A DNA stretch of 64,000 nt from a virus (lineage: Duplodnaviria > Caudoviricetes). The DNA lies in IMG/VR virus record IMGVR_UViG_3300028833_000058. The stretch is one strand, 5' to 3'. Numbering within the stretch: position 1 is the first letter of the stretch; the number at the start of each line of letters is the position of its first letter. The notes beneath the pieces were generated by a model, which had not been told where the DNA came from, did no database searches, and saw only the letters and a list, made by a program, of their open reading frames with translations. Made by a program: the position numbers and the translations under genes. Positions 1 to 64,000 of this stretch are shown here, one piece after another.

Positions 1-2283
1 GACAGTAATTTCGCTACTTTGTCTGATATACCTACAGATAACAATCAATTAAACAATGGTGCTGGGTATCAGACTTATGATGATGTTCAAAATGCTATTT
101 CTGGCAAACAAGATATTTTGACTGCTGGAACTGGTATAGACATAACAAACAATGTAATCTCAAGCACACAATCAAGTGCTGAATGGGGAAATATTAGCGG
201 TACTCTTTCAGACCAGACAGATTTACAAGATGCTTTAGACGATAAACAAGACATTCTTACAGCTGGTACTGGTATTGATATTACAAGTGATATTATTTCC
301 ATTGATGGAGAAGAAGCTGAGTTAGTAGATTTACCAGTTGTTAACGATGCTGTTTTAACAATTGAACAAAATAATACACAAATAGGAACATTTAGTGCTA
401 ACGCTAGTAGTAACGTTACAATTAATATTTCTGTACCTACTGACGTTAGTGATTTAAACAATGATTCTGGATACCAAACATACAGCGATGTAGAAAGTAT
501 GGTTTCTGGTAAGCAAGACGAATTAACAGCTGGTACAGGAATAGATATAACAAACAATGTGATTTCTTGTACACAGTCAAATGCAGAATGGGGTAACATA
601 ACAGGTACGTTGTCTGACCAGACAGATTTACAAGATGCCTTAAATGATAAGCAAGATACTCTTACGGCTGGTCTTGGTATCAGTATTAGTGGAAACACAA
701 TATCCACTAATAATAAAATGGCCATAGCCACATCTTTGGCAACTGTGGCTACATCTGGTGATTATAATGACTTGTTAAATAAACCTACGATACCGACAAA
801 TACTTCTGACTTGAATAATGATGAAGGTTTTATTACACATATCGATTCAACTGACGTAACAACAGCTCTTGGTTATACACCTTATGATAGTTCAAATCCA
901 GATGGATATACTACAAACGTTGGTACAGTAACAAGTGTAAACAATAGTTCTCCAGATTCTAACGGTAATGTAACATTATCAATTCCAGCAGCACAAGTAA
1001 ATTCAGACTGGGATGCTGTAAGTGGTGTTGCTCAAATTCTTAATAAACCAACTCTTGGAACTATGGCAGCTGAAACAGCTTCAGATTATACTAAAACATC
1101 TGGACTTGCTACAGTTGCAACGAGTGGTGCTTATAGTGATTTAAGTGGAACACCAACTGTTGACCAATCTTATTCTGGTGTTTCTACAAATGCTCAATCT
1201 GGTGTTGCTGTTAAATCTGCTATTGACGCTGCCATTGCTTCTGTTTATAAACCAGCTGGTTCTGTTGCTTTTGCTTCATTAGTTAATCCATCATCTGCAA
1301 CAGAAGGTTATGTTTACAATATTACAGATGATTTTACAACAGACAATAGATTTATAGAAGGTTCTGGTGTTTCTTATCCTGCTGGTACAAACATTGTTGT
1401 AATAAATACAACTGGAACAACATATAAGTTCGATGTATTAGTTGGTTTCATTGATTTATCTGGATATACACCATCTTCTCGTACAATTAATGGTAAAGCT
1501 CTAACTTCAAATATTAGTTTAACAGCTAGTGATGTTGGAGCTGTTTATACTGCTGGTACTGGTATTGTGGTTAGTAACAATGAGGTTAGTGCAGACGCTT
1601 TAGCTGTTCAAGAATTAGATACAGAACAAACAAGTGAAATTACATTAGCTACAGTTGCTACAAGTGGTAGTTATGAAGATTTATCTAACAAGCCGACAAT
1701 ACCTGCCGCAACATCTCAATTGACGAATGATAGCGGATTTATAACAGGAATTACCTCAAATAATGTAATAACTGCTTTAGGATATACTCCGTATAACTCT
1801 AGTAATCCGAGCGGTTATCAAGCTAACGTAATTGAAACGGTTAAAGTCAATGGTACAGCTTTAACTCCGACAAATAAAGCCGTAGACATCATTGTTCCAA
1901 GTGCCGTTACAGAGGCAACTGTTAGTGGTTGGGGATTTACTAAAAATGTTGGTACAGTAACATCTGTAAATAACAGTTCACCTGACGCAAATGGTAACGT
2001 AAGTCTTACAATTCCAACAGTAGACCAAACGTATTCATCAAGTTCTACCAATGCTCAATCTGGTACGGCTGTAGCAAGTGCTATTAGTGGAAAACAAGAT
2101 AGTAGCACAGCTGTTACACATACTAGTTCTACAGCAGTAGGTAGTACATCACAACCTGTTTACATTGCAAGTAACGGTAAAGCTACAGCTATTAGTTATA
2201 AATTCTGGGTAGGAACTCAAACTGAATATAATAACATACAAACAAAAGACAGTAGTACAATTTACTTCATTAAAGCTTCTTAG
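1..2283 (+). CDS. Tail fibre protein with internal repeats (5' partial)
   Basis: The frame is open from base 1, so the TTG at 19 is probably internal. Repeated KQDxLTAGTGIDITNNVIS, WGNIxGTLSDQTDLQDAL, LATVATSGxYxDL and VGTVTSVNNSSPDxNGNV motifs; C-terminal WVGTQTEYNNIQTKDSSTIYFI is typical of phage fibre ends. Confidence 0.8.
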   Translation, partial: DSNFATLSDIPTDNNQLNNGAGYQTYDDVQNAISGKQDILTAGTGIDITNNVISSTQSSAEWGNISGTLSDQTDLQDALDDKQDILTAGTGIDITSDIISIDGEEAELVDLPVVNDAVLTIEQNNTQIGTFSANASSNVTINISVPTDVSDLNNDSGYQTYSDVESMVSGKQDELTAGTGIDITNNVISCTQSNAEWGNITGTLSDQTDLQDALNDKQDTLTAGLGISISGNTISTNNKMAIATSLATVATSGDYNDLLNKPTIPTNTSDLNNDEGFITHIDSTDVTTALGYTPYDSSNPDGYTTNVGTVTSVNNSSPDSNGNVTLSIPAAQVNSDWDAVSGVAQILNKPTLGTMAAETASDYTKTSGLATVATSGAYSDLSGTPTVDQSYSGVSTNAQSGVAVKSAIDAAIASVYKPAGSVAFASLVNPSSATEGYVYNITDDFTTDNRFIEGSGVSYPAGTNIVVINTTGTTYKFDVLVGFIDLSGYTPSSRTINGKALTSNISLTASDVGAVYTAGTGIVVSNNEVSADALAVQELDTEQTSEITLATVATSGSYEDLSNKPTIPAATSQLTNDSGFITGITSNNVITALGYTPYNSSNPSGYQANVIETVKVNGTALTPTNKAVDIIVPSAVTEATVSGWGFTKNVGTVTSVNNSSPDANGNVSLTIPTVDQTYSSSSTNAQSGTAVASAISGKQDSSTAVTHTSSTAVGSTSQPVYIASNGKATAISYKFWVGTQTEYNNIQTKDSSTIYFIKAS
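106..690 (+). repeat. Intragenic imperfect direct repeats in the tail fibre gene (about 150 bp unit at about 106-260 and 511-665)
   Basis: Near-identical peptide blocks and shared DNA such as gaccagacagatttacaagatgc at about 211 and 616. Confidence 0.8.
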
Positions 2284-2291
2284 GAGTCAAT

Positions 2292-2960
2292 ATGTCAGTC
2301 ATTGCAGATTTATCTAATGTAGACAGTATTTATTTTGGTACAACAGAGATTGTTGGAGCTTATGTAGGTACAGATTTATTGTATCAAAAAAGTACGTCTC
2401 CTTATCAAATTGATGAAGTGGTTTTTCAACGTTCTACATCTGGTACAGAAACATTGAATTTGTTAGCTACTGGTAAATACGAAGTGTACTGTATTGCTGG
2501 CGGTGGTGGTGCCGTTTCTATAACTGGTGGTTTCTTCGCTATGGGTGTAGGAGGAGGTTCTGGTTCTGGTTTTGTTGGTATAATCAACATGACACAAGGT
2601 ACTTATAGTTTAACTGTTGGTAGTGGTGGTACCGCATTATCAACAAGTTCTCAAAGCGGTGTAGCTGGTAGTGGTGGAAACTCTTCAATAGGAACGTTAG
2701 TAACTGCTTATGGAGGAGGAGGTGGTAACGCTGGTAATGGTAGTGGTGCTGCTGGTACTGCTCCTAGTATAACTGCTACTATAATTTCATATACTGTAAA
2801 TCGTGCAGGTAATTCTGGTAATCGTAGTAGTGCTGCAGGTGGAACAACAGGTGGTGCTTCTGTATATAGTACATATGGAAAAGGTGGAGATTATTCACAA
2901 GGTAGTAGTCCAGCAAATGGTACAGCTGGTTTTGTAAAGATTGTATATAAAGGTACGTAG
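2292..2960 (+). CDS. Glycine-rich tail-fibre tip/adhesin-like protein
   Basis: N-terminal IYFGTTEIVGAYVGTDLLYQ motif, then a Gly-rich domain (IAGGGG...GGGSG...GxxGFVKIVY). AGGAG RBS; directly follows the fibre gene. Confidence 0.7.
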   Translation: MSVIADLSNVDSIYFGTTEIVGAYVGTDLLYQKSTSPYQIDEVVFQRSTSGTETLNLLATGKYEVYCIAGGGGAVSITGGFFAMGVGGGSGSGFVGIINMTQGTYSLTVGSGGTALSTSSQSGVAGSGGNSSIGTLVTAYGGGGGNAGNGSGAAGTAPSITATIISYTVNRAGNSGNRSSAAGGTTGGASVYSTYGKGGDYSQGSSPANGTAGFVKIVYKGT

Positions 2961-2969
2961 GAGTTATAA

Positions 2970-4400
2970 ATGACAAAAATTCAAGTCAATTCTCAAGGAA
3001 AAGCTTATTTATCAAGTGCTGGAAAGGTTCTCGTATCTTCGGGTGCTGGAACTGGTGGTGATACCGTAACTATTGCTGGAAGTGATATACCATACGGTCA
3101 AAAGGCTTTGATAAGATTTGATACATCTAAACAGCCTTATTTAACTCATTATTACAATGCTTACACTTATACAGGTGCCTCAAATGGAGACGGTACTTTT
3201 AAAATAGCTTTACCCGACCCGTTACCGTATTTACAGAACTATATAGTAAATGGCAGCATAACTATTTCAGATGACCTTGATGGTACTGGTTGGAGTTCTT
3301 CAAACTATTTAAGCAACATTATAGAACCGTCACAAGAGGTAAATCTTGAAATAATCGGTAAAGTTAACTTCTCATCAGGCACAGGTGTTAGGGTTATTTG
3401 TCCATACGCTGCTATGAGTTCAAGGGGCTTGTTTACATACTTTGATTCAAATACTTCTTGGGATAGAGCAGCAACTGAAAGAAGTATGTCTACTTATACT
3501 TTTTATTGGTTTAGAGTTAGAATTATTAATGGCATTGCTATCGGTTGGACACTTAAGGATAATGGATATGTAGAAGGCACATTGCCTGACATTGATAGTT
3601 GGACAGGACATTTTGTTACAAATAAAAATACCGAAAATTTAGCTGTAACAATCGGTAAAACTTTTGGCTCTAATGGTATAAACTGGAACGAGAAAATCGT
3701 ATTGGGCACTTTAAAAATTTATAACTTGAATATTGAAAACGGTACAAAACAGTTAATGTGGCAAATGTACAGTCCGTTTAATCTAACTTTACCAGATATG
3801 ACAAAGTATATACCGAGTGGGGATTGGTACATTAAGTCAGGTCAAGGCACTCCTATTAATAGTCCACACCCGTTAGGATTTAGAAAAGGTTTTGATGATT
3901 TTTATAGAGATAGTTCAACATCTTTATATCCCTGTGCAAAAACCTTTAGGTGGAATTTAGCAGGTGCTAAATCAATTTATTGTAAGGGACATTTCAAAAC
4001 TCCGTCAACTTGGGTGTCTAATGTACATCAACCTATTCTAGCGTATACTACCACTAATTACGCTAACCCTGTATATGTTTATAGCGATATGAATGACCAC
4101 ACTTTATCTGGCTCTTTTGGAAATATTATTCCTGTTGAAATGTCAACAAATACCGAATACTGGTTTGAAGCAACTTTAGATAGTCAGGGCAATAGAACTC
4201 ATAAATATTCAACAGACGGTGTAAACTGGACAACGAATACTGAAACAGTTGCAGCTCCAACTTGGGAAGATTACACAGATATTCCTACTGTTGGTTATTG
4301 GGGTGTTGGTAAATTTACTTGGCGTGGTACAATATATGATGTAGAGTGTGGCTACGTTGACGCTAATGATGAAACACACACATTTAAGCTGTGGAAGTAA
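2970..4400 (+). CDS. Putative receptor-binding/virion protein with lectin-like beta-sandwich modules
   Basis: Shared N-terminal MTKIQVNSQGKAYL motif; TxYWF and YSTDGVNW signatures also seen in neighbouring genes. Confidence 0.55.
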   Translation: MTKIQVNSQGKAYLSSAGKVLVSSGAGTGGDTVTIAGSDIPYGQKALIRFDTSKQPYLTHYYNAYTYTGASNGDGTFKIALPDPLPYLQNYIVNGSITISDDLDGTGWSSSNYLSNIIEPSQEVNLEIIGKVNFSSGTGVRVICPYAAMSSRGLFTYFDSNTSWDRAATERSMSTYTFYWFRVRIINGIAIGWTLKDNGYVEGTLPDIDSWTGHFVTNKNTENLAVTIGKTFGSNGINWNEKIVLGTLKIYNLNIENGTKQLMWQMYSPFNLTLPDMTKYIPSGDWYIKSGQGTPINSPHPLGFRKGFDDFYRDSSTSLYPCAKTFRWNLAGAKSIYCKGHFKTPSTWVSNVHQPILAYTTTNYANPVYVYSDMNDHTLSGSFGNIIPVEMSTNTEYWFEATLDSQGNRTHKYSTDGVNWTTNTETVAAPTWEDYTDIPTVGYWGVGKFTWRGTIYDVECGYVDANDETHTFKLWK

Positions 4401-4472
4401 ACAACATATAACTAATTAACTAATAAAACAGTGAGAACCATAACAAAAACGTAAACATATTTTGATATTTTA

Positions 4473-4479
4473 AGTTCTA
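4473..4479 (+). promoter_or_regulatory. AGTTCTA motif, candidate late promoter
   Basis: Intergenic, about 48 nt before ATG 4527; the same motif recurs before many structural genes. Confidence 0.55.
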
Positions 4480-4526
4480 ATGTAATAGCTATATGACTAT
4501 ATTCAATCCATGGAGAATATATAAGA

Positions 4527-4769
4527 ATGTTAAAAGTAATAACCGATTTAGAGGGTAATGTATATCTTGATAACGGCCAAGCTCTTTTGATAGATGTAAG
4601 TGGTGAGGAATCAGGAAGTAGTGCTGGTAGCCCAACTGCTCAAGAAATTATGGACGCTACTAACAATGTTAATGCAATACTTAAATCAACAGAAGGCCAA
4701 CCAATCCCTGATGATTCTCTAGTGATTGCACAAAGTATTTCAAAATTACAAAATATCATAGGAGATTAG
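4527..4769 (+). CDS. Small virion-associated protein carrying the shared N-terminal motif
   Basis: MLKVITDLEGNVYLDNGQALL followed by a Ser/Gly linker and a helical tail; GGAG RBS. Confidence 0.55.
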   Translation: MLKVITDLEGNVYLDNGQALLIDVSGEESGSSAGSPTAQEIMDATNNVNAILKSTEGQPIPDDSLVIAQSISKLQNIIGD

Positions 4770-4772
4770 TTT

Positions 4773-5867
4773 ATGACTGCATTATTAGATTTAATTGATG
4801 AAATTGAAGATATAAAAGGCGATTTAAGAACTGCTATTAACAATAAAGGTGGTTCTTTAACAAGTTCTACACCATTTGCAAATTATGTTACTGCTGTTGA
4901 CAATTTACCAACAGCAGAAGCAGTATTAGCAAAAACGTTATCAGGTGCACAAACTTTCAATGTACAGACGTTAGGTGATTGTGGTTTAAGTAATAACCAT
5001 GAAATGACATCAATATCTTTACCGAATTGTATACACATGGGTGAAAGATGTATACAAAATTGTGGAAGTTTATTATCTGCTTCTATACCATCTTATGAGG
5101 GTGCTACTTTAACTCTTACTGACAATGGTGACGTACAAGTTAATTACAATGGTGGACATTACTGTTTCGAATATTGTATTAATTTAACTACAGCATATTT
5201 ACCATCTTTAAAAATCATGCCATCAGACTTTTTTGCAGATTGTAGGTCTCTTACAACATTTACTGCTCCCAATCTATACGGAATGGCTGGTAACGCTTTT
5301 AGAGAGTATGAAGAACAGACACCAGTCTATCGTAGGGTTACTGCATATGACCAAATTAAAGCATTTGGTTTAAACTTTATGAATTATAGATATTTAGAAT
5401 CAATGACAGATGTATTGAGAAACTACATTAGGGATACAGATAATAACGTTACAGATACATTAACATTTAATAATTTACAATATTGTCGTGAATTGTTTAG
5501 ATATGAAGATTGGGATAATCCAGCAGACCCACTTTATGCTATTACAACTGTAAATGTTCCAGATTTAAGACAAATTGGAGACTGGTCAAACAATAGATGG
5601 AGAGTTCAAACGTTGAACTTACCTAAAATAAGAAGACTTAATAACCACTCTTTTGATGGTTGTGATAATTTAACAACTATTACAATTGGTAGTAAAATAA
5701 AATATATTGCATGGGAAGCATTTTCTAATTGTCAAAATGTAGAAACGGTTAACATTGACATTGATGAAAATACACAAGACCAAGAGATTATTAATAATGT
5801 TATTAATACAGCTCCATGGGGATTAGACCAATCTGTAACAATCAACTGGACAGGTTCAGAAGAATAA
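4773..5867 (+). CDS. BspA/TpLRR-type leucine-rich repeat protein
   Basis: Repeats such as SISLPNCIHMGERCIQNCGSL, FDGCDNLTTITIGSKIKYIAWEAFSNCQN and a terminal APWG; N-terminal IEDIKGDLRTAINNKGG helix as in phage fibre adaptors. Confidence 0.8.
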   Translation: MTALLDLIDEIEDIKGDLRTAINNKGGSLTSSTPFANYVTAVDNLPTAEAVLAKTLSGAQTFNVQTLGDCGLSNNHEMTSISLPNCIHMGERCIQNCGSLLSASIPSYEGATLTLTDNGDVQVNYNGGHYCFEYCINLTTAYLPSLKIMPSDFFADCRSLTTFTAPNLYGMAGNAFREYEEQTPVYRRVTAYDQIKAFGLNFMNYRYLESMTDVLRNYIRDTDNNVTDTLTFNNLQYCRELFRYEDWDNPADPLYAITTVNVPDLRQIGDWSNNRWRVQTLNLPKIRRLNNHSFDGCDNLTTITIGSKIKYIAWEAFSNCQNVETVNIDIDENTQDQEIINNVINTAPWGLDQSVTINWTGSEE

Positions 5868-5891
5868 TTAAAGTCATATAGGAATAGATAG

Positions 5892-6746
5892 ATGACGAAA
5901 CTGTTAACAAATGCACAAGGAAAAGTTCTTCTTGCTAACAATAAAGCTTTTCTTTCTCCTGGCGAGAAGTATGGTTGTGGAATAGACAATTTGTTAGGTG
6001 ATGTGGACTCAAGTGGTGTGTTACAATTACCATCTGAACAAGTTAATGGGCTTACGTTCACTGGTGTTAAAGATATTAGTTATCGTGGGTTATATTATAA
6101 ATTTGCTAGTTGTCAAAACATAACTGGTTTAGTAAGCTTTCCAGATTTAGAGCAAATCACTGGTGCTAATGCTATATATTTTGCATTTGAGAATAGTGGT
6201 ATAACAGGTGTATCTTGTCCTAAACTTACAGCAGTGAGTAATGCTCAAGGATATGCATTTCAAGGATGTACAAATTTAACGAGTGTTTCTTTCCCATTGT
6301 TAGCTAACATAAGTAGTGGATATGCTTGTAATTCTTGGTTTGGAAGTTGTACTTCTCTTACCACTATAGAATTTCCAGAATTACTTGGTTTTGCACAATA
6401 TACTTATGATGGCTTTTACAATATATTTAACGATTGTACTAGTTTAACAACAGTTCGTTTTCCAAAATTAACAAACTTAGATGCTAACAAATGTATGGAA
6501 CAAGCTTTTAATGGATGTACAAGTCTTGAGAATGTATATTTCAATGGATTAACAACATCTTCTTTTGGAAGCAGTTTCAAAACTCAATTTACCAATTTGA
6601 TGAGAAACACAGGTGATTCTACAACACATACTTTACACTTTCCGTCAAACTTACAGTCAACTATAGCAACACTGTCTGGTTATCCGTTATTTGGTGGAAC
6701 AGATGGATATGTTACATTAGCATTTGACCTTACAGCTACTTCATAG
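5892..6746 (+). CDS. BspA-type LRR protein, putative receptor-binding protein
   Basis: AFQGCTNLTSVSFPLL, FGSCTSLTTIEFPEL and FNDCTSLTTVRFPKL repeats; shared N-terminal motif. Confidence 0.8.
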   Translation: MTKLLTNAQGKVLLANNKAFLSPGEKYGCGIDNLLGDVDSSGVLQLPSEQVNGLTFTGVKDISYRGLYYKFASCQNITGLVSFPDLEQITGANAIYFAFENSGITGVSCPKLTAVSNAQGYAFQGCTNLTSVSFPLLANISSGYACNSWFGSCTSLTTIEFPELLGFAQYTYDGFYNIFNDCTSLTTVRFPKLTNLDANKCMEQAFNGCTSLENVYFNGLTTSSFGSSFKTQFTNLMRNTGDSTTHTLHFPSNLQSTIATLSGYPLFGGTDGYVTLAFDLTATS

Positions 6747-6756
6747 GAATAATTAA

Positions 6757-9063
6757 ATGACAAAAGTAATCACAAACGCACAAGGTAAAGCATACGTTAC
6801 TTCAAACGGAAAAGCAATAGCTACATCTGGTGGTGGCGGTGGCGAATGGGACGGCTGGATTGAAACAGATGAATATGGTATAATGCCAGATATTAAATTA
6901 AGAACATCTTCTGCGTTAACAACAGTTGATACAGGAAACATGAATGAACGTTATAGATATGTTCCAATTTCTATAGCCAATCTGTCAAGTATCAGAAGTG
7001 TTACATCCAGAGGATTATGGGAAACATTTTCTGATAACTATCGTTTAAGAACTGTCAACATAAGTAATTTAACTTCAATAACAGGTTATGAAGCTCTAAG
7101 AGGAACATTCAGAAGTTGCTCTAATTTATCATCTATAGATGTATCTCATATTGCAACAGCTACAGGGTTAAGATGTTTACATTACACGTTTGGTGACGAT
7201 TGTGGTGTTACTTCATTAAATTTTAGTTCTTTATCAAATTGTGCAGGTGATAGTGTATTCGCTGAGATGTGTAGATATAACACAAGAATGGCTAACATAT
7301 CTTTTCCAGCTCTTACAACAAATTCTTTTGGTAATTACACAAGCCAATTTGATAACATGTTATATGGTGTAACGGGATGTACTGTACATTTTCCAGTTGA
7401 CATAAAGCCGTTAACAATAAATTGGAATAGTTTTGCAAATGGGTTTGGTGGAGTAAATACACATATAATGTATGACATCGGTGGCGGTATAGTTGATTTT
7501 ACTACTAACCCAAACAACGTTGTTCATCTATACGCATTTTATGAAGATTACACTAATGGTCAAAGTTATCAAAACTTTGTAAAAGTAGGTTCTGTTAATG
7601 TAAACAGAACTACAGGTCATTGTAGTGGTTTCAATACTGATAATTATCTTCAACTGCCTGATACTTATAGTTCTGAATCCGAAACAATAGAAACAAAGAT
7701 ATGTTTTACGACAAGTAATAATACTGGAGATACTCAATCTTTGTGGTATGGTAATAGAGACGATAATTCTTCTAGTGTTAACATAATAAGTGGTGAAATA
7801 TATTTTTGTCATAAACAAGAAGGTGGTGGTCCAGAATATAAGGGAACTGGTCTTTATGTATCAACTAATACAAAGTATTATCTAAAATTGGTAGAAACAT
7901 CTAATACTGTTACACCTTATCTTTCGACAGATGATACAAATTATACACAAGGTAATGATTTTTATCGTGAGTATCCATTTGGTATAAATATAGGTCAAGG
8001 TAGTAATAACGATGACCCATACACTTATTTCACTGGTTCATATGAATTATCTGATTGTTATATAAAAATTGGTTCAACTGTTGTTTGGTCACCTCTTGGT
8101 AATGATACATCAAATCATCTTTCTATCTATGCTCCAGCTGACCAAAATCTTACTTATGTAGCTCATTATGAAACAGCTAATGTTATTTATTATGGTACGG
8201 TTACTGGTATAGTTGAAGGTGAAACAACATATGTTAATGTTCCATTGCCAACTCAAAACGATAGCACTTTCCAAATAAATATAACAAATGACCCAGGTAT
8301 CCAAGAAATGACTTTGGACCTTGGTGAGGGTGCTGTAATAACATTAGGGTTAACTTCTGGTTCTTCACAAGTTGTAGGGTTAGAAAACGGTATTGGAAAA
8401 ACAATTCATTATACGATACCAGCTACATCAACGACAAGAAAGAAAATAGATTCTTTCACTATTCAAAGCGGTACGAATACAATTGATGTTACTTTGGAAC
8501 CAGGATTACAAGAAAATTTCACAATTCTAGGTAGTCCAATTGTAACTGATGAGTATGTTGCTTCAAGATTTGATTCAAATAACCATTTATTGGCAACACT
8601 TTCTAACATACCTTCTGATGGATTTGATTTAATCATGCATTGGAATTTAACCAATAACGACTATTGTCCAGCGTTTGGTTCCATATCAAATGGAGCCTGG
8701 TGGGGTTCATTCCCAAATGGCGTAGGTATGTTTACTGGTGGTTACGACTGTAGTGACTGGAACACGAGAAATGGTAAGGGCTGGTATCTATATAGACAAA
8801 CAAATTCAGAGTTTTTAATATACTATTTGCAAGACGATTATGATACTTACACACTAAGTACTTTACCAAATGTATCTGATTGGACTTTCATTGCATCAGG
8901 AAGTGATACAGGTATATTATCAAATGGTGATTATCGTATAGGTATGAATCCAGACCTTGGATATGATTATCAATATTTCCGTGGTTACATTTATCTTGAA
9001 GATATGGTAATTAGAGATACATCTAATGGTACAATATACTGGAGAGCAGTAGGGACATTTTAA
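6757..9063 (+). CDS. LRR plus two lectin-like modules, putative receptor-binding protein
   Basis: LRRs in the N-terminal third, then two SxFxxxNxL...FxGxxxLxDxxI...W modules; shared N-terminal motif; paralogue of 22859-25168. Confidence 0.7.
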   Translation: MTKVITNAQGKAYVTSNGKAIATSGGGGGEWDGWIETDEYGIMPDIKLRTSSALTTVDTGNMNERYRYVPISIANLSSIRSVTSRGLWETFSDNYRLRTVNISNLTSITGYEALRGTFRSCSNLSSIDVSHIATATGLRCLHYTFGDDCGVTSLNFSSLSNCAGDSVFAEMCRYNTRMANISFPALTTNSFGNYTSQFDNMLYGVTGCTVHFPVDIKPLTINWNSFANGFGGVNTHIMYDIGGGIVDFTTNPNNVVHLYAFYEDYTNGQSYQNFVKVGSVNVNRTTGHCSGFNTDNYLQLPDTYSSESETIETKICFTTSNNTGDTQSLWYGNRDDNSSSVNIISGEIYFCHKQEGGGPEYKGTGLYVSTNTKYYLKLVETSNTVTPYLSTDDTNYTQGNDFYREYPFGINIGQGSNNDDPYTYFTGSYELSDCYIKIGSTVVWSPLGNDTSNHLSIYAPADQNLTYVAHYETANVIYYGTVTGIVEGETTYVNVPLPTQNDSTFQINITNDPGIQEMTLDLGEGAVITLGLTSGSSQVVGLENGIGKTIHYTIPATSTTRKKIDSFTIQSGTNTIDVTLEPGLQENFTILGSPIVTDEYVASRFDSNNHLLATLSNIPSDGFDLIMHWNLTNNDYCPAFGSISNGAWWGSFPNGVGMFTGGYDCSDWNTRNGKGWYLYRQTNSEFLIYYLQDDYDTYTLSTLPNVSDWTFIASGSDTGILSNGDYRIGMNPDLGYDYQYFRGYIYLEDMVIRDTSNGTIYWRAVGTF

Positions 9064-9080
9064 TTCTATTGGGGTAGAAT

Positions 9081-10673
9081 ATGAGCGAAACAAAAGTACA
9101 AGCAAATTCACAAGGTAAGTTATACATATCCAACGGAAGACTTTTATCATCTTCTTCTGGGGGTTCATCTGGTGTTATCGATTCATTAAACGTCACACCA
9201 ACGACATCTGCTCAAACTATTACGGCTTCTGGCGGTGTTGACGGTTATTCTCCTATTAACGTAAGTGCTGTAACAAATTCAATAGATTCAAACATTGTTG
9301 CTGAGAATATTAAAGACGGTGTTACTATCTTGGGCGTAACTGGTAACTATCAAGGCTGTGATACCATATACTTACCGAATGAATCAGGTGCAACGATTAA
9401 TGCAGGTGATAAGGTATTGTTCACGCTTGGTACAAATGATTCAGCAGGTGCGGAAACCTTTACAACTGTATATAAATCAAGTTTACCTACATATAGTCCT
9501 ATTTGTATTCTTGATAATTATTCCTTTATTATTGCAGGTAGGTCAGACTCTTCAACGTACAATGGATATTTATTTACAAAGGTGAATAACAGCTGGTTAC
9601 AAGGAAGTCTTAATAACATTTATACTACAGTAGGTGCTAATTCTGTTTTCCAATATTTTGAGAATGGAGACATTATCAACAACAGCTATCGTAATGATTA
9701 TGAGGGATTTATTACATCTGTCGGAAGAAACAAAACAATACCTGGGAGAGATGATTGCAGATATATTGGAGATTATAACGGAACTTCATTTCTTATTTAT
9801 TGGTATTCTGGAAGTATTAGAGTTTGCACATGGGATAAAGCGGCAGGTACATATTCACAAGTGTTGGCAATAACAGATTTCTCCAGCAAAGATGGTTTAT
9901 ATAGAATATTTACCGATACATCCTTTGGTACGAGAATGATTGCAAACAATAATAAGAATTATAAAATCTATACCTTATCTGGTACAAGTACGTTTACACT
10001 TTTATCTCAAGGAAATATTGGTACAGATTCAAACATAACGTTTATTGGTGCAACAGGTCTAGCAACAGGTGATGTTGTGTTCGCAGTAGATAATTATACA
10101 TACAATTACAATGCTTATGCAATGGCTTCTGGAACTATCCCATCAGCTTCTTCTCACTTATTCTGTTACAAGATGCAAAGTGATGGTTTGTTAGCTTATT
10201 ATGGAGACACACAGTTAAAATTGTTTGAGAACACACCGTGCTACGTTGCTTATGACAACCGTTCAAATATTCTCTCAATCGGTACAAAGGATGAAGTTTA
10301 CTTCTATGAGTTTGATACAACGAACAAAGCATTTAACAGAATCTCTGTATTTCATACTCCACTTCCGACACCGACAAGCAATGTACCTTTAAGAGTACAG
10401 ATGACACCTGATAAAAGTACGTTTGTGGTGTATGGTTATAGTTCTTCGGCAAACCCTGTATATGTTTACACAAACCAAGAATCTTATCAAAGGATTGTAC
10501 CAAACTCTCAATACTACTACGATTTAACAACATCATTTACAGGTATAGCAACAGGGGAAACTGACGAAGATGACAACTATGAAATCAGTACAGTTCTTCC
10601 ACCGATTGTTGATAGTAAGATTATAACAGACCTTGAGCCTGATGAAGTAATAATTAAGGGGAATGCAGAATGA
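9081..10673 (+). CDS. Putative tail appendage protein (beta-propeller-like central region)
   Basis: Shared N-terminal motif; SLNVTPTTSAQTIT...IDSNIVAENIKDGVTILGVTG fibre motif; beta-rich aromatic repeats. Confidence 0.55.
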   Translation: MSETKVQANSQGKLYISNGRLLSSSSGGSSGVIDSLNVTPTTSAQTITASGGVDGYSPINVSAVTNSIDSNIVAENIKDGVTILGVTGNYQGCDTIYLPNESGATINAGDKVLFTLGTNDSAGAETFTTVYKSSLPTYSPICILDNYSFIIAGRSDSSTYNGYLFTKVNNSWLQGSLNNIYTTVGANSVFQYFENGDIINNSYRNDYEGFITSVGRNKTIPGRDDCRYIGDYNGTSFLIYWYSGSIRVCTWDKAAGTYSQVLAITDFSSKDGLYRIFTDTSFGTRMIANNNKNYKIYTLSGTSTFTLLSQGNIGTDSNITFIGATGLATGDVVFAVDNYTYNYNAYAMASGTIPSASSHLFCYKMQSDGLLAYYGDTQLKLFENTPCYVAYDNRSNILSIGTKDEVYFYEFDTTNKAFNRISVFHTPLPTPTSNVPLRVQMTPDKSTFVVYGYSSSANPVYVYTNQESYQRIVPNSQYYYDLTTSFTGIATGETDEDDNYEISTVLPPIVDSKIITDLEPDEVIIKGNAE

Positions 10674-12733
10674 CACATGAAACAAACGTAAGAGCCTATA
10701 AGAATATACCTTTTGAATATAGACTTAAAAAAGACGGCTATTATGATATTACAGGTACTCTTAAAGGTGGTTGGAGTGTTTTTAATCTAGAGTTTCAGGC
10801 TTTCAACGGACTTAATATGAGTTATGAACAATTAAGCGGTTCACCAATGGTTGTTAAAGCAAACGCTGGACAATTGCCTGACTTAACCAATATAAATGGT
10901 GTTACAGGGTGCTTAAAGGAAGTAGGAGTAGGACCAGGTATCTATACCAACTATACGATAAATGGCTCACCAATAATAGATATTTACACAGGTATTGTAT
11001 CAAATTTAAGCGGTAGTAACTATCTATCTGCACAGGATTTGGGATTGGTAACACCTGATAATAACAAAACTTGGGAAGTTGTAGTAAAATTTACAACAGG
11101 TACAAGTATACCTAGCAATGAAATGAACGTATTTTGTACATCAGGTAGGTATAGTTCATACATATTACAATTAAGAAGTAACAACTTATATGCATTTTTA
11201 AGTTCTAATGGTAGTTCTTGGGATATTGCAAATGGTGCAATAGTTATGAGTATTACCGCAAATACTACTTATAAGATTAAGATAGAATTTACAGGAACAG
11301 AATATAATTGGTACTCTTACGAGAACGATAATTGGGTTTTAAAATATACTGTAACAAGTTCTGTTTCTGTTTATGCAGGTGCTAGATATGTAATAGGTGA
11401 TGGTTTTGTAAATGGCGGGATAGTAGATTTATCTGAAACGTATATGAAAGTAAATGGACAAATCGCTTGGACTCCTGCTGTTGGTAATGGATATGTAGCA
11501 AAAGTGTCAGCAGATAATTTTACCCTTTTTGGAAGTCCAACAATAGACTCTGATAAAGTGGTTTCTGGTTTTTCTACGACAAGTGGGTTAAGACTTCCTG
11601 AAACAACACCAAGTACAATTACAGATTTAGATATTATCTTTAAGGGTAATCTAACAAATGTATCTGCTAATAGCGTCATCTTTGCACATGCTTCTTCAAA
11701 TCAAAGATATGTTGGTATAAGAGGTACTGGTAAATTCGCTATGTATATAGGAAGCTGGGTAGAAGGTACAACGGCTTTATCAACTAATACAGAATATTGG
11801 TTCAGAGTTATTAAAGACGGAAACAACTATAAAGGCTATTTATTAGTAGATAACAACTACACACTAGATACTTTACCTGCTTTAAACGATTGGTCACAAG
11901 AATTCTCTACAACAACAAACATCTTTAACGGATATCTTTTCGATGTCGGGTACAATTCATATTCAACAGGTGAGTATTTTAAAGGTTCTATTGACCTCAA
12001 AGGTTGTAGCGTGAATATTAACGGCAGTGAGTTTTGGAATCCATTTGTTAAGAAAATGCCTGTTGAGGGATTGCTTCCGAGTGGCGTAACCGATGACGGC
12101 TCTGCACAAACTTGGAACTTGTTTTATAACAACGGCGATTACAGACTTAATACAGCAAGTACGATGACAGGATATACTTGGGTAGGTTCTGTTGCAATAC
12201 CTGCACATAGTTCTCCAACACCTGCACCAACTCCGACTAAATCTTATGATGTAATTGGTACTTTAACTAACGACAATGGTGTATATAGTGGATTTAGTGA
12301 CAACGATTATATTCAGTTGTCTACAGATTTGTTAGTACCTGGTAATACATTTGTATTCAAATTTACAACAGGTAGCGACCTTACTGATTTCCAAAATATA
12401 CTTGCGCCTGATAATTGGTTCGAGTTATATGTTGAGAATGATAATTTATACGCTTGGATAGAATCAGAGGGAGGTCCGATAAGTTGCGGCTCTGTATCAA
12501 CAGAAACAACGTATTGGGCGAAAGTTGAAACAACTTCTGATTCAGTTACACTGAGCTATTCAACAGATGGGGTAACATATACAGGTGCGGTATCAAGCCA
12601 TTGTGTAAAAGGTACAATACAACAGTTCAATGTTGGACACGGAATATTTGATTATGCAAACAGAAATTGGAGCGGTAGTATTGATATAACTAATTCTTGT
12701 ATAAAGAATAGCAGTGGCACTGTCATTTGGTAA
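10670..12733 (+). CDS. Virion protein with three tandem lectin/LamG-like modules
   Basis: Three repeats that begin NYTINGSPII / NFTLFGSPTI / SYDVIGTLT and end G(S/I)(I/V)D(L/I)...W; ATGA overlap with the upstream gene. Confidence 0.6.
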   Translation: MTHETNVRAYKNIPFEYRLKKDGYYDITGTLKGGWSVFNLEFQAFNGLNMSYEQLSGSPMVVKANAGQLPDLTNINGVTGCLKEVGVGPGIYTNYTINGSPIIDIYTGIVSNLSGSNYLSAQDLGLVTPDNNKTWEVVVKFTTGTSIPSNEMNVFCTSGRYSSYILQLRSNNLYAFLSSNGSSWDIANGAIVMSITANTTYKIKIEFTGTEYNWYSYENDNWVLKYTVTSSVSVYAGARYVIGDGFVNGGIVDLSETYMKVNGQIAWTPAVGNGYVAKVSADNFTLFGSPTIDSDKVVSGFSTTSGLRLPETTPSTITDLDIIFKGNLTNVSANSVIFAHASSNQRYVGIRGTGKFAMYIGSWVEGTTALSTNTEYWFRVIKDGNNYKGYLLVDNNYTLDTLPALNDWSQEFSTTTNIFNGYLFDVGYNSYSTGEYFKGSIDLKGCSVNINGSEFWNPFVKKMPVEGLLPSGVTDDGSAQTWNLFYNNGDYRLNTASTMTGYTWVGSVAIPAHSSPTPAPTPTKSYDVIGTLTNDNGVYSGFSDNDYIQLSTDLLVPGNTFVFKFTTGSDLTDFQNILAPDNWFELYVENDNLYAWIESEGGPISCGSVSTETTYWAKVETTSDSVTLSYSTDGVTYTGAVSSHCVKGTIQQFNVGHGIFDYANRNWSGSIDITNSCIKNSSGTVIW

Positions 12734-12782
12734 ACTTATTAGCAAATTTAATTTTGTTTAATATGTTTATAAACAATGTGAT

Positions 12783-12789
12783 AGTTCTA
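12783..12789 (+). promoter_or_regulatory. AGTTCTA motif, candidate late promoter
   Basis: Intergenic, upstream of 12853. Confidence 0.55.
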
Positions 12790-12852
12790 TATTCTTAGAT
12801 AGTAAGTTGTTTATTATCTGTTAACTAACTAGAATTTAAAGGAAAGATTATA

Positions 12853-13575
12853 ATGATGACTAAAGAAGAAATGTTGAAGATGCTTAAAGAAAACGCATTA
12901 AACGTTAAGAAAGCAGAAGATACGATTGAAAACATTGACGCTAAAGAAGTTGATGGCGTTGATAAGGCTGAAGGAATTCAAGGTTTGGATTCTGAATTAC
13001 CTACACAGAAAGATGTAGAAGCTTATGTTGCTAAAGACGAAGGACCGATGATTCCTGTTGACGCAGACGGTGTTTCTAAAGATGGTGGTGAAGATGACCG
13101 CATGGAAGCAGATAAAGTAGAAGCTGAACGTAAGAAAGAAGATAATGGTATTAAAGATGTTATCAATGTTTCTTCTCGTAAAGTTGAAGAATCTGCAGAA
13201 GTAAACAACGAACTCTTAGCTCAACTTCAGGAAGCTGCTGTTCGTGAAGAACAATACAAAGCTAAAATCGCTAAAATCAATGGTCTTTGCGAAAAAGCTT
13301 TGAAGACACAAGCAGAATCAATCACAAAAGAGCATGCTAAAGAAGTTTATGAAATCTTCGAATCTGTGATTGCTGAAGGTGAGAAGTTTGAAGCCGAATT
13401 GAAAGAAAGTGCTGCTAAAAATAAGAAATTGTATTTGACAGCTAAGAAACTTTACGAAGGCTCAAACAAATTGAACAAAATCTTGCTGGAAGCTGTTAAG
13501 AAAGCTCAACCAGAAAGAAAGATGACTAGATATTCAACACCTGCTTATCGTGCTGTAATGTCAATGTCGAAGTAA
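12853..13575 (+). CDS. Acidic/coiled-coil protein, possible head scaffold or internal protein
   Basis: Strong AAGGA RBS, Glu/Lys/Ala-rich heptads, own promoter motif and terminator. Function is inferred only. Confidence 0.45.
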   Translation: MMTKEEMLKMLKENALNVKKAEDTIENIDAKEVDGVDKAEGIQGLDSELPTQKDVEAYVAKDEGPMIPVDADGVSKDGGEDDRMEADKVEAERKKEDNGIKDVINVSSRKVEESAEVNNELLAQLQEAAVREEQYKAKIAKINGLCEKALKTQAESITKEHAKEVYEIFESVIAEGEKFEAELKESAAKNKKLYLTAKKLYEGSNKLNKILLEAVKKAQPERKMTRYSTPAYRAVMSMSK

Positions 13576-13607
13576 TTATGTTTTAATTATTCGTTTTGCA
13601 GTTCTCG

Positions 13608-13644
13608 AAGGAGTTGGATTCCAAAGTCTAACTCCTTTTTCTTT
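13608..13644 (+). terminator. Rho-independent terminator
   Basis: AAGGAGTTGGA-ttccaaag-TCTAACTCCTT hairpin followed by a T run. Confidence 0.8.
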
Positions 13645-13659
13645 CATCTGGAGGGGAAA

Positions 13660-14370
13660 ATGTTATTAGATATCATAAAAGCGATTTTAAGCCTTTTCAG
13701 TAAGCAAGAAGAACATAAACCACAAGTTGTTGCTGAAAAACCAAAATTGCTTACCTACGAGCAAATTTTGGCCATTAACGATAATAAAAATCCAGATATG
13801 TGTAAATATTACATCGATGCTTTAAATAAAGTACTTCCAGAGTATAAAATTGATACAAAATTAAGACTTTCACATTTTTTAGCTCAGATTCTTCATGAAA
13901 GTGGTAACTTTAGGTATAAGTCAGAGAATTTAAACTACTCTGCCACTGCTTTGCGTTCTGTCTTTCCAAAATATTTTAAGACAAACGCTATTGCAAATGA
14001 ATATGCAAGAAAACCAGAGAAGATTGGTAACAGGGTTTATGCCAATCGTATGGGAAACGGTAATGAAACTAGTGGAGATGGGTTCAAATATCGTGGAAGA
14101 GGTCTAATTCAGCTCACAGGTAAGTCAAATTATAGGGCCTGTGGAGAAGATTTAGGTATAGATTTATTAAAATTACCAGATTTGATTATATCAGACCCAG
14201 AAATTTGTGTAAAAACAGCCTGTTGGTTTTGGAATAGGAATAATTTGAATAGTTTAGCTGACCAAGACGATATTAAAACCATAACAAAACGTATAAATGG
14301 TGGTTTTAATGGTCTAGAAGATAGACAAAGGTTGTTGGCACGAGCTAAACAAGTTTTATTTACTTCCTAA
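13660..14370 (+). CDS. Glycoside hydrolase family 19 endolysin
   Basis: HFLAQILHESG, ENLNYS, YANRMGNG, GDGFKYRGRGLIQLTGKSNY and TKRINGGFNGLEDR motifs. Confidence 0.95.
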   Translation: MLLDIIKAILSLFSKQEEHKPQVVAEKPKLLTYEQILAINDNKNPDMCKYYIDALNKVLPEYKIDTKLRLSHFLAQILHESGNFRYKSENLNYSATALRSVFPKYFKTNAIANEYARKPEKIGNRVYANRMGNGNETSGDGFKYRGRGLIQLTGKSNYRACGEDLGIDLLKLPDLIISDPEICVKTACWFWNRNNLNSLADQDDIKTITKRINGGFNGLEDRQRLLARAKQVLFTS

Positions 14371-15381
14371 CCAGTTATAAAACATTTTTAATGCACAATT
14401 TTTAGATTTTGACTTTATATGCATCTTACTAGCCATACAAGGTAATCTACAAAATGGATAATATTGACAATTTGAACATTTTAAGTTGTTTATAGCTATT
14501 TCAAATTGTCTTTTTGTGCAATTGTCGTTATCATAACATTCTGTTAAACTCATTCCGTATTCATTTAACATACTTAATGTACCAGACCTTAATAAACACG
14601 AGAATACAAGACGATTATTGATAAATGAGCAACTGTTTTTACATATACAATATCTTCCATTCGGATTATTGTAACTTTCAACTATGTGTTTAACTTCTTT
14701 TATGTTTTCAAATTTGTTTTCATAACAAAATTTATAAAATTCAAATAGGTCTTCTTCTGAAGGAGCATATTTTTCCCAATTTAAGTTATAAATGTAATAT
14801 TCTGGGTATATTTCAAACTTTCTTAAACGTTCTAATTGATTTCCTCTAATATATTCGTGTATACAATCTTTTGTTAAGGTTATTGATATCACTCTTGGAT
14901 TAAAAATATCAATGTTTTTCCACCAAATTTCTTCTGTGTTACCATGAAATCTAGATATTGGGTCGTAAGATGTCGCTATATAACAATCTTTTTCTAATAA
15001 GTCATGTACTCTAGTTACTTTATTGAACACTAAATTTGTTGAAAAGCAAAATTCACATTTATAATTATTGCTGTTACACCAGTCTCTTAAAATGGTTACC
15101 ATTTGTTTATAGCAGGTGAAATATTCATCACCTAAAGAATCCATAAACAACTCCCCACCCCAAAATCTAAAGACAAGATTTTTAATCTCTTTTCTCTTTT
15201 GTTTGATTGTGTCTAATTCATGTATCAAAACGAATGTAGAATCGATAATTTCTTCACACGTTTTCAAATCAGTATGTTTTTCAAAACAGAACTTACAGTG
15301 TAAATTACATCTATCAAAGAGAATTACACATATTTCTAAAGTGTCGTTGTGTTTATAAAAATTATCAAATAGATTATTCAT
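14356..15381 (-). CDS. Radical SAM enzyme with SPASM-like C-terminus (rSAM-6)
   Basis: CNLHCKFC cluster motif, WGGE, STNL; C-terminal CSNCQYYPFCRLPC. Confidence 0.92.
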   Translation of the reverse strand: MNNLFDNFYKHNDTLEICVILFDRCNLHCKFCFEKHTDLKTCEEIIDSTFVLIHELDTIKQKRKEIKNLVFRFWGGELFMDSLGDEYFTCYKQMVTILRDWCNSNNYKCEFCFSTNLVFNKVTRVHDLLEKDCYIATSYDPISRFHGNTEEIWWKNIDIFNPRVISITLTKDCIHEYIRGNQLERLRKFEIYPEYYIYNLNWEKYAPSEEDLFEFYKFCYENKFENIKEVKHIVESYNNPNGRYCICKNSCSFINNRLVFSCLLRSGTLSMLNEYGMSLTECYDNDNCTKRQFEIAINNLKCSNCQYYPFCRLPCMASKMHIKSKSKNCALKMFYNWLGSK

Positions 15382-16537
15382 CGTTTACTATCTCAAACAG
15401 CATTTTATTAATACATTCTTTTGGTTTCCAAATGAACTGATGATTTTGATAACACCCACGTAAATTTCTTTCTGAACACCACGGTTTATATTTACATAAG
15501 TTACATTTATATCTCTTATTGAAAAATGTTTCAACATGCTCATGATGTTTTAGACAGGTAAATTCACCATTCAATTTGTTTTTTATTATGTTTTCTTTTT
15601 TAATGTCATCGTGTTCTGGCCAAAAGATGTAAGGAATTAGTTCACACGGTGATTCTTCTCTGCCAAACATCGGTATAAATTCAACTGTTTCACAATACGA
15701 TTTGAAATCATCTTTGTTTATTTTAATATCAATATTGTGTGACATGAAGACATTTAACTCAATTCCATGCCTATTCTTAATTTCATTATAGAAGTTACGA
15801 TAATCGTCAAAGGTAGGCACTTCTGACATACTATTAGAATTATAAGGTTGATATTCGTTAAAAACAAGTGACAATCGTTTGTTTTTATCCATTTCTAATA
15901 ATTTATCAAAGAGAATGACACTATTGTTATTTTTGTCTTCTATGTATTTGTTCATAGAAGATTTAGTCAAAATAGTCTCTATTAACAAATCATCTTCTTT
16001 TACCAATACCTTTTCTAAATTGTTTTGCCAAATTTTTAACGATAAATCATTTTTAAATCTTCCGTGTACATCATAAGAAGTTGCTATGTTGACTAACTTG
16101 TTTTTTTGTGATATGTAATCAAATAAGTTAAATAATCTATCTAATCTTTCTTTTTCTAATATTAAGTTTGAAAACAACGTATTGTGGAGTTTTACTGGCT
16201 TATTAGTGGTTATTTCATAGAGTGAATCAAACAATTTGTAAAAATAATCAAAATATTCTTTCGGCAACACTCCTATTTCACCACCGATAAAATAATGCTT
16301 TAACAATGTTCCGTTAGGTAATCTGTCTATATTTTCATTTAGCCATTGTATTTCATACTCTCCGATTTTTTTAAACTCTTCTAACGACATTAGTTTGTTA
16401 TCGTGTATTGATTTTAAACAACAAAAATCACAATTGTTATTACACTGAGCAAAAGTAAAAGCATAAGGGAGTAATCCTAAAACTTTAGTCTTTTGTACCA
16501 TCTCTATTAAATCGTTAGTACGTTTATCACTTAACAT
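15374..16537 (-). CDS. Radical SAM enzyme with SPASM-like C-terminus (rSAM-5)
   Basis: CNNNCDFC, IGGE, FSNL; C-terminal CNLCKYKPWC...GC. Confidence 0.9.
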   Translation of the reverse strand: MLSDKRTNDLIEMVQKTKVLGLLPYAFTFAQCNNNCDFCCLKSIHDNKLMSLEEFKKIGEYEIQWLNENIDRLPNGTLLKHYFIGGEIGVLPKEYFDYFYKLFDSLYEITTNKPVKLHNTLFSNLILEKERLDRLFNLFDYISQKNKLVNIATSYDVHGRFKNDLSLKIWQNNLEKVLVKEDDLLIETILTKSSMNKYIEDKNNNSVILFDKLLEMDKNKRLSLVFNEYQPYNSNSMSEVPTFDDYRNFYNEIKNRHGIELNVFMSHNIDIKINKDDFKSYCETVEFIPMFGREESPCELIPYIFWPEHDDIKKENIIKNKLNGEFTCLKHHEHVETFFNKRYKCNLCKYKPWCSERNLRGCYQNHQFIWKPKECINKMLFEIVNDE

Positions 16538-17523
16538 TGTAAATTTTCCTTTATTTTGTCAATTAACATTTTTAACCCTGGACACCCTGTTTTATCGAAA
16601 CTTAACTGACAACATTCGCCTCTACATATGTTGTAATAGGAACAAGTTAAACATCTCTCGTTCAATTTTCTTTCTTGTGATATCAATTTCTTATGTAATG
16701 ATTCATTGTACCCATTGTTGTCAACAATGTGAATATTTGATATATTAGGGCAAGTTGCTATAGTACCATCAGTATTAACTGTTATGACATTCTCCATACA
16801 TCTTCTTTCTCTGCAACCAATTGGGTCATTTCCTTTTATAATGTTTTCTAGTTCTTCAAAAAGTTGTATTTTGATGTCATGGTGTTGTAAATTGTAAATA
16901 TATAGTTCTGTTAACCATTTATCTATATCTACGTTATCTGGTTTTATTTTTACAACAGCAGCTCTACCAGTTTCTGTTATTCTTTCAAAATTTATAATTT
17001 TTATTCCTAATTCTTTGAAATAGTTCATTAATTTACTTGGTTTATGTGACAAAGTAAATTTATTCAATGTAACAATTACTTCAACATCGAATCCTTTTTG
17101 TAACAAAGATTTTACATTATTTTCCCAAATGTTACGTTGATTAACTGTTGTGAACCTATAGTCATCAACATCCCAACTTGTTTTTAGAAATTTTTTGTCA
17201 AAAAGTGAAAAAAGTTCTATTAGTTTATCAGTGAGTTTGTATGTTAAGTTTGTTGTAGCACTCCATTTTATAGTTGGGTAACTCTTAATCAATTCGATAT
17301 AATTTTGTATTGTATTGTCTTCTGCTTGAAAAAAAGGTTCTCCACCATGGAATACACACTCTATTTGTTTAAATTTGTTTACATGTGAGTCTAGGATGTT
17401 TCTGATTACATTTACATCAAGTCTTTTTTTATCAGAAAATATACCAGAGTTCATATAGCATCCTTTGCAATTTAAATTACATTGGTTTGTCATACATAGA
17501 TAGATTTTCTTATACTCATTCAT
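16531..17523 (-). CDS. Radical SAM/SPASM enzyme (rSAM-4)
   Basis: CNLNCKGC, FHGGEP, TTNL; SPASM-like CRERRC...DGTIATCP...CLTCSYYNICRGECC. Start placed at 17523 (GGTGA RBS) rather than 17547. Confidence 0.95.
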   Translation of the reverse strand: MNEYKKIYLCMTNQCNLNCKGCYMNSGIFSDKKRLDVNVIRNILDSHVNKFKQIECVFHGGEPFFQAEDNTIQNYIELIKSYPTIKWSATTNLTYKLTDKLIELFSLFDKKFLKTSWDVDDYRFTTVNQRNIWENNVKSLLQKGFDVEVIVTLNKFTLSHKPSKLMNYFKELGIKIINFERITETGRAAVVKIKPDNVDIDKWLTELYIYNLQHHDIKIQLFEELENIIKGNDPIGCRERRCMENVITVNTDGTIATCPNISNIHIVDNNGYNESLHKKLISQERKLNERCLTCSYYNICRGECCQLSFDKTGCPGLKMLIDKIKENLQC

Positions 17524-17527
17524 GTTA

Positions 17528-18472
17528 TCACCATCTTTCGTTTTCAATATCTTCAGCTACTTTTAAAAGGTTTTTACAGCCATCACATTTTATTTTAGTT
17601 AAGTGTTCTGTCCAACAATTTCCATAATATTTACAATTTCCACATCTCTTTATATACTCCATACGTTCTTTTTTAGCGTCAGCTATATAACTTTCTACGT
17701 CATCATACCACTTAAAATACTCTAAATTATCGTTAGTGTAATAAACTGCACCAAACTTTCCATCTGGTGAAATTCTTATACACTGGTCATTCGTAGCTAT
17801 AGGATATGTTCGATTTAAACAAGATTTTAAACCGTTTTCTAAACACAATTTGTAGTCAAAATCCTTTTCGTGAGACGTGTAATAAGTTAAAATATTTATA
17901 AGAAAGTTTTCATATTGGTCTTGTGTGATTTTATATACATCGCCAGTGTTTATACTCGGATAGTATTTTACGAAAGACACCCATTGTATATTCAAACCGT
18001 TATATCCATCTAAAGCATCTTTTGGGGTTTTTCTTATGAGAGAAGGACTAACTATACTCAAAACTGTTAAATTTTCTAAATTTACACCTTTCTTCAGGAT
18101 AGACTTTATATAATCATAATCTGGTCTTTCTTCGTTTAAAGATGTTGAAAAGAAAGTATTCTTGAATATATGTAACTTTGAGATGTCATAGAAGTTCGTA
18201 GTTAAATAATTCTTACATTTGTATTGAATTAATATATCGTTTAACTCTTTTAAGTATGTATTCGGTAAGAGTGTTATCTCTCCACCATACAGATTAAATT
18301 TTTCAATTTCAAAATATTGTGAAATTTGTTTAAGTCTTTGTTTTAATGTATTTAAGTCCAATATTGATTCACCATGGTGATTGTTTAAATAACAAAACTC
18401 ACAATTGTTATTACAAAGGTACGTTGGAAAAATTGAAACGATTATTTTATTTTTCATTCCTGACCCTTTCAT
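17528..18472 (-). CDS. Radical SAM enzyme (rSAM-3)
   Basis: PTYLCNNNCEFC, YGGE, TTNF; C-terminal CGNCKYYGNC...CDGC. The true start may be 18457. Confidence 0.92.
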   Translation of the reverse strand: MKGSGMKNKIIVSIFPTYLCNNNCEFCYLNNHHGESILDLNTLKQRLKQISQYFEIEKFNLYGGEITLLPNTYLKELNDILIQYKCKNYLTTNFYDISKLHIFKNTFFSTSLNEERPDYDYIKSILKKGVNLENLTVLSIVSPSLIRKTPKDALDGYNGLNIQWVSFVKYYPSINTGDVYKITQDQYENFLINILTYYTSHEKDFDYKLCLENGLKSCLNRTYPIATNDQCIRISPDGKFGAVYYTNDNLEYFKWYDDVESYIADAKKERMEYIKRCGNCKYYGNCWTEHLTKIKCDGCKNLLKVAEDIENERW

Positions 18473-19283
18473 AAAATTTTGGAAAGAAAGAACATCTTGT
18501 ATGTAATTTACAGGGAATACAATTTTTATTATACATACATGTAAGACATCTTTTTAAAACATGCGGCTTGTAGTTTTCTGCAAATACACATTTTTCTTGT
18601 ATCGTTCCGTTTGGTAAAATTGTTTTTGTATTGCAATTAAAATTCCAATTTAATATCTGTTCTTTTATTAAATTTTTTATCATCAAATTTTGAATTGTCC
18701 ATTCTTCATCTAATTTACATAACCAATCGTCTACTGTGTTTTGAAAATCGTCATTTAAGTCATTGTCAATGAGACATTCGAAAAGTATACTGTCAATGTT
18801 TTCAAAACTTTTAATGATTTCAATGAGATGTTCTGGATTCATTTTAACAACATCTTTGTCTAACGTTATCAATAGCAATGGTGATTTTTTTAAAAGTTTT
18901 AAGTTATTTAGCCAGATTTTAAACAATTCATTTGACGAAAATCTATTTGGATTCCAACTTGTTGCTACACTCAAGTCATGTTTGTTTATTTCGTCTATAA
19001 TTTGTTTATCTGTAAAGATAAGATTTGTTGTAATAGAGGTTATTACATCTGTATCTAAGATTTCTATAAAAAGTTTCTTATTAAGAGTAGGTTCCCCACC
19101 ATGAAGAATAAAATTTGCTTCTGGATATTTATGTTTTTGGGACAACATTGTTTTGAAAAAAACTTCTTTGTTAAAACTATACGGTTTATTTTTCACTGTA
19201 CAGTGCGAACAGTTTAGATTACATTTCCAACTAGGTACGATGTAAAATGTTAATTCAGATGAGTCCATATTTTGATAAATCAT
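18447..19283 (-). CDS. Radical SAM enzyme (rSAM-2)
   Basis: PSWKCNLNCSHC, HGGEP, TTNL; C-terminal CLTCMYNKNCIPC. Confidence 0.92.
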   Translation of the reverse strand: MIYQNMDSSELTFYIVPSWKCNLNCSHCTVKNKPYSFNKEVFFKTMLSQKHKYPEANFILHGGEPTLNKKLFIEILDTDVITSITTNLIFTDKQIIDEINKHDLSVATSWNPNRFSSNELFKIWLNNLKLLKKSPLLLITLDKDVVKMNPEHLIEIIKSFENIDSILFECLIDNDLNDDFQNTVDDWLCKLDEEWTIQNLMIKNLIKEQILNWNFNCNTKTILPNGTIQEKCVFAENYKPHVLKRCLTCMYNKNCIPCKLHTRCSFFPKFYERVRNEK

Positions 19284-20205
19284 TGTAGTTTTCTTTCATC
19301 CATTTACATTGCTCATTCTTATATTGTTTAGAATAAAATACGTTTAGTGAGCAAGAATTACACAAATGGAACATTTTACATGTTAAACATTTTTCAAAAA
19401 GAACATCTTTTTGTATATTTATTTCATCTTTTGAACTTATAATATCTTCACAATGGTGTTCTATTAATTCTCCAGAGTTATTTACATAAACAACTTTATT
19501 GTATAAGCAATGTTTATACGACTTCGGATATGGACATTTTCCGTTATAAAATGCGTCTAAGCTTTCTAATTGGTCACCATATCCATTTTTTATAATATCT
19601 AAATATAGTTTGATTAACTTATATCTAGGATAGAAAGATTTACTTAACCCAAGTGGCATTTGTTGATTTAATTTAAATGTAGTACCTAGTTTTTTTGCCA
19701 ATTCACCTGCTTTTAGTACTTCGGTTTCATTGTTTTCGTTGACAATGTAAATAAACATTAGTTTTTCATTGTACATTTCATAAAATTTGTTAAAAATTTT
19801 TACAAATTCGTCTTCTGTGAACACTGAATTTTCTCTTCTGTCTTCACCATATTGAAAACTAGTGACTACCCCAACATGAGGGTTAGTAAAAAGATATTCA
19901 AATTTTTCTGGGTCTTTATACCATAGCGTTAAATTAGACGTTAATGACAAATTGTAATCAGTTCCATTCTGTTCTAAACAATTTATCAAGTCTAAAAAAT
20001 ACGTCTTTGGATTAACCAATGGTTCACCACCAGTTATAATTACATCAGATGGTTTATATTCTTTTAAAAACTGTTTTAATTTTTCAGGAACGTATTCGTG
20101 TAAAGGTATATTTAAAAGTTTAGCACTACAAAATGTACAATTAAAGTTACAAACACTAGTTGGTTTGATAATAAGTGTTTTTTTACCAAATTCTTTTTGA
20201 TTCAT
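19255..20205 (-). CDS. Radical SAM enzyme (rSAM-1)
   Basis: IKPTSVCNFNCTFC, TGGEP, TSNL; C-terminal CLTCKMFHLCNSC. Confidence 0.93.
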   Translation of the reverse strand: MNQKEFGKKTLIIKPTSVCNFNCTFCSAKLLNIPLHEYVPEKLKQFLKEYKPSDVIITGGEPLVNPKTYFLDLINCLEQNGTDYNLSLTSNLTLWYKDPEKFEYLFTNPHVGVVTSFQYGEDRRENSVFTEDEFVKIFNKFYEMYNEKLMFIYIVNENNETEVLKAGELAKKLGTTFKLNQQMPLGLSKSFYPRYKLIKLYLDIIKNGYGDQLESLDAFYNGKCPYPKSYKHCLYNKVVYVNNSGELIEHHCEDIISSKDEINIQKDVLFEKCLTCKMFHLCNSCSLNVFYSKQYKNEQCKWMKENYNDLSKYGLI

Positions 20206-20216
20206 GCCAGTAACCT

Positions 20217-20888
20217 TTATACTAATCCAAAAATTCTCACAGAAGGTAAAGATAACATAGCCTTATAAAATCCGAATTCTTTGGATATATTCTTTATAAT
20301 GTATTCGTATAAAACATGCTCATAGTCATTTGTGTAATATAGCCTAATCGCATCACATTCGATTGGATATTTTATTAGTATGTGTTTAATCGTTTCATAA
20401 AAAACAGGTTTTTCCTTTACAATCTTCCCCTTATAGGAATCGTATTCTATTAATTTATTATCTTTATTTTTTTCTAACAAAAATGTTACTTCATCTAAAG
20501 ATATTAAAAATTGTATTATGTCTTTTATTAATTCTTGATTACGATTTCTAAAAATCTTTATTTCATCTTGTGATAGTATTGATTCTCTAAAGATGATTTC
20601 ATTTGATACAAGATTCAATATACATTGATTAAATTGGTCTATACCCTTATCTAACATCAAATTTGCTTTTAAATATGTTAATAACCATAACTCTTTTGTT
20701 TCGTAGTCACAATTTTCAAAATCAAAAGAACAATTTAACTCTAAGTTTCTTATGTAGATGATTGCTGATAAAATCTGGTTATCCACATCTTCAAATTTTA
20801 TGTCATTGGGATTGATTACATACATGTTAGAAGAGTAATCTGTATCTTCAATGTATTCTTCATTCAGTGGTAATCCAGTGTGTTGCAT
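20217..20888 (-). CDS. Hypothetical accessory protein of the radical SAM operon
   Basis: 223-aa ORF with GAAAGGA RBS between the candidate substrate gene and the first rSAM gene; no family recognised. Confidence 0.7.
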   Translation of the reverse strand: MQHTGLPLNEEYIEDTDYSSNMYVINPNDIKFEDVDNQILSAIIYIRNLELNCSFDFENCDYETKELWLLTYLKANLMLDKGIDQFNQCILNLVSNEIIFRESILSQDEIKIFRNRNQELIKDIIQFLISLDEVTFLLEKNKDNKLIEYDSYKGKIVKEKPVFYETIKHILIKYPIECDAIRLYYTNDYEHVLYEYIIKNISKEFGFYKAMLSLPSVRIFGLV

Positions 20889-20900
20889 GTTTTTCCTTTC

Positions 20901-21710
20901 TTATCTTCTGCTTCTATGGTTACTGTGGCAATTACTATGACAGTTAGAATGACACCAATATTTAACAAAAGTTACACAATTACTACCGTTTGGAGTTGAA
21001 GAACTACCATTCCACATCCATGAAGCATTGTTTACATCATCACAGTCTCTTTTAAAGTTGTCTAACTGTTGTTCTACATTTGCTATCGCTTTTATCAATT
21101 TGTTAATAGACATTGATGATATCTTCGTTGTGTTTAACACATACGTTGTATTATTGTTCCAATTTACAGAGCCTAACGGGTCTGATGAATATCTAGTAAC
21201 ATCTGTGTCTTTATTGTTAACTTTTGGTGGTAACTGTTCTGCGGTGCTAGTATATTCGTTTACAGATTGTTCGTTTACACGTGTGATATCAAAAGATTTT
21301 TTAAAATACGCCCATTTTACTTGCTCAATTGGTTTATTTAAATCAGATGGTAAAACTTGTTCTCCAGTTCCAGAAACGCTTTTTATATAAAGTTTTTTAC
21401 ATCTACCAAGTTCTACAAATACTTTTTTTATAAGTTCGTACGTAGTGTTAGCTTCAGGTATTTTGTTAGTATTGATAGTTGTGTCATTGTTTATAACATT
21501 GGCTATATCGGACAACAGTTCATTTCTTGAACATAAATATTTTTTATCAATGGCATCTGGAACAGAAGTAGTTGAATCCCAATAGTTAGTTTTAGGAAGT
21601 ATGTCATTGCATAAACTGTATAATCTGTCTTTAAAAGATGGTACAATTATGTCGTCTTTAGAAGTTATAACAGTGTTACCAGAAAGCTTTTTAGTAGTTA
21701 TTTGTACCAT
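20901..21710 (-). CDS. Candidate radical SAM substrate/precursor protein with C-terminal (CHSN)3-HRSRR tail
   Basis: First gene of the operon, GAGGA RBS; ends YWCHSNCHSNCHSNHRSRR. Confidence 0.75.
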   Translation of the reverse strand: MVQITTKKLSGNTVITSKDDIIVPSFKDRLYSLCNDILPKTNYWDSTTSVPDAIDKKYLCSRNELLSDIANVINNDTTINTNKIPEANTTYELIKKVFVELGRCKKLYIKSVSGTGEQVLPSDLNKPIEQVKWAYFKKSFDITRVNEQSVNEYTSTAEQLPPKVNNKDTDVTRYSSDPLGSVNWNNNTTYVLNTTKISSMSINKLIKAIANVEQQLDNFKRDCDDVNNASWMWNGSSSTPNGSNCVTFVKYWCHSNCHSNCHSNHRSRR

Positions 21711-21742
21711 TTTATCCTCATTGTTTGTATTAATCTGTTATA

Positions 21743-21802
21743 TAGAACTTAACTGAATAACTAGTTTGATTAGAGTATAACTCAAAGTTATGAAATGTAA
21801 AG
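21743..21802 (-). promoter_or_regulatory. Tandem promoter-like elements of the rSAM operon
   Basis: On the - strand: TTTACA (21801-21796)-N16-TATACT (21779-21774), then AGTTCTA (21749-21743), 33 nt before the start. Confidence 0.55.
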
Positions 21803-21880
21803 TTAAAAAAACACAAAATTGTCTTTAATATTTTTAAAAATTTTATATTCTAATATATAGGAACATTAGAGGAGATTTGA

Positions 21881-22360
21881 TTGGAGATGAGTGGAAGTAA
21901 ATACGGGTCAAAAATAGATATAAACGAGATATTTCCTGCAGAATGGTACGAAAATGTAACCAATGCTGCTAATTACGTTATAAAAAATATTGATATACCA
22001 GATGAAAGGTTAGAAGATGTAATATTACATGTTATAGATTACAATATTAACAAACAAGTTGAATCAAAACTTCTTGATAAAGCTGCTGATGATTTACCTA
22101 ATTATTTTTCTTTTGTAGATGTATCAAGCGCAAGACTTTTTAATGATTTTAAGGAAATTTTAGACATTTGTAGCGTATGTCCCTCGTTTAAAGAACATGT
22201 CATTTATTTTCAAATTTATGACATGGAATACGATAAAAAAAGACTTAATTTTTGGAAGAAAATAGTCAAAAACGATTACCCTAACTTATCTATAACCACA
22301 CGAGAGTTGAAGGCCCAAGATTGTATAAAGTTAGTTATTCGTAAAATTTGTAAAGAATGA
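21881..22360 (+). CDS. Hypothetical protein
   Basis: 159-aa ORF with GAGGAG/GGAG RBS; the start may be ATG 21887. Confidence 0.65.
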   Translation: MEMSGSKYGSKIDINEIFPAEWYENVTNAANYVIKNIDIPDERLEDVILHVIDYNINKQVESKLLDKAADDLPNYFSFVDVSSARLFNDFKEILDICSVCPSFKEHVIYFQIYDMEYDKKRLNFWKKIVKNDYPNLSITTRELKAQDCIKLVIRKICKE

Positions 22361-22555
22361 TATAGGAATCTCAATGAACTGTTGACTTACACACTCTGGT
22401 GTCGATACAGTGCGGATAAGACCACCAGGAACTCTTAAATAAGTGACTTCACAACCAACTTTATTTGTGTCACAAACTACGTATTCAAAGCGTTTTAAAG
22501 CTTTTAGTTTTAGCTCATCTACCTCTTTGAAATTAGGATTTTTCTTTTTGAACAT
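22331..22555 (-). CDS. Hypothetical protein
   Basis: 74-aa ORF coupled to the upstream small gene. Confidence 0.6.
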   Translation of the reverse strand: MFKKKNPNFKEVDELKLKALKRFEYVVCDTNKVGCEVTYLRVPGGLIRTVSTPECVSQQFIEIPISFFTNFTNN

Positions 22556-22559
22556 GCTA

Positions 22560-22778
22560 CTACTCGAACTGACGTTTTAAATAACTAAGAACGCTTGGAA
22601 ATTCTTTAACGTCTTCATCTGATAGCTGTAACATCTTTTTGTCAAATATCAACTTATCACCATCTATGGTGTAATTCTTCTTAATAAGGCTCTTAACTTC
22701 ACTCACAGATAAGTAAAGTTGATGCTTCGTAGAAGAAATCATCTTTATACCAGTTTCGTCTAAATTGATTATTCTCAT
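22560..22778 (-). CDS. Hypothetical protein
   Basis: 72-aa ORF with GGAG RBS and an upstream sigma70-like promoter. Confidence 0.65.
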   Translation of the reverse strand: MRIINLDETGIKMISSTKHQLYLSVSEVKSLIKKNYTIDGDKLIFDKKMLQLSDEDVKEFPSVLSYLKRQFE

Positions 22779-22802
22779 GGCGTTCTCCGTTTAATTTTCT
22801 AT

Positions 22803-22831
22803 AGTTTACAGTCCAATTGTGAAATTGTAAA
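22803..22831 (-). promoter_or_regulatory. sigma70-like promoter
   Basis: TTTACA-N17-TAAACT on the - strand. Confidence 0.55.
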
Positions 22832-22858
22832 GTAAAATTTTATGATTAAACGAATTTA

Positions 22859-25168
22859 TTAAAAGGATGGCTCCCAATACGTTGTGGTACCGTCAATACT
22901 TCTGATACAAGTATCATTCAAGAGTATACACATATCATAACCAGGATTACTCCAGTTTGAACCAATCGTCATTGTTCCTGTTCCAGATGTGATTGGGAAT
23001 GTACCACCGTACATATTTATATCAAAAGAGTTGAGCGTCATCCATGCGCTAGAAGGAATATTGTCTTTTGTCCATTCGTTGTTATAATCTTGCGCATATA
23101 ATACTTCAACCATTGAACCGCTTTGAGTATATTTGAAGAACACATACATATCCATTCCGTCAAATGTTACACCACTTGCTAATTCTCCAAATATTGGAAC
23201 GTTTGCACCAAACATTTGACTATATGGGTCATTTACATTCCAATAACATAACGAGTTACCTGATATTTCAAAAGCACTCGCTTGTCCTATTGCCCACGAG
23301 CTTGAATCATAACTTAGTTTAACCTTTGTTATAAACTCAAACTCATCTGTTGGTAGAGTATAATCAGATGTAGCATAGTTGCTATAGTCTGTAGAAGATA
23401 ATATACCAGTTGTTGTATCTAATGTAGGAGTTCCTACCAAAGTAATATTAGAGGTTGGCAACGGGTCTAACGTAATCGATTCAGTTTGATTAGAACCTGT
23501 TAAGGTGATTGTTCCAGTTGTAGCTGCTGTTGTTGAAGTTCTTGCCACTGAATAGTCAATGGTTTTACCTGCACCATTTGCGATATTGATTGTATAAGTA
23601 CCACTAGATTTTGTAACAGGTATTTCTATATTACCAACTGTGAACTTTATAGAATCCACAGGGTCATTTGTAATTGAAACTGTTAAAGTTACATAAGATT
23701 GTGGTTCAGAGATACTGACATTTCTCGTTTCTCCTTCTGTGAGGTTATCAACTGTTTGATAATCAGCGATGTTACTACTTGGGAAATATGTTTGATATGG
23801 GAAATCACCTACACCAAAACTTGAGTATGTATTTATACCAGGTACTTGTGGATTCCAATATACATCTGTGCCAGTTTTTATATAACAATCTGCAAGATGA
23901 ATTGTTCCTGAGAATTGACCTGCAGCATTGTCATATCCAATCATATCACCCCAACCAAAATCTGTACGAAGTGTTAAGCTGTTAGAACCTTGTGTGTATG
24001 TTATTCCATCTGTTGACAGATATCCGTCAATAGTCATATTTGTTTCATCTATAACAAATTTAAACCAATATTTAGTATTTGGTGATAAACTGTTTAATCC
24101 AAAATCTAGAAAATTGTAACCATATTCATATTCCATGATTCCTATTGAAGTACCATCAAGTATGACACTGTAATTCATTGGACCATTTGCTCCATAGAAA
24201 AGTCCTTTCCATCCAGTTAAATCTGATGGAGTTGTAAAACAAATAACTGTTTCTATAGGAACAGATGAAGAAGGTTTTTGTACATCATATAAATAGTTAT
24301 TTGAATTAAAGTTTGATACATCACCAGTATAAACATCTAAAGTAGGATTACCTTGAATACTAAAGTTTGAATACTGTCCTTTGTTACTTTTTACAAAATC
24401 TTTATAAGATAAACAAGTAACTATATTTGGGTTCATACTAAAGTTAATTGTGGCAGCACCAATGTCATATAGGATAGTAGTATTAGTTCCACTAAACCCG
24501 TTTTTAACATCATCCCAGTTTTGTAATATACTTTCTAGTGTATATGGGAAGTGAACACTACATCCTGTAACACCTCTTAACATACCGTTAAATTGATTTG
24601 TATATGTGTTTCCGAAACTATTGGTTGTTAAAGCTGGAAAAGATAAAGATTGTAAAGATGTACAATCAGCGAATGCATATTGAAGAGCATTGTCTGAAGT
24701 AATAGATGATAAAAGTGGCAAAGAAACAGAAGTGAGTGATGAACAACCCTCAAAAATATCATAAAAACAGCTTGAACCAGATAAACTTGTTAAACTTGGA
24801 AAAGACGCTGATGTTAAATTTGAACAACCCATAAAAGTTTGATAACAAGCTTTTTCGTTTGATACACTAGTTAAGTCTGGGAAAGAAACTGTGGAAATAG
24901 TGCTGTTAGGAGCATGTTCATACCAAACACCACCAAATTGATTATACAATACACGACTTCCAATATCCCGAACACCTGTGAATACTAAATTTGTAGTAAC
25001 TCCAGATGGGTTTTGTAATACACCATTAGAATCTACATTACCAAGCAGACCGTCAAGAGTGGCACCATATTTAGTAGAAGTACCACCGCCACCTTCTTGC
25101 ATAAGAATGGCTTTACCATCGTCTAAAATTACTTCACCTGATGTATTAACTAAAACTTTTGTTGTCAT
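22859..25168 (-). CDS. LRR plus lectin-like modules, putative receptor-binding protein
   Basis: FMGCSNLTSASFPSL-type repeats; shared N-terminal motif; segments homologous to both 5892-6746 and 6757-9063. Confidence 0.75.
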   Translation of the reverse strand: MTTKVLVNTSGEVILDDGKAILMQEGGGGTSTKYGATLDGLLGNVDSNGVLQNPSGVTTNLVFTGVRDIGSRVLYNQFGGVWYEHAPNSTISTVSFPDLTSVSNEKACYQTFMGCSNLTSASFPSLTSLSGSSCFYDIFEGCSSLTSVSLPLLSSITSDNALQYAFADCTSLQSLSFPALTTNSFGNTYTNQFNGMLRGVTGCSVHFPYTLESILQNWDDVKNGFSGTNTTILYDIGAATINFSMNPNIVTCLSYKDFVKSNKGQYSNFSIQGNPTLDVYTGDVSNFNSNNYLYDVQKPSSSVPIETVICFTTPSDLTGWKGLFYGANGPMNYSVILDGTSIGIMEYEYGYNFLDFGLNSLSPNTKYWFKFVIDETNMTIDGYLSTDGITYTQGSNSLTLRTDFGWGDMIGYDNAAGQFSGTIHLADCYIKTGTDVYWNPQVPGINTYSSFGVGDFPYQTYFPSSNIADYQTVDNLTEGETRNVSISEPQSYVTLTVSITNDPVDSIKFTVGNIEIPVTKSSGTYTINIANGAGKTIDYSVARTSTTAATTGTITLTGSNQTESITLDPLPTSNITLVGTPTLDTTTGILSSTDYSNYATSDYTLPTDEFEFITKVKLSYDSSSWAIGQASAFEISGNSLCYWNVNDPYSQMFGANVPIFGELASGVTFDGMDMYVFFKYTQSGSMVEVLYAQDYNNEWTKDNIPSSAWMTLNSFDINMYGGTFPITSGTGTMTIGSNWSNPGYDMCILLNDTCIRSIDGTTTYWEPSF

Positions 25169-25190
25169 AAATCTTTACCCCATGCTAAAG

Positions 25191-25523
25191 TTATTTTGTT
25201 TCTATTTCTTCGTTTTCTTCGATTTGTTTTCTTTTTCTTTTCATTATGAGTTTTGTTAACCATTCTCTAATGAAGTTGTTCAACCAGTCATACAATGGTC
25301 TACTGCATAATATGACAAGACCAGTTATACCTACTCTTGTTCTGCTGTCATTTATCCAGTAGTTTAACGCCAAATAACAAGAAGAACCTATTACAATAGC
25401 TATCAACATATCTTTGAAAAATTGTTTTTTTGTTTCATATCTTATTATACCTGTCATCAAGCAGACAAAGATAAAAAACCCAAATATTGTGATGTCTATT
25501 AACAATTTTTCATTTTCTAACAT
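25191..25523 (-). CDS. Putative holin
   Basis: 110 aa, three hydrophobic segments, highly charged C-terminus (KRKRKQIEENEE); GAGGTG RBS. Confidence 0.6.
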   Translation of the reverse strand: MLENEKLLIDITIFGFFIFVCLMTGIIRYETKKQFFKDMLIAIVIGSSCYLALNYWINDSRTRVGITGLVILCSRPLYDWLNNFIREWLTKLIMKRKRKQIEENEEIETK

Positions 25524-25544
25524 TGATTCACCTCGTTATCAAAA

Positions 25545-27344
25545 TTATGAGCCACCGTTTATTGCTGCATAAATTTGTTGTATTAAAGCATCTACTTCTG
25601 CTTTTGTGTAATACTCTTGTTTAAGTTCTCTCCAAACAGCTCCATTTGTAGAAATTGTATAATCTTGCGATGCTGGAATGGTTGAACTACTAGTAGATGG
25701 GAAAGCTTCGTTATGACGAATACGCCAAGGAGAGTTTGATGCATATTCTTTATCTTCATTTGACATACCTTGTAAGTTGCTAAGGTCATTCTTTAAAGCA
25801 CCAGCACCACCGTTTTCGTTATATATTTCGCTTGTTACATTTAATTGTGCAGATAAATCACCAGATGATATGTTTATTGTATCTGTTACAGGTGTTAAAC
25901 CATTTTTAGGTTCAAATCTAACATTTCGTATAGTACCGTCACTTGATACATCTGATATTATAGCTATAAGATTTCTATATGCGATGCTTAATGGTTTATC
26001 ACTTGAATTTTTTGCCACATAATCATTGTTTGCTACAAATCCAGTTCCACTACTTGTAATAGTATCCAATTGATAACTATAAACGTTGTTACTTACATAT
26101 GTTGAAGTCAATGTAAAAGTAGCATTAACATTAGTTTCAGAAGTTATGGTTAAAATATCACTAGATGTAAAGTTTTTATATCCACAATTCTGTTTTAAGC
26201 TCATAGATAAAATTGACCCATTTGCATCAACAGAGTCTATTTGAATAGTTAAGTATCCTGTTGGGTCATCAGTTAAAAGTATATCTGTAAGAAAACTATC
26301 ACCATCTGAGAAGCCTTGTGAACTACTTACTACGTTAGCAGAATATGAAACTATCGGGGTTTCTGGATTATAGAACATTGCATCCCAGTCTGATACATTT
26401 GTTAATGTATTATTTGCAAATACATTGCTGTTATTTAAAGTTTGTTCTACGTATGATACAACAGCTTGTGTTTCTGGATATCTTCCAGGTTGAAGTTGGT
26501 TTATATCTATTGATGAATCTTTGTTTGTTGTTTTTTCTATGTTTAATGCTGGTTTATTTACAATTTGTTGAAATGTATTATCAGAAACATTAGATAAATC
26601 AGATGCAGCTAACACTGGCCCACTCATTTCGCTTGGTCTATTTGACTGGTCTAATGTCAAATTTGTAGTATTAACATTTGCCAAGTCATTGTATGATAAA
26701 GGTTTATTTCCGCTAGTTCCATCATGGATTGTACTGCTAACTAAACTAGATGTGTTAATGTTAGATGTATCTGCATAACTTAATGGTTTATTACCACTTG
26801 TACCATTATGTTTTGTAGAATCTACTAAGTCAGCAGTGTTAATATTTGATGTGTCAGCATAAGCTAAAGGCTTATTTCCATCTACTCCATTATGAATTGC
26901 AGATGACACCAAGTCTTTTGTATTTAAATTATTCGTAGATACATTAACTTTTGTTTCTAACAACTCATCTACTTCAGATTTATCTGCAAGACCATAATCA
27001 ACTAATGTTTCTTTAATTTTTTCTCGTTCAGTTGAATCATTTGTTTCTTCGATATTTGATAAATCAGCACATGCTAAATTCTTTTCCCCTACTTCATGGC
27101 GGTCTTTTGTCAATAAGTCGGTACTGACATTAAGCATATCAGCTCTAGCCATAGGAATACCACCTCTAGTGATACCATTGTGTAACCTTAAAGTTGCGTT
27201 AGCGTCTGTACCAAGTTCTCCTGTATCTGCATCTGGGTTACCTAAGTCAACAACTACTTCACCTTGAACTCCAGTAAAAGCCAAGTTTTCGTTATGATTT
27301 CCTCTTCTTAGTGCTACAGCTTTTGTTTCTACAATAGATGCCAT
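25545..27344 (-). CDS. Tail fibre/spike protein with Mtd/hyaluronidase-type N-terminal domain
   Basis: LRRGNHNENLAFTGVQGEVVVD...TLRLHNGITRGGIPMA; repeated HxGxxGNKPLxYADTSNINT units. Confidence 0.7.
   Translation of the reverse strand: MASIVETKAVALRRGNHNENLAFTGVQGEVVVDLGNPDADTGELGTDANATLRLHNGITRGGIPMARADMLNVSTDLLTKDRHEVGEKNLACADLSNIEETNDSTEREKIKETLVDYGLADKSEVDELLETKVNVSTNNLNTKDLVSSAIHNGVDGNKPLAYADTSNINTADLVDSTKHNGTSGNKPLSYADTSNINTSSLVSSTIHDGTSGNKPLSYNDLANVNTTNLTLDQSNRPSEMSGPVLAASDLSNVSDNTFQQIVNKPALNIEKTTNKDSSIDINQLQPGRYPETQAVVSYVEQTLNNSNVFANNTLTNVSDWDAMFYNPETPIVSYSANVVSSSQGFSDGDSFLTDILLTDDPTGYLTIQIDSVDANGSILSMSLKQNCGYKNFTSSDILTITSETNVNATFTLTSTYVSNNVYSYQLDTITSSGTGFVANNDYVAKNSSDKPLSIAYRNLIAIISDVSSDGTIRNVRFEPKNGLTPVTDTINISSGDLSAQLNVTSEIYNENGGAGALKNDLSNLQGMSNEDKEYASNSPWRIRHNEAFPSTSSSTIPASQDYTISTNGAVWRELKQEYYTKAEVDALIQQIYAAINGGS
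26690..26925 (-). repeat. Three tandem intragenic repeats of about 75 bp (LVxSxxHxGxxGNKPLxYxD)
   Basis: Direct peptide repeats visible in the translation. Confidence 0.75.
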
Positions 27345-27365
27345 CTTACTTTTCCTTTATAATTC

Positions 27366-29663
27366 TTATTTGTTATCAAAATCTATACGAATAACACATT
27401 CTACTAAACGTTTCGTTCCAGGGTCTCTATCTATGATTTTACCTATACATCTACCGTTTTTAACAGTCGATGCTGTACCAGGTTTTATTCTTGATAAATA
27501 TATTTTATCACCAAAGTAGTTTATAGAGTTTCCATCCATTAAAACAGGAACTCTACCGACCAAAGCTACAGGTAAATAGTTCTCATTTTTCTTTTCACCT
27601 AACTGAAGACCTGGTTTACTTGAAATAACACCATCAGCTTCAAATTGAGCCTTAGAAATTTCTTTAGTACCTGCACCAAATGTAATCAAAGTACCAGGTT
27701 CGTAAAACTTATCTGCTTCATAATATTCAGCTAAGTCGGCCCATTCAGCACGATAAGCTTTTCCCCAGAAATCAACTTTACCATTATCCCAATGTGTCGA
27801 TTGCTTTTCAGTTGTTATATCAACATTTTTACCGACAACCATTTGTTTCCATTGAATGTAAGTGTTTACATAGATAGGATTATTCCAACTATAACCAGCT
27901 TGGCTAGAATCAGTAGGTAGAGTTTTCTGAATATAATTGTTTTGAAGAGTTTGTGGTGTTACAGAATATTTACTAGCAGCTTTTCTATTTATTACTACAT
28001 CTTTGACTTGAGCGTCTGTTGCATATCTAGTTGTACCATAATTAGTTTCACTTGCTTCATTACGTAAGTCTAAAGCTAACTGCATTGAATTTTGACCAGT
28101 AACCCAACCTAAGAAACAATCTGTACGTCTTAAAGTAGGTTTACCTTTATCATCACCTCTGCCACAATATACAGGTTTGTTTAACCATTGTGAATCAAAG
28201 TTCCATACATATCTATTTGTTTTTGCAGAACTAACTTTAAATCTTGCCCCATTACCATTTCTAGGCATTTGAGAATTTTTGTCATAGTATACTGAATCAC
28301 AAATATATGAATCATTACCTAAATCAATAGCACCAGAAGTTGGTCCAAGCAAAAAGATACCATCTTCTTCAACACCTGTTGTAATTTCACCGTCATTGGT
28401 AACAATTTTTACTTGTACCTTCAATATGAGGTTTTCTTTTACAACAATATCTAAAATATCACCAGATTGGTATCCGCTACCACCGTTGTATACTTTTACT
28501 TTGTATGTATAGCTATCTTGGAAGTTACTAACTTCACCAGAATATACAATGTTATCACCTACACGAAGACCAATAGGCATTTGCTCATTTAACGTTAAAT
28601 CTTCATCTGTTTCGTAAATACCTTCTGCTCTTTCGTACTTTTGTGTTTCATCACTCCAATATACAAACATGTAGTCTTGCACATCATTAGCGAACTTATC
28701 TTGACCTACATATATATAGTTAGTTGTTGGTTGAAAATACGCCCAGTCACCTGTGTAACCAGTGTAATCACCTGTTCCAGTATTTAACGGTCTAGGAACT
28801 GCTAAAGCTGGCATATTAGAACCAAAAAGGTTATCCACTAAGTAACAGTTATGCGGCATGCGTGAAGAATCTGTTGGGTTGTCTAATAACGTTTCGTTTG
28901 GAACTTCTGGTAAGTCCATTTCGTAATCTTCTATAACGTCTAAATTAGAAACAAAACCTAAGTTACTTAAAACTGTGTTCATATAAAACTTAAGTCTGTT
29001 ACCAATTCTTGTTTCACCTACAGCGTATTTTGTGACAACAGAAGGTAATGTAGCTATAGCAAACAATATGTCATGAACACCGTCTGCATCTTTTACATAT
29101 AATCCAATTGTACCAATGTCCCATTCTTCTTCACCAGTATCTGAAATTGCATCGATAGGTAAATCTAAAAGATATTGTAATCCACCAGTAGAATTATTGT
29201 ATCTCCATTTCAAAATACGTTTAAGGTCTTCTACGTTATGTTTAGCATTTAGTGTTCCTACAGTGTAAACAATGTTACCACTTGCTAAAAGATTTTCATC
29301 TGTCCATTCTATAAGAGGTATACCTGGATTGTTAACGGTTTGGTCGATTATTTTTATACCACTTATGGTGAGTTTATATCCACCTATGACTGTGTCAGTT
29401 AACGATTTTAAGCCTTCTGAAGTAATAACAAGTCTATAAGTCTCATCTGGTGCACAAATTACCCAGTTTACACCGTTATATTGCTCTAATTCCCAACCAT
29501 CTGTATCATTACCAATGGCACAATACATACCTGCTTGCAATTTATTTGGAAAATTTATAAAATATTGGTCACGACTTATAGGGTTACCTGCACCAGTACG
29601 TCTAGCGAACCAAAATTCGCTGTCTATCTCATAGACTTTCAATTGCTCTTTTGTAACTAACAT
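27366..29663 (-). CDS. Baseplate-attached tail fibre/collar-like protein with C-terminal chaperone/autocleavage-like domain
   Basis: N-terminal VITSEGL...IGTIGLY...LFAIATLP as in fibre-attachment domains; C-terminal WADLAEYYEADKFYEPGTLI...PVALVGRVPV. Confidence 0.6.
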   Translation of the reverse strand: MLVTKEQLKVYEIDSEFWFARRTGAGNPISRDQYFINFPNKLQAGMYCAIGNDTDGWELEQYNGVNWVICAPDETYRLVITSEGLKSLTDTVIGGYKLTISGIKIIDQTVNNPGIPLIEWTDENLLASGNIVYTVGTLNAKHNVEDLKRILKWRYNNSTGGLQYLLDLPIDAISDTGEEEWDIGTIGLYVKDADGVHDILFAIATLPSVVTKYAVGETRIGNRLKFYMNTVLSNLGFVSNLDVIEDYEMDLPEVPNETLLDNPTDSSRMPHNCYLVDNLFGSNMPALAVPRPLNTGTGDYTGYTGDWAYFQPTTNYIYVGQDKFANDVQDYMFVYWSDETQKYERAEGIYETDEDLTLNEQMPIGLRVGDNIVYSGEVSNFQDSYTYKVKVYNGGSGYQSGDILDIVVKENLILKVQVKIVTNDGEITTGVEEDGIFLLGPTSGAIDLGNDSYICDSVYYDKNSQMPRNGNGARFKVSSAKTNRYVWNFDSQWLNKPVYCGRGDDKGKPTLRRTDCFLGWVTGQNSMQLALDLRNEASETNYGTTRYATDAQVKDVVINRKAASKYSVTPQTLQNNYIQKTLPTDSSQAGYSWNNPIYVNTYIQWKQMVVGKNVDITTEKQSTHWDNGKVDFWGKAYRAEWADLAEYYEADKFYEPGTLITFGAGTKEISKAQFEADGVISSKPGLQLGEKKNENYLPVALVGRVPVLMDGNSINYFGDKIYLSRIKPGTASTVKNGRCIGKIIDRDPGTKRLVECVIRIDFDNK

Positions 29664-29734
29664 TTTTATCTTAAATCCTTTGGTTTAAATCATATATATA
29701 AGAACTAAAAAAGAATGTCTTATACGTTAAAAAA

Positions 29735-32700
29735 TTAACTATTTTGTTCATCTTGGTTAGGTATAATGTCTATTGCTACACTTTTTGTAGATTGAGTATA
29801 ACTAATTCTAGCTACTTTACGTAATCTTTCACGAATGTTTGAATTACTAGAATTTTCTGGTATGTCTCTATAACTAGTTGTAGTGCTCAATTTCTGTAAT
29901 ATATACATGTTATCTAACTCTTCTTCTGCGTAAAATTTAGGTTCACATTCGTTACCTTGGTCATCTAAATTGAAGAATTTATAAATATCATGTCGTGGAT
30001 ATTCATCGTGATGATACTTTACAATGTTACCGTTTTTATACCCACGGATAGTGATGCTAACATCTTGTGATGATTGTACACCTGATACACTACCTAAAAA
30101 GGCACAATATAAGTCGAAAATTATGACATCATCGAAATCGTTCTTATATAAGTCATCTTTGAATGAATTTACATTTATTATAACGTTTTCTGTTGTATAA
30201 TAGTATGGCGACCCTTCATGCGTTCCTTGGTTGTGTCTACACCATTGTACCAAAGCGTCAGGGTTATATGCCATTTCACTTGTCCAACTGCCAATTTTAG
30301 TACTAACATATGGTATTTGTGCATAATCTCCTGTATAGTGACCAACAGCTATGTTGTAATTAGAGTTTTTACTATTAACAATCCTTGTAAATGTATCTAA
30401 GTGACTGCCATGACCAGGTATATGTGTATAACCAAATATCAAATAATCTACATCTTTTACTATGATTTGTTTAGAAACTGTTCCGTATGTATTGAATGAA
30501 AGAGTTGTTCCATTGTGGGTACTTGTCAATGTATTTGTATAATACCAACGATTTGTTGTTTGTTGAGATGTATCTTTCTTAAATTCTGCTTTAGAGCTTG
30601 TGAAGTTATATCTCATGTCTGTAAAATTGTATCTTACCCCATTGTTGTTATTTACATATGTCATGTTTGTAGGTAAAAGAACAGTAAGATTATCTATTTC
30701 AGTGCTGCCATTGTATACTTCTACAGTATCGTTGATTGTATATTTAGCTAAATCACAACTCCATATTGCATTGTCTTTAGTGTAAGAATAATGTTTGGTA
30801 TAATCTTCGTCATTTAGATTAAAACCATATTCTATTCTTGAATATACATTCTTACCATCGTTTAGACTTATGTATATTTTATTGTTTTGATTCAACATAC
30901 TTCTTAAACCTCTGGTCGGTTGTACACTATTCTCAATTTCTAATTTACTATCTACAATCACTTCATTGTAGTTTCCGTTATTCCAACCGACAGCTTGAGC
31001 TTCAGCGAATGTATACCAACCTAGACCAGTTTCAAGTGTCTCTTCTTCATTTTGAGGATTGTCGTTATTCATTGTAGCGAGTTTCCATTCGAATCTTGAA
31101 AACTCCTCGTTTACAGTAGCGTATCCTAAAGTCCAGACACCTTTTTCACAAAATACACTGTTTGGCCTTACATATTCAAATCTATTGTCTTTTACTATTT
31201 GTAATTTTCTTATCGTAGAACTATCTATCACCTTGGTTACATTTGATAAATCTTTACTTACGATATAACCCTCTTCTTTGTTATCATAATTTATAACAAC
31301 TGCGTAGAACCAATCTGTTCTGTCGTTATTTGGTGTGCATGTGACTGTAATAGTCGGCACATTATCTGTTATACCACATGATAAATTTGTTATAATAGGT
31401 GTTTCGTTTACATTTTTCTGTGTAGATACCCAATCTGTATGATTCAATTCTTCACATGGGAAGACACCAGTGACTCTTTCTACAATCTCAATGTCTTTTT
31501 CTTCTCCAGTCTCTCTATATAACTTTTCATCTCTACCGTAGTTTTGATAAAAATCTACAGAAACTTCCAATTCGTTATTATTTTTATATGAGAACGTAGG
31601 ATTTGTAAACATGTATGATTTTAACTCTAAAGGTGTGTTAGAAATAGCTTTTCTATATGGTAAAAAGTCAGGGTCATTACTGAAATATTGTTCTTCTACT
31701 TGATAAGTCTGTGTAGTCAATAAACTCATTGGTTGGACAGGCTCAGAACCATTGTTATTTGGGTTACCGAATACATACATTTGAGTTATTTGATGAATAT
31801 ATACGACAGTAGAAGCCATTTCGTAGAAAGTGTCTTTGAATATATTCATAAACGTATCATAGTCTAATTCTATTGGTATTTGTGCATAGATTTCGACATG
31901 GTTTGTTGGATACCAATTTTTATTTCTATCCCATTCATACCATGTAACCCAATGGCCAGAAATTTGTTCAGCTACAGAACCGAAATCGTAAAAATCAACT
32001 GGGTCATCTGTTATATACCCACAATCTACACTAGGCTCATTTGGTCCCATGACTGGACTTGTGACATAATCATTTTTTAAAGGTAACACAACCGATATAG
32101 TTTTTTCACCTTCTTGGAGAGTGTTAGAATATAAGATGTTATTTTCTTCATCTAAGACTTTATATGTATATGTTACGTTGTTATCTAGTGGAAATTCAAA
32201 AACAGTTTCATTGTCACTTGTTTCTGTTGAAGAAGGGAATATTCTGTGATTATCTGAATCATATAGAGTTACCAATAAGTTATTTGGTGTGATTGATATT
32301 ATGGCAGCTTTTGTTTCTCCATTTGAGATAACAGCTGGAACAACTACTTCGCTGCTTTGTCCAACGTATTCGTCAAGCACAGCTGTACTACCAGATATTG
32401 TATATCTATAGTCAGGGTTTCCAGTTGTAATCGTTGTTTCAGTTTTAGTTTTTAGTATGAAAGAAAAAGTTATTTCATCCCTAGATAAAGCTGGGCCAGA
32501 TTCTGTAGGATGGTATCTGTCAATGTACCCATCGTTTATAACTGGATAATTTTGATATCTTAAAACACCTTCAAAATTAGGACTATTTGCAAGATTAACT
32601 GCTCCATCAGCTAATTCACTTACTTGTCCAAAGTCCATGACATCTGTTTCATACCTTTCTTTATAATTTGCTCCTATTTCTTCTGGTGTTCTAAAGTCAA

Positions 32701-34033
32701 CATATCTTTGTGCTGGACCGTATTGGTCTGTGCTTTTAAGGTCTTTTATAGGTGTGAAGAGTTGTTGTATATTTAATATCTTTCCTTCGTTTCTAATTGC
32801 GTTATAAAAGTTGTAAGATGCTCTAGTTCCAACTGTGTTATAAAATGTTCTCAATTCTTCTACGAGTTGGTGTTTTTTCTCTAAAGTGAGGTTTGTGACG
32901 TTTATTTTTAGACCTAAAAAGTTAATCAAAGATGATATATTAGAAGAATCTACTTTGTTGATATTTCTTATATTTCTTAATCTTTGTATAGAATCATAAG
33001 TCTCATTTAACAAGACTTTCTGGAAACTCATTAAAAGTTCTTTAAACAATGTACCATTCAAATCATATTGAGATACATATTTCATTATAGAAGGTGCATC
33101 TGGTACAGTTATAAAATACTCTGTAGAAGTTAAATAAGTTTTTACAAATTTTTGTATAGTTAAACATTTTAGAGAACGTTTTTCGAAATCCTCATCTACA
33201 ATCATGATACAACCATCTGTATCGTTTTCATGTAAGAAAAACCCTGGTCTTACATCATCGATTGCTAACTTCGCTACTTTATCAAAAGTAATCATACAGT
33301 CATATGGATTTTCTATAACAAAACCTCTGTCATCTTTCGGGCCATAAGTTAAATATCCGATATTAGGTGTAAATATCAAGGTTAAGCAGTCTCTAGACAT
33401 TCTGTAATATTCTATGACATCAACACCTTGTCTAATTATAGTGTTTAGTCTTACATAACTACCAATCTTTTGTATATTTGTTGGAGGTAACAATTCACCG
33501 TTTTTAAAGAATATATACCTTTCTGTCGTATAATCTTTTAAAATAAATTCTTTTAAAATAGGATTCCAACTAAACTCATCTTCTACGTTACCTTCGTAAA
33601 ACATATCTGAAGAAGTGTATACAACCACATTGCTCATGAGGCTTTGAGAATGTATATTTTTTATTGTTATAGTGTTATTTTCTTTATCAATTATGTATTC
33701 TGATTGAGATAATTTATAGCCATTTATAAAAACTAAAACTGTGTCAGATAAATTTGATAAGGTATTGTTATATCTATCTTTTCCAGAAATAACTGTATTT
33801 GGATTGTTAAGATTTATAAGAAATTCGTAATAATTTGAGCTATCTGTAAATTGAAATAAATCAAGAGTTGTTTGTGGTTGATTTTTAACCATTAACAAGT
33901 TATCTGCAATTGTATAATCACCTTTAGAACAAATCAGACTGTCACTAAATAAAAGCGTTGTCATGTTTATGTTCTCGATAATCAGACTGCTTTCTACCTG
34001 TATTTTGTTTATTTTATTTATGAACTCAGACAT
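29735..34033 (-). CDS. Large baseplate wedge protein (gp7-like) with accessory domains
   Basis: Follows the gp6-like gene; LINFLG...FYNTVGTRASYNF resembles gp7/P2 gpI core motifs. Confidence 0.55.
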   Translation of the reverse strand: MSEFINKINKIQVESSLIIENINMTTLLFSDSLICSKGDYTIADNLLMVKNQPQTTLDLFQFTDSSNYYEFLINLNNPNTVISGKDRYNNTLSNLSDTVLVFINGYKLSQSEYIIDKENNTITIKNIHSQSLMSNVVVYTSSDMFYEGNVEDEFSWNPILKEFILKDYTTERYIFFKNGELLPPTNIQKIGSYVRLNTIIRQGVDVIEYYRMSRDCLTLIFTPNIGYLTYGPKDDRGFVIENPYDCMITFDKVAKLAIDDVRPGFFLHENDTDGCIMIVDEDFEKRSLKCLTIQKFVKTYLTSTEYFITVPDAPSIMKYVSQYDLNGTLFKELLMSFQKVLLNETYDSIQRLRNIRNINKVDSSNISSLINFLGLKINVTNLTLEKKHQLVEELRTFYNTVGTRASYNFYNAIRNEGKILNIQQLFTPIKDLKSTDQYGPAQRYVDFRTPEEIGANYKERYETDVMDFGQVSELADGAVNLANSPNFEGVLRYQNYPVINDGYIDRYHPTESGPALSRDEITFSFILKTKTETTITTGNPDYRYTISGSTAVLDEYVGQSSEVVVPAVISNGETKAAIISITPNNLLVTLYDSDNHRIFPSSTETSDNETVFEFPLDNNVTYTYKVLDEENNILYSNTLQEGEKTISVVLPLKNDYVTSPVMGPNEPSVDCGYITDDPVDFYDFGSVAEQISGHWVTWYEWDRNKNWYPTNHVEIYAQIPIELDYDTFMNIFKDTFYEMASTVVYIHQITQMYVFGNPNNNGSEPVQPMSLLTTQTYQVEEQYFSNDPDFLPYRKAISNTPLELKSYMFTNPTFSYKNNNELEVSVDFYQNYGRDEKLYRETGEEKDIEIVERVTGVFPCEELNHTDWVSTQKNVNETPIITNLSCGITDNVPTITVTCTPNNDRTDWFYAVVINYDNKEEGYIVSKDLSNVTKVIDSSTIRKLQIVKDNRFEYVRPNSVFCEKGVWTLGYATVNEEFSRFEWKLATMNNDNPQNEEETLETGLGWYTFAEAQAVGWNNGNYNEVIVDSKLEIENSVQPTRGLRSMLNQNNKIYISLNDGKNVYSRIEYGFNLNDEDYTKHYSYTKDNAIWSCDLAKYTINDTVEVYNGSTEIDNLTVLLPTNMTYVNNNNGVRYNFTDMRYNFTSSKAEFKKDTSQQTTNRWYYTNTLTSTHNGTTLSFNTYGTVSKQIIVKDVDYLIFGYTHIPGHGSHLDTFTRIVNSKNSNYNIAVGHYTGDYAQIPYVSTKIGSWTSEMAYNPDALVQWCRHNQGTHEGSPYYYTTENVIINVNSFKDDLYKNDFDDVIIFDLYCAFLGSVSGVQSSQDVSITIRGYKNGNIVKYHHDEYPRHDIYKFFNLDDQGNECEPKFYAEEELDNMYILQKLSTTTSYRDIPENSSNSNIRERLRKVARISYTQSTKSVAIDIIPNQDEQNS

Positions 34034-34035
34034 GG

Positions 34036-37000
34036 CTACTTGTATTCTTTAATCACTTCGTTTACTGTAATGTAAGTTGAAATTAGGAACTCATCAACTT
34101 CTGCTTCTATGTTATCAACAGGGTCTAAGACTTTACACCATTGTACGTTTGGAGTTGACATAACAGCTGTGTAGATATCAGAAAGTTTTAATCCTTTTCC
34201 AATATAATCTGGTGTTATCTTAAACAACTTGCTTACGTTGTTTTTGATTTCTTGAATTATCATGTTACTTGTTATAGAAGCACTTGTGGATAAAAATGCG
34301 TTTATTGTAATAGGAACTTGTCTTACTTTAGGTTGTACAAATTCCATATATGTCGTAAAATGATTATATTTTTCAATAATCGGTTGGTCTAAATGGTTTG
34401 TGTCTTGATTATCAATTCTGTTACCAACAAAAGAAGATACTACTTCAATATTGTTGTTTGAATCAATTGATATTGTACCGTTTTGACCAGGTGTTTGACC
34501 ATTGCCAGAAGCAAGTGTAATTGTGATATTCACTGTTAAACCAGTTCCAGACCCTTGTTCACCAATATAAGATGTTGTAACAGTACCTTGTTCGTTTTCT
34601 TGTATAAAGTCATTAGTAATACTATCTGTATTAACTAATAAGTTGTTTAACCAAATAGCTTGGGTTACTTCTCCATTAGTACCAGTAGCAGTTATTTTTA
34701 ACTTCAATTGCCCATTTGTACCGTCTAGTTGAACTACGTCATTTATCGAATAACCAGAACCGAGGTTACCAAATTTGATAGACTGGTATCCTATTCTATA
34801 AACATCTTTGTCTAGTAACATTTCACCAGCTGTTTTTATATATTGGGTACCTACTAAATTTGTACTTTCTTCTGAAGATTCTGTTTCACGTATCGTAACA
34901 GTGTATACACCGTTTACAATATTCATAACTTTAACTAAGAATATTGTTTTTACACCATCTTTGTCATACATATAAGCTAAAACGTTTCCGTCTTCATAAC
35001 CATTTTCTACAGTTATACCATTTGCTTTTACATTGTAGTTGTATAACAAATAATCGTCTTCGTTTATCAAATAATTATCTAAATAGCCAGTGTCTTCTTG
35101 TATTTCAGAATCATCATAAAGAACTTCTTTTGGACCAGGACTATATCTTGTAGGAAAGTTTACATTTAACTCGCCATTGTTTGCATAATTGATATAAGAA
35201 CAATCTTCTTCGTAAAGAAGTTTCATTTTATCAATATTTATTTTAGCATTTGTAGATGAGCTTGCCGTTTGTTCTGTACTATAAAATTCTATTACGAAGA
35301 TGTTATATTTTTCTACTTTATTTCCATTTAAACAGTTAGTCGGATACCAAGTTGTCCAATAATTCATTTCAGAGCTTGGTTTTTCAACATAGGTTTTATC
35401 AATAATTCTTGTCCAATGTTCACTGTTTCTAATGTTTTCATAAGAAGGATTAGCTTCTTGAGTAGCGTACATTGCAAATGTACCGATAAACCTTTCAGAT
35501 GGAGTGGCTTGGAATTTGACACCTACTATACCTTTTCCTTCTATATGGTCACTATAATCGATTATAATTTGTACAGGTTGGAGCAAAGAAGGTGTTTTCG
35601 AACTTTGATAATAATGCTCACTAGAAACGTTTGACCTGATATTTTTAATCGAACTACCATCAAAACCAGGTTCATTGTTTGGGTTATCATTAGTTTTGAC
35701 AAGGGTCTTTGTAAGTTTTTCAACAGATGTGATGTTCACTACTAAAGATGTACCTTTTGTATAGCGTTGGTTTGGTATAGCAGCACAAGGTCTTGATTCA
35801 CCTTCACCAGGCCATGCGTTAGGGTCAGTTGTATTTAATATTTGTTGTTGTAATTTCAAATTAGTTACGGCTCCTGTTGAATTTACATCAGTCACTAACA
35901 CACTCAAACCGTTTTCTAAAAGAACAATGTCACCTACTTTATAATCTTGACCAGCAGTGTCTATCTCGTTGTATGGTTCAAGTTGAATGAAATATGGGCA
36001 TTGTGAATATAAACTAGCTTGCCATTCTGGTAACAAACTATCTCTAGGGTCTTCTCCGTTGTCGTTTATGAATAAGAAGCCTTTAGCACCAGTGTCTTGC
36101 ATTAAAACAAACTTTGTTGGGTCAATGTTATTAGCAATTTTCAAAGAATAAGAACCATAGAATCCTCTGTTACTACCGATGCTACCAGTGAAATTAAAAT
36201 TGTTAGAAACATAACCAATGTTACTATATGGATATACTTCAAATGATTTCAAACCAGTGTAATAAACCATGTTCATCATGATAGAATCGTATGCACCAGC
36301 CATATTAGATTGTTCGTATTCACCCCAAACATTTGATGCTAAATACCCACATTCGTTGTCTAACATTGCAATATAATCTTGTCTACGAATAGCACGATGA
36401 CCAGAAGCATAAACCCAAGGTGAAGTCATACGCAATGTTTCAAGTGATTGTGTACCAAAACCACCATAGCTTGTAGAAGTTGTCTTAACGGTTAAATCTA
36501 AATCTTCTTGATTACCATAAGCATCTGTAAACATTAAACCGTTTTCTAGTTTACCATCAAGTCCTATTTCAGACGTATTACCAGATTCACCATCGTTACT
36601 TACATAGTGAATCAAAAGAGTACTACCAGCTACAGGTAAATCACCAAGTTGACCATTACCTAATTTTAAATAAGACCTACCATCTGAATCTGTTCTCAAG
36701 ACAAGCATTTTAGTTAAATTAGGGTCACTTACATAATTCTTTTCATAATCTAAGAAATTATCTGATACAGACCATTCTTCACCGTTTACATAAGCCCTAA
36801 CGTAGTTTTTGTTAGCTTTGAAGTCTGTAGAGAAATAAAAACGTTCGTAAGGAATACCAGAAGTAGTTTTTGTAACTTCTAGAGCTTCACCTTGTATCAA
36901 AACAATGTCTTTAACAGTTTCTACACCAGCAGGAAGTAATATACCATGTGGATTAAAATATTTTCTTCCATTGATAATAAAAGAAGTTTCAGCAGGAACA

Positions 37001-37320
37001 GTGATGTTCATACTGACTAAATTGTTTTTTGTAACAGTTGTTATAACCTGTGCTGAATTGTTTCCATGTATAACGTTTCCAAGAGTAACTGCTAACTGAT
37101 AAATACCTTCTCTACTGAAAGCTGTGTCTGTGTAACAGTTAGCCATTGTAGATACGATAAAATATTGTAAGAACGCACCATAACCAGCAAATACGTTGGC
37201 CAAAGCTGTACTTGTCTCAGATGGGTACATTGCAGCAAAAGTAGGTGAATCGTTTGCCCAATTTTCAATAATTGCGTTGCGTAAACTATCAATATCGTAT
37301 ACTATATTATCTAATTTCAT
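34036..37320 (-). CDS. Baseplate wedge subunit (T4 gp6-like/baseplate J)
   Basis: YDIDSLR, YTDTAFSREGIYQLAVTLG, LGNGQLGDLP, GGFGTQSLETLR...RAIRRQDY. Confidence 0.85.
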   Translation of the reverse strand: MKLDNIVYDIDSLRNAIIENWANDSPTFAAMYPSETSTALANVFAGYGAFLQYFIVSTMANCYTDTAFSREGIYQLAVTLGNVIHGNNSAQVITTVTKNNLVSMNITVPAETSFIINGRKYFNPHGILLPAGVETVKDIVLIQGEALEVTKTTSGIPYERFYFSTDFKANKNYVRAYVNGEEWSVSDNFLDYEKNYVSDPNLTKMLVLRTDSDGRSYLKLGNGQLGDLPVAGSTLLIHYVSNDGESGNTSEIGLDGKLENGLMFTDAYGNQEDLDLTVKTTSTSYGGFGTQSLETLRMTSPWVYASGHRAIRRQDYIAMLDNECGYLASNVWGEYEQSNMAGAYDSIMMNMVYYTGLKSFEVYPYSNIGYVSNNFNFTGSIGSNRGFYGSYSLKIANNIDPTKFVLMQDTGAKGFLFINDNGEDPRDSLLPEWQASLYSQCPYFIQLEPYNEIDTAGQDYKVGDIVLLENGLSVLVTDVNSTGAVTNLKLQQQILNTTDPNAWPGEGESRPCAAIPNQRYTKGTSLVVNITSVEKLTKTLVKTNDNPNNEPGFDGSSIKNIRSNVSSEHYYQSSKTPSLLQPVQIIIDYSDHIEGKGIVGVKFQATPSERFIGTFAMYATQEANPSYENIRNSEHWTRIIDKTYVEKPSSEMNYWTTWYPTNCLNGNKVEKYNIFVIEFYSTEQTASSSTNAKINIDKMKLLYEEDCSYINYANNGELNVNFPTRYSPGPKEVLYDDSEIQEDTGYLDNYLINEDDYLLYNYNVKANGITVENGYEDGNVLAYMYDKDGVKTIFLVKVMNIVNGVYTVTIRETESSEESTNLVGTQYIKTAGEMLLDKDVYRIGYQSIKFGNLGSGYSINDVVQLDGTNGQLKLKITATGTNGEVTQAIWLNNLLVNTDSITNDFIQENEQGTVTTSYIGEQGSGTGLTVNITITLASGNGQTPGQNGTISIDSNNNIEVVSSFVGNRIDNQDTNHLDQPIIEKYNHFTTYMEFVQPKVRQVPITINAFLSTSASITSNMIIQEIKNNVSKLFKITPDYIGKGLKLSDIYTAVMSTPNVQWCKVLDPVDNIEAEVDEFLISTYITVNEVIKEYK

Positions 37321-37361
37321 TTTATCTTTTTCCTATTACTCTCATATAGTATAAAGAACTA

Positions 37362-37736
37362 TTATTTTCCAGAAACTCTTGTTGAAATTGAAGATGTTAT
37401 GTTATTTAAACTTGGAACACTAAAAACAACGTTTACTTCATAACTATTCATGTCTACTCTATACACATGAATATCAGCTGGACTTAAACTAACTCTAGGT
37501 TCATTTTGTTCAATGTCTACATAAAGAAAAGCAACAATGTCAGCTGGTTCTACATTGTTTTCAAATAGCAAAGAATACAGGTTTGTTCCATAGTCACGAT
37601 TAAATGGAACAGTACCCTTTGGAGTTGTTAAAAGTCTTTCGATATTTTGCTTTATGGCGTTTAAATCATATACAATGCTGTTTAATTCTGCATTAGATGT
37701 ATTAAACTTTGTGTTCAAGTCTGAATAAGTCGTCAT
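37362..37736 (-). CDS. Baseplate wedge protein (T4 gp25-like)
   Basis: AIKQNIERLLTTPKGTVPFNRDYGTNLYSLLFE and EPRV. Confidence 0.92.
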   Translation of the reverse strand: MTTYSDLNTKFNTSNAELNSIVYDLNAIKQNIERLLTTPKGTVPFNRDYGTNLYSLLFENNVEPADIVAFLYVDIEQNEPRVSLSPADIHVYRVDMNSYEVNVVFSVPSLNNITSSISTRVSGK

Positions 37737-37784
37737 TACATGCTTCTTTATAAGGGAAATACATACATCAAATCTTCTCTTATT

Positions 37785-37791
37785 TAGAACT
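37785..37791 (-). promoter_or_regulatory. AGTTCTA motif, candidate late promoter
   Basis: 49 nt before the gp25-like start; AGTTCTT variants at 37354-37360 and 29700-29706 precede the next genes. Confidence 0.55.
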
Positions 37792-37825
37792 TATTTTTAG
37801 TATAATTGTTTATAAAATTTTGATA

Positions 37826-38587
37826 TTATCCAATACCTGTAGTAGTTGGTATATTACTCTCTCCAGTTTTAACTCCTTCAACAGTGTGTGTATGTCCAGT
37901 TAAAGTAACATTGTTACTATTTGCTCCAACTTCTGCTTTAGAGGTTATGTTTCCATCTACATCTAACTTACCTGTTATATGTACATCACCTTCTAATTCA
38001 ATTTTTGGTGATGTAACAGTAGCTTTTTCTGATGCTTTAGCTACAAGTGTTTTACATTCAACCGTAGCCGTTTTCTTAGTCTTTACAGTTATATCATCTT
38101 CAGCATTTACAGTAACTTTTTTGACTTTATCTACGTCAACGTCACCAATAAAGTGTACGATTATCTGGTTTTCGTCACCAGTTATATCTATTCCTATAAA
38201 CTGGTCTTCATCAGCAGTTATACCGTATGTATTTAGGTATTTATCACCATCTGGAGTATATTTTGTTTTTTTATAAAGTGCTCCTAGATAAACCAAGGAG
38301 TTTACGTCATTTTGAATAGCTAAAATAAGTAATTTTGTTCCTACTTCTGGTACACAATGGTCAAATTTAGGTGGAGTTTTACCTTTGGATTGATTTTCAG
38401 CATCATCACCCTCTATACCTCTAAAAGCTCTATCTACTCTTGCAGCCCAAGGTAATTTAGAATCCTCAATTTTATCATGTATTTTAGGTATACGAACTCT
38501 AACACGATAGTTTTTAGTTGGGTCATCATTATCAACTACTGTCGCAATGTAAAATGGATTTCTGTCATTTTTAGATTCTAAATACAT
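37826..38587 (-). CDS. Central baseplate spike (gp5 OB-fold/gpV-like)
   Basis: VVDNDDPTKNYRVRVRIP...LPWA...VPEVGT OB-fold, beta-helix repeats and an HTH (His-Thr-His) metal-binding apex. Confidence 0.9.
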   Translation of the reverse strand: MYLESKNDRNPFYIATVVDNDDPTKNYRVRVRIPKIHDKIEDSKLPWAARVDRAFRGIEGDDAENQSKGKTPPKFDHCVPEVGTKLLILAIQNDVNSLVYLGALYKKTKYTPDGDKYLNTYGITADEDQFIGIDITGDENQIIVHFIGDVDVDKVKKVTVNAEDDITVKTKKTATVECKTLVAKASEKATVTSPKIELEGDVHITGKLDVDGNITSKAEVGANSNNVTLTGHTHTVEGVKTGESNIPTTTGIG

Positions 38588-39879
38588 TAGTTCGTTTTTC
38601 CTTTCGTGTTAAATCCTTGCATTACAAATTGTATTTTTGTAGCCGCATGTTTTTGTGTAACGTTGACATCTATGGAAGCTACCATACATTTAGCACTTAA
38701 TGATTCCATTTTAATAAATTTATCATTTTCAGCATGTACATCATACTCAATGTTACAAGTGTCAAACAAATGAAATGCTTCAAAGAAAGGTAAGATAGAG
38801 TTTTTCGTTGCTATTGCTGTACTCGGTGAGAATCTGACAGATAAAAACGTTGAATATGTAGCTAAAATTTGTCTATTTTGAGTTAAGGCCTTAAAATAGT
38901 TTTCATTATGATTACCAACATTAAATGGAAACCAACCTTGACCTTGTTTAGCAGGGCCATTCTTACACACACAAGTTGATTCTGATGTCTTTGTTAATTC
39001 ATTAGACAAAATATTTTTATAATCGTATTCACATTTATCATCTTGCATAAAGTTGAATACGTCAGCGTCTATTCCATATGCACCTAATTTAACATTGTTT
39101 AATCCAAAAGGAACACTTGATACAACTGGTACGCCTAAAGACCCAACTCTTATGTTTTGGCAATTACCACCAGCGCAACCACATGATGAACAACCTGCTC
39201 CAGAGTTATTAGGATTAAAACATTTTACGATATTCTTATAATAAAGTTTTTTGTTTCTATCTATGGCCCACATCATAGCAGAAGTATCGTCTGCCCAACC
39301 ATATTGACAGCAGTAACTTAAGAATTGGTATATGTTACGTCCATTTGCAATCCAAAGTTGAGCATCTTTTGTGTTATCTATATCCTTTTCTGTAAACTTA
39401 TACTCTGTGGCACAATTTTCAAAGACTTTAGACGTTGTACAAGGACAATTTAGTACATTACCATCACCATATCCAGCAAGAAAATCGATGACACAATTGA
39501 GAATAACTCTTACGAATATACCATGGTCTTCTATTTTCTCAATACCAAATAATCTAAACACATAAGCTTTCTCGTTTAGCTTTTTTATCTCTGGTGGTAA
39601 TTCGTCATTTAATTTAAGTTCTATTGTAACCAATGTACCATCTGTCAAATATTGATTGTCAAGCCAAATATATGGGACTTCAACTTCAATTTTACAAGTT
39701 GGTACTATGTCAGATATAGATTCGTGTAAATTAAGACCGTAGATTGTACAGTAATTTGCCTTTTCGTTACTTGAATCATAGAAATAGATAGGCTCTTGAC
39801 CTTCAGGTACAATACCTAAAATCAAAGTGTAAAAGCCTTGTTCAATCGGCATACCTATTGTAGATTTTCGTTCACTCAT
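38587..39879 (-). CDS. Baseplate hub protein (gp27-like)
   Basis: Size and position between the gp53-like and spike genes; LHESISDIVPTCKIEV start typical of hub proteins. Confidence 0.6.
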   Translation of the reverse strand: MSERKSTIGMPIEQGFYTLILGIVPEGQEPIYFYDSSNEKANYCTIYGLNLHESISDIVPTCKIEVEVPYIWLDNQYLTDGTLVTIELKLNDELPPEIKKLNEKAYVFRLFGIEKIEDHGIFVRVILNCVIDFLAGYGDGNVLNCPCTTSKVFENCATEYKFTEKDIDNTKDAQLWIANGRNIYQFLSYCCQYGWADDTSAMMWAIDRNKKLYYKNIVKCFNPNNSGAGCSSCGCAGGNCQNIRVGSLGVPVVSSVPFGLNNVKLGAYGIDADVFNFMQDDKCEYDYKNILSNELTKTSESTCVCKNGPAKQGQGWFPFNVGNHNENYFKALTQNRQILATYSTFLSVRFSPSTAIATKNSILPFFEAFHLFDTCNIEYDVHAENDKFIKMESLSAKCMVASIDVNVTQKHAATKIQFVMQGFNTKGKTN

Positions 39880-39881
39880 GG

Positions 39882-40274
39882 CTATACTATCGTAATTCTC
39901 TTTCCAATTTCACTTTCTACTCTATTCTCAAGACTATTTGTTTCTGTGATGAAACTTGATATCTGGTCAGTTGAGTTAATAGAATATATCCAATTTTCTT
40001 TTATAGCAGTTAAAGGGTCGTCAAGTCTATTTAAAAATAAAATCCACCACCAATAATTTTGAGAACCTAATATAGAATGTTTAGCAACAAGTTCTGGATA
40101 ACCATCTTCGTCTTGGGATACAAGGTAACGTTGCATTTCTTCAAAAGAATACCAGTTGTCATTTAACCCTTGATATAACTTTTTCAATCCAGCGTTAACG
40201 TCAGAACAACCTTGTCCATTGTTATCAACAATTCTTTCTGTAAAAAATGAATCATATTTTATATTATTACTCAT
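39882..40274 (-). CDS. Baseplate wedge protein (T4 gp53/LysM-like)
   Basis: GYPELVAKHSILGSQNYWWWILFLNRLDDPL. Confidence 0.75.
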   Translation of the reverse strand: MSNNIKYDSFFTERIVDNNGQGCSDVNAGLKKLYQGLNDNWYSFEEMQRYLVSQDEDGYPELVAKHSILGSQNYWWWILFLNRLDDPLTAIKENWIYSINSTDQISSFITETNSLENRVESEIGKRITIV

Positions 40275-40309
40275 TGTTTGTTATCCTATTAGATTTCCAC
40301 CATTTCCGA

Positions 40310-41473
40310 TTATTTTGGAGATACTGAAGCGTCTTGAATCGTTTGTGATGTTGGTTGAGCTACTTGTATCGCTTTGTTATTACCACCCCATACACCGTAT
40401 GCTTGAGGTTGTGATGGATTAGTAACAGGAGCACCGTTGAAATAAAAATCTTTTCCTGTGTTATACACATCCTTTCCAAGTTTTTTAGCTCCTTCTTCAA
40501 TATAATTTATCATCTTTCCACCAGCTTCTAACACCTTATCAACGTTGAATTCACCTTTACCTTGGTCATCTTGTTGATTCATCCAAAGCATTTTTGTATA
40601 AGTACCTGATGTCAATGTCTCAATTGTTGTTATGTCAATAGTAACTTCAGCTAAAACTGGTGTTAAACTTCCATCACTTCTCATCATTAGATTTTTTGTA
40701 TTTGGATAATTAACGGATATACCTTTTATGATACAGTTGTCTATAAAGAGCATGCCACCTATTTGTACCATAATTCTTGCTCTATTTGGTGCAAAATTAA
40801 AAGTTTTCTTGTTGTATGTGAGGTCTATATTTAACGGAGATGGAGCTGGAGTATAGAAACCAAGTGCACTCTCAGGGTCTAATGTCGGAAGACTTAAACA
40901 ACCAAGGAATTCTAATGCTTCTTTCAGATTAGTTCTTACTTTTGGTTCAGAGCAATGATAAGAATCATCGTCAATCACAGGTATTCTTAACTGTATTCCA
41001 AGTGGCTTTGCTCCACTCCAGATTAAGAAGTTAGCAGCTCTGTTTATACCAGAACGAAAATTTGAACCTATTTTTGCCCAATTTCCACCAGCCTTCATAG
41101 CTGCAGCAGAACCTAATTGAAGTGCAAGGTTACCAACGCCTTTGAAGATATCACTTAAAGGACTTCCCCATTCAGAACCAATTCTATATTGGAAAGTATC
41201 TGGTAAGTTACCAGAGATGATATATGTGCTATCAGCACCAAGCTTTTGACCGTTTGTTGTGATACCATCAAAATCTTGAACATATATTCTTGTCTGGTGA
41301 TATTGTTTTAGATAACCATATTTACCAGAATCTACATTTATGTTTGAGAAATCAAAAGATTTATGGTTAGTTGGATTAGAAGACGTAGATGCATTGAATA
41401 ATGAGTTTGTGAAAACTAATGCTCCATTTGATGTAATTTGTTGTGTTCCATTGTAAGGTTGTGTATTTGGCAT
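40310..41473 (-). CDS. Baseplate/tail-tube junction protein (gp48-like)
   Basis: Position after the tape measure gene; LFIDNCIIKGISVNY...PVLAEVTIDITTIE tube-fold signature. Confidence 0.55.
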   Translation of the reverse strand: MPNTQPYNGTQQITSNGALVFTNSLFNASTSSNPTNHKSFDFSNINVDSGKYGYLKQYHQTRIYVQDFDGITTNGQKLGADSTYIISGNLPDTFQYRIGSEWGSPLSDIFKGVGNLALQLGSAAAMKAGGNWAKIGSNFRSGINRAANFLIWSGAKPLGIQLRIPVIDDDSYHCSEPKVRTNLKEALEFLGCLSLPTLDPESALGFYTPAPSPLNIDLTYNKKTFNFAPNRARIMVQIGGMLFIDNCIIKGISVNYPNTKNLMMRSDGSLTPVLAEVTIDITTIETLTSGTYTKMLWMNQQDDQGKGEFNVDKVLEAGGKMINYIEEGAKKLGKDVYNTGKDFYFNGAPVTNPSQPQAYGVWGGNNKAIQVAQPTSQTIQDASVSPK

Positions 41474-41484
41474 CTTTTATATCC

Positions 41485-43935
41485 CTAATCTGGTTGTTTG
41501 ACCAATGAGTTCATCACTTGACTTTCAAAACTCCAAAGACTTGATGAATCTGATGACCATGTATCTGCTACTTCTGACTGTCTTTCTTTGTCTTGTTTTT
41601 TCAGTATGTCACTTGTATCTTTAGTAGATTCAGCTATTTGTTTGAAAAGATTAGTATATTCAGTTTGTTGTTGTATCTCTTCTCTTTTACCTTCTTCGAT
41701 TTGTTTTTCATTTTGTTTATTAACCATTGTTTCTGTTTCTTGTGTGACTGTTTTTTGTTTTCTATAATCATGTGGTCCTTGTACACCGTTTACTTGTCCA
41801 AAAAAACCTTCACCTTTTTGTTTAGCTTGTTCTATTTCTTGTGGAGTTAAATTTGTATTTTGATACATTTCTTGAGCTTTCGTTCTATCTTCATTTTCAA
41901 CGTTGTCTGATTTAATTCCAAAAAGTTCAAGAATTGGTTTAATGAAAGGTATGTCCTTTATATAATCGACAACCTTGTTAATAGTATCTTTAATTGTATT
42001 CCATATAGACAAAGCTTTTTGTTTAATCCAATCTACACCTTCTTTACCAACCTCTTCTACCCAATCCACAACTCTTTGTGGACCACCGTTTTTTACCCAA
42101 TTGAAAATGTCTTCACCAAATTTTTCACCAAGAGCAAATAATCCATTAGCTATACCTTTTACAGCCTTCCAAGCCGTTTCTCCAACTATTTGTATTAAAC
42201 TTTTAGAATTTGCGTTTTCATTACCTTCTTCGTCTTTACCATTTATCCATTCAAAGACACTTTCACCTAATTTTACTCCAGCATCGAATAGTTTTTCACC
42301 TAAAGTTTTTATACAGTCATACGCCTTTTTACCTAATTCTTTAGGGTCTATAGTAGGTAAACTTATTCCAGCTAAACCTTCAACAGCTTTATCTACTAAA
42401 GATTTCTTTTCGTTCTTTATTTCACCACTTTGAATTTGTGTCTGTATATCACCAAGCGCATAAGTTTCTATTTCTTTTGCTGTATACTCTTTACCTGTAG
42501 CTGGATTTATTTTTCCTATATATGGTTTGCGGAAATCATCAAAAGTTTTATCTGTGCCAGAAACTACCCAATTCATTTTACTGAAACTAAATTCTGTATC
42601 TATTCCAGCGTTTCTTGGAATATTTCTATTTTTTATACGGTCCCACACAAATCCACCAGCTGCACCTAAGAGTGCACCTATTAATAATCCTTTTATCCCA
42701 AACTTTGAACCAATTAAACCACCTGCTATAGCACCTTCTATGGTTTCAGATGGTACATTTTCAAGTGGAGTTCCTTTTGTAGATTCTTCTACAGTTAAGT
42801 CAACTTCTTTTAGAAATGTACCAAAACCATAATTTTTAATTGTACTAACGGCATTTCTAAGAGATTCAGTGCCTAATGCCAATCCAAGAAGTGCACCTTT
42901 TGGACCAGCTAGAGCAAAACCACCTACTACACCCTTAAATTGTTCAGGTGATAATGTAATTCCTAACGGTTCTAATAATTCATTTAGTTTTTCGGCTCCA
43001 ATGTCTATAAGTGTTGGTCCTTGAACTTTAGTTTTTATTACACCTATAGATTCCCCTAAAAGATGAACGGCTAATCCAGCAACAGCACCCTTCCAACCAG
43101 CAATTGCAAGTCCAGCAGCCATACTAGGAAGATATGCTTGCATTGTATTCACTAAAACATCAGCGTTTTCACCACCGATTTTACCTGCTAACACTTCTTT
43201 TAGCCATGGACCAATTTTTTCACCTAATTTAATAGCTAAATATGCTCCTATTGCACCTTTCAAAGCGTCTATTAGTAAACCACCAATTGTTCCAGCTATT
43301 CCTGAAATAAACCCAAGAGCTTTAGAGAAGAAACTTTGTCTTTCTGTATCTTTAGGTTTTGAGCTTTTAGTCTTATTTTTTATCGCACCAAGAATATCAT
43401 CTAGTTTTTTATTTAGTTTTTTACCTTCGTTATCTTCTATAGCTGAGGAACTCTTTCCAGATATTCTACGACTTGGTGCAAGAGCTTTTACTATCCCACC
43501 AACAGCGTTTGTCATAACTTTAAGAGGTGGAAGTAAAACCTGTTTAACAACTACAGGATTCAACATTCCACCTGTCACGGCTGATAAAGCAATAGCAGTA
43601 GTATTATCTCTTGTGTTTTGGTCTACACCAATAGAAGAACCTACACCATGTGTTCTACTATATTTTTGAGAATACTCGGAGTAATGTTTTTGGTCATTAG
43701 CTAAACCGAGTTGTGCTCTTTGAAGTTGTAATCTAGACAACTCTAACTGATTTGCTTTTATTTTCTTTTCATCAGCAGTTAATTCTTTTTCAGATTTCTT
43801 GTTGATAGTCTGTATTAATTTAGCAATGTTATTGTTTAAATCTTCCAAAGCCTTTTCTTTTCCAAGTTGAGTTTGTTCATCTTGAATTTGTTGAAAAGTC
43901 TTTGGTTCTTTAATCGTTGTTGTTATAGTTGCCAT
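41485..43935 (-). CDS. Tape measure protein
   Basis: 816 aa, helical, with Gly/Ala-rich hydrophobic repeats and periodic Trp; downstream of the chaperone genes. Confidence 0.7.
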   Translation of the reverse strand: MATITTTIKEPKTFQQIQDEQTQLGKEKALEDLNNNIAKLIQTINKKSEKELTADEKKIKANQLELSRLQLQRAQLGLANDQKHYSEYSQKYSRTHGVGSSIGVDQNTRDNTTAIALSAVTGGMLNPVVVKQVLLPPLKVMTNAVGGIVKALAPSRRISGKSSSAIEDNEGKKLNKKLDDILGAIKNKTKSSKPKDTERQSFFSKALGFISGIAGTIGGLLIDALKGAIGAYLAIKLGEKIGPWLKEVLAGKIGGENADVLVNTMQAYLPSMAAGLAIAGWKGAVAGLAVHLLGESIGVIKTKVQGPTLIDIGAEKLNELLEPLGITLSPEQFKGVVGGFALAGPKGALLGLALGTESLRNAVSTIKNYGFGTFLKEVDLTVEESTKGTPLENVPSETIEGAIAGGLIGSKFGIKGLLIGALLGAAGGFVWDRIKNRNIPRNAGIDTEFSFSKMNWVVSGTDKTFDDFRKPYIGKINPATGKEYTAKEIETYALGDIQTQIQSGEIKNEKKSLVDKAVEGLAGISLPTIDPKELGKKAYDCIKTLGEKLFDAGVKLGESVFEWINGKDEEGNENANSKSLIQIVGETAWKAVKGIANGLFALGEKFGEDIFNWVKNGGPQRVVDWVEEVGKEGVDWIKQKALSIWNTIKDTINKVVDYIKDIPFIKPILELFGIKSDNVENEDRTKAQEMYQNTNLTPQEIEQAKQKGEGFFGQVNGVQGPHDYRKQKTVTQETETMVNKQNEKQIEEGKREEIQQQTEYTNLFKQIAESTKDTSDILKKQDKERQSEVADTWSSDSSSLWSFESQVMNSLVKQPD

Positions 43936-43947
43936 TTCTTCTTCTTT

Positions 43948-44151
43948 TTAATAAAACATATTTTCGATTGAAGTCCTTCCCTCTTTCTCTTGCTGTTGGT
44001 CTATCATATACTGTTGTTGTCTATCATATAACCAAATCATGTAGTCCAGTGGCATGTTGTCTAAATCTTCAAAACTCATGTGGAGATTTCTAATCAACCA
44101 CCACTGGCACTCTAATATGTCATTTATATCAAATTGCGGAAAAAAACTCTT
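43948..44151 (-). CDS. Unannotated gp51/gpT-like ORF, probably reached by frameshift from the upstream gene
   Basis: Open frame KSFFPQFDINDILECQWWLIRNLHMSFEDLDNMPLDYMIWLYDRQQQYMIDQQQEKEGRTSIENMFY*. No start codon near its 5' end; the frame opens just before the T7 run. Confidence 0.7.
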   Translation of the reverse strand, partial: KSFFPQFDINDILECQWWLIRNLHMSFEDLDNMPLDYMIWLYDRQQQYMIDQQQEKEGRTSIENMFY

Positions 44152-44896
44152 CTAGAGCTAACGTATAGCTTCTAGTTTCCTCCTTTCCACATTTTGGACA
44201 TTTGACAGTAACTTCTTCTCTTACTCCCCAAATCGTATGTGTGAACCAGTCTTCAATTGTAGTAATATCCTCAGCTGTGATATCACCGTTAGAAGCAGCT
44301 TCGTATAATTCATCTACAGATTTATTTTTAGAAATTAAACACAAGTCTAATAACAACAGTCTCATTTGTAAGTCATCTGGGTCGATTTTATACTTCTTTG
44401 TAATTCTATCGATAGTTAAGTCATCACCCATAGTCTTTTGACGAATGTCTACTTCACCAAAGTTTTCTAAAACGACCTTAGTTTTTAAATTTTCGATATC
44501 TTCAGGTGTATAAATCTTCAACTGGTCTATCTTCAATTCATGTCTAATTTCTTCGTTGCATCTTTTGTTAGTACCTGGATTTCCTTCATCCTCAACAATG
44601 TTTGTGCAACTAAATCTAAGTTTTACAGGATATTTAGCGTATGTGATAAAACGAATTTTATACAAAATATATTGTACATCAAACCAATACAACTCTTCAA
44701 AAGTCATTGCTGGATTGTCAATCATCACCAACTTCTTAATGAAATCGATGAAATCTTTATTTGTTTTCTGTTCTTTAGTAGACAAAGACAAAATGTATTT
44801 TTGTTCAAGTGGTGTAATTTTTCTTACACTAAGATTGAACTCTTTGTCATAGAGTGATTTTCCTGGTATATCGACAGCGTAATATTCCTGCGCCAT
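44129..44896 (-). CDS. Baseplate hub assembly/tail assembly chaperone (T4 gp26-like)
   Basis: VRKITPLEQKYIL, FDVQYILYKIR, C...C and CPKCG motifs, terminal EEFF; AAGGAG RBS. Confidence 0.75.
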   Translation of the reverse strand: MAQEYYAVDIPGKSLYDKEFNLSVRKITPLEQKYILSLSTKEQKTNKDFIDFIKKLVMIDNPAMTFEELYWFDVQYILYKIRFITYAKYPVKLRFSCTNIVEDEGNPGTNKRCNEEIRHELKIDQLKIYTPEDIENLKTKVVLENFGEVDIRQKTMGDDLTIDRITKKYKIDPDDLQMRLLLLDLCLISKNKSVDELYEAASNGDITAEDITTIEDWFTHTIWGVREEVTVKCPKCGKEETRSYTLALEEFFSAI

Positions 44897-44915
44897 TTTA
44901 GTTCTCCTTTTTAAA

Positions 44916-45653
44916 TTACGTATAAACTTTATCTATAGAATAATCATCAGTGTTACTTACTAACAAGTTGCTTATAGCTTTGTCTACTAAACTTGACGGT
45001 GAAGTAACAGTATTCTGTATAATAGAACTATATGCTCTATTAGCATCAAAACAAATTTTATCAACTTTAAAACTTTGTGTTATCACAAGTCTATTTGGTG
45101 TCATAGAATATTTAAATTTGAAGTTTTCTTGTGTATTTGGATAACAACCCATTAACGTAAAATGGTAAGTCGCTAGATTTTCTGACTGAAGATTACCTGG
45201 CCCATATACATAAACTTCAATATTCTTTTTATAAACTGTGCCAGGGTAATAAAATTCACCATTAAAATTAAATATCATAGAACGCCATGCTTCTAGGTAA
45301 TACTGAGATAACATGTTAGCTTCACAGAACATGGTGATTACCACATCGCTATACGGTTCAATATCTGATACTAAATTATAAAATCCAGTTCTTACACGTC
45401 TTGTTTCTGATTTAAAAGTTAATGGTCTAAAGTTTATTTCTTCTACAATTGGTTGATAACTGGTTAAACCAACTACACTTGAAAATTTATCCCAAAGTGA
45501 ACCTAAAGATAAAACACTACAACCACAATTACAAGATTCTCTGTTTTTATCATAATCAACTAAATCAAGTTTGGGCATAATTACCTCAAACCTATCGTCT
45601 GTAGCACAATCTGCTATATAATCTACTTGTAATGCTGATTGAAATCTAAACAT
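44916..45653 (-). CDS. Tail tube-like protein (gp54/gp19 fold), paralogue 3
   Basis: DVVITMF...YYLEAWRSMIF...YKKNIEVYV...FTLMGCYP. Confidence 0.65.
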   Translation of the reverse strand: MFRFQSALQVDYIADCATDDRFEVIMPKLDLVDYDKNRESCNCGCSVLSLGSLWDKFSSVVGLTSYQPIVEEINFRPLTFKSETRRVRTGFYNLVSDIEPYSDVVITMFCEANMLSQYYLEAWRSMIFNFNGEFYYPGTVYKKNIEVYVYGPGNLQSENLATYHFTLMGCYPNTQENFKFKYSMTPNRLVITQSFKVDKICFDANRAYSSIIQNTVTSPSSLVDKAISNLLVSNTDDYSIDKVYT

Positions 45654-45664
45654 GTTTTATTCCA

Positions 45665-46342
45665 TTAAAATAAATTCTTTATGTTTTTAAATGTGTCTAA
45701 TGGTTGGTTACTATCAATACCATGGTCAAATAAGTTAGCTACACCGTTTACCAAGCTGTAAGAATTTGCGCCAAACCAATCGTAATTGAAAGTGATTTTA
45801 ACACTAATTGGAGAAGAATCACTCGGACTTAAATTACCAACCTCATAAGATATTGGATATACACCTCTTAACCACAGTGTACGCATACCGAGTTCTTTTC
45901 CGCTAAATGGATATTTCACGTGGCCACCTAATTGAATTCTTGCTACCGTTTTATATAAAACAGATGGTAAACGTGTTCCTGCTACTGGCGAATTTATGAT
46001 ATCACACCAAGCTTCAATCGTATTTAATATAGACCCCTCATAATCTTCTGTCACTTCAACTGTCCAAGTACCAGACCTATCTTGAACTTGTCCCAATCTT
46101 CTAACGTGACCAGCTATAACAAGTTCTGTTTGTGAAATCTTTGCACCAGGATAACCATAAGAAGTACAACGTAATCTAAGTTCCTTTGGACCTGTTGTGG
46201 CCATATTTCCAGACACTACACCGACTATCTTTTGTTCCAATTTAGATAACAACAATCCAGGCGTATCAGATATAATGAATTCTACCTGAGATTGTTTAAT
46301 CGGGTCTTTTAAAGCTCTTATTTCGTTTAATTTTCTTAACAT
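45665..46342 (-). CDS. Tail tube-like protein (gp19/gp54 fold), paralogue 2
   Basis: LRLRC...YPG...GTWTVEVTED...EAWCD...LRGVYP...ITFNYD; homologous to 46489-47040. Confidence 0.75.
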   Translation of the reverse strand: MLRKLNEIRALKDPIKQSQVEFIISDTPGLLLSKLEQKIVGVVSGNMATTGPKELRLRCTSYGYPGAKISQTELVIAGHVRRLGQVQDRSGTWTVEVTEDYEGSILNTIEAWCDIINSPVAGTRLPSVLYKTVARIQLGGHVKYPFSGKELGMRTLWLRGVYPISYEVGNLSPSDSSPISVKITFNYDWFGANSYSLVNGVANLFDHGIDSNQPLDTFKNIKNLF

Positions 46343-46382
46343 TTCTTTTGGGGGATTTATTTTCTATTTGTAATATATTTAA

Positions 46383-46389
46383 TAGAACT
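46383..46389 (-). promoter_or_regulatory. AGTTCTA motif, candidate late promoter
   Basis: 41 nt before the start at 46342, downstream of the tube gene terminator. Confidence 0.55.
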
Positions 46390-46432
46390 AATGGAAGTAA
46401 ACAAAGTTCACAAAAATATTCTTTATTTACAT

Positions 46433-46464
46433 AAAGAAAAAGGGATAGTCGTGACCATCCCTTT
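46433..46464 (-). terminator. Rho-independent terminator after the tail tube gene
   Basis: On the - strand, AAAGGGATGGTC-AC-GACTATCCCTTT hairpin followed by a T run. Confidence 0.75.
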
Positions 46465-46488
46465 AGACAATTTAATGTTACATTTAAG

Positions 46489-47040
46489 TTAGTCGATTTC
46501 ATTTCCCATTAAGAAATAGTTGTAATTGAAAGTAGCTGTTATCTCAATTGGATTTGAACTACTTGCTTGAATACTTGGGAAACTAATGTTTGTCGGGAAT
46601 ACGTCATAAAGTCTCAAATCGTATCTTGTCATGCCTTCTGGCTTTGGTTCGTACAATTCTGGATTAAGTAAAGCAACGTTTACAGTAGCGCAATAAGCAT
46701 CAAGTAAAGAAATTGTACCATTTTTATAGTTGTGATACATGTTTAACCAAACTTTCATTGCTTCTGTAATAGCAGAATCCCAAACTTCTGTAAAGGTAAC
46801 AGTCCATTCACCTTGACGTGTTTGTTTACCAGCGTATACACGATGGAATCCACCCCAATCAACTTCTGTCTTATCACCAGTCAGTGTAGGGAACCCAAAA
46901 GTTTGACAACGAAGCTCTAAATCTTCTGTTTTTACTAAAGATGTCAAAGGAGAACCAGATGGAAAAGAAATGACCCAGTTAACGTCAAACATTTTCAATG
47001 GATCCTTTAGATTCTGAACTTTACTTAAAGAATGTAACAT
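46489..47040 (-). CDS. Tail tube protein (T4 gp19-like)
   Basis: LRCQTFGFP...YAGK...WTVTFTE...LYDVFPTNI...ITATFNYNY; own promoter motif and terminator. Confidence 0.85.
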   Translation of the reverse strand: MLHSLSKVQNLKDPLKMFDVNWVISFPSGSPLTSLVKTEDLELRCQTFGFPTLTGDKTEVDWGGFHRVYAGKQTRQGEWTVTFTEVWDSAITEAMKVWLNMYHNYKNGTISLLDAYCATVNVALLNPELYEPKPEGMTRYDLRLYDVFPTNISFPSIQASSSNPIEITATFNYNYFLMGNEID

Positions 47041-47086
47041 TTAATTTTTCCTTATATTTTGGTTTAAAGTTGTATCATTTATAAAA

Positions 47087-47093
47087 TAGAACT
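47087..47093 (-). promoter_or_regulatory. AGTTCTA motif, candidate late promoter
   Basis: 47 nt before the tail tube start. Confidence 0.6.
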
Positions 47094-47126
47094 TATTTTA
47101 AATTAAATATTGTAAGAATTTTTAAT

Positions 47127-48647
47127 TTAATTTTCTTCTTTTTTCCAAATAAATCTCATAGAGCCTGCGCCATAACACTCGAAAAGCTTTTTCTGGCTGA
47201 CTAATTTTTTAAATTCATGATACTTAGATGGACTTCTACTAAATCTTTTTGTACTATGTACTGTTACATAGAACTTATCTGGTCCAGTAAATCCATCTAA
47301 CTTAAAATTACATTGTTCATATCCTTGACCATTGAACAAATTCCAATCTGCATAGCAAAGTACAGATTGTGGGTCGTATTTCTTAACAAAATACGAAAAA
47401 AGTTTACTTGTACCCCCAACTACAGAGTTATTACTAGCTGGACACCCTCTAATCCATTCCCATTCAAACTGTTGTTTTTTAGATTTACCTATGTTTCTAG
47501 ATTTGCTGAATGAAGCTATTTGTACAAGATTGTTTTCATAGAACAAACCTAATTTCACAGATGCTTTATGATAACCTTGGATGTGATTTTTCTCACAAAA
47601 CGACTTATATTGGTCATTATCTATCTCTTTAACAACACATTTTCTTGCGTATATAGAATTTTTAGATAATATCCCTAATCTTGCCTTTAAAACATCTTTA
47701 ATTATATCTTGTTGATTTTTCCATTGGTCTTCCCAAATTTGAATCAATTGAATACCCTTTTGTTTGGCAATCATAGATTTGTTGTAATGATAATTTTTTG
47801 TAATTACACCCTCTTTTTTACCATTTAGACTGTGATAATATGACCCGTTATACTCTATTCCTATTCTTTTTTCTGGAACATATACGTCTATCTCAAATCT
47901 TGGTGTATTTTTAGAATTACCAGCACCTTCTATGAGTTTTTCTGTTTTAAGACCTAAACTTTCAACAAATTCACGTATTTCAACTTCAGCTTTAGATACA
48001 AACTGTACACCATTCTCTATATTTTCTTCATATACCTTATTAAGGAAATCTTTATCTTGGAATGGACTTATTTTTCCGTATTTTTCAAGATTCTTTTCTT
48101 TTCGTAATTCTTCTTTATGCTTTATCCCACACTCATAACAGCAAAATTTATGACTTGGTACTGTAAAAGTCTTTCCTTTTCCGTTTATTCCACCACTAGA
48201 CCATATTTTTTCATTTTGCGAATTCCAGTTACCTTGACCTTGTTCGTAGTAATATTCTTTACCACATGTCTCACATTTTCTAACTCCTGATTCTGGTAAA
48301 TTATATTTGTGTATCATGTGGCACTTATAAGAACAGAATTTACTACTTTTAGAATGAGCAGTACCTTGTATCTCAAATTCTTTATTACAAACGATACATT
48401 TTGCAATTTTAGTCGTTTGTTGTTTCTTTTCTATTATCTTATTTATTTCTTCTTTAGACTTTCTTTTCCAACCTTCTTTTATCTTTTTGTCATTATAAGT
48501 TTTACCGCATTGATAACAACAAAATCTATTTACGCTATACCCACTACCACGACCCTTGGATTGTGTGCCATCTTTTCTCCACAAACCAAGTTCAGGATTA
48601 GCGAAATATTCCTCGCCACAATTTTCACATTTGTATTGATTGTTCAT
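47127..48647 (-). CDS. Hef-like/PD-(D/E)XK homing endonuclease with N-terminal zinc fingers
   Basis: Three CxxC...(F)CxxxC zinc ribbons; SKAE...FEIDVYVPEKRIGIEYNGSYYH...IQIWEDQW nuclease core; IYARKC...NHIQG C-terminal domain. Confidence 0.75.
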   Translation of the reverse strand: MNNQYKCENCGEEYFANPELGLWRKDGTQSKGRGSGYSVNRFCCYQCGKTYNDKKIKEGWKRKSKEEINKIIEKKQQTTKIAKCIVCNKEFEIQGTAHSKSSKFCSYKCHMIHKYNLPESGVRKCETCGKEYYYEQGQGNWNSQNEKIWSSGGINGKGKTFTVPSHKFCCYECGIKHKEELRKEKNLEKYGKISPFQDKDFLNKVYEENIENGVQFVSKAEVEIREFVESLGLKTEKLIEGAGNSKNTPRFEIDVYVPEKRIGIEYNGSYYHSLNGKKEGVITKNYHYNKSMIAKQKGIQLIQIWEDQWKNQQDIIKDVLKARLGILSKNSIYARKCVVKEIDNDQYKSFCEKNHIQGYHKASVKLGLFYENNLVQIASFSKSRNIGKSKKQQFEWEWIRGCPASNNSVVGGTSKLFSYFVKKYDPQSVLCYADWNLFNGQGYEQCNFKLDGFTGPDKFYVTVHSTKRFSRSPSKYHEFKKLVSQKKLFECYGAGSMRFIWKKEEN

Positions 48648-48693
48648 TTAGACCTCTTTTTTATATTAGAACATAAACATACAAAAGTAAAGT

Positions 48694-48725
48694 AAAAAGC
48701 AGGTTGACTAAAAAGTAACCTGCTT
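48694..48725 (-). terminator. Rho-independent terminator
   Basis: On the - strand, AAGCAGGTT-N11-AACCTGCTT hairpin followed by a T run. Confidence 0.75.
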
Positions 48726-48750
48726 ACAAATGAAATTCGTTTCTATGTGA

Positions 48751-48834
48751 TTAGAACATGTTTTTTGTTGTCCATACCCAAAGTACACCAACAATTATTA
48801 AATATACAAGTATAACGCCTATGAATATATACAT
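48751..48834 (-). CDS. Unannotated 27-aa single-pass membrane peptide
   Basis: MYIFIGVILVYLIIVGVLWVWTTKNMF*; starts 2 nt after the lysozyme stop and ends before the terminator. Confidence 0.5.
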   Translation of the reverse strand: MYIFIGVILVYLIIVGVLWVWTTKNMF

Positions 48835-48836
48835 TT

Positions 48837-49538
48837 CTAACTCTTCATTTTATCAGAAGTTAATTTGAGGTCAGCATATTCTCTTTCGTAACGAGTTTTA
48901 TATTTACTGTATTTTTCTGTTCGATAAGCGTATAAACTCTTTACGAAATCTTCAGGTGTGCTTGGCTTATATCTGTCTATAGTGTTTATAACTAATCTGT
49001 ATGCACCACCTATACCATGTTGGATTATAATCGAGTGTAAAGCTGCTTGAACTACCATGTCAGTAGAACCCCAAGTTGTTACCATGTCTAATTTTTTATT
49101 AGTATCAAACTTTTTATAAGCTGGTTTTATTTGAGTTTCTAAAATGAATTCATCATATATTTTTTGGAATCTTTGTTCTTTCGATACTTTTTTCCAAGTG
49201 TTTTTAAAAGTTTCAGTACCAAGATAAGCGTTGTCATATCCACCTGCCTTTTCTAATTCGTTGTAATAATGCAAATTGTGTTGTTTTAGATAAACTAGAA
49301 ATAAGTCAAAGGTAGATTTGTTGCCACCTACTCTTTTAGTTGAGATTTGCCATTTTCCATAAGAATGTCCAACGCAATCTTTACTGATAGCTGAATATCC
49401 TTTCCCACCGTGCTCATATTTTGCTACTACTTCATGTTCATTTGAGAGCATTGAATAGTTGGTTTCAGCTTGAGCTATATTAGGGAGAAAAGATAACAAT
49501 TGTACTGTTAAAGCCGTACAAGCTATTTTGTTTATCAA
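48837..49538 (-). CDS. Lysozyme-fold peptidoglycan hydrolase with predicted signal peptide
   Basis: KYEHGG...SYGKWQI...QHG...RYERE lysozyme-like (VgrG3-C type) motifs; TTG start with AAGGA RBS; N-terminus ends in AQA-E. Confidence 0.65.
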   Translation of the reverse strand: MINKIACTALTVQLLSFLPNIAQAETNYSMLSNEHEVVAKYEHGGKGYSAISKDCVGHSYGKWQISTKRVGGNKSTFDLFLVYLKQHNLHYYNELEKAGGYDNAYLGTETFKNTWKKVSKEQRFQKIYDEFILETQIKPAYKKFDTNKKLDMVTTWGSTDMVVQAALHSIIIQHGIGGAYRLVINTIDRYKPSTPEDFVKSLYAYRTEKYSKYKTRYEREYADLKLTSDKMKS

Positions 49539-49698
49539 ATTATGTTCCTTTAGTTGTTAATCCAATTTTAAATTTTAGATGTCCATACTAATTTCGTTTC
49601 AGGTTGATGAAAAAATGCAAGTTTATAGAACTTGTAAAAAATACACTTTTTGAATTTTATTATTCTGACCAAAATTTTATCCGTTTATTTTCAATCAA

Positions 49699-50286
49699 TT
49701 AGAGGTGTTTTTCAGCAAGTACATCCATGGCTCCAAAGTCGATACTTTCTTGAGCTGACATCCAAAAATCACGATTACAAGCTGTTTTTAACTCTTCTAC
49801 TGATTTGTTACAACAGTTAGCTAAATGATTGAAAATACTGTCATTTGCCACAACTGTCTCTTTCATTGATATTTCCATATCTTGTATTTTACCTTCTATA
49901 CCAGAAGAAACAGAATGTAGCATAATTCTTGCGTTTGGATAGACTTTTCTATGTCCTTTTTCACCAGACACAGCTATAACAGCTGACATACTAGCTGTCT
50001 CACCGATGACTGTTGTATAAACTGGACATTTTATAATGTTCATGGTTGAAATTATAGACCAACCTTGCGCTACTGAACCACCAGGTCCACTAATCAACAT
50101 TGTAATCGGTTTGTTTTGGTCTGCTGACTCTAAATACAACAACTGAGCTACTGTAGATTCTGCTAATTCTTCATTTACTCTACCTATACAGAGTATAATT
50201 CTATCGTTTAACAATCTGGTACTCAAGTCAATCATTCTTGTTGTACCATTCTTATCTGTATGTAAAACTCCTGGTGTTCCTAACAT
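49699..50286 (-). CDS. clpP: ClpP-family serine protease subunit
   Basis: RLLNDRII, AQLLYLES, PGGSV, ASM (Ser), MLH (His), RDFWMSAQE (Asp). Confidence 0.93.
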   Translation of the reverse strand: MLGTPGVLHTDKNGTTRMIDLSTRLLNDRIILCIGRVNEELAESTVAQLLYLESADQNKPITMLISGPGGSVAQGWSIISTMNIIKCPVYTTVIGETASMSAVIAVSGEKGHRKVYPNARIMLHSVSSGIEGKIQDMEISMKETVVANDSIFNHLANCCNKSVEELKTACNRDFWMSAQESIDFGAMDVLAEKHL

Positions 50287-50304
50287 ATCACAACTCCTTT
50301 ATTT

Positions 50305-50997
50305 TTAATATTCCATGGATAAAAAGACCAAAGCGTTTGCTTTAACCTCTATCTTATCAGCATATTTTTTAATGTAATCAAATTCTTCTTCAGAAAATTT
50401 AGATTTATCAAAAGTTTTAGCTGTCCCATTAATTTTTAAACAAATCAATCCTGTGTAAGCATCAAATTTTCGTTTAGCGACTACATGATAACCATTTTTT
50501 GTCTCTAAAAAGGTTTCAAAATGCTCTCCACATAACTTTTTTATTATATTTACTATCTTCATGTCTTGAACATCAATGTCAAATAACCATTTACGAGCAT
50601 CTTTATCTGAAGATTCATCTTTCATAATGTTACTTTGAAGTAAATTGTCTAATATTTTTGGTGAATATTCACTTTTGGTTGAACCGATGGCACAATCTAA
50701 GTGTTTATTTATGTCATTTCTTATAGACAACATGGTTTTCGAATAAGATTTTCTATCTGTACACATATACAGTCTGCATTTGTGTAATTTCATTATATCT
50801 GTCATCTCTGTTGCCCAAAACCAATGAAAATCTCTTAAGTCTTTTATAATCCAAGTCTTTATAACTTGACTTTCTTTCATTTGTAGCTCTGGATTGTCTT
50901 TTCTACGTTTAATTGCAACAAAGTAATAAAAAGACTTTGTTGGATTGAACTGAAGCATCGGTTTTATCATTTCAAAACTGTTAAATATTCTTGTCAT
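50305..50997 (-). CDS. Hypothetical protein with AEP/primase-like motifs
   Basis: WLFDID (DxD) and ETKNGYHVV (SxxGxH-like) motifs. Confidence 0.45.
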   Translation of the reverse strand: MTRIFNSFEMIKPMLQFNPTKSFYYFVAIKRRKDNPELQMKESQVIKTWIIKDLRDFHWFWATEMTDIMKLHKCRLYMCTDRKSYSKTMLSIRNDINKHLDCAIGSTKSEYSPKILDNLLQSNIMKDESSDKDARKWLFDIDVQDMKIVNIIKKLCGEHFETFLETKNGYHVVAKRKFDAYTGLICLKINGTAKTFDKSKFSEEEFDYIKKYADKIEVKANALVFLSMEY

Positions 50998-51006
50998 AAC
51001 ATTTTC

Positions 51007-52434
51007 CTATGCAGGGTCATCAGATGGATTAAAATCTACCACGTTGATAGCACTTTGCTTTTCAACTTTATAAAAAGGACCAACTTTTTCAAGCATTTTT
51101 TTAAGTCTTGGACGTATAGACTGTTCTTCAAAGTCAACTACACCATTTTCGACAACATTCTTCTTACGAAGTAAAATACGAGCCATTATACGACCAAGTT
51201 CATAACACATATTTTCATCGAACCCACGTGTTGTAATCGCAGCTGTTCCAACTCTTATAGCGGAAGACTTAGACGGCTTAGAATCACCAATCATCATGTT
51301 TTTATTACAGATTATATCATAAGAAGTTAACAAATCCTCTGCTTGTTTACCATTTATGCCAGTATCTCTTAAATTTATAAGTACCATGTGGTTTTCAGAG
51401 CCACCACCTATAAATTTTATCTTTTCTTCTGTATCTTCTTTCTTTATACCGTTTATAAGAGCTTGCATGTTGATATAAACTTGTTCCATGTAATCCCTAA
51501 AGCTTGGTCTTAAAGCTTCTATAAAACATTGACATTTAGCAGCAACTAGAGCTTCGTTTGGTCCACCTTGAATTTTAGGGAATACACCAGAATTTAATTT
51601 TGAACACAAGTTTTTATCATTCCAAAGAATAATACCACCTCTTGGTCCTCTTAATGTTTTATGAGTAGTAGAAGTAACAACGTCACACCATTTAAGCGGA
51701 TTATATTTATCTTTCCATAGATGAGCAGCGATGAATCCCATTACATGAGCTGAATCAGACATAAGATAACATTTGTATTCATCATCTAAATACCAATCTA
51801 TAACGGCTTCGTATCCTCCTTCACTGTTTCTAGCACGGATTTCATATTCGTTTCTTAAATTTTCATTATATTCATCTACAATTTTTCTAATTCTTTCGTA
51901 ATCAATACGTTTAGAATAAGCTGAAGCTCCAACAACTAATAATCTTGGGTGATGTTTTTCAAGTTTTTCTTTGATTTCATCATAATTTAGCTCACCATTT
52001 TCGTCTAAACCATAATAAAATGCGTTATAAATACTTCCTGTTGAAGAAGCTTTAGAAAAATGTGTAAGATGACCACCGTATTCTAATCCCATACCTAATA
52101 CAGTGTCACCTGGTTTCAATAATCCAGAATATACAGCTTGATTAGCTTGAGAACCAGAATGAGGTTGAACATTAGCGTAATTACATTCAAACAGCTCACA
52201 AGCTTTTTCTATTGTATATTCTTCTAGTTTATCAATAACTTCACAGCCTGCATAGTGTCTTCCTTGTTTAGATATTTTCTTTGGGAACCCTTCTGCATAT
52301 TTAACTGAAAAATGTGAACCTAATAAGTCTAAAATATCTTGTGATGGATAATTTTCTGAAGCGATAAGCTCAATTCCATCGTTTAATCTTTTTGTTTCTT
52401 CTATTTCTAATTCTTCTAATGTGGAATCAGTCAT
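51007..52434 (-). CDS. glyA: Serine hydroxymethyltransferase
   Basis: LIASENY, KYAEG, NVQPHSGSQAN, GGHLTH, TTHKTLRGPRGG (PLP lysine), QGGP, IRVGTAAITTRGF. Confidence 0.97.
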   Translation of the reverse strand: MTDSTLEELEIEETKRLNDGIELIASENYPSQDILDLLGSHFSVKYAEGFPKKISKQGRHYAGCEVIDKLEEYTIEKACELFECNYANVQPHSGSQANQAVYSGLLKPGDTVLGMGLEYGGHLTHFSKASSTGSIYNAFYYGLDENGELNYDEIKEKLEKHHPRLLVVGASAYSKRIDYERIRKIVDEYNENLRNEYEIRARNSEGGYEAVIDWYLDDEYKCYLMSDSAHVMGFIAAHLWKDKYNPLKWCDVVTSTTHKTLRGPRGGIILWNDKNLCSKLNSGVFPKIQGGPNEALVAAKCQCFIEALRPSFRDYMEQVYINMQALINGIKKEDTEEKIKFIGGGSENHMVLINLRDTGINGKQAEDLLTSYDIICNKNMMIGDSKPSKSSAIRVGTAAITTRGFDENMCYELGRIMARILLRKKNVVENGVVDFEEQSIRPRLKKMLEKVGPFYKVEKQSAINVVDFNPSDDPA

Positions 52435-52443
52435 GTTTACCTC

Positions 52444-52602
52444 TTATTTATCAAAAAAGTGAGCCCATAAAGCAAATTCTATAAAAGCTTCTATGAATCC
52501 AATAGAGCCAGCGATTGTTAGTTTATCTGTAATAGCTGGGTCTATTTCTTTACTTAAGCAATTTGTTATAGCAAGATAAATTAAAAGTATGAAACATATC
52601 AT
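52444..52602 (-). CDS. Small membrane protein (52 aa, not in the ORF track)
   Basis: MICFILLIYLAITNCLSKEIDPAITDKLTIAGSIGFIEAFIEFALWAHFFDK*; AGGAG RBS; upstream TTTACA-N17-TAAAAA. Confidence 0.6.
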   Translation of the reverse strand: MICFILLIYLAITNCLSKEIDPAITDKLTIAGSIGFIEAFIEFALWAHFFDK

Positions 52603-52920
52603 GTTTAATCTCCTAAATTTCAAGTTATTAACGTTTTTAGTTCATTAAAGCTAAATTGTAAAGTTAATTTTCTTCTTTAATCACAAAACCACTTTTTCTT
52701 TTATAATACGTAGTATTATTTTAAATTTTTTCTTTTTTGATTAATGAATCTGAATCTTTTCTTATTCTCTTCTTTTTCTTTTATATTACTTTTCTTTTTC
52801 TTTCTTTTCTTTTGTATTTCAGCATGTGAAAAATTTCAAAATATTTTTCTTTTTTGTAAAAATTTACATGTTCTAACAATTATCATAAACTTTAACACTA
52901 AACAAAGATTATACAAAACA

Positions 52921-53319
52921 ATGAGAAGTAAACTAGACAGCGAATTGAAGATTGAGATATTAATCAAACTTGCTTTTGGTATAACTATCGAAAATCTTAT
53001 GGAAGAATATGACTTAACAAAAGCTAAAATTGTTAATTTAAGAAAGAATAATTATAAGTTGTACAATGAGTTTTTTAATTATTGGAAGATAGACAAAGAT
53101 GTTGCTGTCTTAGACTTATCTCCAAAATATGAAAGAGCTTTGTCGATTATAAAGAAACACTTTAAAGATAAAGTTAAAATCTTATCTTCGGATGAAATTT
53201 TCGTAAAAGGTAAGAAATGTACATCGTCTGATTTAATTAACATTGCAGACGAGATTTTACAAAAAGATAATATTAGGTGTTTTAAAGAAATGCCTATCTA
53301 CATAAAAAATCACTATTAG
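52921..53319 (+). CDS. Putative helix-turn-helix DNA-binding protein
   Basis: GITIENLMEEYDLTKAKIVNLRK HTH-like segment. Start reassigned to ATG 52921; TGTTCTA motif at 52869-52875. Confidence 0.55.
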   Translation: MRSKLDSELKIEILIKLAFGITIENLMEEYDLTKAKIVNLRKNNYKLYNEFFNYWKIDKDVAVLDLSPKYERALSIIKKHFKDKVKILSSDEIFVKGKKCTSSDLINIADEILQKDNIRCFKEMPIYIKNHY

Positions 53320-53334
53320 AAGGAAGGAAACAAA

Positions 53335-53730
53335 ATGACTATTGTTAAAAAAGACATGGAATTACCAGAAGAATATGCTTCAAGACAACAGTGGGCCGAA
53401 AACCAAAAGTGTGTATTCATGAATATGCTCAATGGTGTTTCATTTAACACTGTGGATAACAAATATCACATGATGCCAATTCAATATTCTGATGTTAATA
53501 TGGAGGGTGAAAAAATTAGGTTTAATGATAACCGTGAGTTTATGGTTATCTACTCTTGTTTAGCTTCAGAATATGCTCATAAACAGGAAGTAAGAGATGA
53601 ATGGTGGGCTAAAGCAAGAGAGTTGATTGAGGGATATAAAAAAGCTCAACAGATGGAAGATTATATTGCTTCAAATAACGGTGTAGACCTGAAAAAGATG
53701 CGTCAAGAAGGTAGTTTAGACGAGGAATAA
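53335..53730 (+). CDS. Hypothetical protein
   Basis: 131-aa ORF with AAGGA RBS. Confidence 0.7.
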   Translation: MTIVKKDMELPEEYASRQQWAENQKCVFMNMLNGVSFNTVDNKYHMMPIQYSDVNMEGEKIRFNDNREFMVIYSCLASEYAHKQEVRDEWWAKARELIEGYKKAQQMEDYIASNNGVDLKKMRQEGSLDEE

Positions 53731-53731
53731 C

Positions 53732-54016
53732 ATGACATCTACTTACAGTAAAATCAAAAGTATAGCAGATGACATCGGATTATCAGAATCTAAAGTCACT
53801 ATGGTACTTTATGATTACTTAAGTTATTGTTTGCAAGAAGCTCTCCTTGACAATGAGTCCCATACAATTTTTGGTAAACTTAAGTTAGACGAAAATGATA
53901 GATTTGTTTTACAGAACGATAAGTTTGGGTTAATAAGTCTATTAGGTAAAAAAGATTTAAAGCTCTTACGTAAGATTGCTGAAGATGGTCCAGATAGTTC
54001 GGTGTTTCAAATATGA
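53732..54016 (+). CDS. HU/IHF-like small DNA-binding protein (divergent)
   Basis: IKSIADDIGLSESKVTMVLYDYL...L...IFGKLKL resembles the HU helix1-helix2-FG strand pattern. Confidence 0.45.
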   Translation: MTSTYSKIKSIADDIGLSESKVTMVLYDYLSYCLQEALLDNESHTIFGKLKLDENDRFVLQNDKFGLISLLGKKDLKLLRKIAEDGPDSSVFQI

Positions 54017-54249
54017 TGAATAAAACAGAACATATGTTTGAAGAAGACATAAATGACTTTTTAGAAGAAAGTTTTGATTTATGTAGAACGAATCGGGAAG
54101 AAATTTATTGGTTAATTACTGTGTTGCGTGGATTTATGAACATTGGTAACAAAAGAATAGAACCAAAAACAGATGTTTATAGGTTGAACTATTGGCAATG
54201 TTTGTTGAATCCAGCTATACAAAGACTAAAAAAGAAATATTGGTGTTAG
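54013..54249 (+). CDS. Hypothetical protein
   Basis: 78-aa ORF with ATGA coupling to the upstream gene. Confidence 0.6.
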   Translation: MMNKTEHMFEEDINDFLEESFDLCRTNREEIYWLITVLRGFMNIGNKRIEPKTDVYRLNYWQCLLNPAIQRLKKKYWC

Positions 54250-54250
54250 C

Positions 54251-54733
54251 ATGGAAAAGAAGAAACGTGGTGAATTTGAGTTATCCGATAGTGAATTAGG
54301 GTCAAGAGAGATGGTTCTAATTGCTATGAGTATGCTTGAATCAAGAGGGTACCCAGGCTTCGTTGAGCTTCTCTCTATATTAGAAAAACCAGAGATAATC
54401 TTAAAAATAATACGTTTTTTGTATGGTACAACTATAAAAGTTCCACCGTTAGGTGAGTTTGTAACTTGTTTAAGAGCTGCTGAATATACCTATTGCGACT
54501 TTCATAAAATGTTGAACAGGAAATTAGCAGTTCAACCTAAACAAATACAAGAAGTTTTGGACATTGACGATGAAGAAATGTCTAAAATACAGGATGTTTT
54601 TCAACAATGGATAGAATATACACATAAACAAGGTATCCATATTGAAAATCTAATGCACATAAACAGAAATAACACTGTGAAGAGAATAAAAGCTATACAA
54701 CAAGGCACATATAAGAAAGGACAATACAAATAA
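54251..54733 (+). CDS. Putative Mor/C-like transcription regulator
   Basis: ILKIIRFLYGTTIKVP resembles the Mor-family GxxIYIP motif, followed by an HTH-like segment. Confidence 0.4.
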   Translation: MEKKKRGEFELSDSELGSREMVLIAMSMLESRGYPGFVELLSILEKPEIILKIIRFLYGTTIKVPPLGEFVTCLRAAEYTYCDFHKMLNRKLAVQPKQIQEVLDIDDEEMSKIQDVFQQWIEYTHKQGIHIENLMHINRNNTVKRIKAIQQGTYKKGQYK

Positions 54734-54743
54734 GGAAAAAGAA

Positions 54744-55436
54744 ATGGCTGGAGAGAACGATTTACCTAAATATTGGAATGAAGACACAGGTGAAGTGTTT
54801 GAAACATATCCTGAAAATACACAGGCTTTAGTACCTCAAGAAGAAGTACCACCGCTTCCTACTATTGCTGAACAAACAGAAATTGTAAAAGCATCTGAGG
54901 TGAGTAAAGAAAATATGACTATGCTCAATTCTCTCGTTGAGATGAATAAAGTAGCTGAAACGTTAAATGCTTTAAGGTCAACAGAATCTCAAGAAATGAG
55001 ACGTAATGTTTTAACAGCATGGTGCGAATCGTTTGTTAATTCTAGAATGATAAACAATGTTGCTGCTGAAAAGTTAAAGGCAAGAATTTTAAATAAATTA
55101 AGTGACAATTTAGATGTATTAGATTTAGAGACAATTTCACGTATTTACAATGACTTACATGAAGTTTCGGCTGTTGATATGCAACAAGCTAATTCTATGG
55201 TTAGTGGTAATATGGGTGGATTTCCTCAATCAATGGGTACAACTGTAAATTTAAACTTGGCAACAGGTGAAAATGGTGTTGTAACATCACAAACACTAAA
55301 CGCAACACCACAACAAGTAGGTCAATTAAAGGAAGTAACACAGATGAATACAGCCATAAAAGGTTGGAGTAATGTAGCACTTCCTAGAAAAAAAGTCATG
55401 GATGCAGAATTCGAATTGGAACCGAAAAAGGAATAA
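54744..55436 (+). CDS. Possible terminase small subunit
   Basis: Helical protein directly upstream of terL with a C-terminal VMDAEFE motif; inferred from position. Confidence 0.4.
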   Translation: MAGENDLPKYWNEDTGEVFETYPENTQALVPQEEVPPLPTIAEQTEIVKASEVSKENMTMLNSLVEMNKVAETLNALRSTESQEMRRNVLTAWCESFVNSRMINNVAAEKLKARILNKLSDNLDVLDLETISRIYNDLHEVSAVDMQQANSMVSGNMGGFPQSMGTTVNLNLATGENGVVTSQTLNATPQQVGQLKEVTQMNTAIKGWSNVALPRKKVMDAEFELEPKKE

Positions 55437-55439
55437 TTT

Positions 55440-57470
55440 ATGGAACAGTTACCTGCTGACATTGAAGAAAAGTTAGAAAGACTTCCAATAATACCTTTCG
55501 ATGGGTCACAAGAATTTCAAGAAGTTATTTTTTCTAATGATTTCAATGACATATTCGATTACTATTCTAAAAATTATATGCCTGATGTGGTAAAAAGTAA
55601 GCCAGAGCTATATCAGCGTGTATCTCTCTATTTGACACTCACTAATCAAGACACATCTATTGTTGAACAAACTGATGAAGTTTTATACAGAAGACCATGC
55701 CCAGACATTCATACGTTTTTGAATGATAATTTTTACATGGGTTATTCAAACGCAACTCTTTATCCGTTTTGGAAAGATGTTTTAGAAAATATCTTTAAAG
55801 ATGGTTCGCCGATTCGTAAGACTATTTTCGGCGGTTCAATTGGTATTGGCAAAAGCACGGTAGCCCGTAAAGCATTTTTATATGTGTTATATCGAGTTCT
55901 TTGTTTACGTTACCCAAGAGCAGCTTTTAATATTGACCAAGATTCTACAATTGCAAATGTTGTTATTGCTACTACTTTAAAACAGGTTTATGAGGTTAAC
56001 TTACTTCCTTTTGTTAAATTGATGGAAAGTATGCCGTGTTTTCAAAGAGTTATGTCTGTTAGGTCATTTGAAAATTTTAATTTAGATGACCCTCATTGTC
56101 CGATACCTTTTAATTTATCTAAGAGCGATGGTACTGTGTATTTTCCAGATAATATAATTTTAACAAGTGGAAGTAATGCACAACATTTCACTGGTATGAA
56201 CGTAATAAATTCTTTTTGTGATGAGATTAACGATTACGGTACTATTGAAAATACGATGGCTCTTTTGAATACATTAGATAATCGTTTTAGTTCACGTTTC
56301 CAAGGCTCAGATTTAGTGTTTCAGTCTATTGTATCATCAGCTCGTACAGAAAATAGTGCAATGGGTGAATACATTAGACATTTACCTAAAAATGACCCAT
56401 CTATATTGTTATTATCACCAAAATTATATGAAGTTAAACCAGACCCAGAGTTTAGAGGTGATGGTACAGTATTTTGGGTTCAAGTGGGTAATGGAAGTAT
56501 ACCTTCTAAAATTATTACAGACCCAGGTGAATTAAAAGCAATAGAAGATAAGACTTATGAGGTACCAGCAGGTTGTGTTTTAATTGACGTTCCTACTCCA
56601 TATCGTTCTAAATTTGAATTACAGCTTGACCAGTCTATACAAGATATCGCTGGTATGACTACAAGTGATAATAATAGTGTATTTAGAGATACAACACGTC
56701 TTGAAGAACCATTTTTAACTCCAGAGATGTATTTTGACGTAAGTATTCGTGAAGATGTAGATATATTATCTTTAATTGAACCATATAACTTGTTTGAAAA
56801 GACAATAAATGACCGTTGGCAATTTAAAAGAGCTCCTTTGGCAAATCGCTACATTCACGTTGATTTATCAGGTGGTGGTTCAGAAGGTCAATGTGATACT
56901 GGATTGTGTGTATTACATAAAGAGTGGAGAATGAATCCTAACACAAAAGAAAAAGAAGTTATATATGTTGTTGACTTACAGTTGTTTATAAACGCTAAAA
57001 ATAAAGTCGATGTTCATGCCATACAAAATTTCCTTATTAATTTAGTAACAGATAAAAATATTCCAGTTCATACAGTTTCTTTTGACCAATATAACTCTCT
57101 TATGATATTACAACAATTAGAAGCATCAGGTTGTTTTGTTAATGTAGAGAAGGTTTCAGTTGATATTAAATTAGAACCGTATACAAACGCTGCAAGTCTT
57201 ATGGAAAAAGGTCAAGTTAAAATAGGTAACGCTCCAAAACTTAAAAAAGAATTAGAAGCATTAGTCATTGATAAAGGTAAAGTAACACGAACAACAGAGT
57301 TAAAAGATGGTCCTGATAGTTTGGTAGGCGCAATCTGGGATGCCCAAATGAATTACAGTGACTTTCCTTTATATGAATTCCAAGACCCAAGAGAACAAAG
57401 TGTAGAAGATATAGATAATTACGAAGATTTAATTGATACATCTTCTGAGTTACTTTTAGACTTGAAATAA
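55440..57470 (+). CDS. terL: Terminase large subunit
   Basis: Walker A GGSIGIGKS, Walker B SFCDE, coupling motif VSS, nuclease IHVDLS...SFDQYNS...KDGPDSL. Confidence 0.88.
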   Translation: MEQLPADIEEKLERLPIIPFDGSQEFQEVIFSNDFNDIFDYYSKNYMPDVVKSKPELYQRVSLYLTLTNQDTSIVEQTDEVLYRRPCPDIHTFLNDNFYMGYSNATLYPFWKDVLENIFKDGSPIRKTIFGGSIGIGKSTVARKAFLYVLYRVLCLRYPRAAFNIDQDSTIANVVIATTLKQVYEVNLLPFVKLMESMPCFQRVMSVRSFENFNLDDPHCPIPFNLSKSDGTVYFPDNIILTSGSNAQHFTGMNVINSFCDEINDYGTIENTMALLNTLDNRFSSRFQGSDLVFQSIVSSARTENSAMGEYIRHLPKNDPSILLLSPKLYEVKPDPEFRGDGTVFWVQVGNGSIPSKIITDPGELKAIEDKTYEVPAGCVLIDVPTPYRSKFELQLDQSIQDIAGMTTSDNNSVFRDTTRLEEPFLTPEMYFDVSIREDVDILSLIEPYNLFEKTINDRWQFKRAPLANRYIHVDLSGGGSEGQCDTGLCVLHKEWRMNPNTKEKEVIYVVDLQLFINAKNKVDVHAIQNFLINLVTDKNIPVHTVSFDQYNSLMILQQLEASGCFVNVEKVSVDIKLEPYTNAASLMEKGQVKIGNAPKLKKELEALVIDKGKVTRTTELKDGPDSLVGAIWDAQMNYSDFPLYEFQDPREQSVEDIDNYEDLIDTSSELLLDLK

Positions 57471-57491
57471 AATTGGTTGAAAAACGAGTTT

Positions 57492-57525
57492 TTGACTTTA
57501 CATAATCACGAATCTAAAATATAAC
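57492..57525 (+). promoter_or_regulatory. sigma70-like promoter upstream of recA
   Basis: TTGACT-N17-TAAAAT, overlapped by TTTACA-N17-TATAAC. Confidence 0.65.
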
Positions 57526-57557
57526 CCAGTTAATGATAACACAGAGAGGGATTTGAA

Positions 57558-58664
57558 ATGGCAAAAGTTAAAGAAGAGAAAACGCAGCTTGATAAAGATG
57601 TTGAAGCAGCTTTAGCTATACTAAATAAAACATTTGGTGAGGGAACTGCTTTAACCTTTGATAGCACCTATGTTCAAAACATTGATGTTGTGTCAACAGG
57701 TTCTTTAAATCTTGATGTTGCACTTGGAGTTGGTGGCTTGCCTATGGGTAGGTTCAGTTGTATTTATGGTGAACCATCATCAGGAAAAACAACCATTGCT
57801 CTTCAAGTTTGTGCAGAAGCTCAAAAGAAAGGGTATCTTGTTGCTTATTTAGATAGTGAACATGCTATGGATATGGGTTATGCCAGAGCTTTAGGTGTTG
57901 ATTTAAAACATTTACTATTCTGCCAACCAGATTCTGGTACTCAATGCTTTAGAATCGCTGAACAAATGTTAAAAACAACAAATGTTAAGGTAATAATTTT
58001 CGATTCTGTTACTACCATGATATCAGAAGCAGAAGAAAATAGTGAAATGGGTGCCAATAACATTGGTAGACAAGCTAAAATGATGTCTGATGGATTAAAA
58101 AGGCTTACTCCATTAGTTTCTAAGGCTGGTGCAATGTGTCTATTTATTTCACAGACACGTAAAAACATAGGCCAAATGTTTGGTGATATAGATACAATGA
58201 GTGGTGGTGATGCTTTAAAATTTTATACCACAATCATCATGAAAATTTGGAAAAAACAATCACCTATGACAGAAAAAATAAATGGTGAAGATATTGCAAC
58301 ATCAGTAGAAACTACAGTGAAAGTAACTAAAAATAAAGTTGCTCCTCCGTTTCGTGTAGCAAAATTTATTATCAGATATGGAAAAGGTGTATCTCAAACA
58401 GAAGAAATAGTAGATTTGGCTGTTAAATTCGGTTTAATAGAGAAATCTGGTGGATGGTTTAGATATAAGGATGAAAAAATTCAAGGGAAAGATAATGTTA
58501 TCAGTTGGTTAAAAAATAACGAATCTTTGCAAGAACATTTTAAAGAAACTATTATGAAATACATAACAGAGAAACAAAATGAAATGGGACTTGTTAGTAA
58601 CGAAGAAGAATCTCTTGAATATGACCCAGAAACAGGTGAAATTATAAAAACAAATGAAGATTAA
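57558..58664 (+). CDS. recA: RecA recombinase
   Basis: [58 protein letters not shown]. Confidence 0.97.
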
Positions 58665-58693
58665 CAATTTTAATTTTAGGAAAGGAAAATAAA

Positions 58694-58960
58694 ATGGCAA
58701 AAAATAAAGTTATTTCTGACCCAGCAAGCAGTCAAGTGGATAAAGAACGTTTGATTAGTCTTGTTGAAAGGATTGAACGTATAAATGAAGAAATTGCTGG
58801 TTTGACAGAAGACCGTAAAGACATCATGCTCGAAGCTAAATCAGCAGGTTTTGATACAAAGGCTATTAACCACGTTATCAAACTTCGTAAAAAGAACGCT
58901 TCTGAAAGAGAAATGGAAGAAGAATTGTTTACAACTTATGAACACGCTGTTGGTTTGTAA
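58694..58960 (+). CDS. gapR: GapR/DUF2312 family DNA-binding protein
   Basis: RLISLVERIERINEEI...DRKDIMLEAKSAGFDTKAINHVIKLRKK...E...YEHAVGL matches the DUF2312 consensus. Confidence 0.9.
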   Translation: MAKNKVISDPASSQVDKERLISLVERIERINEEIAGLTEDRKDIMLEAKSAGFDTKAINHVIKLRKKNASEREMEEELFTTYEHAVGL

Positions 58961-58969
58961 AAATATAAT

Positions 58970-58997
58970 TTTACTTTTGGTCTAAATTTAATATACT
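58970..58997 (+). promoter_or_regulatory. sigma70-like promoter upstream of the DNA polymerase gene
   Basis: TTTACT-N16-TATACT. Confidence 0.55.
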
Positions 58998-59013
58998 CAC
59001 ATATATTTAGACT

Positions 59014-62000
59014 ATGAAAGGACTTTACATGAGTGAGAATGTGAGTTTTGGTAGAGATAAGCTTGACTGCTTTGCAGAATTTGTACCAAATTTAATTTTA
59101 ATAGCAGAAAAGCCGTTAGATGACGATAAAGAAGTCATCTTTGACTCTAAAGAGGGACAAAACTATTTAGATTTATGCTCACAAAGTAGATTTAAAGACA
59201 TTCTCACTCACGTTACATATATAGATGATTCAAAAGACATAAGTTTTACAAAAGATATTCTGTTTTCGATATTAGAATACTATAGACAGAAAAATTGTTT
59301 AGATTTAAATAATCTCATAGTTGGTTTTATTGGTGAAAAAGCTTTTAATGCTTTTTACGATGATTACGATTCTGTCGGTGTAGATGATAAAAATAGCGTT
59401 ATTCTAGATAAACAATCGAAATCACTTAGAGTAATTATGTCTAGTGTTAATAAAAACTATAGATTCAATGTACCGTATGTAATTTTACCAAATTTAGATG
59501 AAGATATAACAAGAGCAACTGGTGTGTTAAATCAAGCTTCTAATTTTAAAAAAGGTGTTAAAAACCCTTATTCTACGACTGGTGACGTAGTTAAAAAATT
59601 AGAATTTATGCTCGATATGTATCAAAAAGGTATATTGAAAAGTTTCTGCATAGAAGGAAAGATAGATAAAGAAACGAATAAATTCAAATATTGTAAATTT
59701 TACGATAAACAAAGTAATGAAACTTGCTTCTATAAAAAGAAAGATGAAATTTGCAAAGATGACATGGCAGAAACAGTTAAATTGTTTAGCAGTACATTGT
59801 TATCAGCTGTAACTACAATCCCAGTCTATGGCAAAAACATTGAAGAAGTGATAAATTGCTTTAATGACAACGTAAGAGATAAAATAAGGATTGCCACAGA
59901 AGAAGACATTAAAAGTGAAGATGTAATAGACCAAGATTTTAGAGTGTATGGAAGTGCTAATGGTGAACCATCAGCTTGGTATGACAAATGGTACAAAGAA
60001 GCGTTTTTACCAAAATTAAAAGACCAAATAAGGGAAAAAGATAAAATAAGGAGAAGAAATACACTGGTACGGGATGGATATTTAGATGAACATAAGTACG
60101 AGTGGGTATACGATATTGAGGTATTTAAAGAAGATTGGTTGTTAGTTGCTAAAACGCTAGATGGAGAAAATAAAGTAATTTGTTGGAATGACCCAGAGCA
60201 CTTGAAAGTTTGGATTGCAAATAAGATTCTAATTGGATTTAACAACGCAGCGTATGATAACAATGTGATTAAATATGCAATGGGTTATAATACTGCACTA
60301 TCTAATTATCAAAAATCGATTAGCAATAATGTCAAAAAACCATTAACAGTAAAAGAATATTCAGACCTTATAATCAATGAAGAAGGAGATAAAGAATTCA
60401 CTAGTGACCCAACAGTACCAAACTTTTTATCTTGGGATTTATCTTTCCATTTACCATTTGATGTGAGACGTAACTCTTTGAAAAAACTTACAATGTCAGT
60501 TTTAAATAGAAAGAATTATGATTCTTCTGTTCCTTTTGATATAAATAGAAAATTAACTAAATATGAAAGAGAAGAAGTTGAAAAGTACTGCGAAATGGAC
60601 GTGGACAACACTCTAGCTTTATTTCTGCCTGACCCAGAAGATGTTAAAGCTAAAGAGTTAGACCCAAAACATGAAATGAGAACGTTTGCGAGAGAATCTT
60701 ACGATATTCGTTGGAATATGATAGTAGAATATTTCATGACACCAAAAACTTTATCGAATAAATCTGCTTCTTTTGCTGGTAAAGTTTTATGTGGGGAAGA
60801 TGCTAAACCAGACTTACAAAATCAAACAAAATTAATAAATGGAAGAAAAGTTTATTATTCGATTCCAGAGCTTGCTGAGAAAGAGTTAGCAGGAACAGAA
60901 CTTTTAGAGTTTTATCATAAACACCAAGAAAATCCAAAATATATAACAGAAAAGTTTGAATGTTATCTTGGTCCTCATGATGACAGTCACTTATATCAAT
61001 TTGGATTCGGTGGATTACACCAAGCGTTAATAAACTTTGGTAGTACAAATTTAGTTAACATGGACGTTGCTTCACTGTATCCATCATTGTTGGTGCAATA
61101 TGGTTTAATGTCAAGGGGTGCTAAAGCCAATCCAGATTCTTATGAACAAGTGTACCACAAACGTCTTGAAGCTAAAAAGATGTCTAAGACAAGTCATGAG
61201 TTAAAATACAAGTTACTTAACGAAGGTCTTAAATTGATTTTAAATGGTGCCATTGGTGCTATGCTTTCGGATTACAATCCTCTATATGACACTTGGTCAA
61301 ATTCTACAATTTGTGTACACGGACAACTTTTAATTTTCATCTTAGCTAAACGTTTATTTGACGCTGGTTTCAATATTGTACAGACTAATACAGATGGTAT
61401 CATGATTGAAAAACGGCCTGATAAAGATTTTATGCCTATCGCTGAACAATGGATGAAAGAAACAAGACTTGTTCTTGAATTTGATGACATTAAAATTCTT
61501 CAACAAAACAATGTTAATAATTATTACTGTGAATTTACTAACGGTAAGATTAAGTCTAAAGGGTTTTATCTATCAAATGAAAAATTTGGTAAAGCTACTT
61601 CTAAAATCTTATGTAATCTTGTAACGAATCAACCACCTTTGGATGGAGTTGTTCCGAGAGATTTCGTTATTTTCAAACGTCATGGTTTAGGTGAAATATA
61701 CGATGGTAAAACAAGAGAAAAACTCGAAGGTCGTAGTTTGGCATTTGTTGTAGGTTATCCAAATGACCCTCGTACTCAAAGTTATTATAGTCGTAGTAGA
61801 AATGAAAGAGAAATAGTTAAAAAAGGTGAAGATGGTAAACCAATTTTAGACCAGTATGGTAAACAAGTAACAGAAAAAGTAAATACAGAAAGTAAAATAT
61901 CTGGTTTTACTGACCACATGCTCTTAGTCGATGATTTAAACACTTTAACAATGCAAGAAATTAATACAAGAGAATATATAAATTTTGCTAAAAACTTGCT

Positions 62001-62742
62001 CGGTAAAGAAGAAGATTTTGGTCCTTATTACACAGAAGGGTATTTGAAATCAGATGAACCTACACACATGCAAGCTCTAAATCCGTTTAAAGATAACACA
62101 GAACCATATCCAACAAAGTCTGGTATGATAAATCGTAATTTCTTATTTGAATGTGACTATTTAACAAAAGAAGAACAAGAAGAAATGATAAAAGGATTTG
62201 AGGATAAGACATATAGAATAGTATGGTCTGGTCATAGAAGTTATCATATCGTAGTTAGATTAGATAAACCTGTTACATCTGTTAAATACAAGAGAGTATG
62301 GGAACAATTAGCACATATGTTGAAAATAATTGGTGCAGATGAAATGTGTAATCAACCGTCAAGATATACAAGGGTTCCAGACCAGATAAATCCAAAGACA
62401 GGTGAAATGCAAACATTATATAGTGAAAAGAAATATGTATTTAACACAGATGAGATACTTGAAAATCTCCAACCTTTAAAAAGTGATAAACCTGTTAAGC
62501 CTACCACGTTCAAAGGGGAGCCAACGAGGGAAGCTTTAGAAAAACACATAGCTAAACAAGATTGGAGTGAAGGTAACAGATTTGTAGCTTGTCAGAAGTT
62601 AAGCCCAGTTCTGATTTCTTTGGTTAGTCTCGAAGAATTATATGAGATGATACCTTGTAAGTTAGATAAAGACCATAAATATGTAATAAGAAGTAAGAGA
62701 AGAGCTTATGAAAAAATGAAAGCAGAAGAAGAAAGTTATTAA
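59014..62742 (+). CDS. Family B DNA polymerase with extra N-terminal (UDG-like) and C-terminal (primase-like) domains
   Basis: Exo I YDIEVF, Exo II GFNNAAYD, Exo III YCEMDV; polymerase motifs A DVASLYPS, B KLILNGAIG, C QTNTDGI. The start may be ATG 59029. Confidence 0.9.
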   Translation: MKGLYMSENVSFGRDKLDCFAEFVPNLILIAEKPLDDDKEVIFDSKEGQNYLDLCSQSRFKDILTHVTYIDDSKDISFTKDILFSILEYYRQKNCLDLNNLIVGFIGEKAFNAFYDDYDSVGVDDKNSVILDKQSKSLRVIMSSVNKNYRFNVPYVILPNLDEDITRATGVLNQASNFKKGVKNPYSTTGDVVKKLEFMLDMYQKGILKSFCIEGKIDKETNKFKYCKFYDKQSNETCFYKKKDEICKDDMAETVKLFSSTLLSAVTTIPVYGKNIEEVINCFNDNVRDKIRIATEEDIKSEDVIDQDFRVYGSANGEPSAWYDKWYKEAFLPKLKDQIREKDKIRRRNTLVRDGYLDEHKYEWVYDIEVFKEDWLLVAKTLDGENKVICWNDPEHLKVWIANKILIGFNNAAYDNNVIKYAMGYNTALSNYQKSISNNVKKPLTVKEYSDLIINEEGDKEFTSDPTVPNFLSWDLSFHLPFDVRRNSLKKLTMSVLNRKNYDSSVPFDINRKLTKYEREEVEKYCEMDVDNTLALFLPDPEDVKAKELDPKHEMRTFARESYDIRWNMIVEYFMTPKTLSNKSASFAGKVLCGEDAKPDLQNQTKLINGRKVYYSIPELAEKELAGTELLEFYHKHQENPKYITEKFECYLGPHDDSHLYQFGFGGLHQALINFGSTNLVNMDVASLYPSLLVQYGLMSRGAKANPDSYEQVYHKRLEAKKMSKTSHELKYKLLNEGLKLILNGAIGAMLSDYNPLYDTWSNSTICVHGQLLIFILAKRLFDAGFNIVQTNTDGIMIEKRPDKDFMPIAEQWMKETRLVLEFDDIKILQQNNVNNYYCEFTNGKIKSKGFYLSNEKFGKATSKILCNLVTNQPPLDGVVPRDFVIFKRHGLGEIYDGKTREKLEGRSLAFVVGYPNDPRTQSYYSRSRNEREIVKKGEDGKPILDQYGKQVTEKVNTESKISGFTDHMLLVDDLNTLTMQEINTREYINFAKNLLGKEEDFGPYYTEGYLKSDEPTHMQALNPFKDNTEPYPTKSGMINRNFLFECDYLTKEEQEEMIKGFEDKTYRIVWSGHRSYHIVVRLDKPVTSVKYKRVWEQLAHMLKIIGADEMCNQPSRYTRVPDQINPKTGEMQTLYSEKKYVFNTDEILENLQPLKSDKPVKPTTFKGEPTREALEKHIAKQDWSEGNRFVACQKLSPVLISLVSLEELYEMIPCKLDKDHKYVIRSKRRAYEKMKAEEESY

Positions 62743-62814
62743 GATATTTAATTATTATGACAATTGACTTTACTTGTTACAAGAAATGTTTTAAGCATGA
62801 AATGAGAGGAAAAG

Positions 62815-63075
62815 ATGTTTTGGTTTGACGATGCAAAAGAAGGTATAGAGATAAGTTTCGAAACAAGAGGTGTTGATGACGAAACTGTTGAATTCATATG
62901 GAATCAATTATCTCCAGAAAAGATTAAGAAGTTAGTAGAAAAAACAGGACAAAATCTTGTTGTTTATGACAAAAACGGTAAACAAGTGGCTGTTTATATA
63001 AAATATAACGAAACTAAACAGTTACACAAGAAGGTTTATACAGTTAGTTGTATGAAAAATATAAATGAGGGATAA
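62815..63075 (+). CDS. Hypothetical protein
   Basis: 86-aa ORF with GAGGA RBS. Confidence 0.65.
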   Translation: MFWFDDAKEGIEISFETRGVDDETVEFIWNQLSPEKIKKLVEKTGQNLVVYDKNGKQVAVYIKYNETKQLHKKVYTVSCMKNINEG

Positions 63076-63079
63076 AAAG

Positions 63080-63739
63080 ATGATTTTGAATATACAGTAT
63101 TTAGACAATTGGGAAAAACATGGTGAAGCTATCGATGGAGATAATCCTTGGGATGATGCTTATAGAGGTAAACATGTTTCATACAGATGCGGTGAAGAAT
63201 ATTCTTGGTGTAATCGTACATATTTTCACCCATTCTTACAAACAGAAGTGTTACCAATTTATGATAATGAAACTAAACAACAAATTGGTTGGATGGACGA
63301 AGATGATGGTCAAGTTTACAAATTACCATGGCTCATTGAATCAACAGAAGGTAATTCTGGTTATGATTTAAGAGCTGCAATTTCGGAACCAATTGTCATT
63401 AAACCGAATACAAGAGCTTTAATCCCAAATGGTATTAAGATTTCGTTTGGTGAAGGTTTTGATTCAAATGTTGAATTTCAAATTAGATGTCGTTCTGGTC
63501 TTGCTTATAAAAAAGGTATCATGGTAGTCAATGGTATTGGAACAATTGATTATAATTATCGTGGTGAACTAGGAACAATTCTTTATAACTCAGGAACAGA
63601 AGATTTTGTTGTAAACCGTGGTGATAGAGTCAGTCAAGGTGTTATATGTCCTATTTATAAACCAGAAATCGAGATTGTTGATTGGCTAGACACAACAGAT
63701 AGGGGAACTGGTGGTTTTGGTTCTTCGGGAGTTAAATAA
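63080..63739 (+). CDS. dut: Trimeric dUTPase with an N-terminal insertion
   Basis: SGYDL, RSGLA, GTIDYNYRGE, GDRVSQ and RGTGGFGSSG motifs; start placed at ATG 63080 (GAGG RBS). Confidence 0.95.
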   Translation: MILNIQYLDNWEKHGEAIDGDNPWDDAYRGKHVSYRCGEEYSWCNRTYFHPFLQTEVLPIYDNETKQQIGWMDEDDGQVYKLPWLIESTEGNSGYDLRAAISEPIVIKPNTRALIPNGIKISFGEGFDSNVEFQIRCRSGLAYKKGIMVVNGIGTIDYNYRGELGTILYNSGTEDFVVNRGDRVSQGVICPIYKPEIEIVDWLDTTDRGTGGFGSSGVK

Positions 63740-64000
63740 ATGAGTGAAAATCAATACCCATCTATAGATGTTTTAAAAACTGCTGTTCATGCTCTACAAA
63801 AGATGGATGAATTAGAAAACAAATGGCAACCTACGTTTGATGAAATGTTTGATGGTTGTTGGTGTATACCTAGTTATTTCAATGAACCTAGACGTGCTAT
63901 TATAACAATGATTGAACAGTTGTTTAATGATGTTCCTGGTCAATATGGTTCACATTTTAGTTGGTGGGTATATGAAGCAGAATGTGGTACTAAAGAAGGT
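63740..64000 (+). CDS. Hypothetical protein (3' partial)
   Basis: ATG immediately after the dut stop with GGAG RBS; frame open to the window end (MSENQYPSIDVLK...). Confidence 0.6.
   Translation, partial: MSENQYPSIDVLKTAVHALQKMDELENKWQPTFDEMFDGCWCIPSYFNEPRRAIITMIEQLFNDVPGQYGSHFSWWVYEAECGTKEG

Follow-up and report, generated by a model that had tools for sequence, protein, structure and literature searches.

A phage operon joining a Cys-His-tailed protein to six radical SAM enzymes as a candidate protein-maturation module

We analysed a 64,000-nucleotide stretch of jumbo-phage DNA (Caudoviricetes; IMG/VR record IMGVR_UViG_3300028833_000058), hereafter the window, which carries a single compact minus-strand operon (21710–14356) for a presumed substrate, protein A, a second protein, B, and six radical SAM (rSAM) enzymes, r1–r6. 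Protein A (20901–21710, 269 aa) ends in a Cys-His (CH) tail encoded at 20904–20960 (residues 251–269, YW-(CHSN)x3-HRSRR). Downstream lie B (20217–20888, 223 aa, phrog_20767-like) and six genes for enzymes of the radical SAM/SPASM type: r1 (19255–20205, 316 aa), r2 (18447–19283, 278 aa), r3 (17528–18472, 314 aa), r4 (16531–17547, 338 aa), r5 (15374–16537, 387 aa) and r6 (14356–15381, 341 aa), all on the minus strand, with junctions that either overlap by 7–29 nt or leave gaps of 11–12 nt. These reading frames are as the first-pass annotation of this DNA had given them, and its observation that the operon contains no protease or transporter gene was confirmed. The divergent intergenic region 5′ of A (21711–21880) holds a sigma70-like site (TTTACA-16-TATACT, 21801–21774, minus strand) and an AGTTCTA element (21743–21749, minus strand), both upstream of A; in the sequence searched, neither AGTTCTA (18 observed versus 14.4 expected) nor promoter-like sites (50 versus 56) were enriched. 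A position between two blocks of tail-fibre genes, as first proposed, largely stands: one flank encodes a baseplate-wedge protein and another whose C-terminus resembles that of a tail fibre, and flanking proteins of 769 and 768 aa are paralogs over their full length. The 3′ end of the operon, however, abuts a GH19 endolysin gene, and for most of the large flanking proteins no family was matched.

The C-terminal end of A reads YWCHSNCHSNCHSNHRSRR (also given as WCHSNCHSNCHSNHRSRR), and its tryptic C-terminal peptide has 16 residues (YWCHSNCHSNCHSNHR). Among 15 full-length relatives, Y251, W252, C253, H254, N256, C257, R266, R268 and R269 are invariant. In the whole window the motif CHxxCH is found, in any frame, only in the tail of A, and the CH tail is kept in homologs of A down to approximately 33% identity, indicating that it is not a chance feature. 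The body of A was modelled poorly (AlphaFold pLDDT of 39, from 6 sequences), its profile matched no solved structure and A itself matched no NCBIfam model. In the ESM Atlas, the leads for both A and B stayed under the useful thresholds. Searches of cultured phage records with the window DNA and with protein A returned no matches, and a peptide-pattern scan of viral contigs recovered no relatives of A.

All six enzymes carry CxxxCxxC within their first 32 residues and a GGE motif, and each C-terminus contains 7–8 cysteines, including CxxCx5C, that are invariant within the respective paralog group; these motifs are all kept in orthologs from three other contigs. Given that the rSAM motif starts at residues 19–32, there is no room for an N-terminal RRE. 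Pfam Radical_SAM scored above its cut-off for r1, r2, r3 and r4 and more weakly for r5 and r6, the SPASM domain model TIGR04085 reached 24.9 (cut-off, 27) on an r1 ortholog, and five of the six enzymes matched phrog_1802. The paralogs share 20–30% identity with one another, and their orthologs in relatives are one-to-one and in the same order, at 50–73% identity (approximately 27% for r5, the fastest-evolving paralog, which is duplicated in relatives). The profile of r4 matched the anaerobic sulfatase-maturating enzyme (anSME) best, over its full length including the SPASM region (4K36–4K39, E = 2e-15), followed by ChlB (E = 1.5e-12) and CteB. The best NCBIfam matches of the enzymes were peptide or protein maturases, all with scores so far under the family cut-offs that a specific chemistry is not assignable; weak matches to MoaA, QueE and NirJ were also seen. 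The closest enzymes are SPASM enzymes that modify peptides or proteins and not members of cofactor or nucleotide families, which supports the interpretation first proposed.

The CH tail and the rSAM array recur together far beyond this phage. We define the module (phrog_35144 + phrog_20767 + phrog_1802) by a protein that ends in two or more C-[HWY]-x-x repeats, in most cases with RxRR after them, together with a B-like protein and rSAM enzymes of the r4, r6 and r1 types adjoining the tail protein. A DNA search with the pattern CHxxCHxxCHxxRxRR-stop placed it on at least 120 viral and 39 bacterial contigs (approximately 0 expected by chance), and about 25 of the 47 genome matches to the pattern came from Bdellovibrionota, where an S74-type fibre gene neighbours the module. 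Eight high-GC genome matches, in which the module was absent, were taken as chance. Co-occurrence, a check that the first-pass annotation had called for, was run in both directions: rSAM genes adjoin the tail protein in 78 of the 80 viral loci analysed, as well as in the 39 genome loci, and loci seeded with the r4-type enzyme have the CH tail directly downstream in 69 of 75 informative cases. Such two-way association over hundreds of loci supports the view that tail protein and rSAM array form a genuine functional unit.

The conserved set across the module family comprises B, r1, r3, r4 and r6, and in the canonical module the r4-type enzyme lies directly upstream of the tail protein. The bodies of the tail proteins (120–364 aa) fall into at least three classes, conserved within each class and with no mutual homology detectable by hhalign; the proteins of Atu_ph07, RSL2, Phosso and pPa_SNUABM_DT01 match A only in the last ~17–21 residues. 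The number of CH repeats varies from 2 to 4 and most members end in RxRR. The canonical tail is (C-H-x-S)x3, and that of the window carries H-S-N three times; among 127 unique viral sequences, for which the selecting pattern already held Cys, His and Arg fixed, the fourth position is mostly Ser (116, 99 and 113 of the sequences in the three repeats) or Asn. Cultured jumbo phages with the module include Atu_ph07, the RSL2/RSF1 group, Phosso and pPa_SNUABM_DT01, with Agrobacterium, Ralstonia/Burkholderia, Pseudomonas and Sinorhizobium among the hosts, and in these phages, as in the window phage, it adjoins baseplate or fibre genes. Searches of cultured phage records by tblastn with canonical and small CH proteins returned no matches.

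The window has the tail, B and orthologs of Atu_ph07 gp171 (r4, also RSL2 ORF067), gp168 (r6, also RSL2 ORF072) and gp165 (r1); r3 is kept in many canonical loci. Its version differs in the extra enzymes r2 and r5, r2 being confined to window-type loci, and in the absence of the JmjC/cupin-type oxygenase that belongs to the module in phages of aerobic hosts. Six enzymes had seemed unusual, a view not borne out by the family range of typically 4–7, and local expansion of the array is ruled out by the orthologs of r1, r3, r4 and r6 in distant phages and bacteria. The parallel drawn with the rSAM genes of CP220-type Campylobacter phages likewise fails, these being a different system: no CH tail is present in the examined CP220 region, where the rSAM genes are set among amidinotransferase and glycosyltransferase genes. 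We found no description of the module in the literature or curated families searched; genome papers give its enzymes only as accessory genes of unknown function.

Protein B, previously listed simply as an unknown 223-aa protein, turned out to be conserved family-wide, a point overlooked at that stage. It matched no protein family, and hhalign related it to the canonical B-like family at 97.6%. Its model is a confident alpha/beta fold (pLDDT of 88.7) for which Foldseek found nothing in the PDB at E ≤ 0.001; a wide VIA-align search gave a best Z of 4.0, to a partial barrel of SuiB and in the noise range, and comparison with the Atlas gave TM ≤ 0.39. A predicted complex of B with residues 190–269 of A had a median score of 0.59 (runs of 0.66, 0.59 and 0.00; best control, 0.01; partner pLDDT ≥ 32 and run agreement ≥ 0%) and was graded as weak support. 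In calibration, 58 of 80 solved complexes passed the mark for this score, as did 2 of 110 mismatched pairs, but among passes at or below 0.60 the wrong ones outnumber the right; the prediction was not counted as evidence.

The location of a tail protein is available from Atu_ph07, the published virion proteome of which contains gp170 (8 peptides, 35% coverage). The C-terminal peptide of gp170 ends ...CHSSCHASCHNSR, and its predicted mass, recomputed and confirmed here, is 31.89 kDa. The products of genes 165, 168, 169, 171 and 172 are missing from the virion list. The protein peaks in gel band 1, where proteins of 87–127 kDa run, far over its predicted mass; the loading buffer as described lists no reducing agent, so this migration could reflect disulfide-linked oligomers or an SDS-stable trimer and not enzymatic crosslinks. 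Homology between the bodies of A and gp170 is undetectable, and a virion location is therefore carried over to A via the tail and gene context only. By this analogy A is probably a virion component and not an exported peptide, as had been proposed at the outset. The original reading is thus partly supported, with the functional unit, the likeness to peptide- or protein-modifying SPASM enzymes and the probable virion assignment supported, and the rarity of six enzymes and the CP220 parallel set aside.

Taken together, these observations make it reasonably likely that the operon is a protein-maturation module for the radical modification or crosslinking of the C-terminal tail of a virion protein. 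What is said next of the substrate, of the reactions, of the part played by B and of the place in the particle is inferred. Protein A would most likely be a late virion-associated protein, probably in the baseplate/fibre adsorption apparatus, and its tail of (Cys-His-x-Ser/Asn) repeats would be the substrate of the SPASM-type rSAM set. Each enzyme would use the SAM-derived 5′-deoxyadenosyl radical to take a hydrogen from a tail residue, and the product might be a triceptide-like carbon–carbon bond between His and the C-beta of the third residue, a carbon–sulfur bond (Cys thioether) or an anSME-like oxidation of Cys. In this way the C-terminus would become a rigid knot, either polycyclic or cross-linked, possibly with bound metal. 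B would be a conserved, non-catalytic partner, with the holding or presentation of A as its probable role, and the rSAM enzymes themselves would remain outside the particle. An assignment of 4–7 enzymes to a tail of approximately 16 residues exceeds what is usual for iterative RiPP enzymes, and some may therefore act elsewhere.

That excess of enzymes over the apparent need of a 16-residue tail also speaks for an alternative that we regard as unlikely, in which the tail is an unmodified metal- or Fe–S-binding motif (for example, a cluster donor or, in a trimeric fibre, a Zn/Fe site) and the rSAM enzymes act on another target, for instance a small molecule or different fibre proteins. Cys and His at regular spacing are typical of metal sites, and T4-type fibres bind iron through His-rich repeats. 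However, the mostly conserved Ser/Asn at position 4 is not required for metal ligation, the tail travels with the enzymes between unrelated bodies and the r4 gene immediately adjoins the tail protein in the same 69 of 75 loci; a cluster donor, moreover, fits poorly with a tail protein that is in virions when the enzymes are not. It is improbable that the system is a classical RiPP, in which the body of A is a leader of unusual size and the tail, once modified, is cleaved and freed as a bioactive peptide aimed, for example, at competitors or host defences. A variable N-terminal part followed by an invariant C-terminal core of 2–4 repeats does resemble precursor architecture, but the lack of a protease or exporter extends to the canonical modules examined, the bodies are long and conserved within classes, and the body of gp170 is itself present in virions at 35% coverage. 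An rSAM array that builds or alters a cofactor, sugar, nucleotide or DNA base, with A nearby only incidentally, would recall the use of rSAM enzymes by phages in nucleotide and DNA chemistry, the gene company of the CP220 enzymes and the weak MoaA, QueE and NirJ matches, but is highly improbable given the CH-tail linkage kept across very distant phages and bacteria, the full-length best matches to protein or peptide maturases and an operon without companion small-molecule enzymes.

Returning to maturation of a virion protein tail, we advance a broader version more tentatively, at slightly short of an even chance: that the module may represent a widespread, previously unrecognised class of post-translational modification in which 4–7 rSAM enzymes, with a JmjC-like oxygenase in phages of aerobic hosts, build a polycyclic or cross-linking Cys/His 'knot' at the C-termini of phage structural proteins and of proteins of predatory Bdellovibrionota encoded beside fibre or adhesin genes. 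Small secreted peptides, along with a handful of enzymes, are the substrates for which radical SAM maturases are mainly known. If our reading is correct, phages and predatory bacteria would apply multi-enzyme radical chemistry to structural proteins, adding a new layer to virion biochemistry; on the broader version, RiPP-type chemistry would serve to harden or arm a cell-surface attack apparatus and not to produce a secreted peptide. Our reading would also give a purpose to the jumbo-phage genes annotated as 'radical SAM / Fe-S oxidoreductase / cupin' that lie beside a tail protein. The module would supply a clean, testable substrate in the tryptic peptide and a divergent rSAM set whose members probably differ in chemistry while acting on one short motif; since phages that carry it have been cultured and are open to genetic work, the question is directly testable.

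Among known systems, an RRE-dependent RiPP pathway, with its short leader-bearing precursor, differs from the module, which combines substrates of 120–364 aa, no room for an RRE and a B protein without a significant fold match. The His-Xaa-Ser system (HxsA with HxsB/HxsC and HxsD; TIGR03976–03979) shares His-x-Ser repeats and more than one rSAM enzyme, but the window tail has H-x-N and the Cys is invariant; the HxsB model, with a cut-off of 370 bits, scored 20 and the HxsC model, with one of 268, scored 14–31, and neither A nor canonical CH proteins had a match in NCBIfam. The ranthipeptide and sactipeptide maturases PapB and CteB, together with QhpD, are SPASM enzymes that form Cys thioethers in repeated Cys-Xn-acceptor motifs, and QhpD crosslinks QhpC, a protein subunit and not an exported peptide. 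Module enzymes matched all three weakly, far under the cut-offs; the acceptors of these systems are usually Asp, Glu or Thr and would here be Ser or Asn, and the module has no RRE and many more enzymes. In the case of anSME, an enzyme with two auxiliary clusters whose target is a Cys/Ser within a whole protein, the likeness to r4 includes similar size and the lack of an RRE domain. The tail differs from its target in lacking the C/S-x-P/A-x-R sulfatase motif (C-H-x-S/N, with no Pro/Ala at +2), the anSME equivalog TIGR03942 scored 60–65 bits against a cut-off of 349 and no sulfatase is present. Triceptide systems (HaaB, HtkB, YhhB, ChlB and XyeB), which make three-residue cyclophanes, differ from the module in using a short leader–core peptide instead of a 120–364-aa protein (virion-borne in one case), in having one rSAM enzyme instead of 4–7 different ones and in the N-terminal leader-binding domain that module enzymes lack; every repeat of the module tail, moreover, has an invariant Cys, and the cyclophane synthase families YhhB, XyeB, GrrM, AmcB and FxsB scored 22–49 bits against cut-offs of 310–450. 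Triceptide rSAM/SPASM enzymes nevertheless form crosslinks within aromatic-X-X repeats, from an aromatic residue, which may be His (at C2), to the third residue at its C-beta (PMC11499958). The Ser/Asn at repeat position 4 fits this crosslink motif, which recurs as H-S-N x3 in the window and H-x-S x3 in canonical tails, and the r4 profile matches ChlB and, weakly, YhhB.

The ORF listing of the window and the motifs of the encoded enzymes bear out the first-pass annotation, which had noticed a RiPP-like phage system of six radical SAM (rSAM) enzymes behind a protein with a (CHSN)3 tail. Eight minus-strand genes run from 21710 to 14356, with overlaps of 7–29 nt or gaps of 11–12 nt and a GC content (27–29%) below that of the surroundings: protein A (269 aa), which ends in YW-CHSN-CHSN-CHSN-HRSRR; protein B (223 aa, 20217–20888), next after A; and, in that order, the rSAM/SPASM-type enzymes r1 to r6 (316, 278, 314, 338, 387 and 341 aa). 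A convergent plus-strand gene for a GH19-type endolysin (13660–14370) shares 15 nt with the 3′ end of r6; lysis genes also adjoin relatives of the operon (a GH19 gene in locus L001 and holin genes in L002 and L005). The other flank contains large proteins, a tail-fibre-like protein and a baseplate-wedge protein. The flanking 769-aa (6757–9063, plus strand) and 768-aa (22859–25168, minus strand) proteins are full-length paralogs (32% identity, E = 1e-79) and probably form a set of alternative receptor-binding proteins. Several neighbours have modules in common with this pair, and the 769-aa copy gave a weak BspA-type LRR match. A contig of 246,429 bp contains the exact B sequence, and so a jumbo phage is evidently the source of the window.

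Each of the six enzymes carries CxxxCxxC at residues 19–32, a GGE motif and 7–8 C-terminal cysteines including CxxCx5C, all conserved in the orthologs; the motif positions leave no room for an N-terminal leader-binding domain in any of r1–r6. Pfam Radical_SAM was matched significantly by r1–r4 and more weakly by r5 and r6, and five of the six matched phrog_1802. Every enzyme has a one-to-one ortholog in relatives (50–73% identity, except for r5 at about 27%, of which one relative carries a duplicate), whereas the paralogs are mutually just 20–30% identical, indicating that the duplications are old and that every copy was kept, and ruling out a recent local expansion of the array.

Counterparts were found in cultured phages. 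r4 shares about 30% identity with individual annotated jumbo-phage rSAMs, and in Atu_ph07 and RSL2 a protein with a tail of C-terminal C-H-x-x repeats (CH tail)—gp170, ending in CHSSCHASCHNSRSRR, and ORF068, ending in CHSSCHTSCHGSRGRR, respectively—is encoded between the r4 ortholog, which immediately precedes it, and a B-like protein; more rSAM genes lie downstream and a cupin gene upstream. The same arrangement is present in Phosso and pPa_SNUABM_DT01 (at least six annotated rSAMs in the latter). Orthology is clear for r4 (gp171/ORF067), r6 (gp168/ORF072), r1 (gp165) and B (gp169/ORF070; profile comparison, hhalign 97.6%, E = 4e-12); the alignment of A with gp170 or ORF068 is limited to roughly the last 17–21 residues. 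The cupin at the head of this canonical module (RSL2 ORF066, locus L007; Atu_ph07 gp172, locus L006) matched Cupin_2 and JmjC-type hydroxylase models, and the latter match suggests a putative oxygen-dependent hydroxylation step that would be missing in the window's version, as no cupin was found in the window. Phages of anaerobic gut hosts presumably drop this oxygen-dependent enzyme. The window's cassette occurs with the same gene order on four contigs, and one close relative lies on a contig named WOLF17 from an ENA metagenome assembly. A window-type relative on a Bacilli MAG contig (L161; 249 kb, GC 28%) has the order r1, r2, three r6-like copies, r3 and a 226-aa CH-tail protein, a possible sign of a low-GC Bacillota host or of a mis-binned jumbo phage.

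A DNA pattern coding for CHxxCHxxCHxxRxRR-stop, for which about zero chance matches are expected (our own estimate, roughly 1e-13 per position), matched at least 120 viral contigs and 47 genome contigs. The first 80 of the at least 120 viral loci contain 97 ORFs of 120–364 aa with a terminal CH tail, and rSAM genes lie beside these ORFs in 78 of the 80. The usual order is cupin, r4, CH-tail protein, B-like protein, r6, r1 and r3, often with further unclassified rSAMs (4–7 enzymes per module). The module was present in 39 of the 47 genome matches; the remaining eight were chance matches of high GC content with no module. In the reverse test, a search of viral contigs with an r4 profile recovered at least 364 relatives, of which the best 80 loci were examined. 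A strict tail was encoded immediately downstream of r4 on the same strand in 58 of these, a variant tail ending in ...YCHSNCHGSCHGS[I/L] with no RxRR in nine and another variant in two; five loci that end right after r4 were left out, and six informative loci had no tail. CH tails thus follow r4 in 69 of the 75 informative loci; rSAM arrays do not commonly lack a CH-tail neighbour, which the first-pass annotation had named as evidence against its reading.

All full-length relatives of A keep the tail, with two to four CHxx repeats and with Y251, W252, C253, H254, N256, C257, R266, R268 and R269 invariant in this class. Among 127 unique viral tails chosen by a pattern fixing Cys, His and Arg, repeat position 4 is mostly Ser (116, 99 and 113 of 127 for repeats one to three) or Asn, and the usual end is RGRR. 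RxRR is missing in the variant ...EEFYCHSNCHGSCHGS[I/L] (L230, L232, L234, L241, L243, L250, L251, L257 and L258), indicating that the basic end is not essential and that the CHxx repeats are the constant feature. The tail-less bodies fall into three classes—the canonical class of about 190 aa, which takes in Bdellovibrionota proteins, one of about 128 aa, often in tandem pairs, and that of the window, about 258 aa—between which profile comparison found no homology. Such a conserved tag on unrelated bodies, always with the same enzymes, fits the expectation for a site of enzyme recognition and modification. A second CH-tail class of about 127 aa, in tandem pairs (L008, L033, L042, L046, L061, L066, L070, L073, L075, L080, L084 and others), occurs on viral contigs of 5–150 kb (mostly 20–60 kb) with a different, mostly unclassified set of 3–6 rSAM genes, usually without cupin or r4.

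A and B had no match in Pfam, NCBIfam or PHROGs. Modelling of B from a 75-sequence alignment gave a confident alpha/beta structure (pLDDT 88.7, pTM 0.86; m9a9ee923fb20) with no significant structural match. The weak top matches of the model (Z ≤ 4) came from rSAM enzymes (partial barrels) and from enolase-type barrels, and may reflect a degenerate barrel or simply noise. A predicted complex between B and the C-terminal 80 residues of A was weakly supported; from its position and conservation, B is probably a chaperone or presenter.

Supplementary Table S5 of the Atu_ph07 paper lists gp170 at 31.89 kDa, with eight unique peptides and 35% coverage (PMC6102473), and our computed mass agrees. gp170 was present in gel bands 1–9 and most abundant in band 1, the running range of 87–127 kDa proteins, other proteins of about 30 kDa peaking in band 8 (PMC6102473); the tail protein thus belongs to the particle and runs as a high-mass species. 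gp165, gp168, gp169, gp171 and gp172 are absent from the S5 list (PMC6102473), so neither B nor any of the enzymes was detected in the particle. Because the loading buffer, as described for Atu_ph07, contained no reducing agent, disulfide-linked oligomers or an SDS-stable oligomer would account equally well for the migration of gp170.

Bdellovibrionota account for about 25 of the genome matches, among them contigs of 1.29, 2.45 and 2.84 Mb, and the module is chromosomal in this group (L177–L180; G001:C1:290000-326000 and G002:C2:425000-461000). In one genome it lies amid housekeeping genes and adjoins a 413-aa protein with an endosialidase-chaperone (Peptidase_S74) domain, which is typical of tail fibres; in another it adjoins a 2355-aa Big_2/RCC1-repeat protein. 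A scan of ten flanking proteins revealed no obvious prophage genes. These neighbours tie the module to bacterial-surface attachment machinery in phages and predators.

In PHROGs, the CH-tail protein (phrog_35144) and the B-like protein (phrog_20767) are both of 'unknown function', neither is represented by a model in Pfam or NCBIfam, and full-text literature searches found no paper describing the module. In genome papers the rSAM genes and the cupin gene appear as accessory genes with no assigned role, and a wide-ranging survey of the functions of jumbo phages makes no mention of rSAM enzymes. The earlier interpretation stands in outline, with corrections to its details: a dedicated multi-rSAM system acting on a protein tail, probably that of a virion component, is supported, and its chemistry is one that we infer. 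The module is widespread and uncurated, occurs in tractable phages and suggests that structural proteins undergo radical chemistry.

The rSAMs of CP220-type Campylobacter phages, mentioned in the first-pass annotation, belong to a different system, with amidinotransferase and glycosyltransferase neighbours and no CH tail in the CP220 region examined. The module would represent rSAM/SPASM maturation of a ribosomal product, a kind already known. The r4 profile matched anSME over its full length (E = 2e-15), followed by the triceptide synthase ChlB (1.5e-12) and the thioether-forming CteB (2.7e-11); the top NCBIfam matches of r4 and its Bdellovibrionota ortholog, all far under the cut-offs, were anSME, PapB, DynA, AmcB, YhhB and related peptide maturases. 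In HAA, HNR and HTK motifs, triceptide synthases crosslink C2 of His with the C-beta of residue three (PMC11499958), and the H-x-S and H-x-N of the CH tail fit this aromatic-X-X pattern.

Follow-up and report, generated by a model that had tools for sequence, protein, structure and literature searches.

The DNA analysed here (the window) is a stretch of 64,000 nucleotides, part of a 246,429-bp contig from a sheep gut metagenome, and its phage is jumbo myovirus-like. The minus strand of the window carries an operon in which gene A is followed by gene B and six radical SAM (rSAM) genes, R1–R6. Tail-fibre and baseplate genes lie upstream of this operon, with a protein matching a tail-fibre PHROG encoded two genes upstream of A, while a convergent GH19 endolysin gene is situated downstream. 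The features of the operon are as follows:

20901..21710, minus strand: gene A (P0001), open reading frame with translation; 269-aa putative tail-fibre-associated protein, the proposed substrate
20904..20960, minus strand: conserved tail of A, Y251–R269, Y-W-(C-H-S-N)x3-H-R-S-R-R-stop; proposed modification site
20217..20888, minus strand: gene B, 223-aa acidic protein with a confident α/β model; located directly behind A in most loci as its partner
19255..20205, minus strand: R1, radical SAM/SPASM, 316 aa, core orthogroup; PF04055 at 55.2 bits
18447..19283, minus strand: R2, radical SAM/SPASM, 278 aa; PF04055 at 31.3 bits
17528..18472, minus strand: R3, radical SAM, 314 aa; PF04055 at 34.4 bits, 4–7 conserved C-terminal Cys
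16531..17547, minus strand: R4, radical SAM/SPASM, core orthogroup, 338 aa from a TTG; PF04055 at 31.7 bits
15374..16537, minus strand: R5, radical SAM/SPASM, 387 aa, orthogroup specific to the gut clade; PF04055 at 21.1 bits
14356..15381, minus strand: R6, radical SAM/SPASM, 341 aa, core orthogroup; no Pfam match

The A and B genes are separated by 12 nt, and from B through R6 neighbouring genes either overlap or are spaced by no more than 11 nt. This spacing leaves no room for a peptidase, transporter or RRE gene within the operon of the window, and the Pfam and NCBIfam searches detected no PqqD/RRE, peptidase or transporter family in its operon. Gene B matched no NCBIfam model and is without known family. 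With the gathering score of PF04055 at 29.5, R1–R4 lie above and R5 lies below this mark. R4 probably starts at an ATG eight codons further in, for a protein of 330 aa, as in the orthologues.

All six enzymes contain a CxxxCxxC motif within 40 residues of the start as well as a Cys-rich C-terminus, and the motif is invariant in every orthologue of R1–R6. Furthermore, seven C-terminal Cys residues are invariant in R1 (11 sequences), R2 (6), R4 (9), R5 (9) and R6 (9), and R3 possesses four invariant and three partly conserved ones. The seven-Cys pattern in five of the six orthogroups corresponds to a SPASM signature, from which two auxiliary 4Fe-4S clusters are predicted. BLAST comparison separated the enzymes into six orthogroups of one-to-one orthologues, which share 45–73% identity for R1–R4 and R6; R5 is far more divergent, with ~27–30% between clades. 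The paralogues R1–R6 are at most ~30% identical among themselves. Combined, the one-to-one orthology and the low identity of the paralogues show that the set is ancient and that each member has been kept separately. Local duplication is limited to R5 (two copies in L002/L012, four in L010) and R1 (two copies).

None of R1–R6 reached the cut-off of any curated maturase model in NCBIfam, the scores being weak and generic to many peptide maturases. The best scores of R4 were obtained with anSME (60 bits, cut-off 349) and PapB (58 bits, cut-off 340), and its nearest solved sequence is CteB, with an E-value of 8e-4 over 67 residues. For R1 and R6 there was no match among the PDB sequences, and PADLOC returned only a generic viperin-core similarity.

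The tail of A attracted attention through its three C-H-S-N units, which span 20919–20954. The sequence-only reading had given their codons as TGT CAT TCT AAC / TGT CAT AGT AAT / TGC CAC AGT AAC, exactly as found in the reverse complement of 20901–20990. The pairwise DNA identity of the 12-nt units is 75%, 75% and 67%, serine is drawn from both codon families, and the C-H-S-N motif of A occurs only once among the real open reading frames of the whole window. The same reading had taken these codon differences as a sign of selection at the protein level. This claim is strongly borne out in 15 loci, where TGT/TGC, CAT/CAC and the six Arg codons interchange and synonymous sites vary freely under fixed Cys, His and Arg; conservation among homologues is indeed a far stronger argument for selection on the tail than codon differences within one gene.

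Searches against Pfam, PHROG and NCBIfam gave zero family matches for A, and judged from its sequence this protein is a member of a new family. A word-indexed search with A found five relatives of 69–35% identity, and an exhaustive profile search over 1.84 billion representatives found 20. Megablast with the operon and tblastn with A against 50,697 deposited phages gave zero matches. Scanning IMG/VR with the A sequence alone returned zero loci, and scanning it with the A-family alignment returned two. A degenerate tail pattern applied to 185,579 species genomes matched 25 times, close to the ~17 expected by chance, and only one of these matches was real. It lies in a 10.9-kb sequence binned as Bdellovibrionaceae (L038), which is probably phage DNA. 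The tail comparison below covers 26 homologous tails from gut metagenomes, IMG/VR and cultured Agrobacterium, Ralstonia, Burkholderia and Pseudomonas jumbo phages.

The closer relatives of A can be aligned over the full protein. Among the distant homologues, whose bodies fall to ~20% identity, the tail is the sole conserved block, and the homologue alignment proposed earlier as a check did confine conservation there to the last ~17–20 residues. The homologues are 178 to 304 aa long, with a body that varies and a tail that is kept, and two A paralogues stand in tandem in locus L008. The consensus of the 26 tails is (C-H-x-[N/S]) repeated two to four times, followed by R-x-R-R-stop. Across the profile-search set, Y251, C253, H254, N256, C257, R266, R268 and R269 are invariant; when more distant members are added, C253, H254, C257, R266, R268 and R269 remain so. 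The tails of the family contain regularly spaced Cys residues, the number of units varies between two and four, and three homologues lack the third Cys. In the second or third unit, Trp (P0007) or Tyr (P0012 and P0014) can take the place of His, and a non-aromatic replacement was never seen. N, S and D predominate at position 4 of the unit, and A, H and Q are confined to the last unit.

These patterns bear on the proposal that the tail offers aromatic-X-X sites to cyclophane-forming enzymes. The H-x-[N/S/D] part of the proposal is supported, as this motif occurs two to four times in each of the 26 tails, whereas W-C-H and H-R-S, which had been listed with it, are not conserved outside the close clade. 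In the same way, the W-M-W-N segment upstream of the tail is present in A but is kept only among closer relatives. The aromatic-only replacement of His together with N, S or D two residues later would fit an aromatic-to-Cβ three-residue cyclophane, and the invariant Cys would fit thioether formation or an intermolecular linkage.

The association of the tail with the enzymes was then followed across loci. Gene A lies beside several rSAM genes in 13 of the 13 loci with enough flanking DNA (the window, L001, L002, L003, L005, L010, L012, L038/L009, L039, L040, Atu_ph07, RSF1 and DT01), and SURPRISE13 has a matching arrangement according to the annotation of its record. The number of rSAM genes per locus ranges from four to at least nine around a core of R1, R4 and R6 orthologues: six in the window, L001 (wolf gut, 74 kb), L003, L005 and L006, seven in L002 and L012 (IMG/VR contig, 231.6 kb), and at least nine in L010. 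It had been suggested that there are about as many candidate sites as enzymes, which is not generally the case, given two to four units against four to at least nine enzymes. A one-to-one correspondence of unit and enzyme numbers was rejected, since loci with 2.5 and 3 units both carry six enzymes. A B homologue of 223–290 aa is present in most loci and was not recognised in RSF1, SURPRISE13 and L040. None of the loci examined yielded a peptidase or a transporter.

The relatives of R4 form 76 clusters, the majority on large contigs of phages; many of these contigs measure 100–480 kb, the largest being 480 kb. The search starting from R4 recovered the same tail even where the body of A is unrecognisable: two distant R4 members (36% and 32% identity) adjoin proteins with this tail in L039 and L040. 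The gene order in L039 is R6-like, A-like, B-like, then R3-, R1-, R4- and R2-like, and in L040 it is R4-like, a 180-aa A-like protein, R6-like, another rSAM and R1-like. L038, equivalent to L009, contains an R4-like gene, A, a possible B-like gene (~20% identity in the alignment, no BLAST match) and a further three rSAM genes, among them R1- and R6-like ones.

With tblastn, R4 matched 15 deposited jumbo-phage records, and the relatives in cultured phages surfaced only through this R4 search. The cassette is found in Atu_ph07, RSF1/RSL2, FLC6/8, SURPRISE13, Phosso and pPa_SNUABM_DT01, where its genes are annotated as 'hypothetical protein', 'radical SAM', 'Fe-S oxidoreductase' or 'MoaA'. In Atu_ph07, the order is cupin gp172, R4-like gp171, A-like gp170, B-like gp169 and R6-like gp168, followed by two genes without assignment, R1-like gp165 and an R3-like fragment. 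The gp170 protein comprises 296 aa and ends in three C-H-x-S units and R-S-R-R. RSF1 (Ralstonia), SURPRISE13 (Burkholderia) and pPa_SNUABM_DT01 (Pseudomonas) share a cupin, an R4-like enzyme and an A-like protein of 178–186 aa with a similar tail; further rSAM genes were identified by translation in RSF1 and DT01 and by record annotation in SURPRISE13. In the Ralstonia phages RP12/RP31, the tables give a different rSAM arrangement.

The genomic setting of the cassette points to tail fibres. In six loci (L039, L040, Atu_ph07, L010, RSF1 and DT01), tail or tail-fibre proteins recognised by PHROGs directly adjoin it. In addition, gp170 was identified among the proteins of purified Atu_ph07 virions, with a mass of 31.89 kDa, 8 unique peptides and 35.16% coverage (PMC6102473). 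The masses of gp170, gp176 and gp177 recomputed by us equal the values in the published table exactly, and therefore the numbering of the record corresponds to that of the table. The same virion list contains neither the enzymes gp171, gp168 and gp165 nor gp169, the homologue of B (PMC6102473). The virion location is thus that of one distant homologue, gp170 of Atu_ph07, and not of the protein of the window's phage.

The gel behaviour of gp170 is of additional interest. It was found in gel bands 1–9 and was most abundant in band 1, where proteins of 87–139 kDa peak, while proteins of 30–32 kDa peak in bands 7–8 (PMC6102473). Despite its mass of 31.89 kDa, gp170 therefore runs mostly as a high-mass species. 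However, the loading buffer as described was without reductant (PMC6102473), and all three Cys residues of gp170 sit in the tail, so the high-mass species could be a disulfide-linked multimer instead of an enzymatic cross-link. Such a disulfide-linked multimer would mean that at least some of the tail thiols are free.

To describe the two non-enzymatic proteins, structure models were predicted. The AF2 model of A, based on 19 sequences, has a pLDDT of 65 and a pTM of 0.69, and residues 254–269, with pLDDT below 50, are predicted to be disordered, as would be expected of an unmodified flexible end. B is modelled with a pLDDT of 86 and a pTM of 0.85. The A–B complex prediction gave an ipSAE of 0.53 compared with 0.00 for the best control, the runs sharing at least 52% of contacts with a partner pLDDT of at least 79. 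Of 80 solved complexes, 58 pass the ipSAE mark applied, as do 2 of 110 mismatched pairs, yet the range up to 0.60 holds just 7 of the 80 solved complexes and both of the passing mismatches. Together with the adjacency of A and B in most loci, this weak complex prediction lends modest support to a binding of B to A. In Foldseek, the A model found no match in the PDB at E≤0.001; its best BFVD match, to uncharacterised phage proteins, has an E-value of 5e-3, and its best VIA match, to generic helical bundles, a Z of 5.0. For the B model, the best Foldseek E-value is 0.24, the TM in the ESM Atlas is at most 0.32, and the best VIA Z of 3.6 falls on partial barrels including some rSAM cores, which is noise level. 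Profiles built from the A and B alignments found nothing in the PDB below an E-value of 0.15. This lack of matches does not show that the folds of A and B are new.

Taken together, we consider it reasonably probable that A belongs to the virion, in association with the tail fibre, and that several SPASM enzymes covalently modify its C-terminal tail. The tail is proposed as the modification site on the basis of its conservation, its linkage to the enzymes, the fibre-gene setting and the presence of one homologue in virions without the enzymes. The disordered tail, with R-x-R-R at the carboxyl end, would be the substrate of the downstream R1–R6, which would act in the cytoplasm of the host at a late stage of infection, prior to fibre assembly or while it proceeds. 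Several non-redundant enzymes suggest more than one reaction type, and each orthogroup may be responsible for a different covalent change in the tail. The likeliest changes would be a cross-link that joins His, or another aromatic residue, to the Cβ of N, S or D two residues on as a three-residue cyclophane, and/or a Cys thioether. Protein B would be a non-virion helper, probably a presenter or chaperone that holds A for the enzymes. The purpose may be a fibre tip that is rigid and resists proteases and redox conditions, or one that is locked covalently. The product is probably a modified virion protein and not a small RiPP.

In comparison with known rSAM systems, the triceptides (HaaB, HtkB, XncB, OscB, ChlB) resemble the cassette in that an rSAM/SPASM enzyme acts on repeated aromatic-X-X motifs near a C-terminus, here H/W/Y-x-N/S/D. 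In triceptides the cross-link joins an aromatic residue to the Cβ of the third residue, and three-residue cyclophane synthases do accept His, as HaaB on H-A-A and HtkB on H-T-K (PMC11499958). Unlike the short leader–core peptides of that class, the substrate here would be a phage-encoded virion protein of 178–304 aa; moreover, Cys precedes the units, and there are four to at least nine distinct enzymes instead of one. With the 3-CyFE models the enzymes scored 15–45 bits; the best scores were 45.1 bits for AmcB (cut-off 425), 43.1 for YhhB (cut-off 445), 28.6 for GrrM/OscB (cut-off 310) and 26.8 for FxsB (cut-off 370), none of which reaches its cut-off.

A second likeness concerns the thioether maturases (PapB, CteB, sactisynthases and NxxcB), which also act on Cys-rich cores with regular Cys spacing. 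PapB is among the top matches of R4 and CteB is its nearest solved sequence, and the C-x-x-N of the tail mirrors the N-x-x-C β-thioether motif. However, R4 remains far below the PapB cut-off (58 compared with 340 bits), and the present system differs in that His is as invariant as Cys, multiple non-redundant enzymes are present and the substrate would be a virus-particle protein. A parallel for a substrate retained after maturation is offered by QhpD/QhpC, in which Cys residues of a protein subunit are cross-linked by an rSAM/SPASM enzyme and the subunit remains in the final assembly. The resemblance lies in this retention of the matured subunit; unlike the phage cassette, QhpD is a single enzyme which forms Cys-Asp/Glu thioethers in a cellular substrate, the γ subunit of quinohemoprotein amine dehydrogenase. 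R4 scored 30 bits with the QhpD model (cut-off 453).

Several alternatives have to be weighed against a covalently modified tail, although none accounts for all of the observations equally well. The tail may instead be a Cys/His metal site for Zn, Fe or Cu which stabilises or trimerises the fibre protein, with the rSAM enzymes acting on another fibre protein, a sugar or a nucleotide. Cys and His alternating at fixed spacing are typical metal ligands, a variable unit number is common in metal-binding tails, the tail modelled alone is disordered, and phage fibres do use His-coordinated metal ions. Nevertheless, we regard this explanation as unlikely. The replacement of His by Trp or Tyr in three homologues favours an aromatic motif over a pure metal site, and the third Cys can be missing altogether. 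Furthermore, metal binding assigns no function to the invariant R-x-R-R or to the N/S/D at position 4, and the tail co-occurs in every locus with SPASM enzymes, which are peptide or protein maturases, even where the body of A is unrecognisable.

The HXS system of bacteria (HxsA–D) suggests another explanation, in which a maturation of about +8 Da on an S-H-x-S-type unit yields a basic, His-rich tail that acts on nucleic acid or the envelope at ejection, or counters HXS defence, instead of serving as a structural staple. HxsA is a protein of ~214 aa matured by two rSAM enzymes and a small helper, with a gain of 8 Da on the unit S-H-R-S-S, of which His and Ser are essential (PMC13128918). HxsA also serves as a precedent for the maturation of an H-x-S repeat protein by rSAM enzymes, which favours a modified tail of A. 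Its combination of a folded protein of ~200 aa with His-x-Ser repeats, more than one rSAM enzyme and a small helper may have a counterpart in the cassette. The tails of the Proteobacteria phages Atu_ph07, RSF1, SURPRISE13 and DT01 contain three exact H-x-S units interleaved with Cys, and that of the window, with H-S-N three times, ends with H-R-S; HXS is also common in Pseudomonadota, the hosts of the cassette-bearing cultured phages. In contrast, HXS is bacterial, defensive and periplasmic and has a peptidoglycan-binding domain, and its repeats are internal and defined by a motif without Cys. Here the repeats are C-terminal, Cys is invariant, and the tails of the gut clade read H-x-N. The family searches found no HxsA or HxsD match, signal peptide or peptidoglycan-binding domain, and no significant sequence relation of HxsA–D to the cassette proteins emerged from the Pfam and NCBIfam models. 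The HxsB and HxsC models scored at most 24 bits against cut-offs of 268–370 (HxsC 23.8 and 20.8, cut-off 267.9; HxsB 20.1, cut-off 370). HXS is therefore an analogy and not a membership, and we judge this explanation to be quite improbable.

Even less probable, indeed very unlikely, is a classical RiPP, in which the 250-aa body of A is a leader and the modified tail is cleaved and freed at lysis as a bioactive peptide (antimicrobial or signal): a C-terminal core adjoining rSAM/SPASM enzymes is the standard layout, the substrate paralogues of L008 are in tandem and nearby lysis genes could stand in for a transporter, but no peptidase or transporter occurs in any of the loci, the short precursor with conserved leader and variable core of such clusters is reversed here into a long hypervariable 'leader' and an invariant core, the basic R-x-R-R lies at the very end and not at a leader–core junction, gp170 of Atu_ph07 was recovered from virions at 35% coverage, and the cassette is always embedded among tail-fibre genes.

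Returning to modification of the tail by the SPASM enzymes, a more specific version would be that they staple the tails of a fibre-tip protein covalently, inside each chain and possibly also across the chains of a multimer, to yield an SDS- and heat-resistant virion component. We put this forward only tentatively and regard it as doubtful. If true, radical cross-linking by enzymes would for the first time be seen in a structural protein of a virus, and it would be a trait conserved in many jumbo phages that demands up to nine dedicated iron-sulfur enzymes per infection.

In the literature searched on phage rSAM, RiPP and tail-fibre combinations, we found no description of the cassette. We infer that it is rSAM/SPASM protein maturation in a new form, being phage-encoded, using many enzymes and targeting a virion protein. 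So far, such maturation concerns small ribosomal peptides and a few cellular proteins; a component of a virus particle has not been described as its target, nor has a tail of ~17 residues on which four to nine distinct enzymes converge. If true, this would represent a new class of post-translational chemistry in phage assembly, possibly with new enzyme reactions on Cys-His units, and a phage-side counterpart to the bacterial HXS defence with its rSAM-matured H-x-S repeat protein. The cassette is widespread in jumbo phages, including tractable ones in culture, and since cultured phages carry it, the proposal can be put to the test in strains already available, and even with proteomic data already acquired.

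Two sheep-gut metatranscriptome libraries contain contigs that are identical with A over 20888–21064, 21247–21397 and 21453–21650, and contigs from these libraries also match parts of R4 and R5. As DNA carry-over is possible in these libraries, this is only a hint that the cassette is expressed. A sigma-70-like site at 21774–21801 upstream of A was given no weight, since 56 such sites occur compared with 58.7 in shuffled sequence. A strain of ~94% identity from another gut metagenome carries three indels, all of them non-coding, in the A–B spacer, in the B–R1 spacer and just upstream of A.

In the public annotation, the CxxxCxxC motif was left upstream of the called start in R4, one of the six radical SAM (rSAM) enzymes encoded downstream of A and its partner B, as well as in some of its orthologues, namely P0024 (307 aa) and the copies from L001 (wolf gut) and from the relative L010. 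Because of these start positions, the R4-type proteins as publicly called lack a radical SAM cluster, and they carry no Pfam label.

Window 16531-17547, minus strand: R4, with a TTG start versus an ATG eight codons further in

The true start of R4 in the window is likely the ATG, which would give a protein of 330 aa, close to the 329-aa orthologues.

The number of rSAM genes varies among the relatives. In L010, an array follows A and B.

L010:2696-11965: rSAM array

It comprises at least nine genes: two R1 copies, one each of R2, R3 and R4, and four R5-type copies that have diverged. The contig stops short of any R6. L002 and the IMG/VR contig L012 each have two copies of R5. The Proteobacteria-phage versions of the cassette lack R5. 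In the jumbo phages of Agrobacterium, Ralstonia, Burkholderia and Pseudomonas, the R4-like enzyme is always preceded by a small cupin gene, and the cluster of Ralstonia phage RSF1 additionally contains a 2OG-Fe(II) oxygenase.

Cupin or 2OG-Fe(II) oxygenase genes:
L041:8409-8993
L042:8472-9008 and 17883-18428
L043:6498-7004
L044:6472-7008

The sheep-gut phage possesses neither gene. This pattern suggests additional oxidative steps in the versions that carry them.

The only match from the genome collection was L038 (DDTZ01000065.1), a 10.9-kb contig in a Bdellovibrionaceae MAG bin that encodes an R4-like enzyme, A, a possible B-like protein and more rSAM enzymes. By gene content it looks like phage DNA; therefore, the binning may be wrong, or the contig may be a prophage fragment.

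For the A gene, three exact-match pieces (window 20888-21650) were found in contigs of two sheep-gut metatranscriptome libraries, including its tail-coding end. In a strain of about 94% identity from another gut metagenome, indels are confined to intergenic spacers, at 20215, 20890 and 21737. L008, a short contig that does not reach the enzyme region, carries two diverged tandem A paralogues separated by 6 nt, each with a C-H repeat tail.

L008:38-1666: P0023 (304 aa) and P0022 (235 aa)

Further genes lie around the cassette.

Window 13660-14370, plus strand: GH19-type endolysin (PF00182, 53.6 bits)
Window 22859-25168, minus strand: 769-aa protein, upstream of A
L005:406-810: IS200/IS605-type Y1 transposase

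The endolysin gene is convergent with the end of the rSAM operon, an arrangement also kept in L001, L005 and L006, and a holin lies immediately upstream of A in L002 and L007. Between the 769-aa gene and A lie two small ORFs on the minus strand and one of 159 aa on the plus strand. The 769-aa product, which may be a receptor-binding fibre component, had no match in PHROG and showed a BspA-type leucine-rich repeat at 26.8 bits, slightly below the Pfam cut-off of 27.7. In L005, one close relative, the transposase gene is situated directly upstream of the module.

Follow-up and report, generated by a model that had tools for sequence, protein, structure and literature searches.

A putative single-chain primase-polymerase with a decayed UDG-like front module in an uncultured jumbo phage

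Can a single phage polypeptide both prime and replicate DNA? The question is raised by one long open reading frame (ORF) in the window, the whole 64,000-nucleotide stretch of viral DNA analysed here, in which an earlier note made from the sequence alone had seen a family B DNA polymerase (PolB) joined to a uracil-DNA glycosylase (UDG)-like N-terminus and a primase-like C-terminus. All motif strings quoted in that note were found in the translation. The second ATG (position 59029, Met6) is probably the true start, because an AAAGGA ribosome-binding site lies 6 nt upstream and the homologues begin there. These homologues, all metagenomic and 52–95% identical to the replicase, share an identical domain architecture, and the motif conservation combined with confident terminal models is far beyond chance. 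It is barely credible that the ORF is an artefact in which two or three neighbouring genes were fused by a sequencing or assembly error: its unusual length is the one point in favour of this, whereas more than 120 independent homologues from several sources and four IMG/VR loci show equal length and colinear domains, and P0131, an 838-aa protein of a smaller uncultured phage, likewise carries PolB and primase in a single frame. An assembly artefact was rejected on the colinearity of all three.

Pfam searches with the whole replicase and with each terminus matched nothing meaningful, NCBIfam models gave no match, and a phmmer search of the whole replicase against the PDB returned zero matches. 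As neither Pfam nor NCBIfam recognises any part of the replicase, the domains were assigned from PHROG matches, custom profiles and structure prediction (Table 1). AlphaFold models of both terminal regions have pLDDT values of 94 and 88, and their closest solved structures are archaeo-eukaryotic primases (AEPs) for the C-terminal and UDGs for the N-terminal model. A tblastn search of the two regions against 50,697 GenBank phage records found no match, and the modules are therefore absent at BLAST level from the deposited phages of that collection. Clustered at 90% identity, the family numbers more than 120 groups, found on contigs of up to 250 kb, and is wholly unannotated, its NCBI homologue being labelled 'hypothetical protein'.

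Table 1. Features of the replicase gene and its neighbours (positions in the window)
Feature	Position	Strand	Basis or remark
recA-family recombinase	57558..58664	+	Pfam RecA, E 1.5e-83; upstream, replication/recombination block
GapR-like DNA-binding protein	58694..58960	+	Pfam GapR_DNA-bd, E 6.5e-24; immediately upstream of replicase
Whole replicase ORF	59014..62742	+	1242 aa; frame open throughout; >120 full-length homologues of ~1190–1280 aa
UDG-superfamily fold, residues 8–181	59035..59556	+	Predicted; closest to family 4, catalytic motifs lost
Truncated DEDD/PolA-type 3'-5' exonuclease-like fold, residues 185–300	59566..59913	+	Predicted; DxE, Exo II and Exo III residues absent
Connector helices, residues 317–355	59962..60078	+	Invariant G317..S320.W322-Y323..W326 (alignment A2)
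PolB 3'-5' proofreading exonuclease, residues 360–545	60091..60648	+	Exo I–III invariant; phrog_1252 match
PolB polymerase domain, residues 546–999	60649..62010	+	Motifs A–C; PDB PolB profile matches
AEP (archaeo-eukaryotic primase/PrimPol) catalytic domain, residues 1000–1153	62011..62472	+	Motifs I–III
Flexible linker, residues 1154–1171	62473..62526	+	pLDDT 71–76 over model residues 151–170
Helix bundle (RepB'/PriCT-like), residues 1172–1242	62527..62739	+	Conserved G1187-x-R1189 (alignment A1)
dUTPase, downstream neighbour	63065..63739	+	Pfam dUTPase, E 8.5e-21, residues 92–222; NCBIfam dut

The core, read as PolB in the earlier note, is by its motifs a family B polymerase with all its parts, proofreading included, and belongs to the divergent HelPrimPolB/crAss-like kind. 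The DNA polymerase family phrog_1252 matches residues 360–997 (E 4e-88), and the Exo I (D367/E369), Exo II (N410..Y414-D415) and Exo III (Y525..D529) residues are invariant in 120/120 homologues. Pol motif A (D684-VASLYPS) matches DxxSLYPS exactly, motif B reads K740-LILN744-GAIG748 (consensus KxxxNSxYG), and motif C, N792-T-D794-G, is a single-Asp variant of DTD. The Pol motif residues checked there, most of the set, are likewise invariant in 120/120 homologues, the invariance of K740 and G748 being seen in the 25-sequence core alignment A3 only. The A3 profile matched Sulfolobus solfataricus PolB1 (1s5j, E 1.4e-5) and Escherichia coli Pol II (3k57, E 1.5e-4), spanning motifs A–C in both, and the Pfam DNA_pol_B models found no match in the replicase. 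A protein-primed PolB was set aside, the profile matches being to RNA/DNA-primed PolBs and a primase being attached. In the predicted model, the connector preceding the core contains helices 321–339 and 342–354.

The C-terminal region folds in prediction as an AEP catalytic domain. FLFECD (residues 1043–1048, nt 62140–62157), IVWSGHRSYHIVV (residues 1069–1081, nt 62218–62256) and ADEMCNQPSRYTRVP (residues 1108–1122, nt 62335–62379) hold AEP motifs I (E1046-x-D1048), II (S1072-G..S1076-x-H1078) and III (D1109, then R1120-x-P1122), respectively. E1046, D1048, S1072, G1073, H1078 and D1109 are invariant across the 120 full-length homologues; in alignment A1, whose 81 sequences take in stand-alone relatives of ~25% identity, E1046, D1048 and H1078 remain invariant and S1072, G1073 and D1109 are ≥90% conserved. 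R1120 is also invariant and is a candidate for the extra Arg (motif IV) of PrimPol-PV1. The best structural and profile matches were the S-2L PrimPol, an All3500-like member (PMC8065100), RepB' and HP0184. The string WSEGNRF (residues 1184–1190) falls within the terminal helix bundle, which the Pfam PriCT models (PriCT_1/2) did not match; full-length RepB' (3h20) aligned over 217 aa across residues 1–243 of the C-terminal model. The AEP/Prim-Pol domain and the PriCT-resembling helix proposed in the earlier note thus both stand, the former on conserved motifs and on a structure comparison that places the predicted model nearest AEP primases, the latter as a PriCT/RepB'-type bundle following the AEP. 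The C-terminal AEP is probably of PrimPol-PV1 type and predicted to be catalytically intact. A representative library yielded 342 AEP matches, and those scanned included DUF5906 SF3 helicase fusions and matches to a PHROG 'DNA primase' family.

Gene order around the replicase is consistent with that in one relative (L002), where ORFs of matching size and position are unannotated, and the downstream dUTPase carries an N-terminal extension of ~90 aa. A search for another primase, a check suggested in the earlier note, covered two near-complete related IMG/VR genomes of 237 kb (98% completeness) and 227 kb (95%), and none was detected: the only AEP match lies within the replicase gene, and both genomes lack Pfam matches to DnaG Toprim_2, DNAG_N, the DnaG Zn ribbon and Prim-Pol, as well as a FEN-type 5'-3' exonuclease, a DUF5906 helicase and Pfam UDG. 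Both encode a DnaB helicase, RNase H, RecA, dUTPase and a thymidylate-synthase-family protein. Given the lack of DnaG and of a second AEP in these two relatives, the fused AEP is probably the only primase of the phage. The absence of DnaG concerns the relatives and the Pfam models used, and a host DnaG could serve too.

We consider it likely that the ORF product is a single-chain primase-polymerase with which an uncultured jumbo myophage replicates its DNA. Because PolB and primase are joined in one protein, it can probably start and extend DNA alone, and a self-priming replicase is the mechanism with the most support, no other primase having been detected in the two related genomes. The flexible linker would tether the AEP and its helix-bundle partner to the PolB C-terminus; a DnaB-type phage helicase would expose single-stranded template, on which AEP and bundle may lay down a short de novo primer. 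Its end would then pass, within the one chain, to the active site of PolB and be extended in a processive and proofread manner, after which phage RNase H would remove the primers. In function the replicase would thereby resemble eukaryotic Pol alpha-primase, condensed into one chain. The folds, the conserved motifs, the shared architecture and the lack of a second detectable primase are what the computational analysis shows; priming activity, primer transfer in cis and the role of the front module are predictions.

AEPs of this supergroup can be full polymerases (S-2L) or origin-specific primases (RepB'), so that AEP and PolB may divide the labour in more than one way. It is conceivable, albeit unlikely, that the AEP is a specialised initiator rather than a general lagging-strand primase, acting either as a RepB'-like maker of origin-specific primers or as a repriming/translesion PrimPol that restarts a stalled PolB, with host DnaG priming via the phage DnaB-type helicase. 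The nearest structures do include RepB', which primes at specific ssi sites only, along with PrimPols and LigD/Prim-PolC repair enzymes, and DnaB-type helicases are the kind usually paired with DnaG (PMC4889955). However, the two ~230-kb genomes lack DnaG while retaining the rest of the replication genes listed above, 98% of phages that encode a DNA polymerase also encode a primase (PMC4889955), and the AEP never varies and is found joined to the replicase in every case, all of which argue against a specialised initiator.

The function of the front of the protein is a separate matter. The strings LILIAEKP (residues 27–34), HVTYI (residues 66–70) and IVGFIGEKAFNAF (residues 102–114) had been read as a degenerate family-4 UDG fold, and the predicted structure supports this, showing a UDG alpha/beta fold that is nearest to UDGs, closest to family 4, and degenerate in its catalytic motifs. 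With motif positions assigned from strand ends in the predicted model, motif A reads AEKPL instead of GE[A/G]PG, and motif B reads ILP (I-L158-P159) instead of HPS and has no His. At the sequence level the N-terminal profile matched nothing in the PDB, UDGs included; Pfam models, likewise with UDG included, found nothing meaningful in 41 N-terminal homologues, and when N-terminal modules standing alone or in other fusions were sought by a profile word-search, a single fragment of the same replicase family was all that came up.

The further suggestion of the note, that the replicase is possibly uracil-sensing, fares less well. A functional UDG-like domain, acting as a base sensor or glycosylase that reads template uracil or modified pyrimidine ahead of the polymerase, might be likened to SP15/phiLo-type UDG-PolAs or to the uracil pocket of archaeal PolBs, and active UDG-PolA fusions exist (PMC13697223). 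Several pocket-like residues are conserved (F43 in 114/120 homologues, S45 and T65 in 120/120, H66 in 116/120, and G48), the genes just downstream of the replicase are a dUTPase and a thymidylate-synthase-family gene, and related genomes revealed no separate Pfam UDG. We nevertheless regard this reading as improbable: the motif A acid at residue 32 varies among the 120 homologues (E 46, L 36, D 20, K 11), an invariant Leu158 takes the place of the motif B His, His occupies the position of the uracil-reading Asn, no Cys that could bind an Fe-S cluster is invariant or near-invariant within residues 1–181 of alignment A2, and sequence-level matches to Pfam or PDB UDGs are lacking. This is the pattern of the inactive UDG of N4-like PolAs (PMC10201439).

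The earlier note overlooked a second decayed domain, an exonuclease-like region at residues 185–300. In a wide structure search, 11 of the 12 entries covering this region alone were DEDDy/PolA-type exonucleases, the exception being SRP14, and no PolB N-terminal domain was among them. The DEDD residues are absent: the first strand carries no DxE, position 213 being occupied by E, N or D in different homologues, and neither Exo II nor Exo III is conserved. D231, Y240 and D250 are the sole near-invariant residues of the region. In structure comparison the phiLo PolA aligns across both the UDG-like and the exonuclease-like domain, and the nearest Atlas models are ~300-aa viral proteins with UDG and DNA_pol_A_exo1. 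On the predicted models, residues 1–300 probably form a module in which a UDG and a PolA-type exonuclease have both decayed, and catalysis by either half appears unlikely from the residues present. The front module most likely acts in DNA binding, processivity or scaffolding, a role of the kind that has been suggested for N4-like PolAs with their inactive UDG and demonstrated for vaccinia D4.

Only structure connects the module with UDG-PolAs, since hhalign of the N-terminal profile against the phage N4 UDG-PolA gp39 gave a probability of 0.2%. This null result is compatible with a different origin, in which the module is no PolA remnant: a decayed UDG would come from an older UDG-PolB fusion, and residues 185–300 would do no more than resemble an RNase H-like exonuclease, being either a small, unrelated alpha/beta domain or a PolB N-terminal domain that has become elaborated. 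As a lead only, Viral Atlas clusters of 1030–1073 aa pair Pfam DNA_pol_B with Pfam UDG. We find such an origin doubtful, as the structural matches to residues 185–300 fall almost entirely into one exonuclease family that excludes PolB N-terminal domains, as the UDG-then-exonuclease order is that of the UDG-PolAs, with phiLo PolA aligning over both domains, and as the nearest Atlas models combine UDG with DNA_pol_A_exo1. Returning to the PolA-type module, we tentatively posit that the protein is a self-sufficient, single-chain 'mini Pol alpha-primase' with proofreading that also records an in-place polymerase swap. Equally tentatively, a P0131-type PolB-AEP cassette may have displaced the PolA domain of an ancestral UDG-exo-PolA, with the dead UDG and exonuclease kept as a structural or processivity platform. 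If true, nature would here have replaced PolA by PolB within a single gene, and the result would be a compact enzyme able to prime and copy DNA with no accessory primase.

Uniting primase, replicative polymerase and proofreading in one polypeptide would represent replisome economy in a giant phage, and would be the equivalent, in a bacterial virus, of the way in which eukaryotic Pol alpha-primase passes primers from AEP to PolB. Recognising the family fills in the 'missing primase' of these genomes. One recombinant protein could suffice for studying priming and extension, and a self-priming proofreading polymerase could suit primer-free isothermal amplification. Set beside the 838-aa PolB-AEP relatives with their simpler build, the decayed UDG/exonuclease front makes it possible to test how replicases evolve by exchange of modules between the family A and family B systems.

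Among known systems, UDG-PolA fusions occur in N4-like phages (inactive UDG), SPO1, and SP15/phiLo/YerA41 (active UDG) (PMC10201439; PMC13697223; PDB 9qhs). They begin with a UDG fold of the family-4 type and continue with a PolA-type 3'-5' exonuclease fold, an order that the replicase probably shares, and the N4-like members have likewise lost the UDG catalytic residues. In the replicase, by contrast, the polymerase is of family B rather than A, sequence similarity to N4 gp39 is undetectable by hhalign, and the exonuclease-like domain is truncated and has no active-site residues because PolB supplies its own exonuclease. Eukaryotic Pol alpha-primase and the vaccinia E9-A20-D4 holoenzyme (PDB 8q3r) are multi-subunit, whereas the replicase is one chain; Pol alpha has no proofreading, which the replicase PolB keeps, and vaccinia D4 is an active glycosylase, unlike the degenerate UDG-like domain. 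Of the nearest AEPs, the cyanophage S-2L PrimPol (PDB 6zp9; All3500-like) is a VirE-type helicase fusion thought to be the sole polymerase of that phage, and RSF1010 RepB' (PDB 3h20/3h25) is a stand-alone plasmid primase of the PrimPol-PV1 supergroup (PMC8065100; PMC5862659); unlike the replicase AEP, neither is joined to a family B polymerase.

Outside the jumbo-phage family, the replicase has its closest natural relatives in the P0131-type proteins, an independent lineage in which PolB and a C-terminal AEP are colinear with residues 356–1135 (27% identity, E 8e-68). P0131 is without the N-terminal ~350-residue module, and a DUF5906 SF3-type helicase is encoded two genes upstream of it, whereas replicase relatives have a DnaB helicase. 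The earlier note had held that primases are normally separate genes, which needs qualifying, as primase-PolB fusions were already described in the HelPrimPolB group, for example Lactococcus phage 1706 gp55, which likewise joins an AEP and a divergent PolB in one polypeptide (PMC4889955; PMC7544198). The two PolB cores are 24% identical from Exo I to motif C (E 1e-07) and share YDIEVF and GFNNxxYD exonuclease motifs and a single-Asp motif C (xTD; VKTDS in gp55), as reported in HelPrimPolB/crAss-like groups (PMC7544198). The N-terminal SF3 helicase/PrimPol that marks HelPrimPolBs has no equivalent here, there being no helicase domain in the replicase and no DUF5906 in the related genomes. In gp55 the order is SF3 helicase, AEP, PolB, with an AEP of DxD/SGGGxH type; in the replicase a UDG-like and exonuclease-like module comes first, and the AEP is C-terminal, of the ExD/SGxxSxH and probably PrimPol-PV1 type, and has its own helix bundle. 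The PolB-primase fusion as such was thus known before, and what is new here is a different domain order and a different AEP.

The window, which comes from a phage genome rich in AT (GC about 32%) and includes tail, baseplate and endolysin genes, carries at 59014-62742 on the + strand an open ORF encoding 1242 residues, in which every string quoted in the earlier note was found in place. A word-indexed homologue search of 5.8 billion proteins gave 131 matches, and nearly all of the 120 listed are full-length (about 1190-1280 aa, 52-95% identity), on contigs of up to 250 kb. The polymerase occurs at four loci in IMG/VR, two of them within genomes that are nearly complete (227 and 237 kb). These loci and the homologues of equal length rule out an artefact and show that the long ORF is a gene conserved within a lineage of jumbo phages. 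The single named database homologue is a 'hypothetical protein [Bacilli bacterium]'. Two in-frame ATGs lie at the start (59014-59031). An AAAGGA ribosome-binding site stands 6 nt before the second (59029, Met6), where most homologues begin, so that this ATG is likely the true start and the protein probably has 1237 rather than 1242 aa.

The polymerase core has no match in Pfam or NCBIfam, and residues 360-997 match PHROG family 1252 (DNA polymerase; E 4e-88). A profile of the core region matched two PolBs across motifs A-C, PolB1 of S. solfataricus (E 1.4e-5) and Pol II of E. coli (E 1.5e-4). None of the 120 homologues deviates at the exonuclease and polymerase active sites of PolB, namely Exo I (D367, E369), Exo II (N410, Y414, D415), Exo III (Y525, D529), motif A (D684-VASLYPS) and a motif C with a single Asp (N792-T-D794); motif B (K740..N744..G748) is invariant in a 25-sequence core alignment, with N744 also checked across all 120. 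Lactococcus phage 1706 gp55 has a similar single-Asp motif C and exonuclease motifs, and its PolB core aligns with that of the window polymerase at 24% identity. Combined with a crAss-like Bohxovirus match, this puts the core close to two groups of Kazlauskas et al. 2020 (PMC7544198), HelPrimPolB and crAss-like.

Domains of the polymerase outside the PolB core (residues numbered over 1242 aa)
Feature	Residues	Basis
UDG fold	8-181	predicted model
Exonuclease-like fold	185-300	predicted model, middling scores, about half-size domain
AEP core	1000-1153	motif conservation and model
Flexible linker	1154-1171	pLDDT dip
Helix bundle	1172-1242	model alignment with RepB', conserved GxR

Searched exhaustively with HMMER against 1.84 billion representatives, residues 1000-1242 gave 342 matches. 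Among the 150 listed, most are stand-alone proteins of 250-300 aa and some have 700-840 aa, some of the latter carrying a DUF5906 SF3-helicase ATPase; most relatives scanned match PHROG 2597 'DNA primase'. In an 81-sequence alignment of the region, E1046, D1048, Q1055, S1076, H1078 and R1120 are invariant and S1072, G1073, D1109 and P1122 nearly so, and these residues are motifs I, II and III of archaeo-eukaryotic primases (AEPs). The one informative match of the alignment profile to PDB sequences, the AEP domain of cyanophage S-2L PrimPol (6zp9, E 3.3e-5), lines up all three motifs. An AlphaFold model of the module (pLDDT 94) retrieved 6zp9 by Foldseek (E 1e-6), followed by RepB', CAPP, LigD-Pol, PriS and PrimPol; all 50 structure matches listed are AEPs, and full-length RepB' aligns over 217 aa across model residues 1-243. 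The three catalytic motifs proposed in the earlier note are thereby confirmed. [quoted passage not shown]

A further primase was sought in the two near-complete relatives, standing in for the phage of the window. The AEP profile found exactly one AEP in them, within the orthologous polymerase gene, and DnaG Toprim_2, DNAG_N, DnaG zinc ribbon and Pfam Prim-Pol were absent from both, with positive controls working; FEN, DUF5906 and Pfam UDG were absent too, while a DnaB-family helicase and RNase H are encoded. Since 98% of polymerase-encoding phages also encode a primase (PMC4889955) and no other is detectable in these relatives, the fused AEP is the obvious candidate for the phage primase. Alternatively, it could be a specialised initiator or repriming enzyme. 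As the candidate primase, the AEP with its helix bundle would prime ssDNA behind the DnaB helicase and hand the primers in cis to PolB, as happens between the subunits of Pol alpha-primase, and RNase H would remove them.

Locally the genes run recA, GapR-like, polymerase, small ORF, dUTPase. In a comparison by size and position, the orthologous polymerase at one relative locus has neighbouring ORFs of like size and order, including a similar-sized ORF in the position of the GapR-like gene (58694-58960, +; Pfam GapR_DNA-bd, E 6.5e-24). The relatives also have a thymidylate-synthase-family gene some 3 kb downstream. Directly upstream of recA in this replication block is a 676-aa ORF (55440-57470, +) with no match in Pfam, PHROGs or NCBIfam, and the dUTPase (63065-63739, +) has an N-terminal extension of about 90 residues. 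A 506-aa HNH/homing-endonuclease-like ORF (47127-48647, -; phrog_3339, E 1e-79) lies inside the structural-gene block.

The N-terminal region was recognised by none of the sequence methods used (Pfam, including N-terminal homologues; profile against PDB; profile word-search), and its model (pLDDT 88) has two domains. The degenerate UDG fold suggested earlier is present in the model, and its catalytic signature appears lost: the motif A position reads AEKPL, residue 32 among 120 homologues is E (46), L (36), D (20) or K (11), the motif B His position is an invariant Leu158, and the homologue alignment of the domain has no conserved Cys for an Fe-S cluster. The suggested uracil function is not supported, glycosylase activity being unlikely. 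A still-functional base sensor is conceivable, as pocket-like F43, S45, T65 and H66 persist and may allow residual base binding; the lost catalytic residues and missing cluster cysteines speak against it. The exonuclease-like domain, previously overlooked, lacks the DxE, Exo II and Exo III residues in the homologue alignment. The phiLo UDG-PolA structure (9qhs) aligns over both domains (model residues 14-305), and among ESM-Atlas models the closest are UDG-PolAs and viral proteins of some 300 aa that combine Pfam UDG with DNA_pol_A_exo1. On these grounds we hold, with moderate confidence, that the front 300 residues descend from the UDG-exo part at the front of a family A phage polymerase and have decayed; a non-PolA origin would fit the absence of any sequence signal in hhalign against N4 gp39, but these structural neighbours speak against it. 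A decayed front end would probably serve in DNA binding, processivity or protein docking, with parallels in the inactive UDG of N4-like PolAs (PMC10201439) and vaccinia D4 with E9 PolB (PMC13697223). Two long helices (59962-60078, residues 317-355) connect the exo-like domain with the PolB exonuclease; at their start, after a low-confidence loop of the model, is an invariant G..S.WY..W.

A simpler relative is P0131 (838 aa; 10001-12517 on L011, a contig of about 32 kb from a smaller phage). Its residues 33-617 match phrog_1252 and residues 635-734 a primase PHROG, and its gene comes two genes after that for a DUF5906 helicase. P0131 is colinear with window polymerase residues 356-1135 (27% identity, E 8e-68) and, unlike that protein, lacks the N-terminal module. 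Beyond the jumbo family there are thus phages with the PolB plus C-terminal AEP cassette, and the front module is an addition or retention particular to the jumbo lineage. The neighbours of P0131 (7850-9661 and 14629-18183) are the DUF5906 helicase and a set of nucleotide-metabolism genes (HD, phosphoribosyltransferase, ThyX, a weak TAGT match and a YfbR-like nucleotidase), which might point to modified thymidine.

UDG fusions have been described for family A polymerases (PMC10201439; PMC13697223). In ESM Atlas viral clusters of 1030-1073 aa, more than 90% of the members carry Pfam DNA_pol_B, DNA_pol_B_exo1 and UDG; this feature search suggests, as a lead only, that phage metagenomes contain viral PolBs fused to a UDG that Pfam recognises, and our literature search found no discussion of such fusions. 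Nor did it find the order UDG-like, exo-like, PolB, AEP and helix bundle described. The joining of PolB to a primase is itself known from the HelPrimPolB group, described in 2016 and 2020 (PMC4889955; PMC7544198) and exemplified by phage 1706 gp55, an SF3 helicase-PrimPol-PolB which differs from the window polymerase in its domain order, its helicase and its type of AEP.
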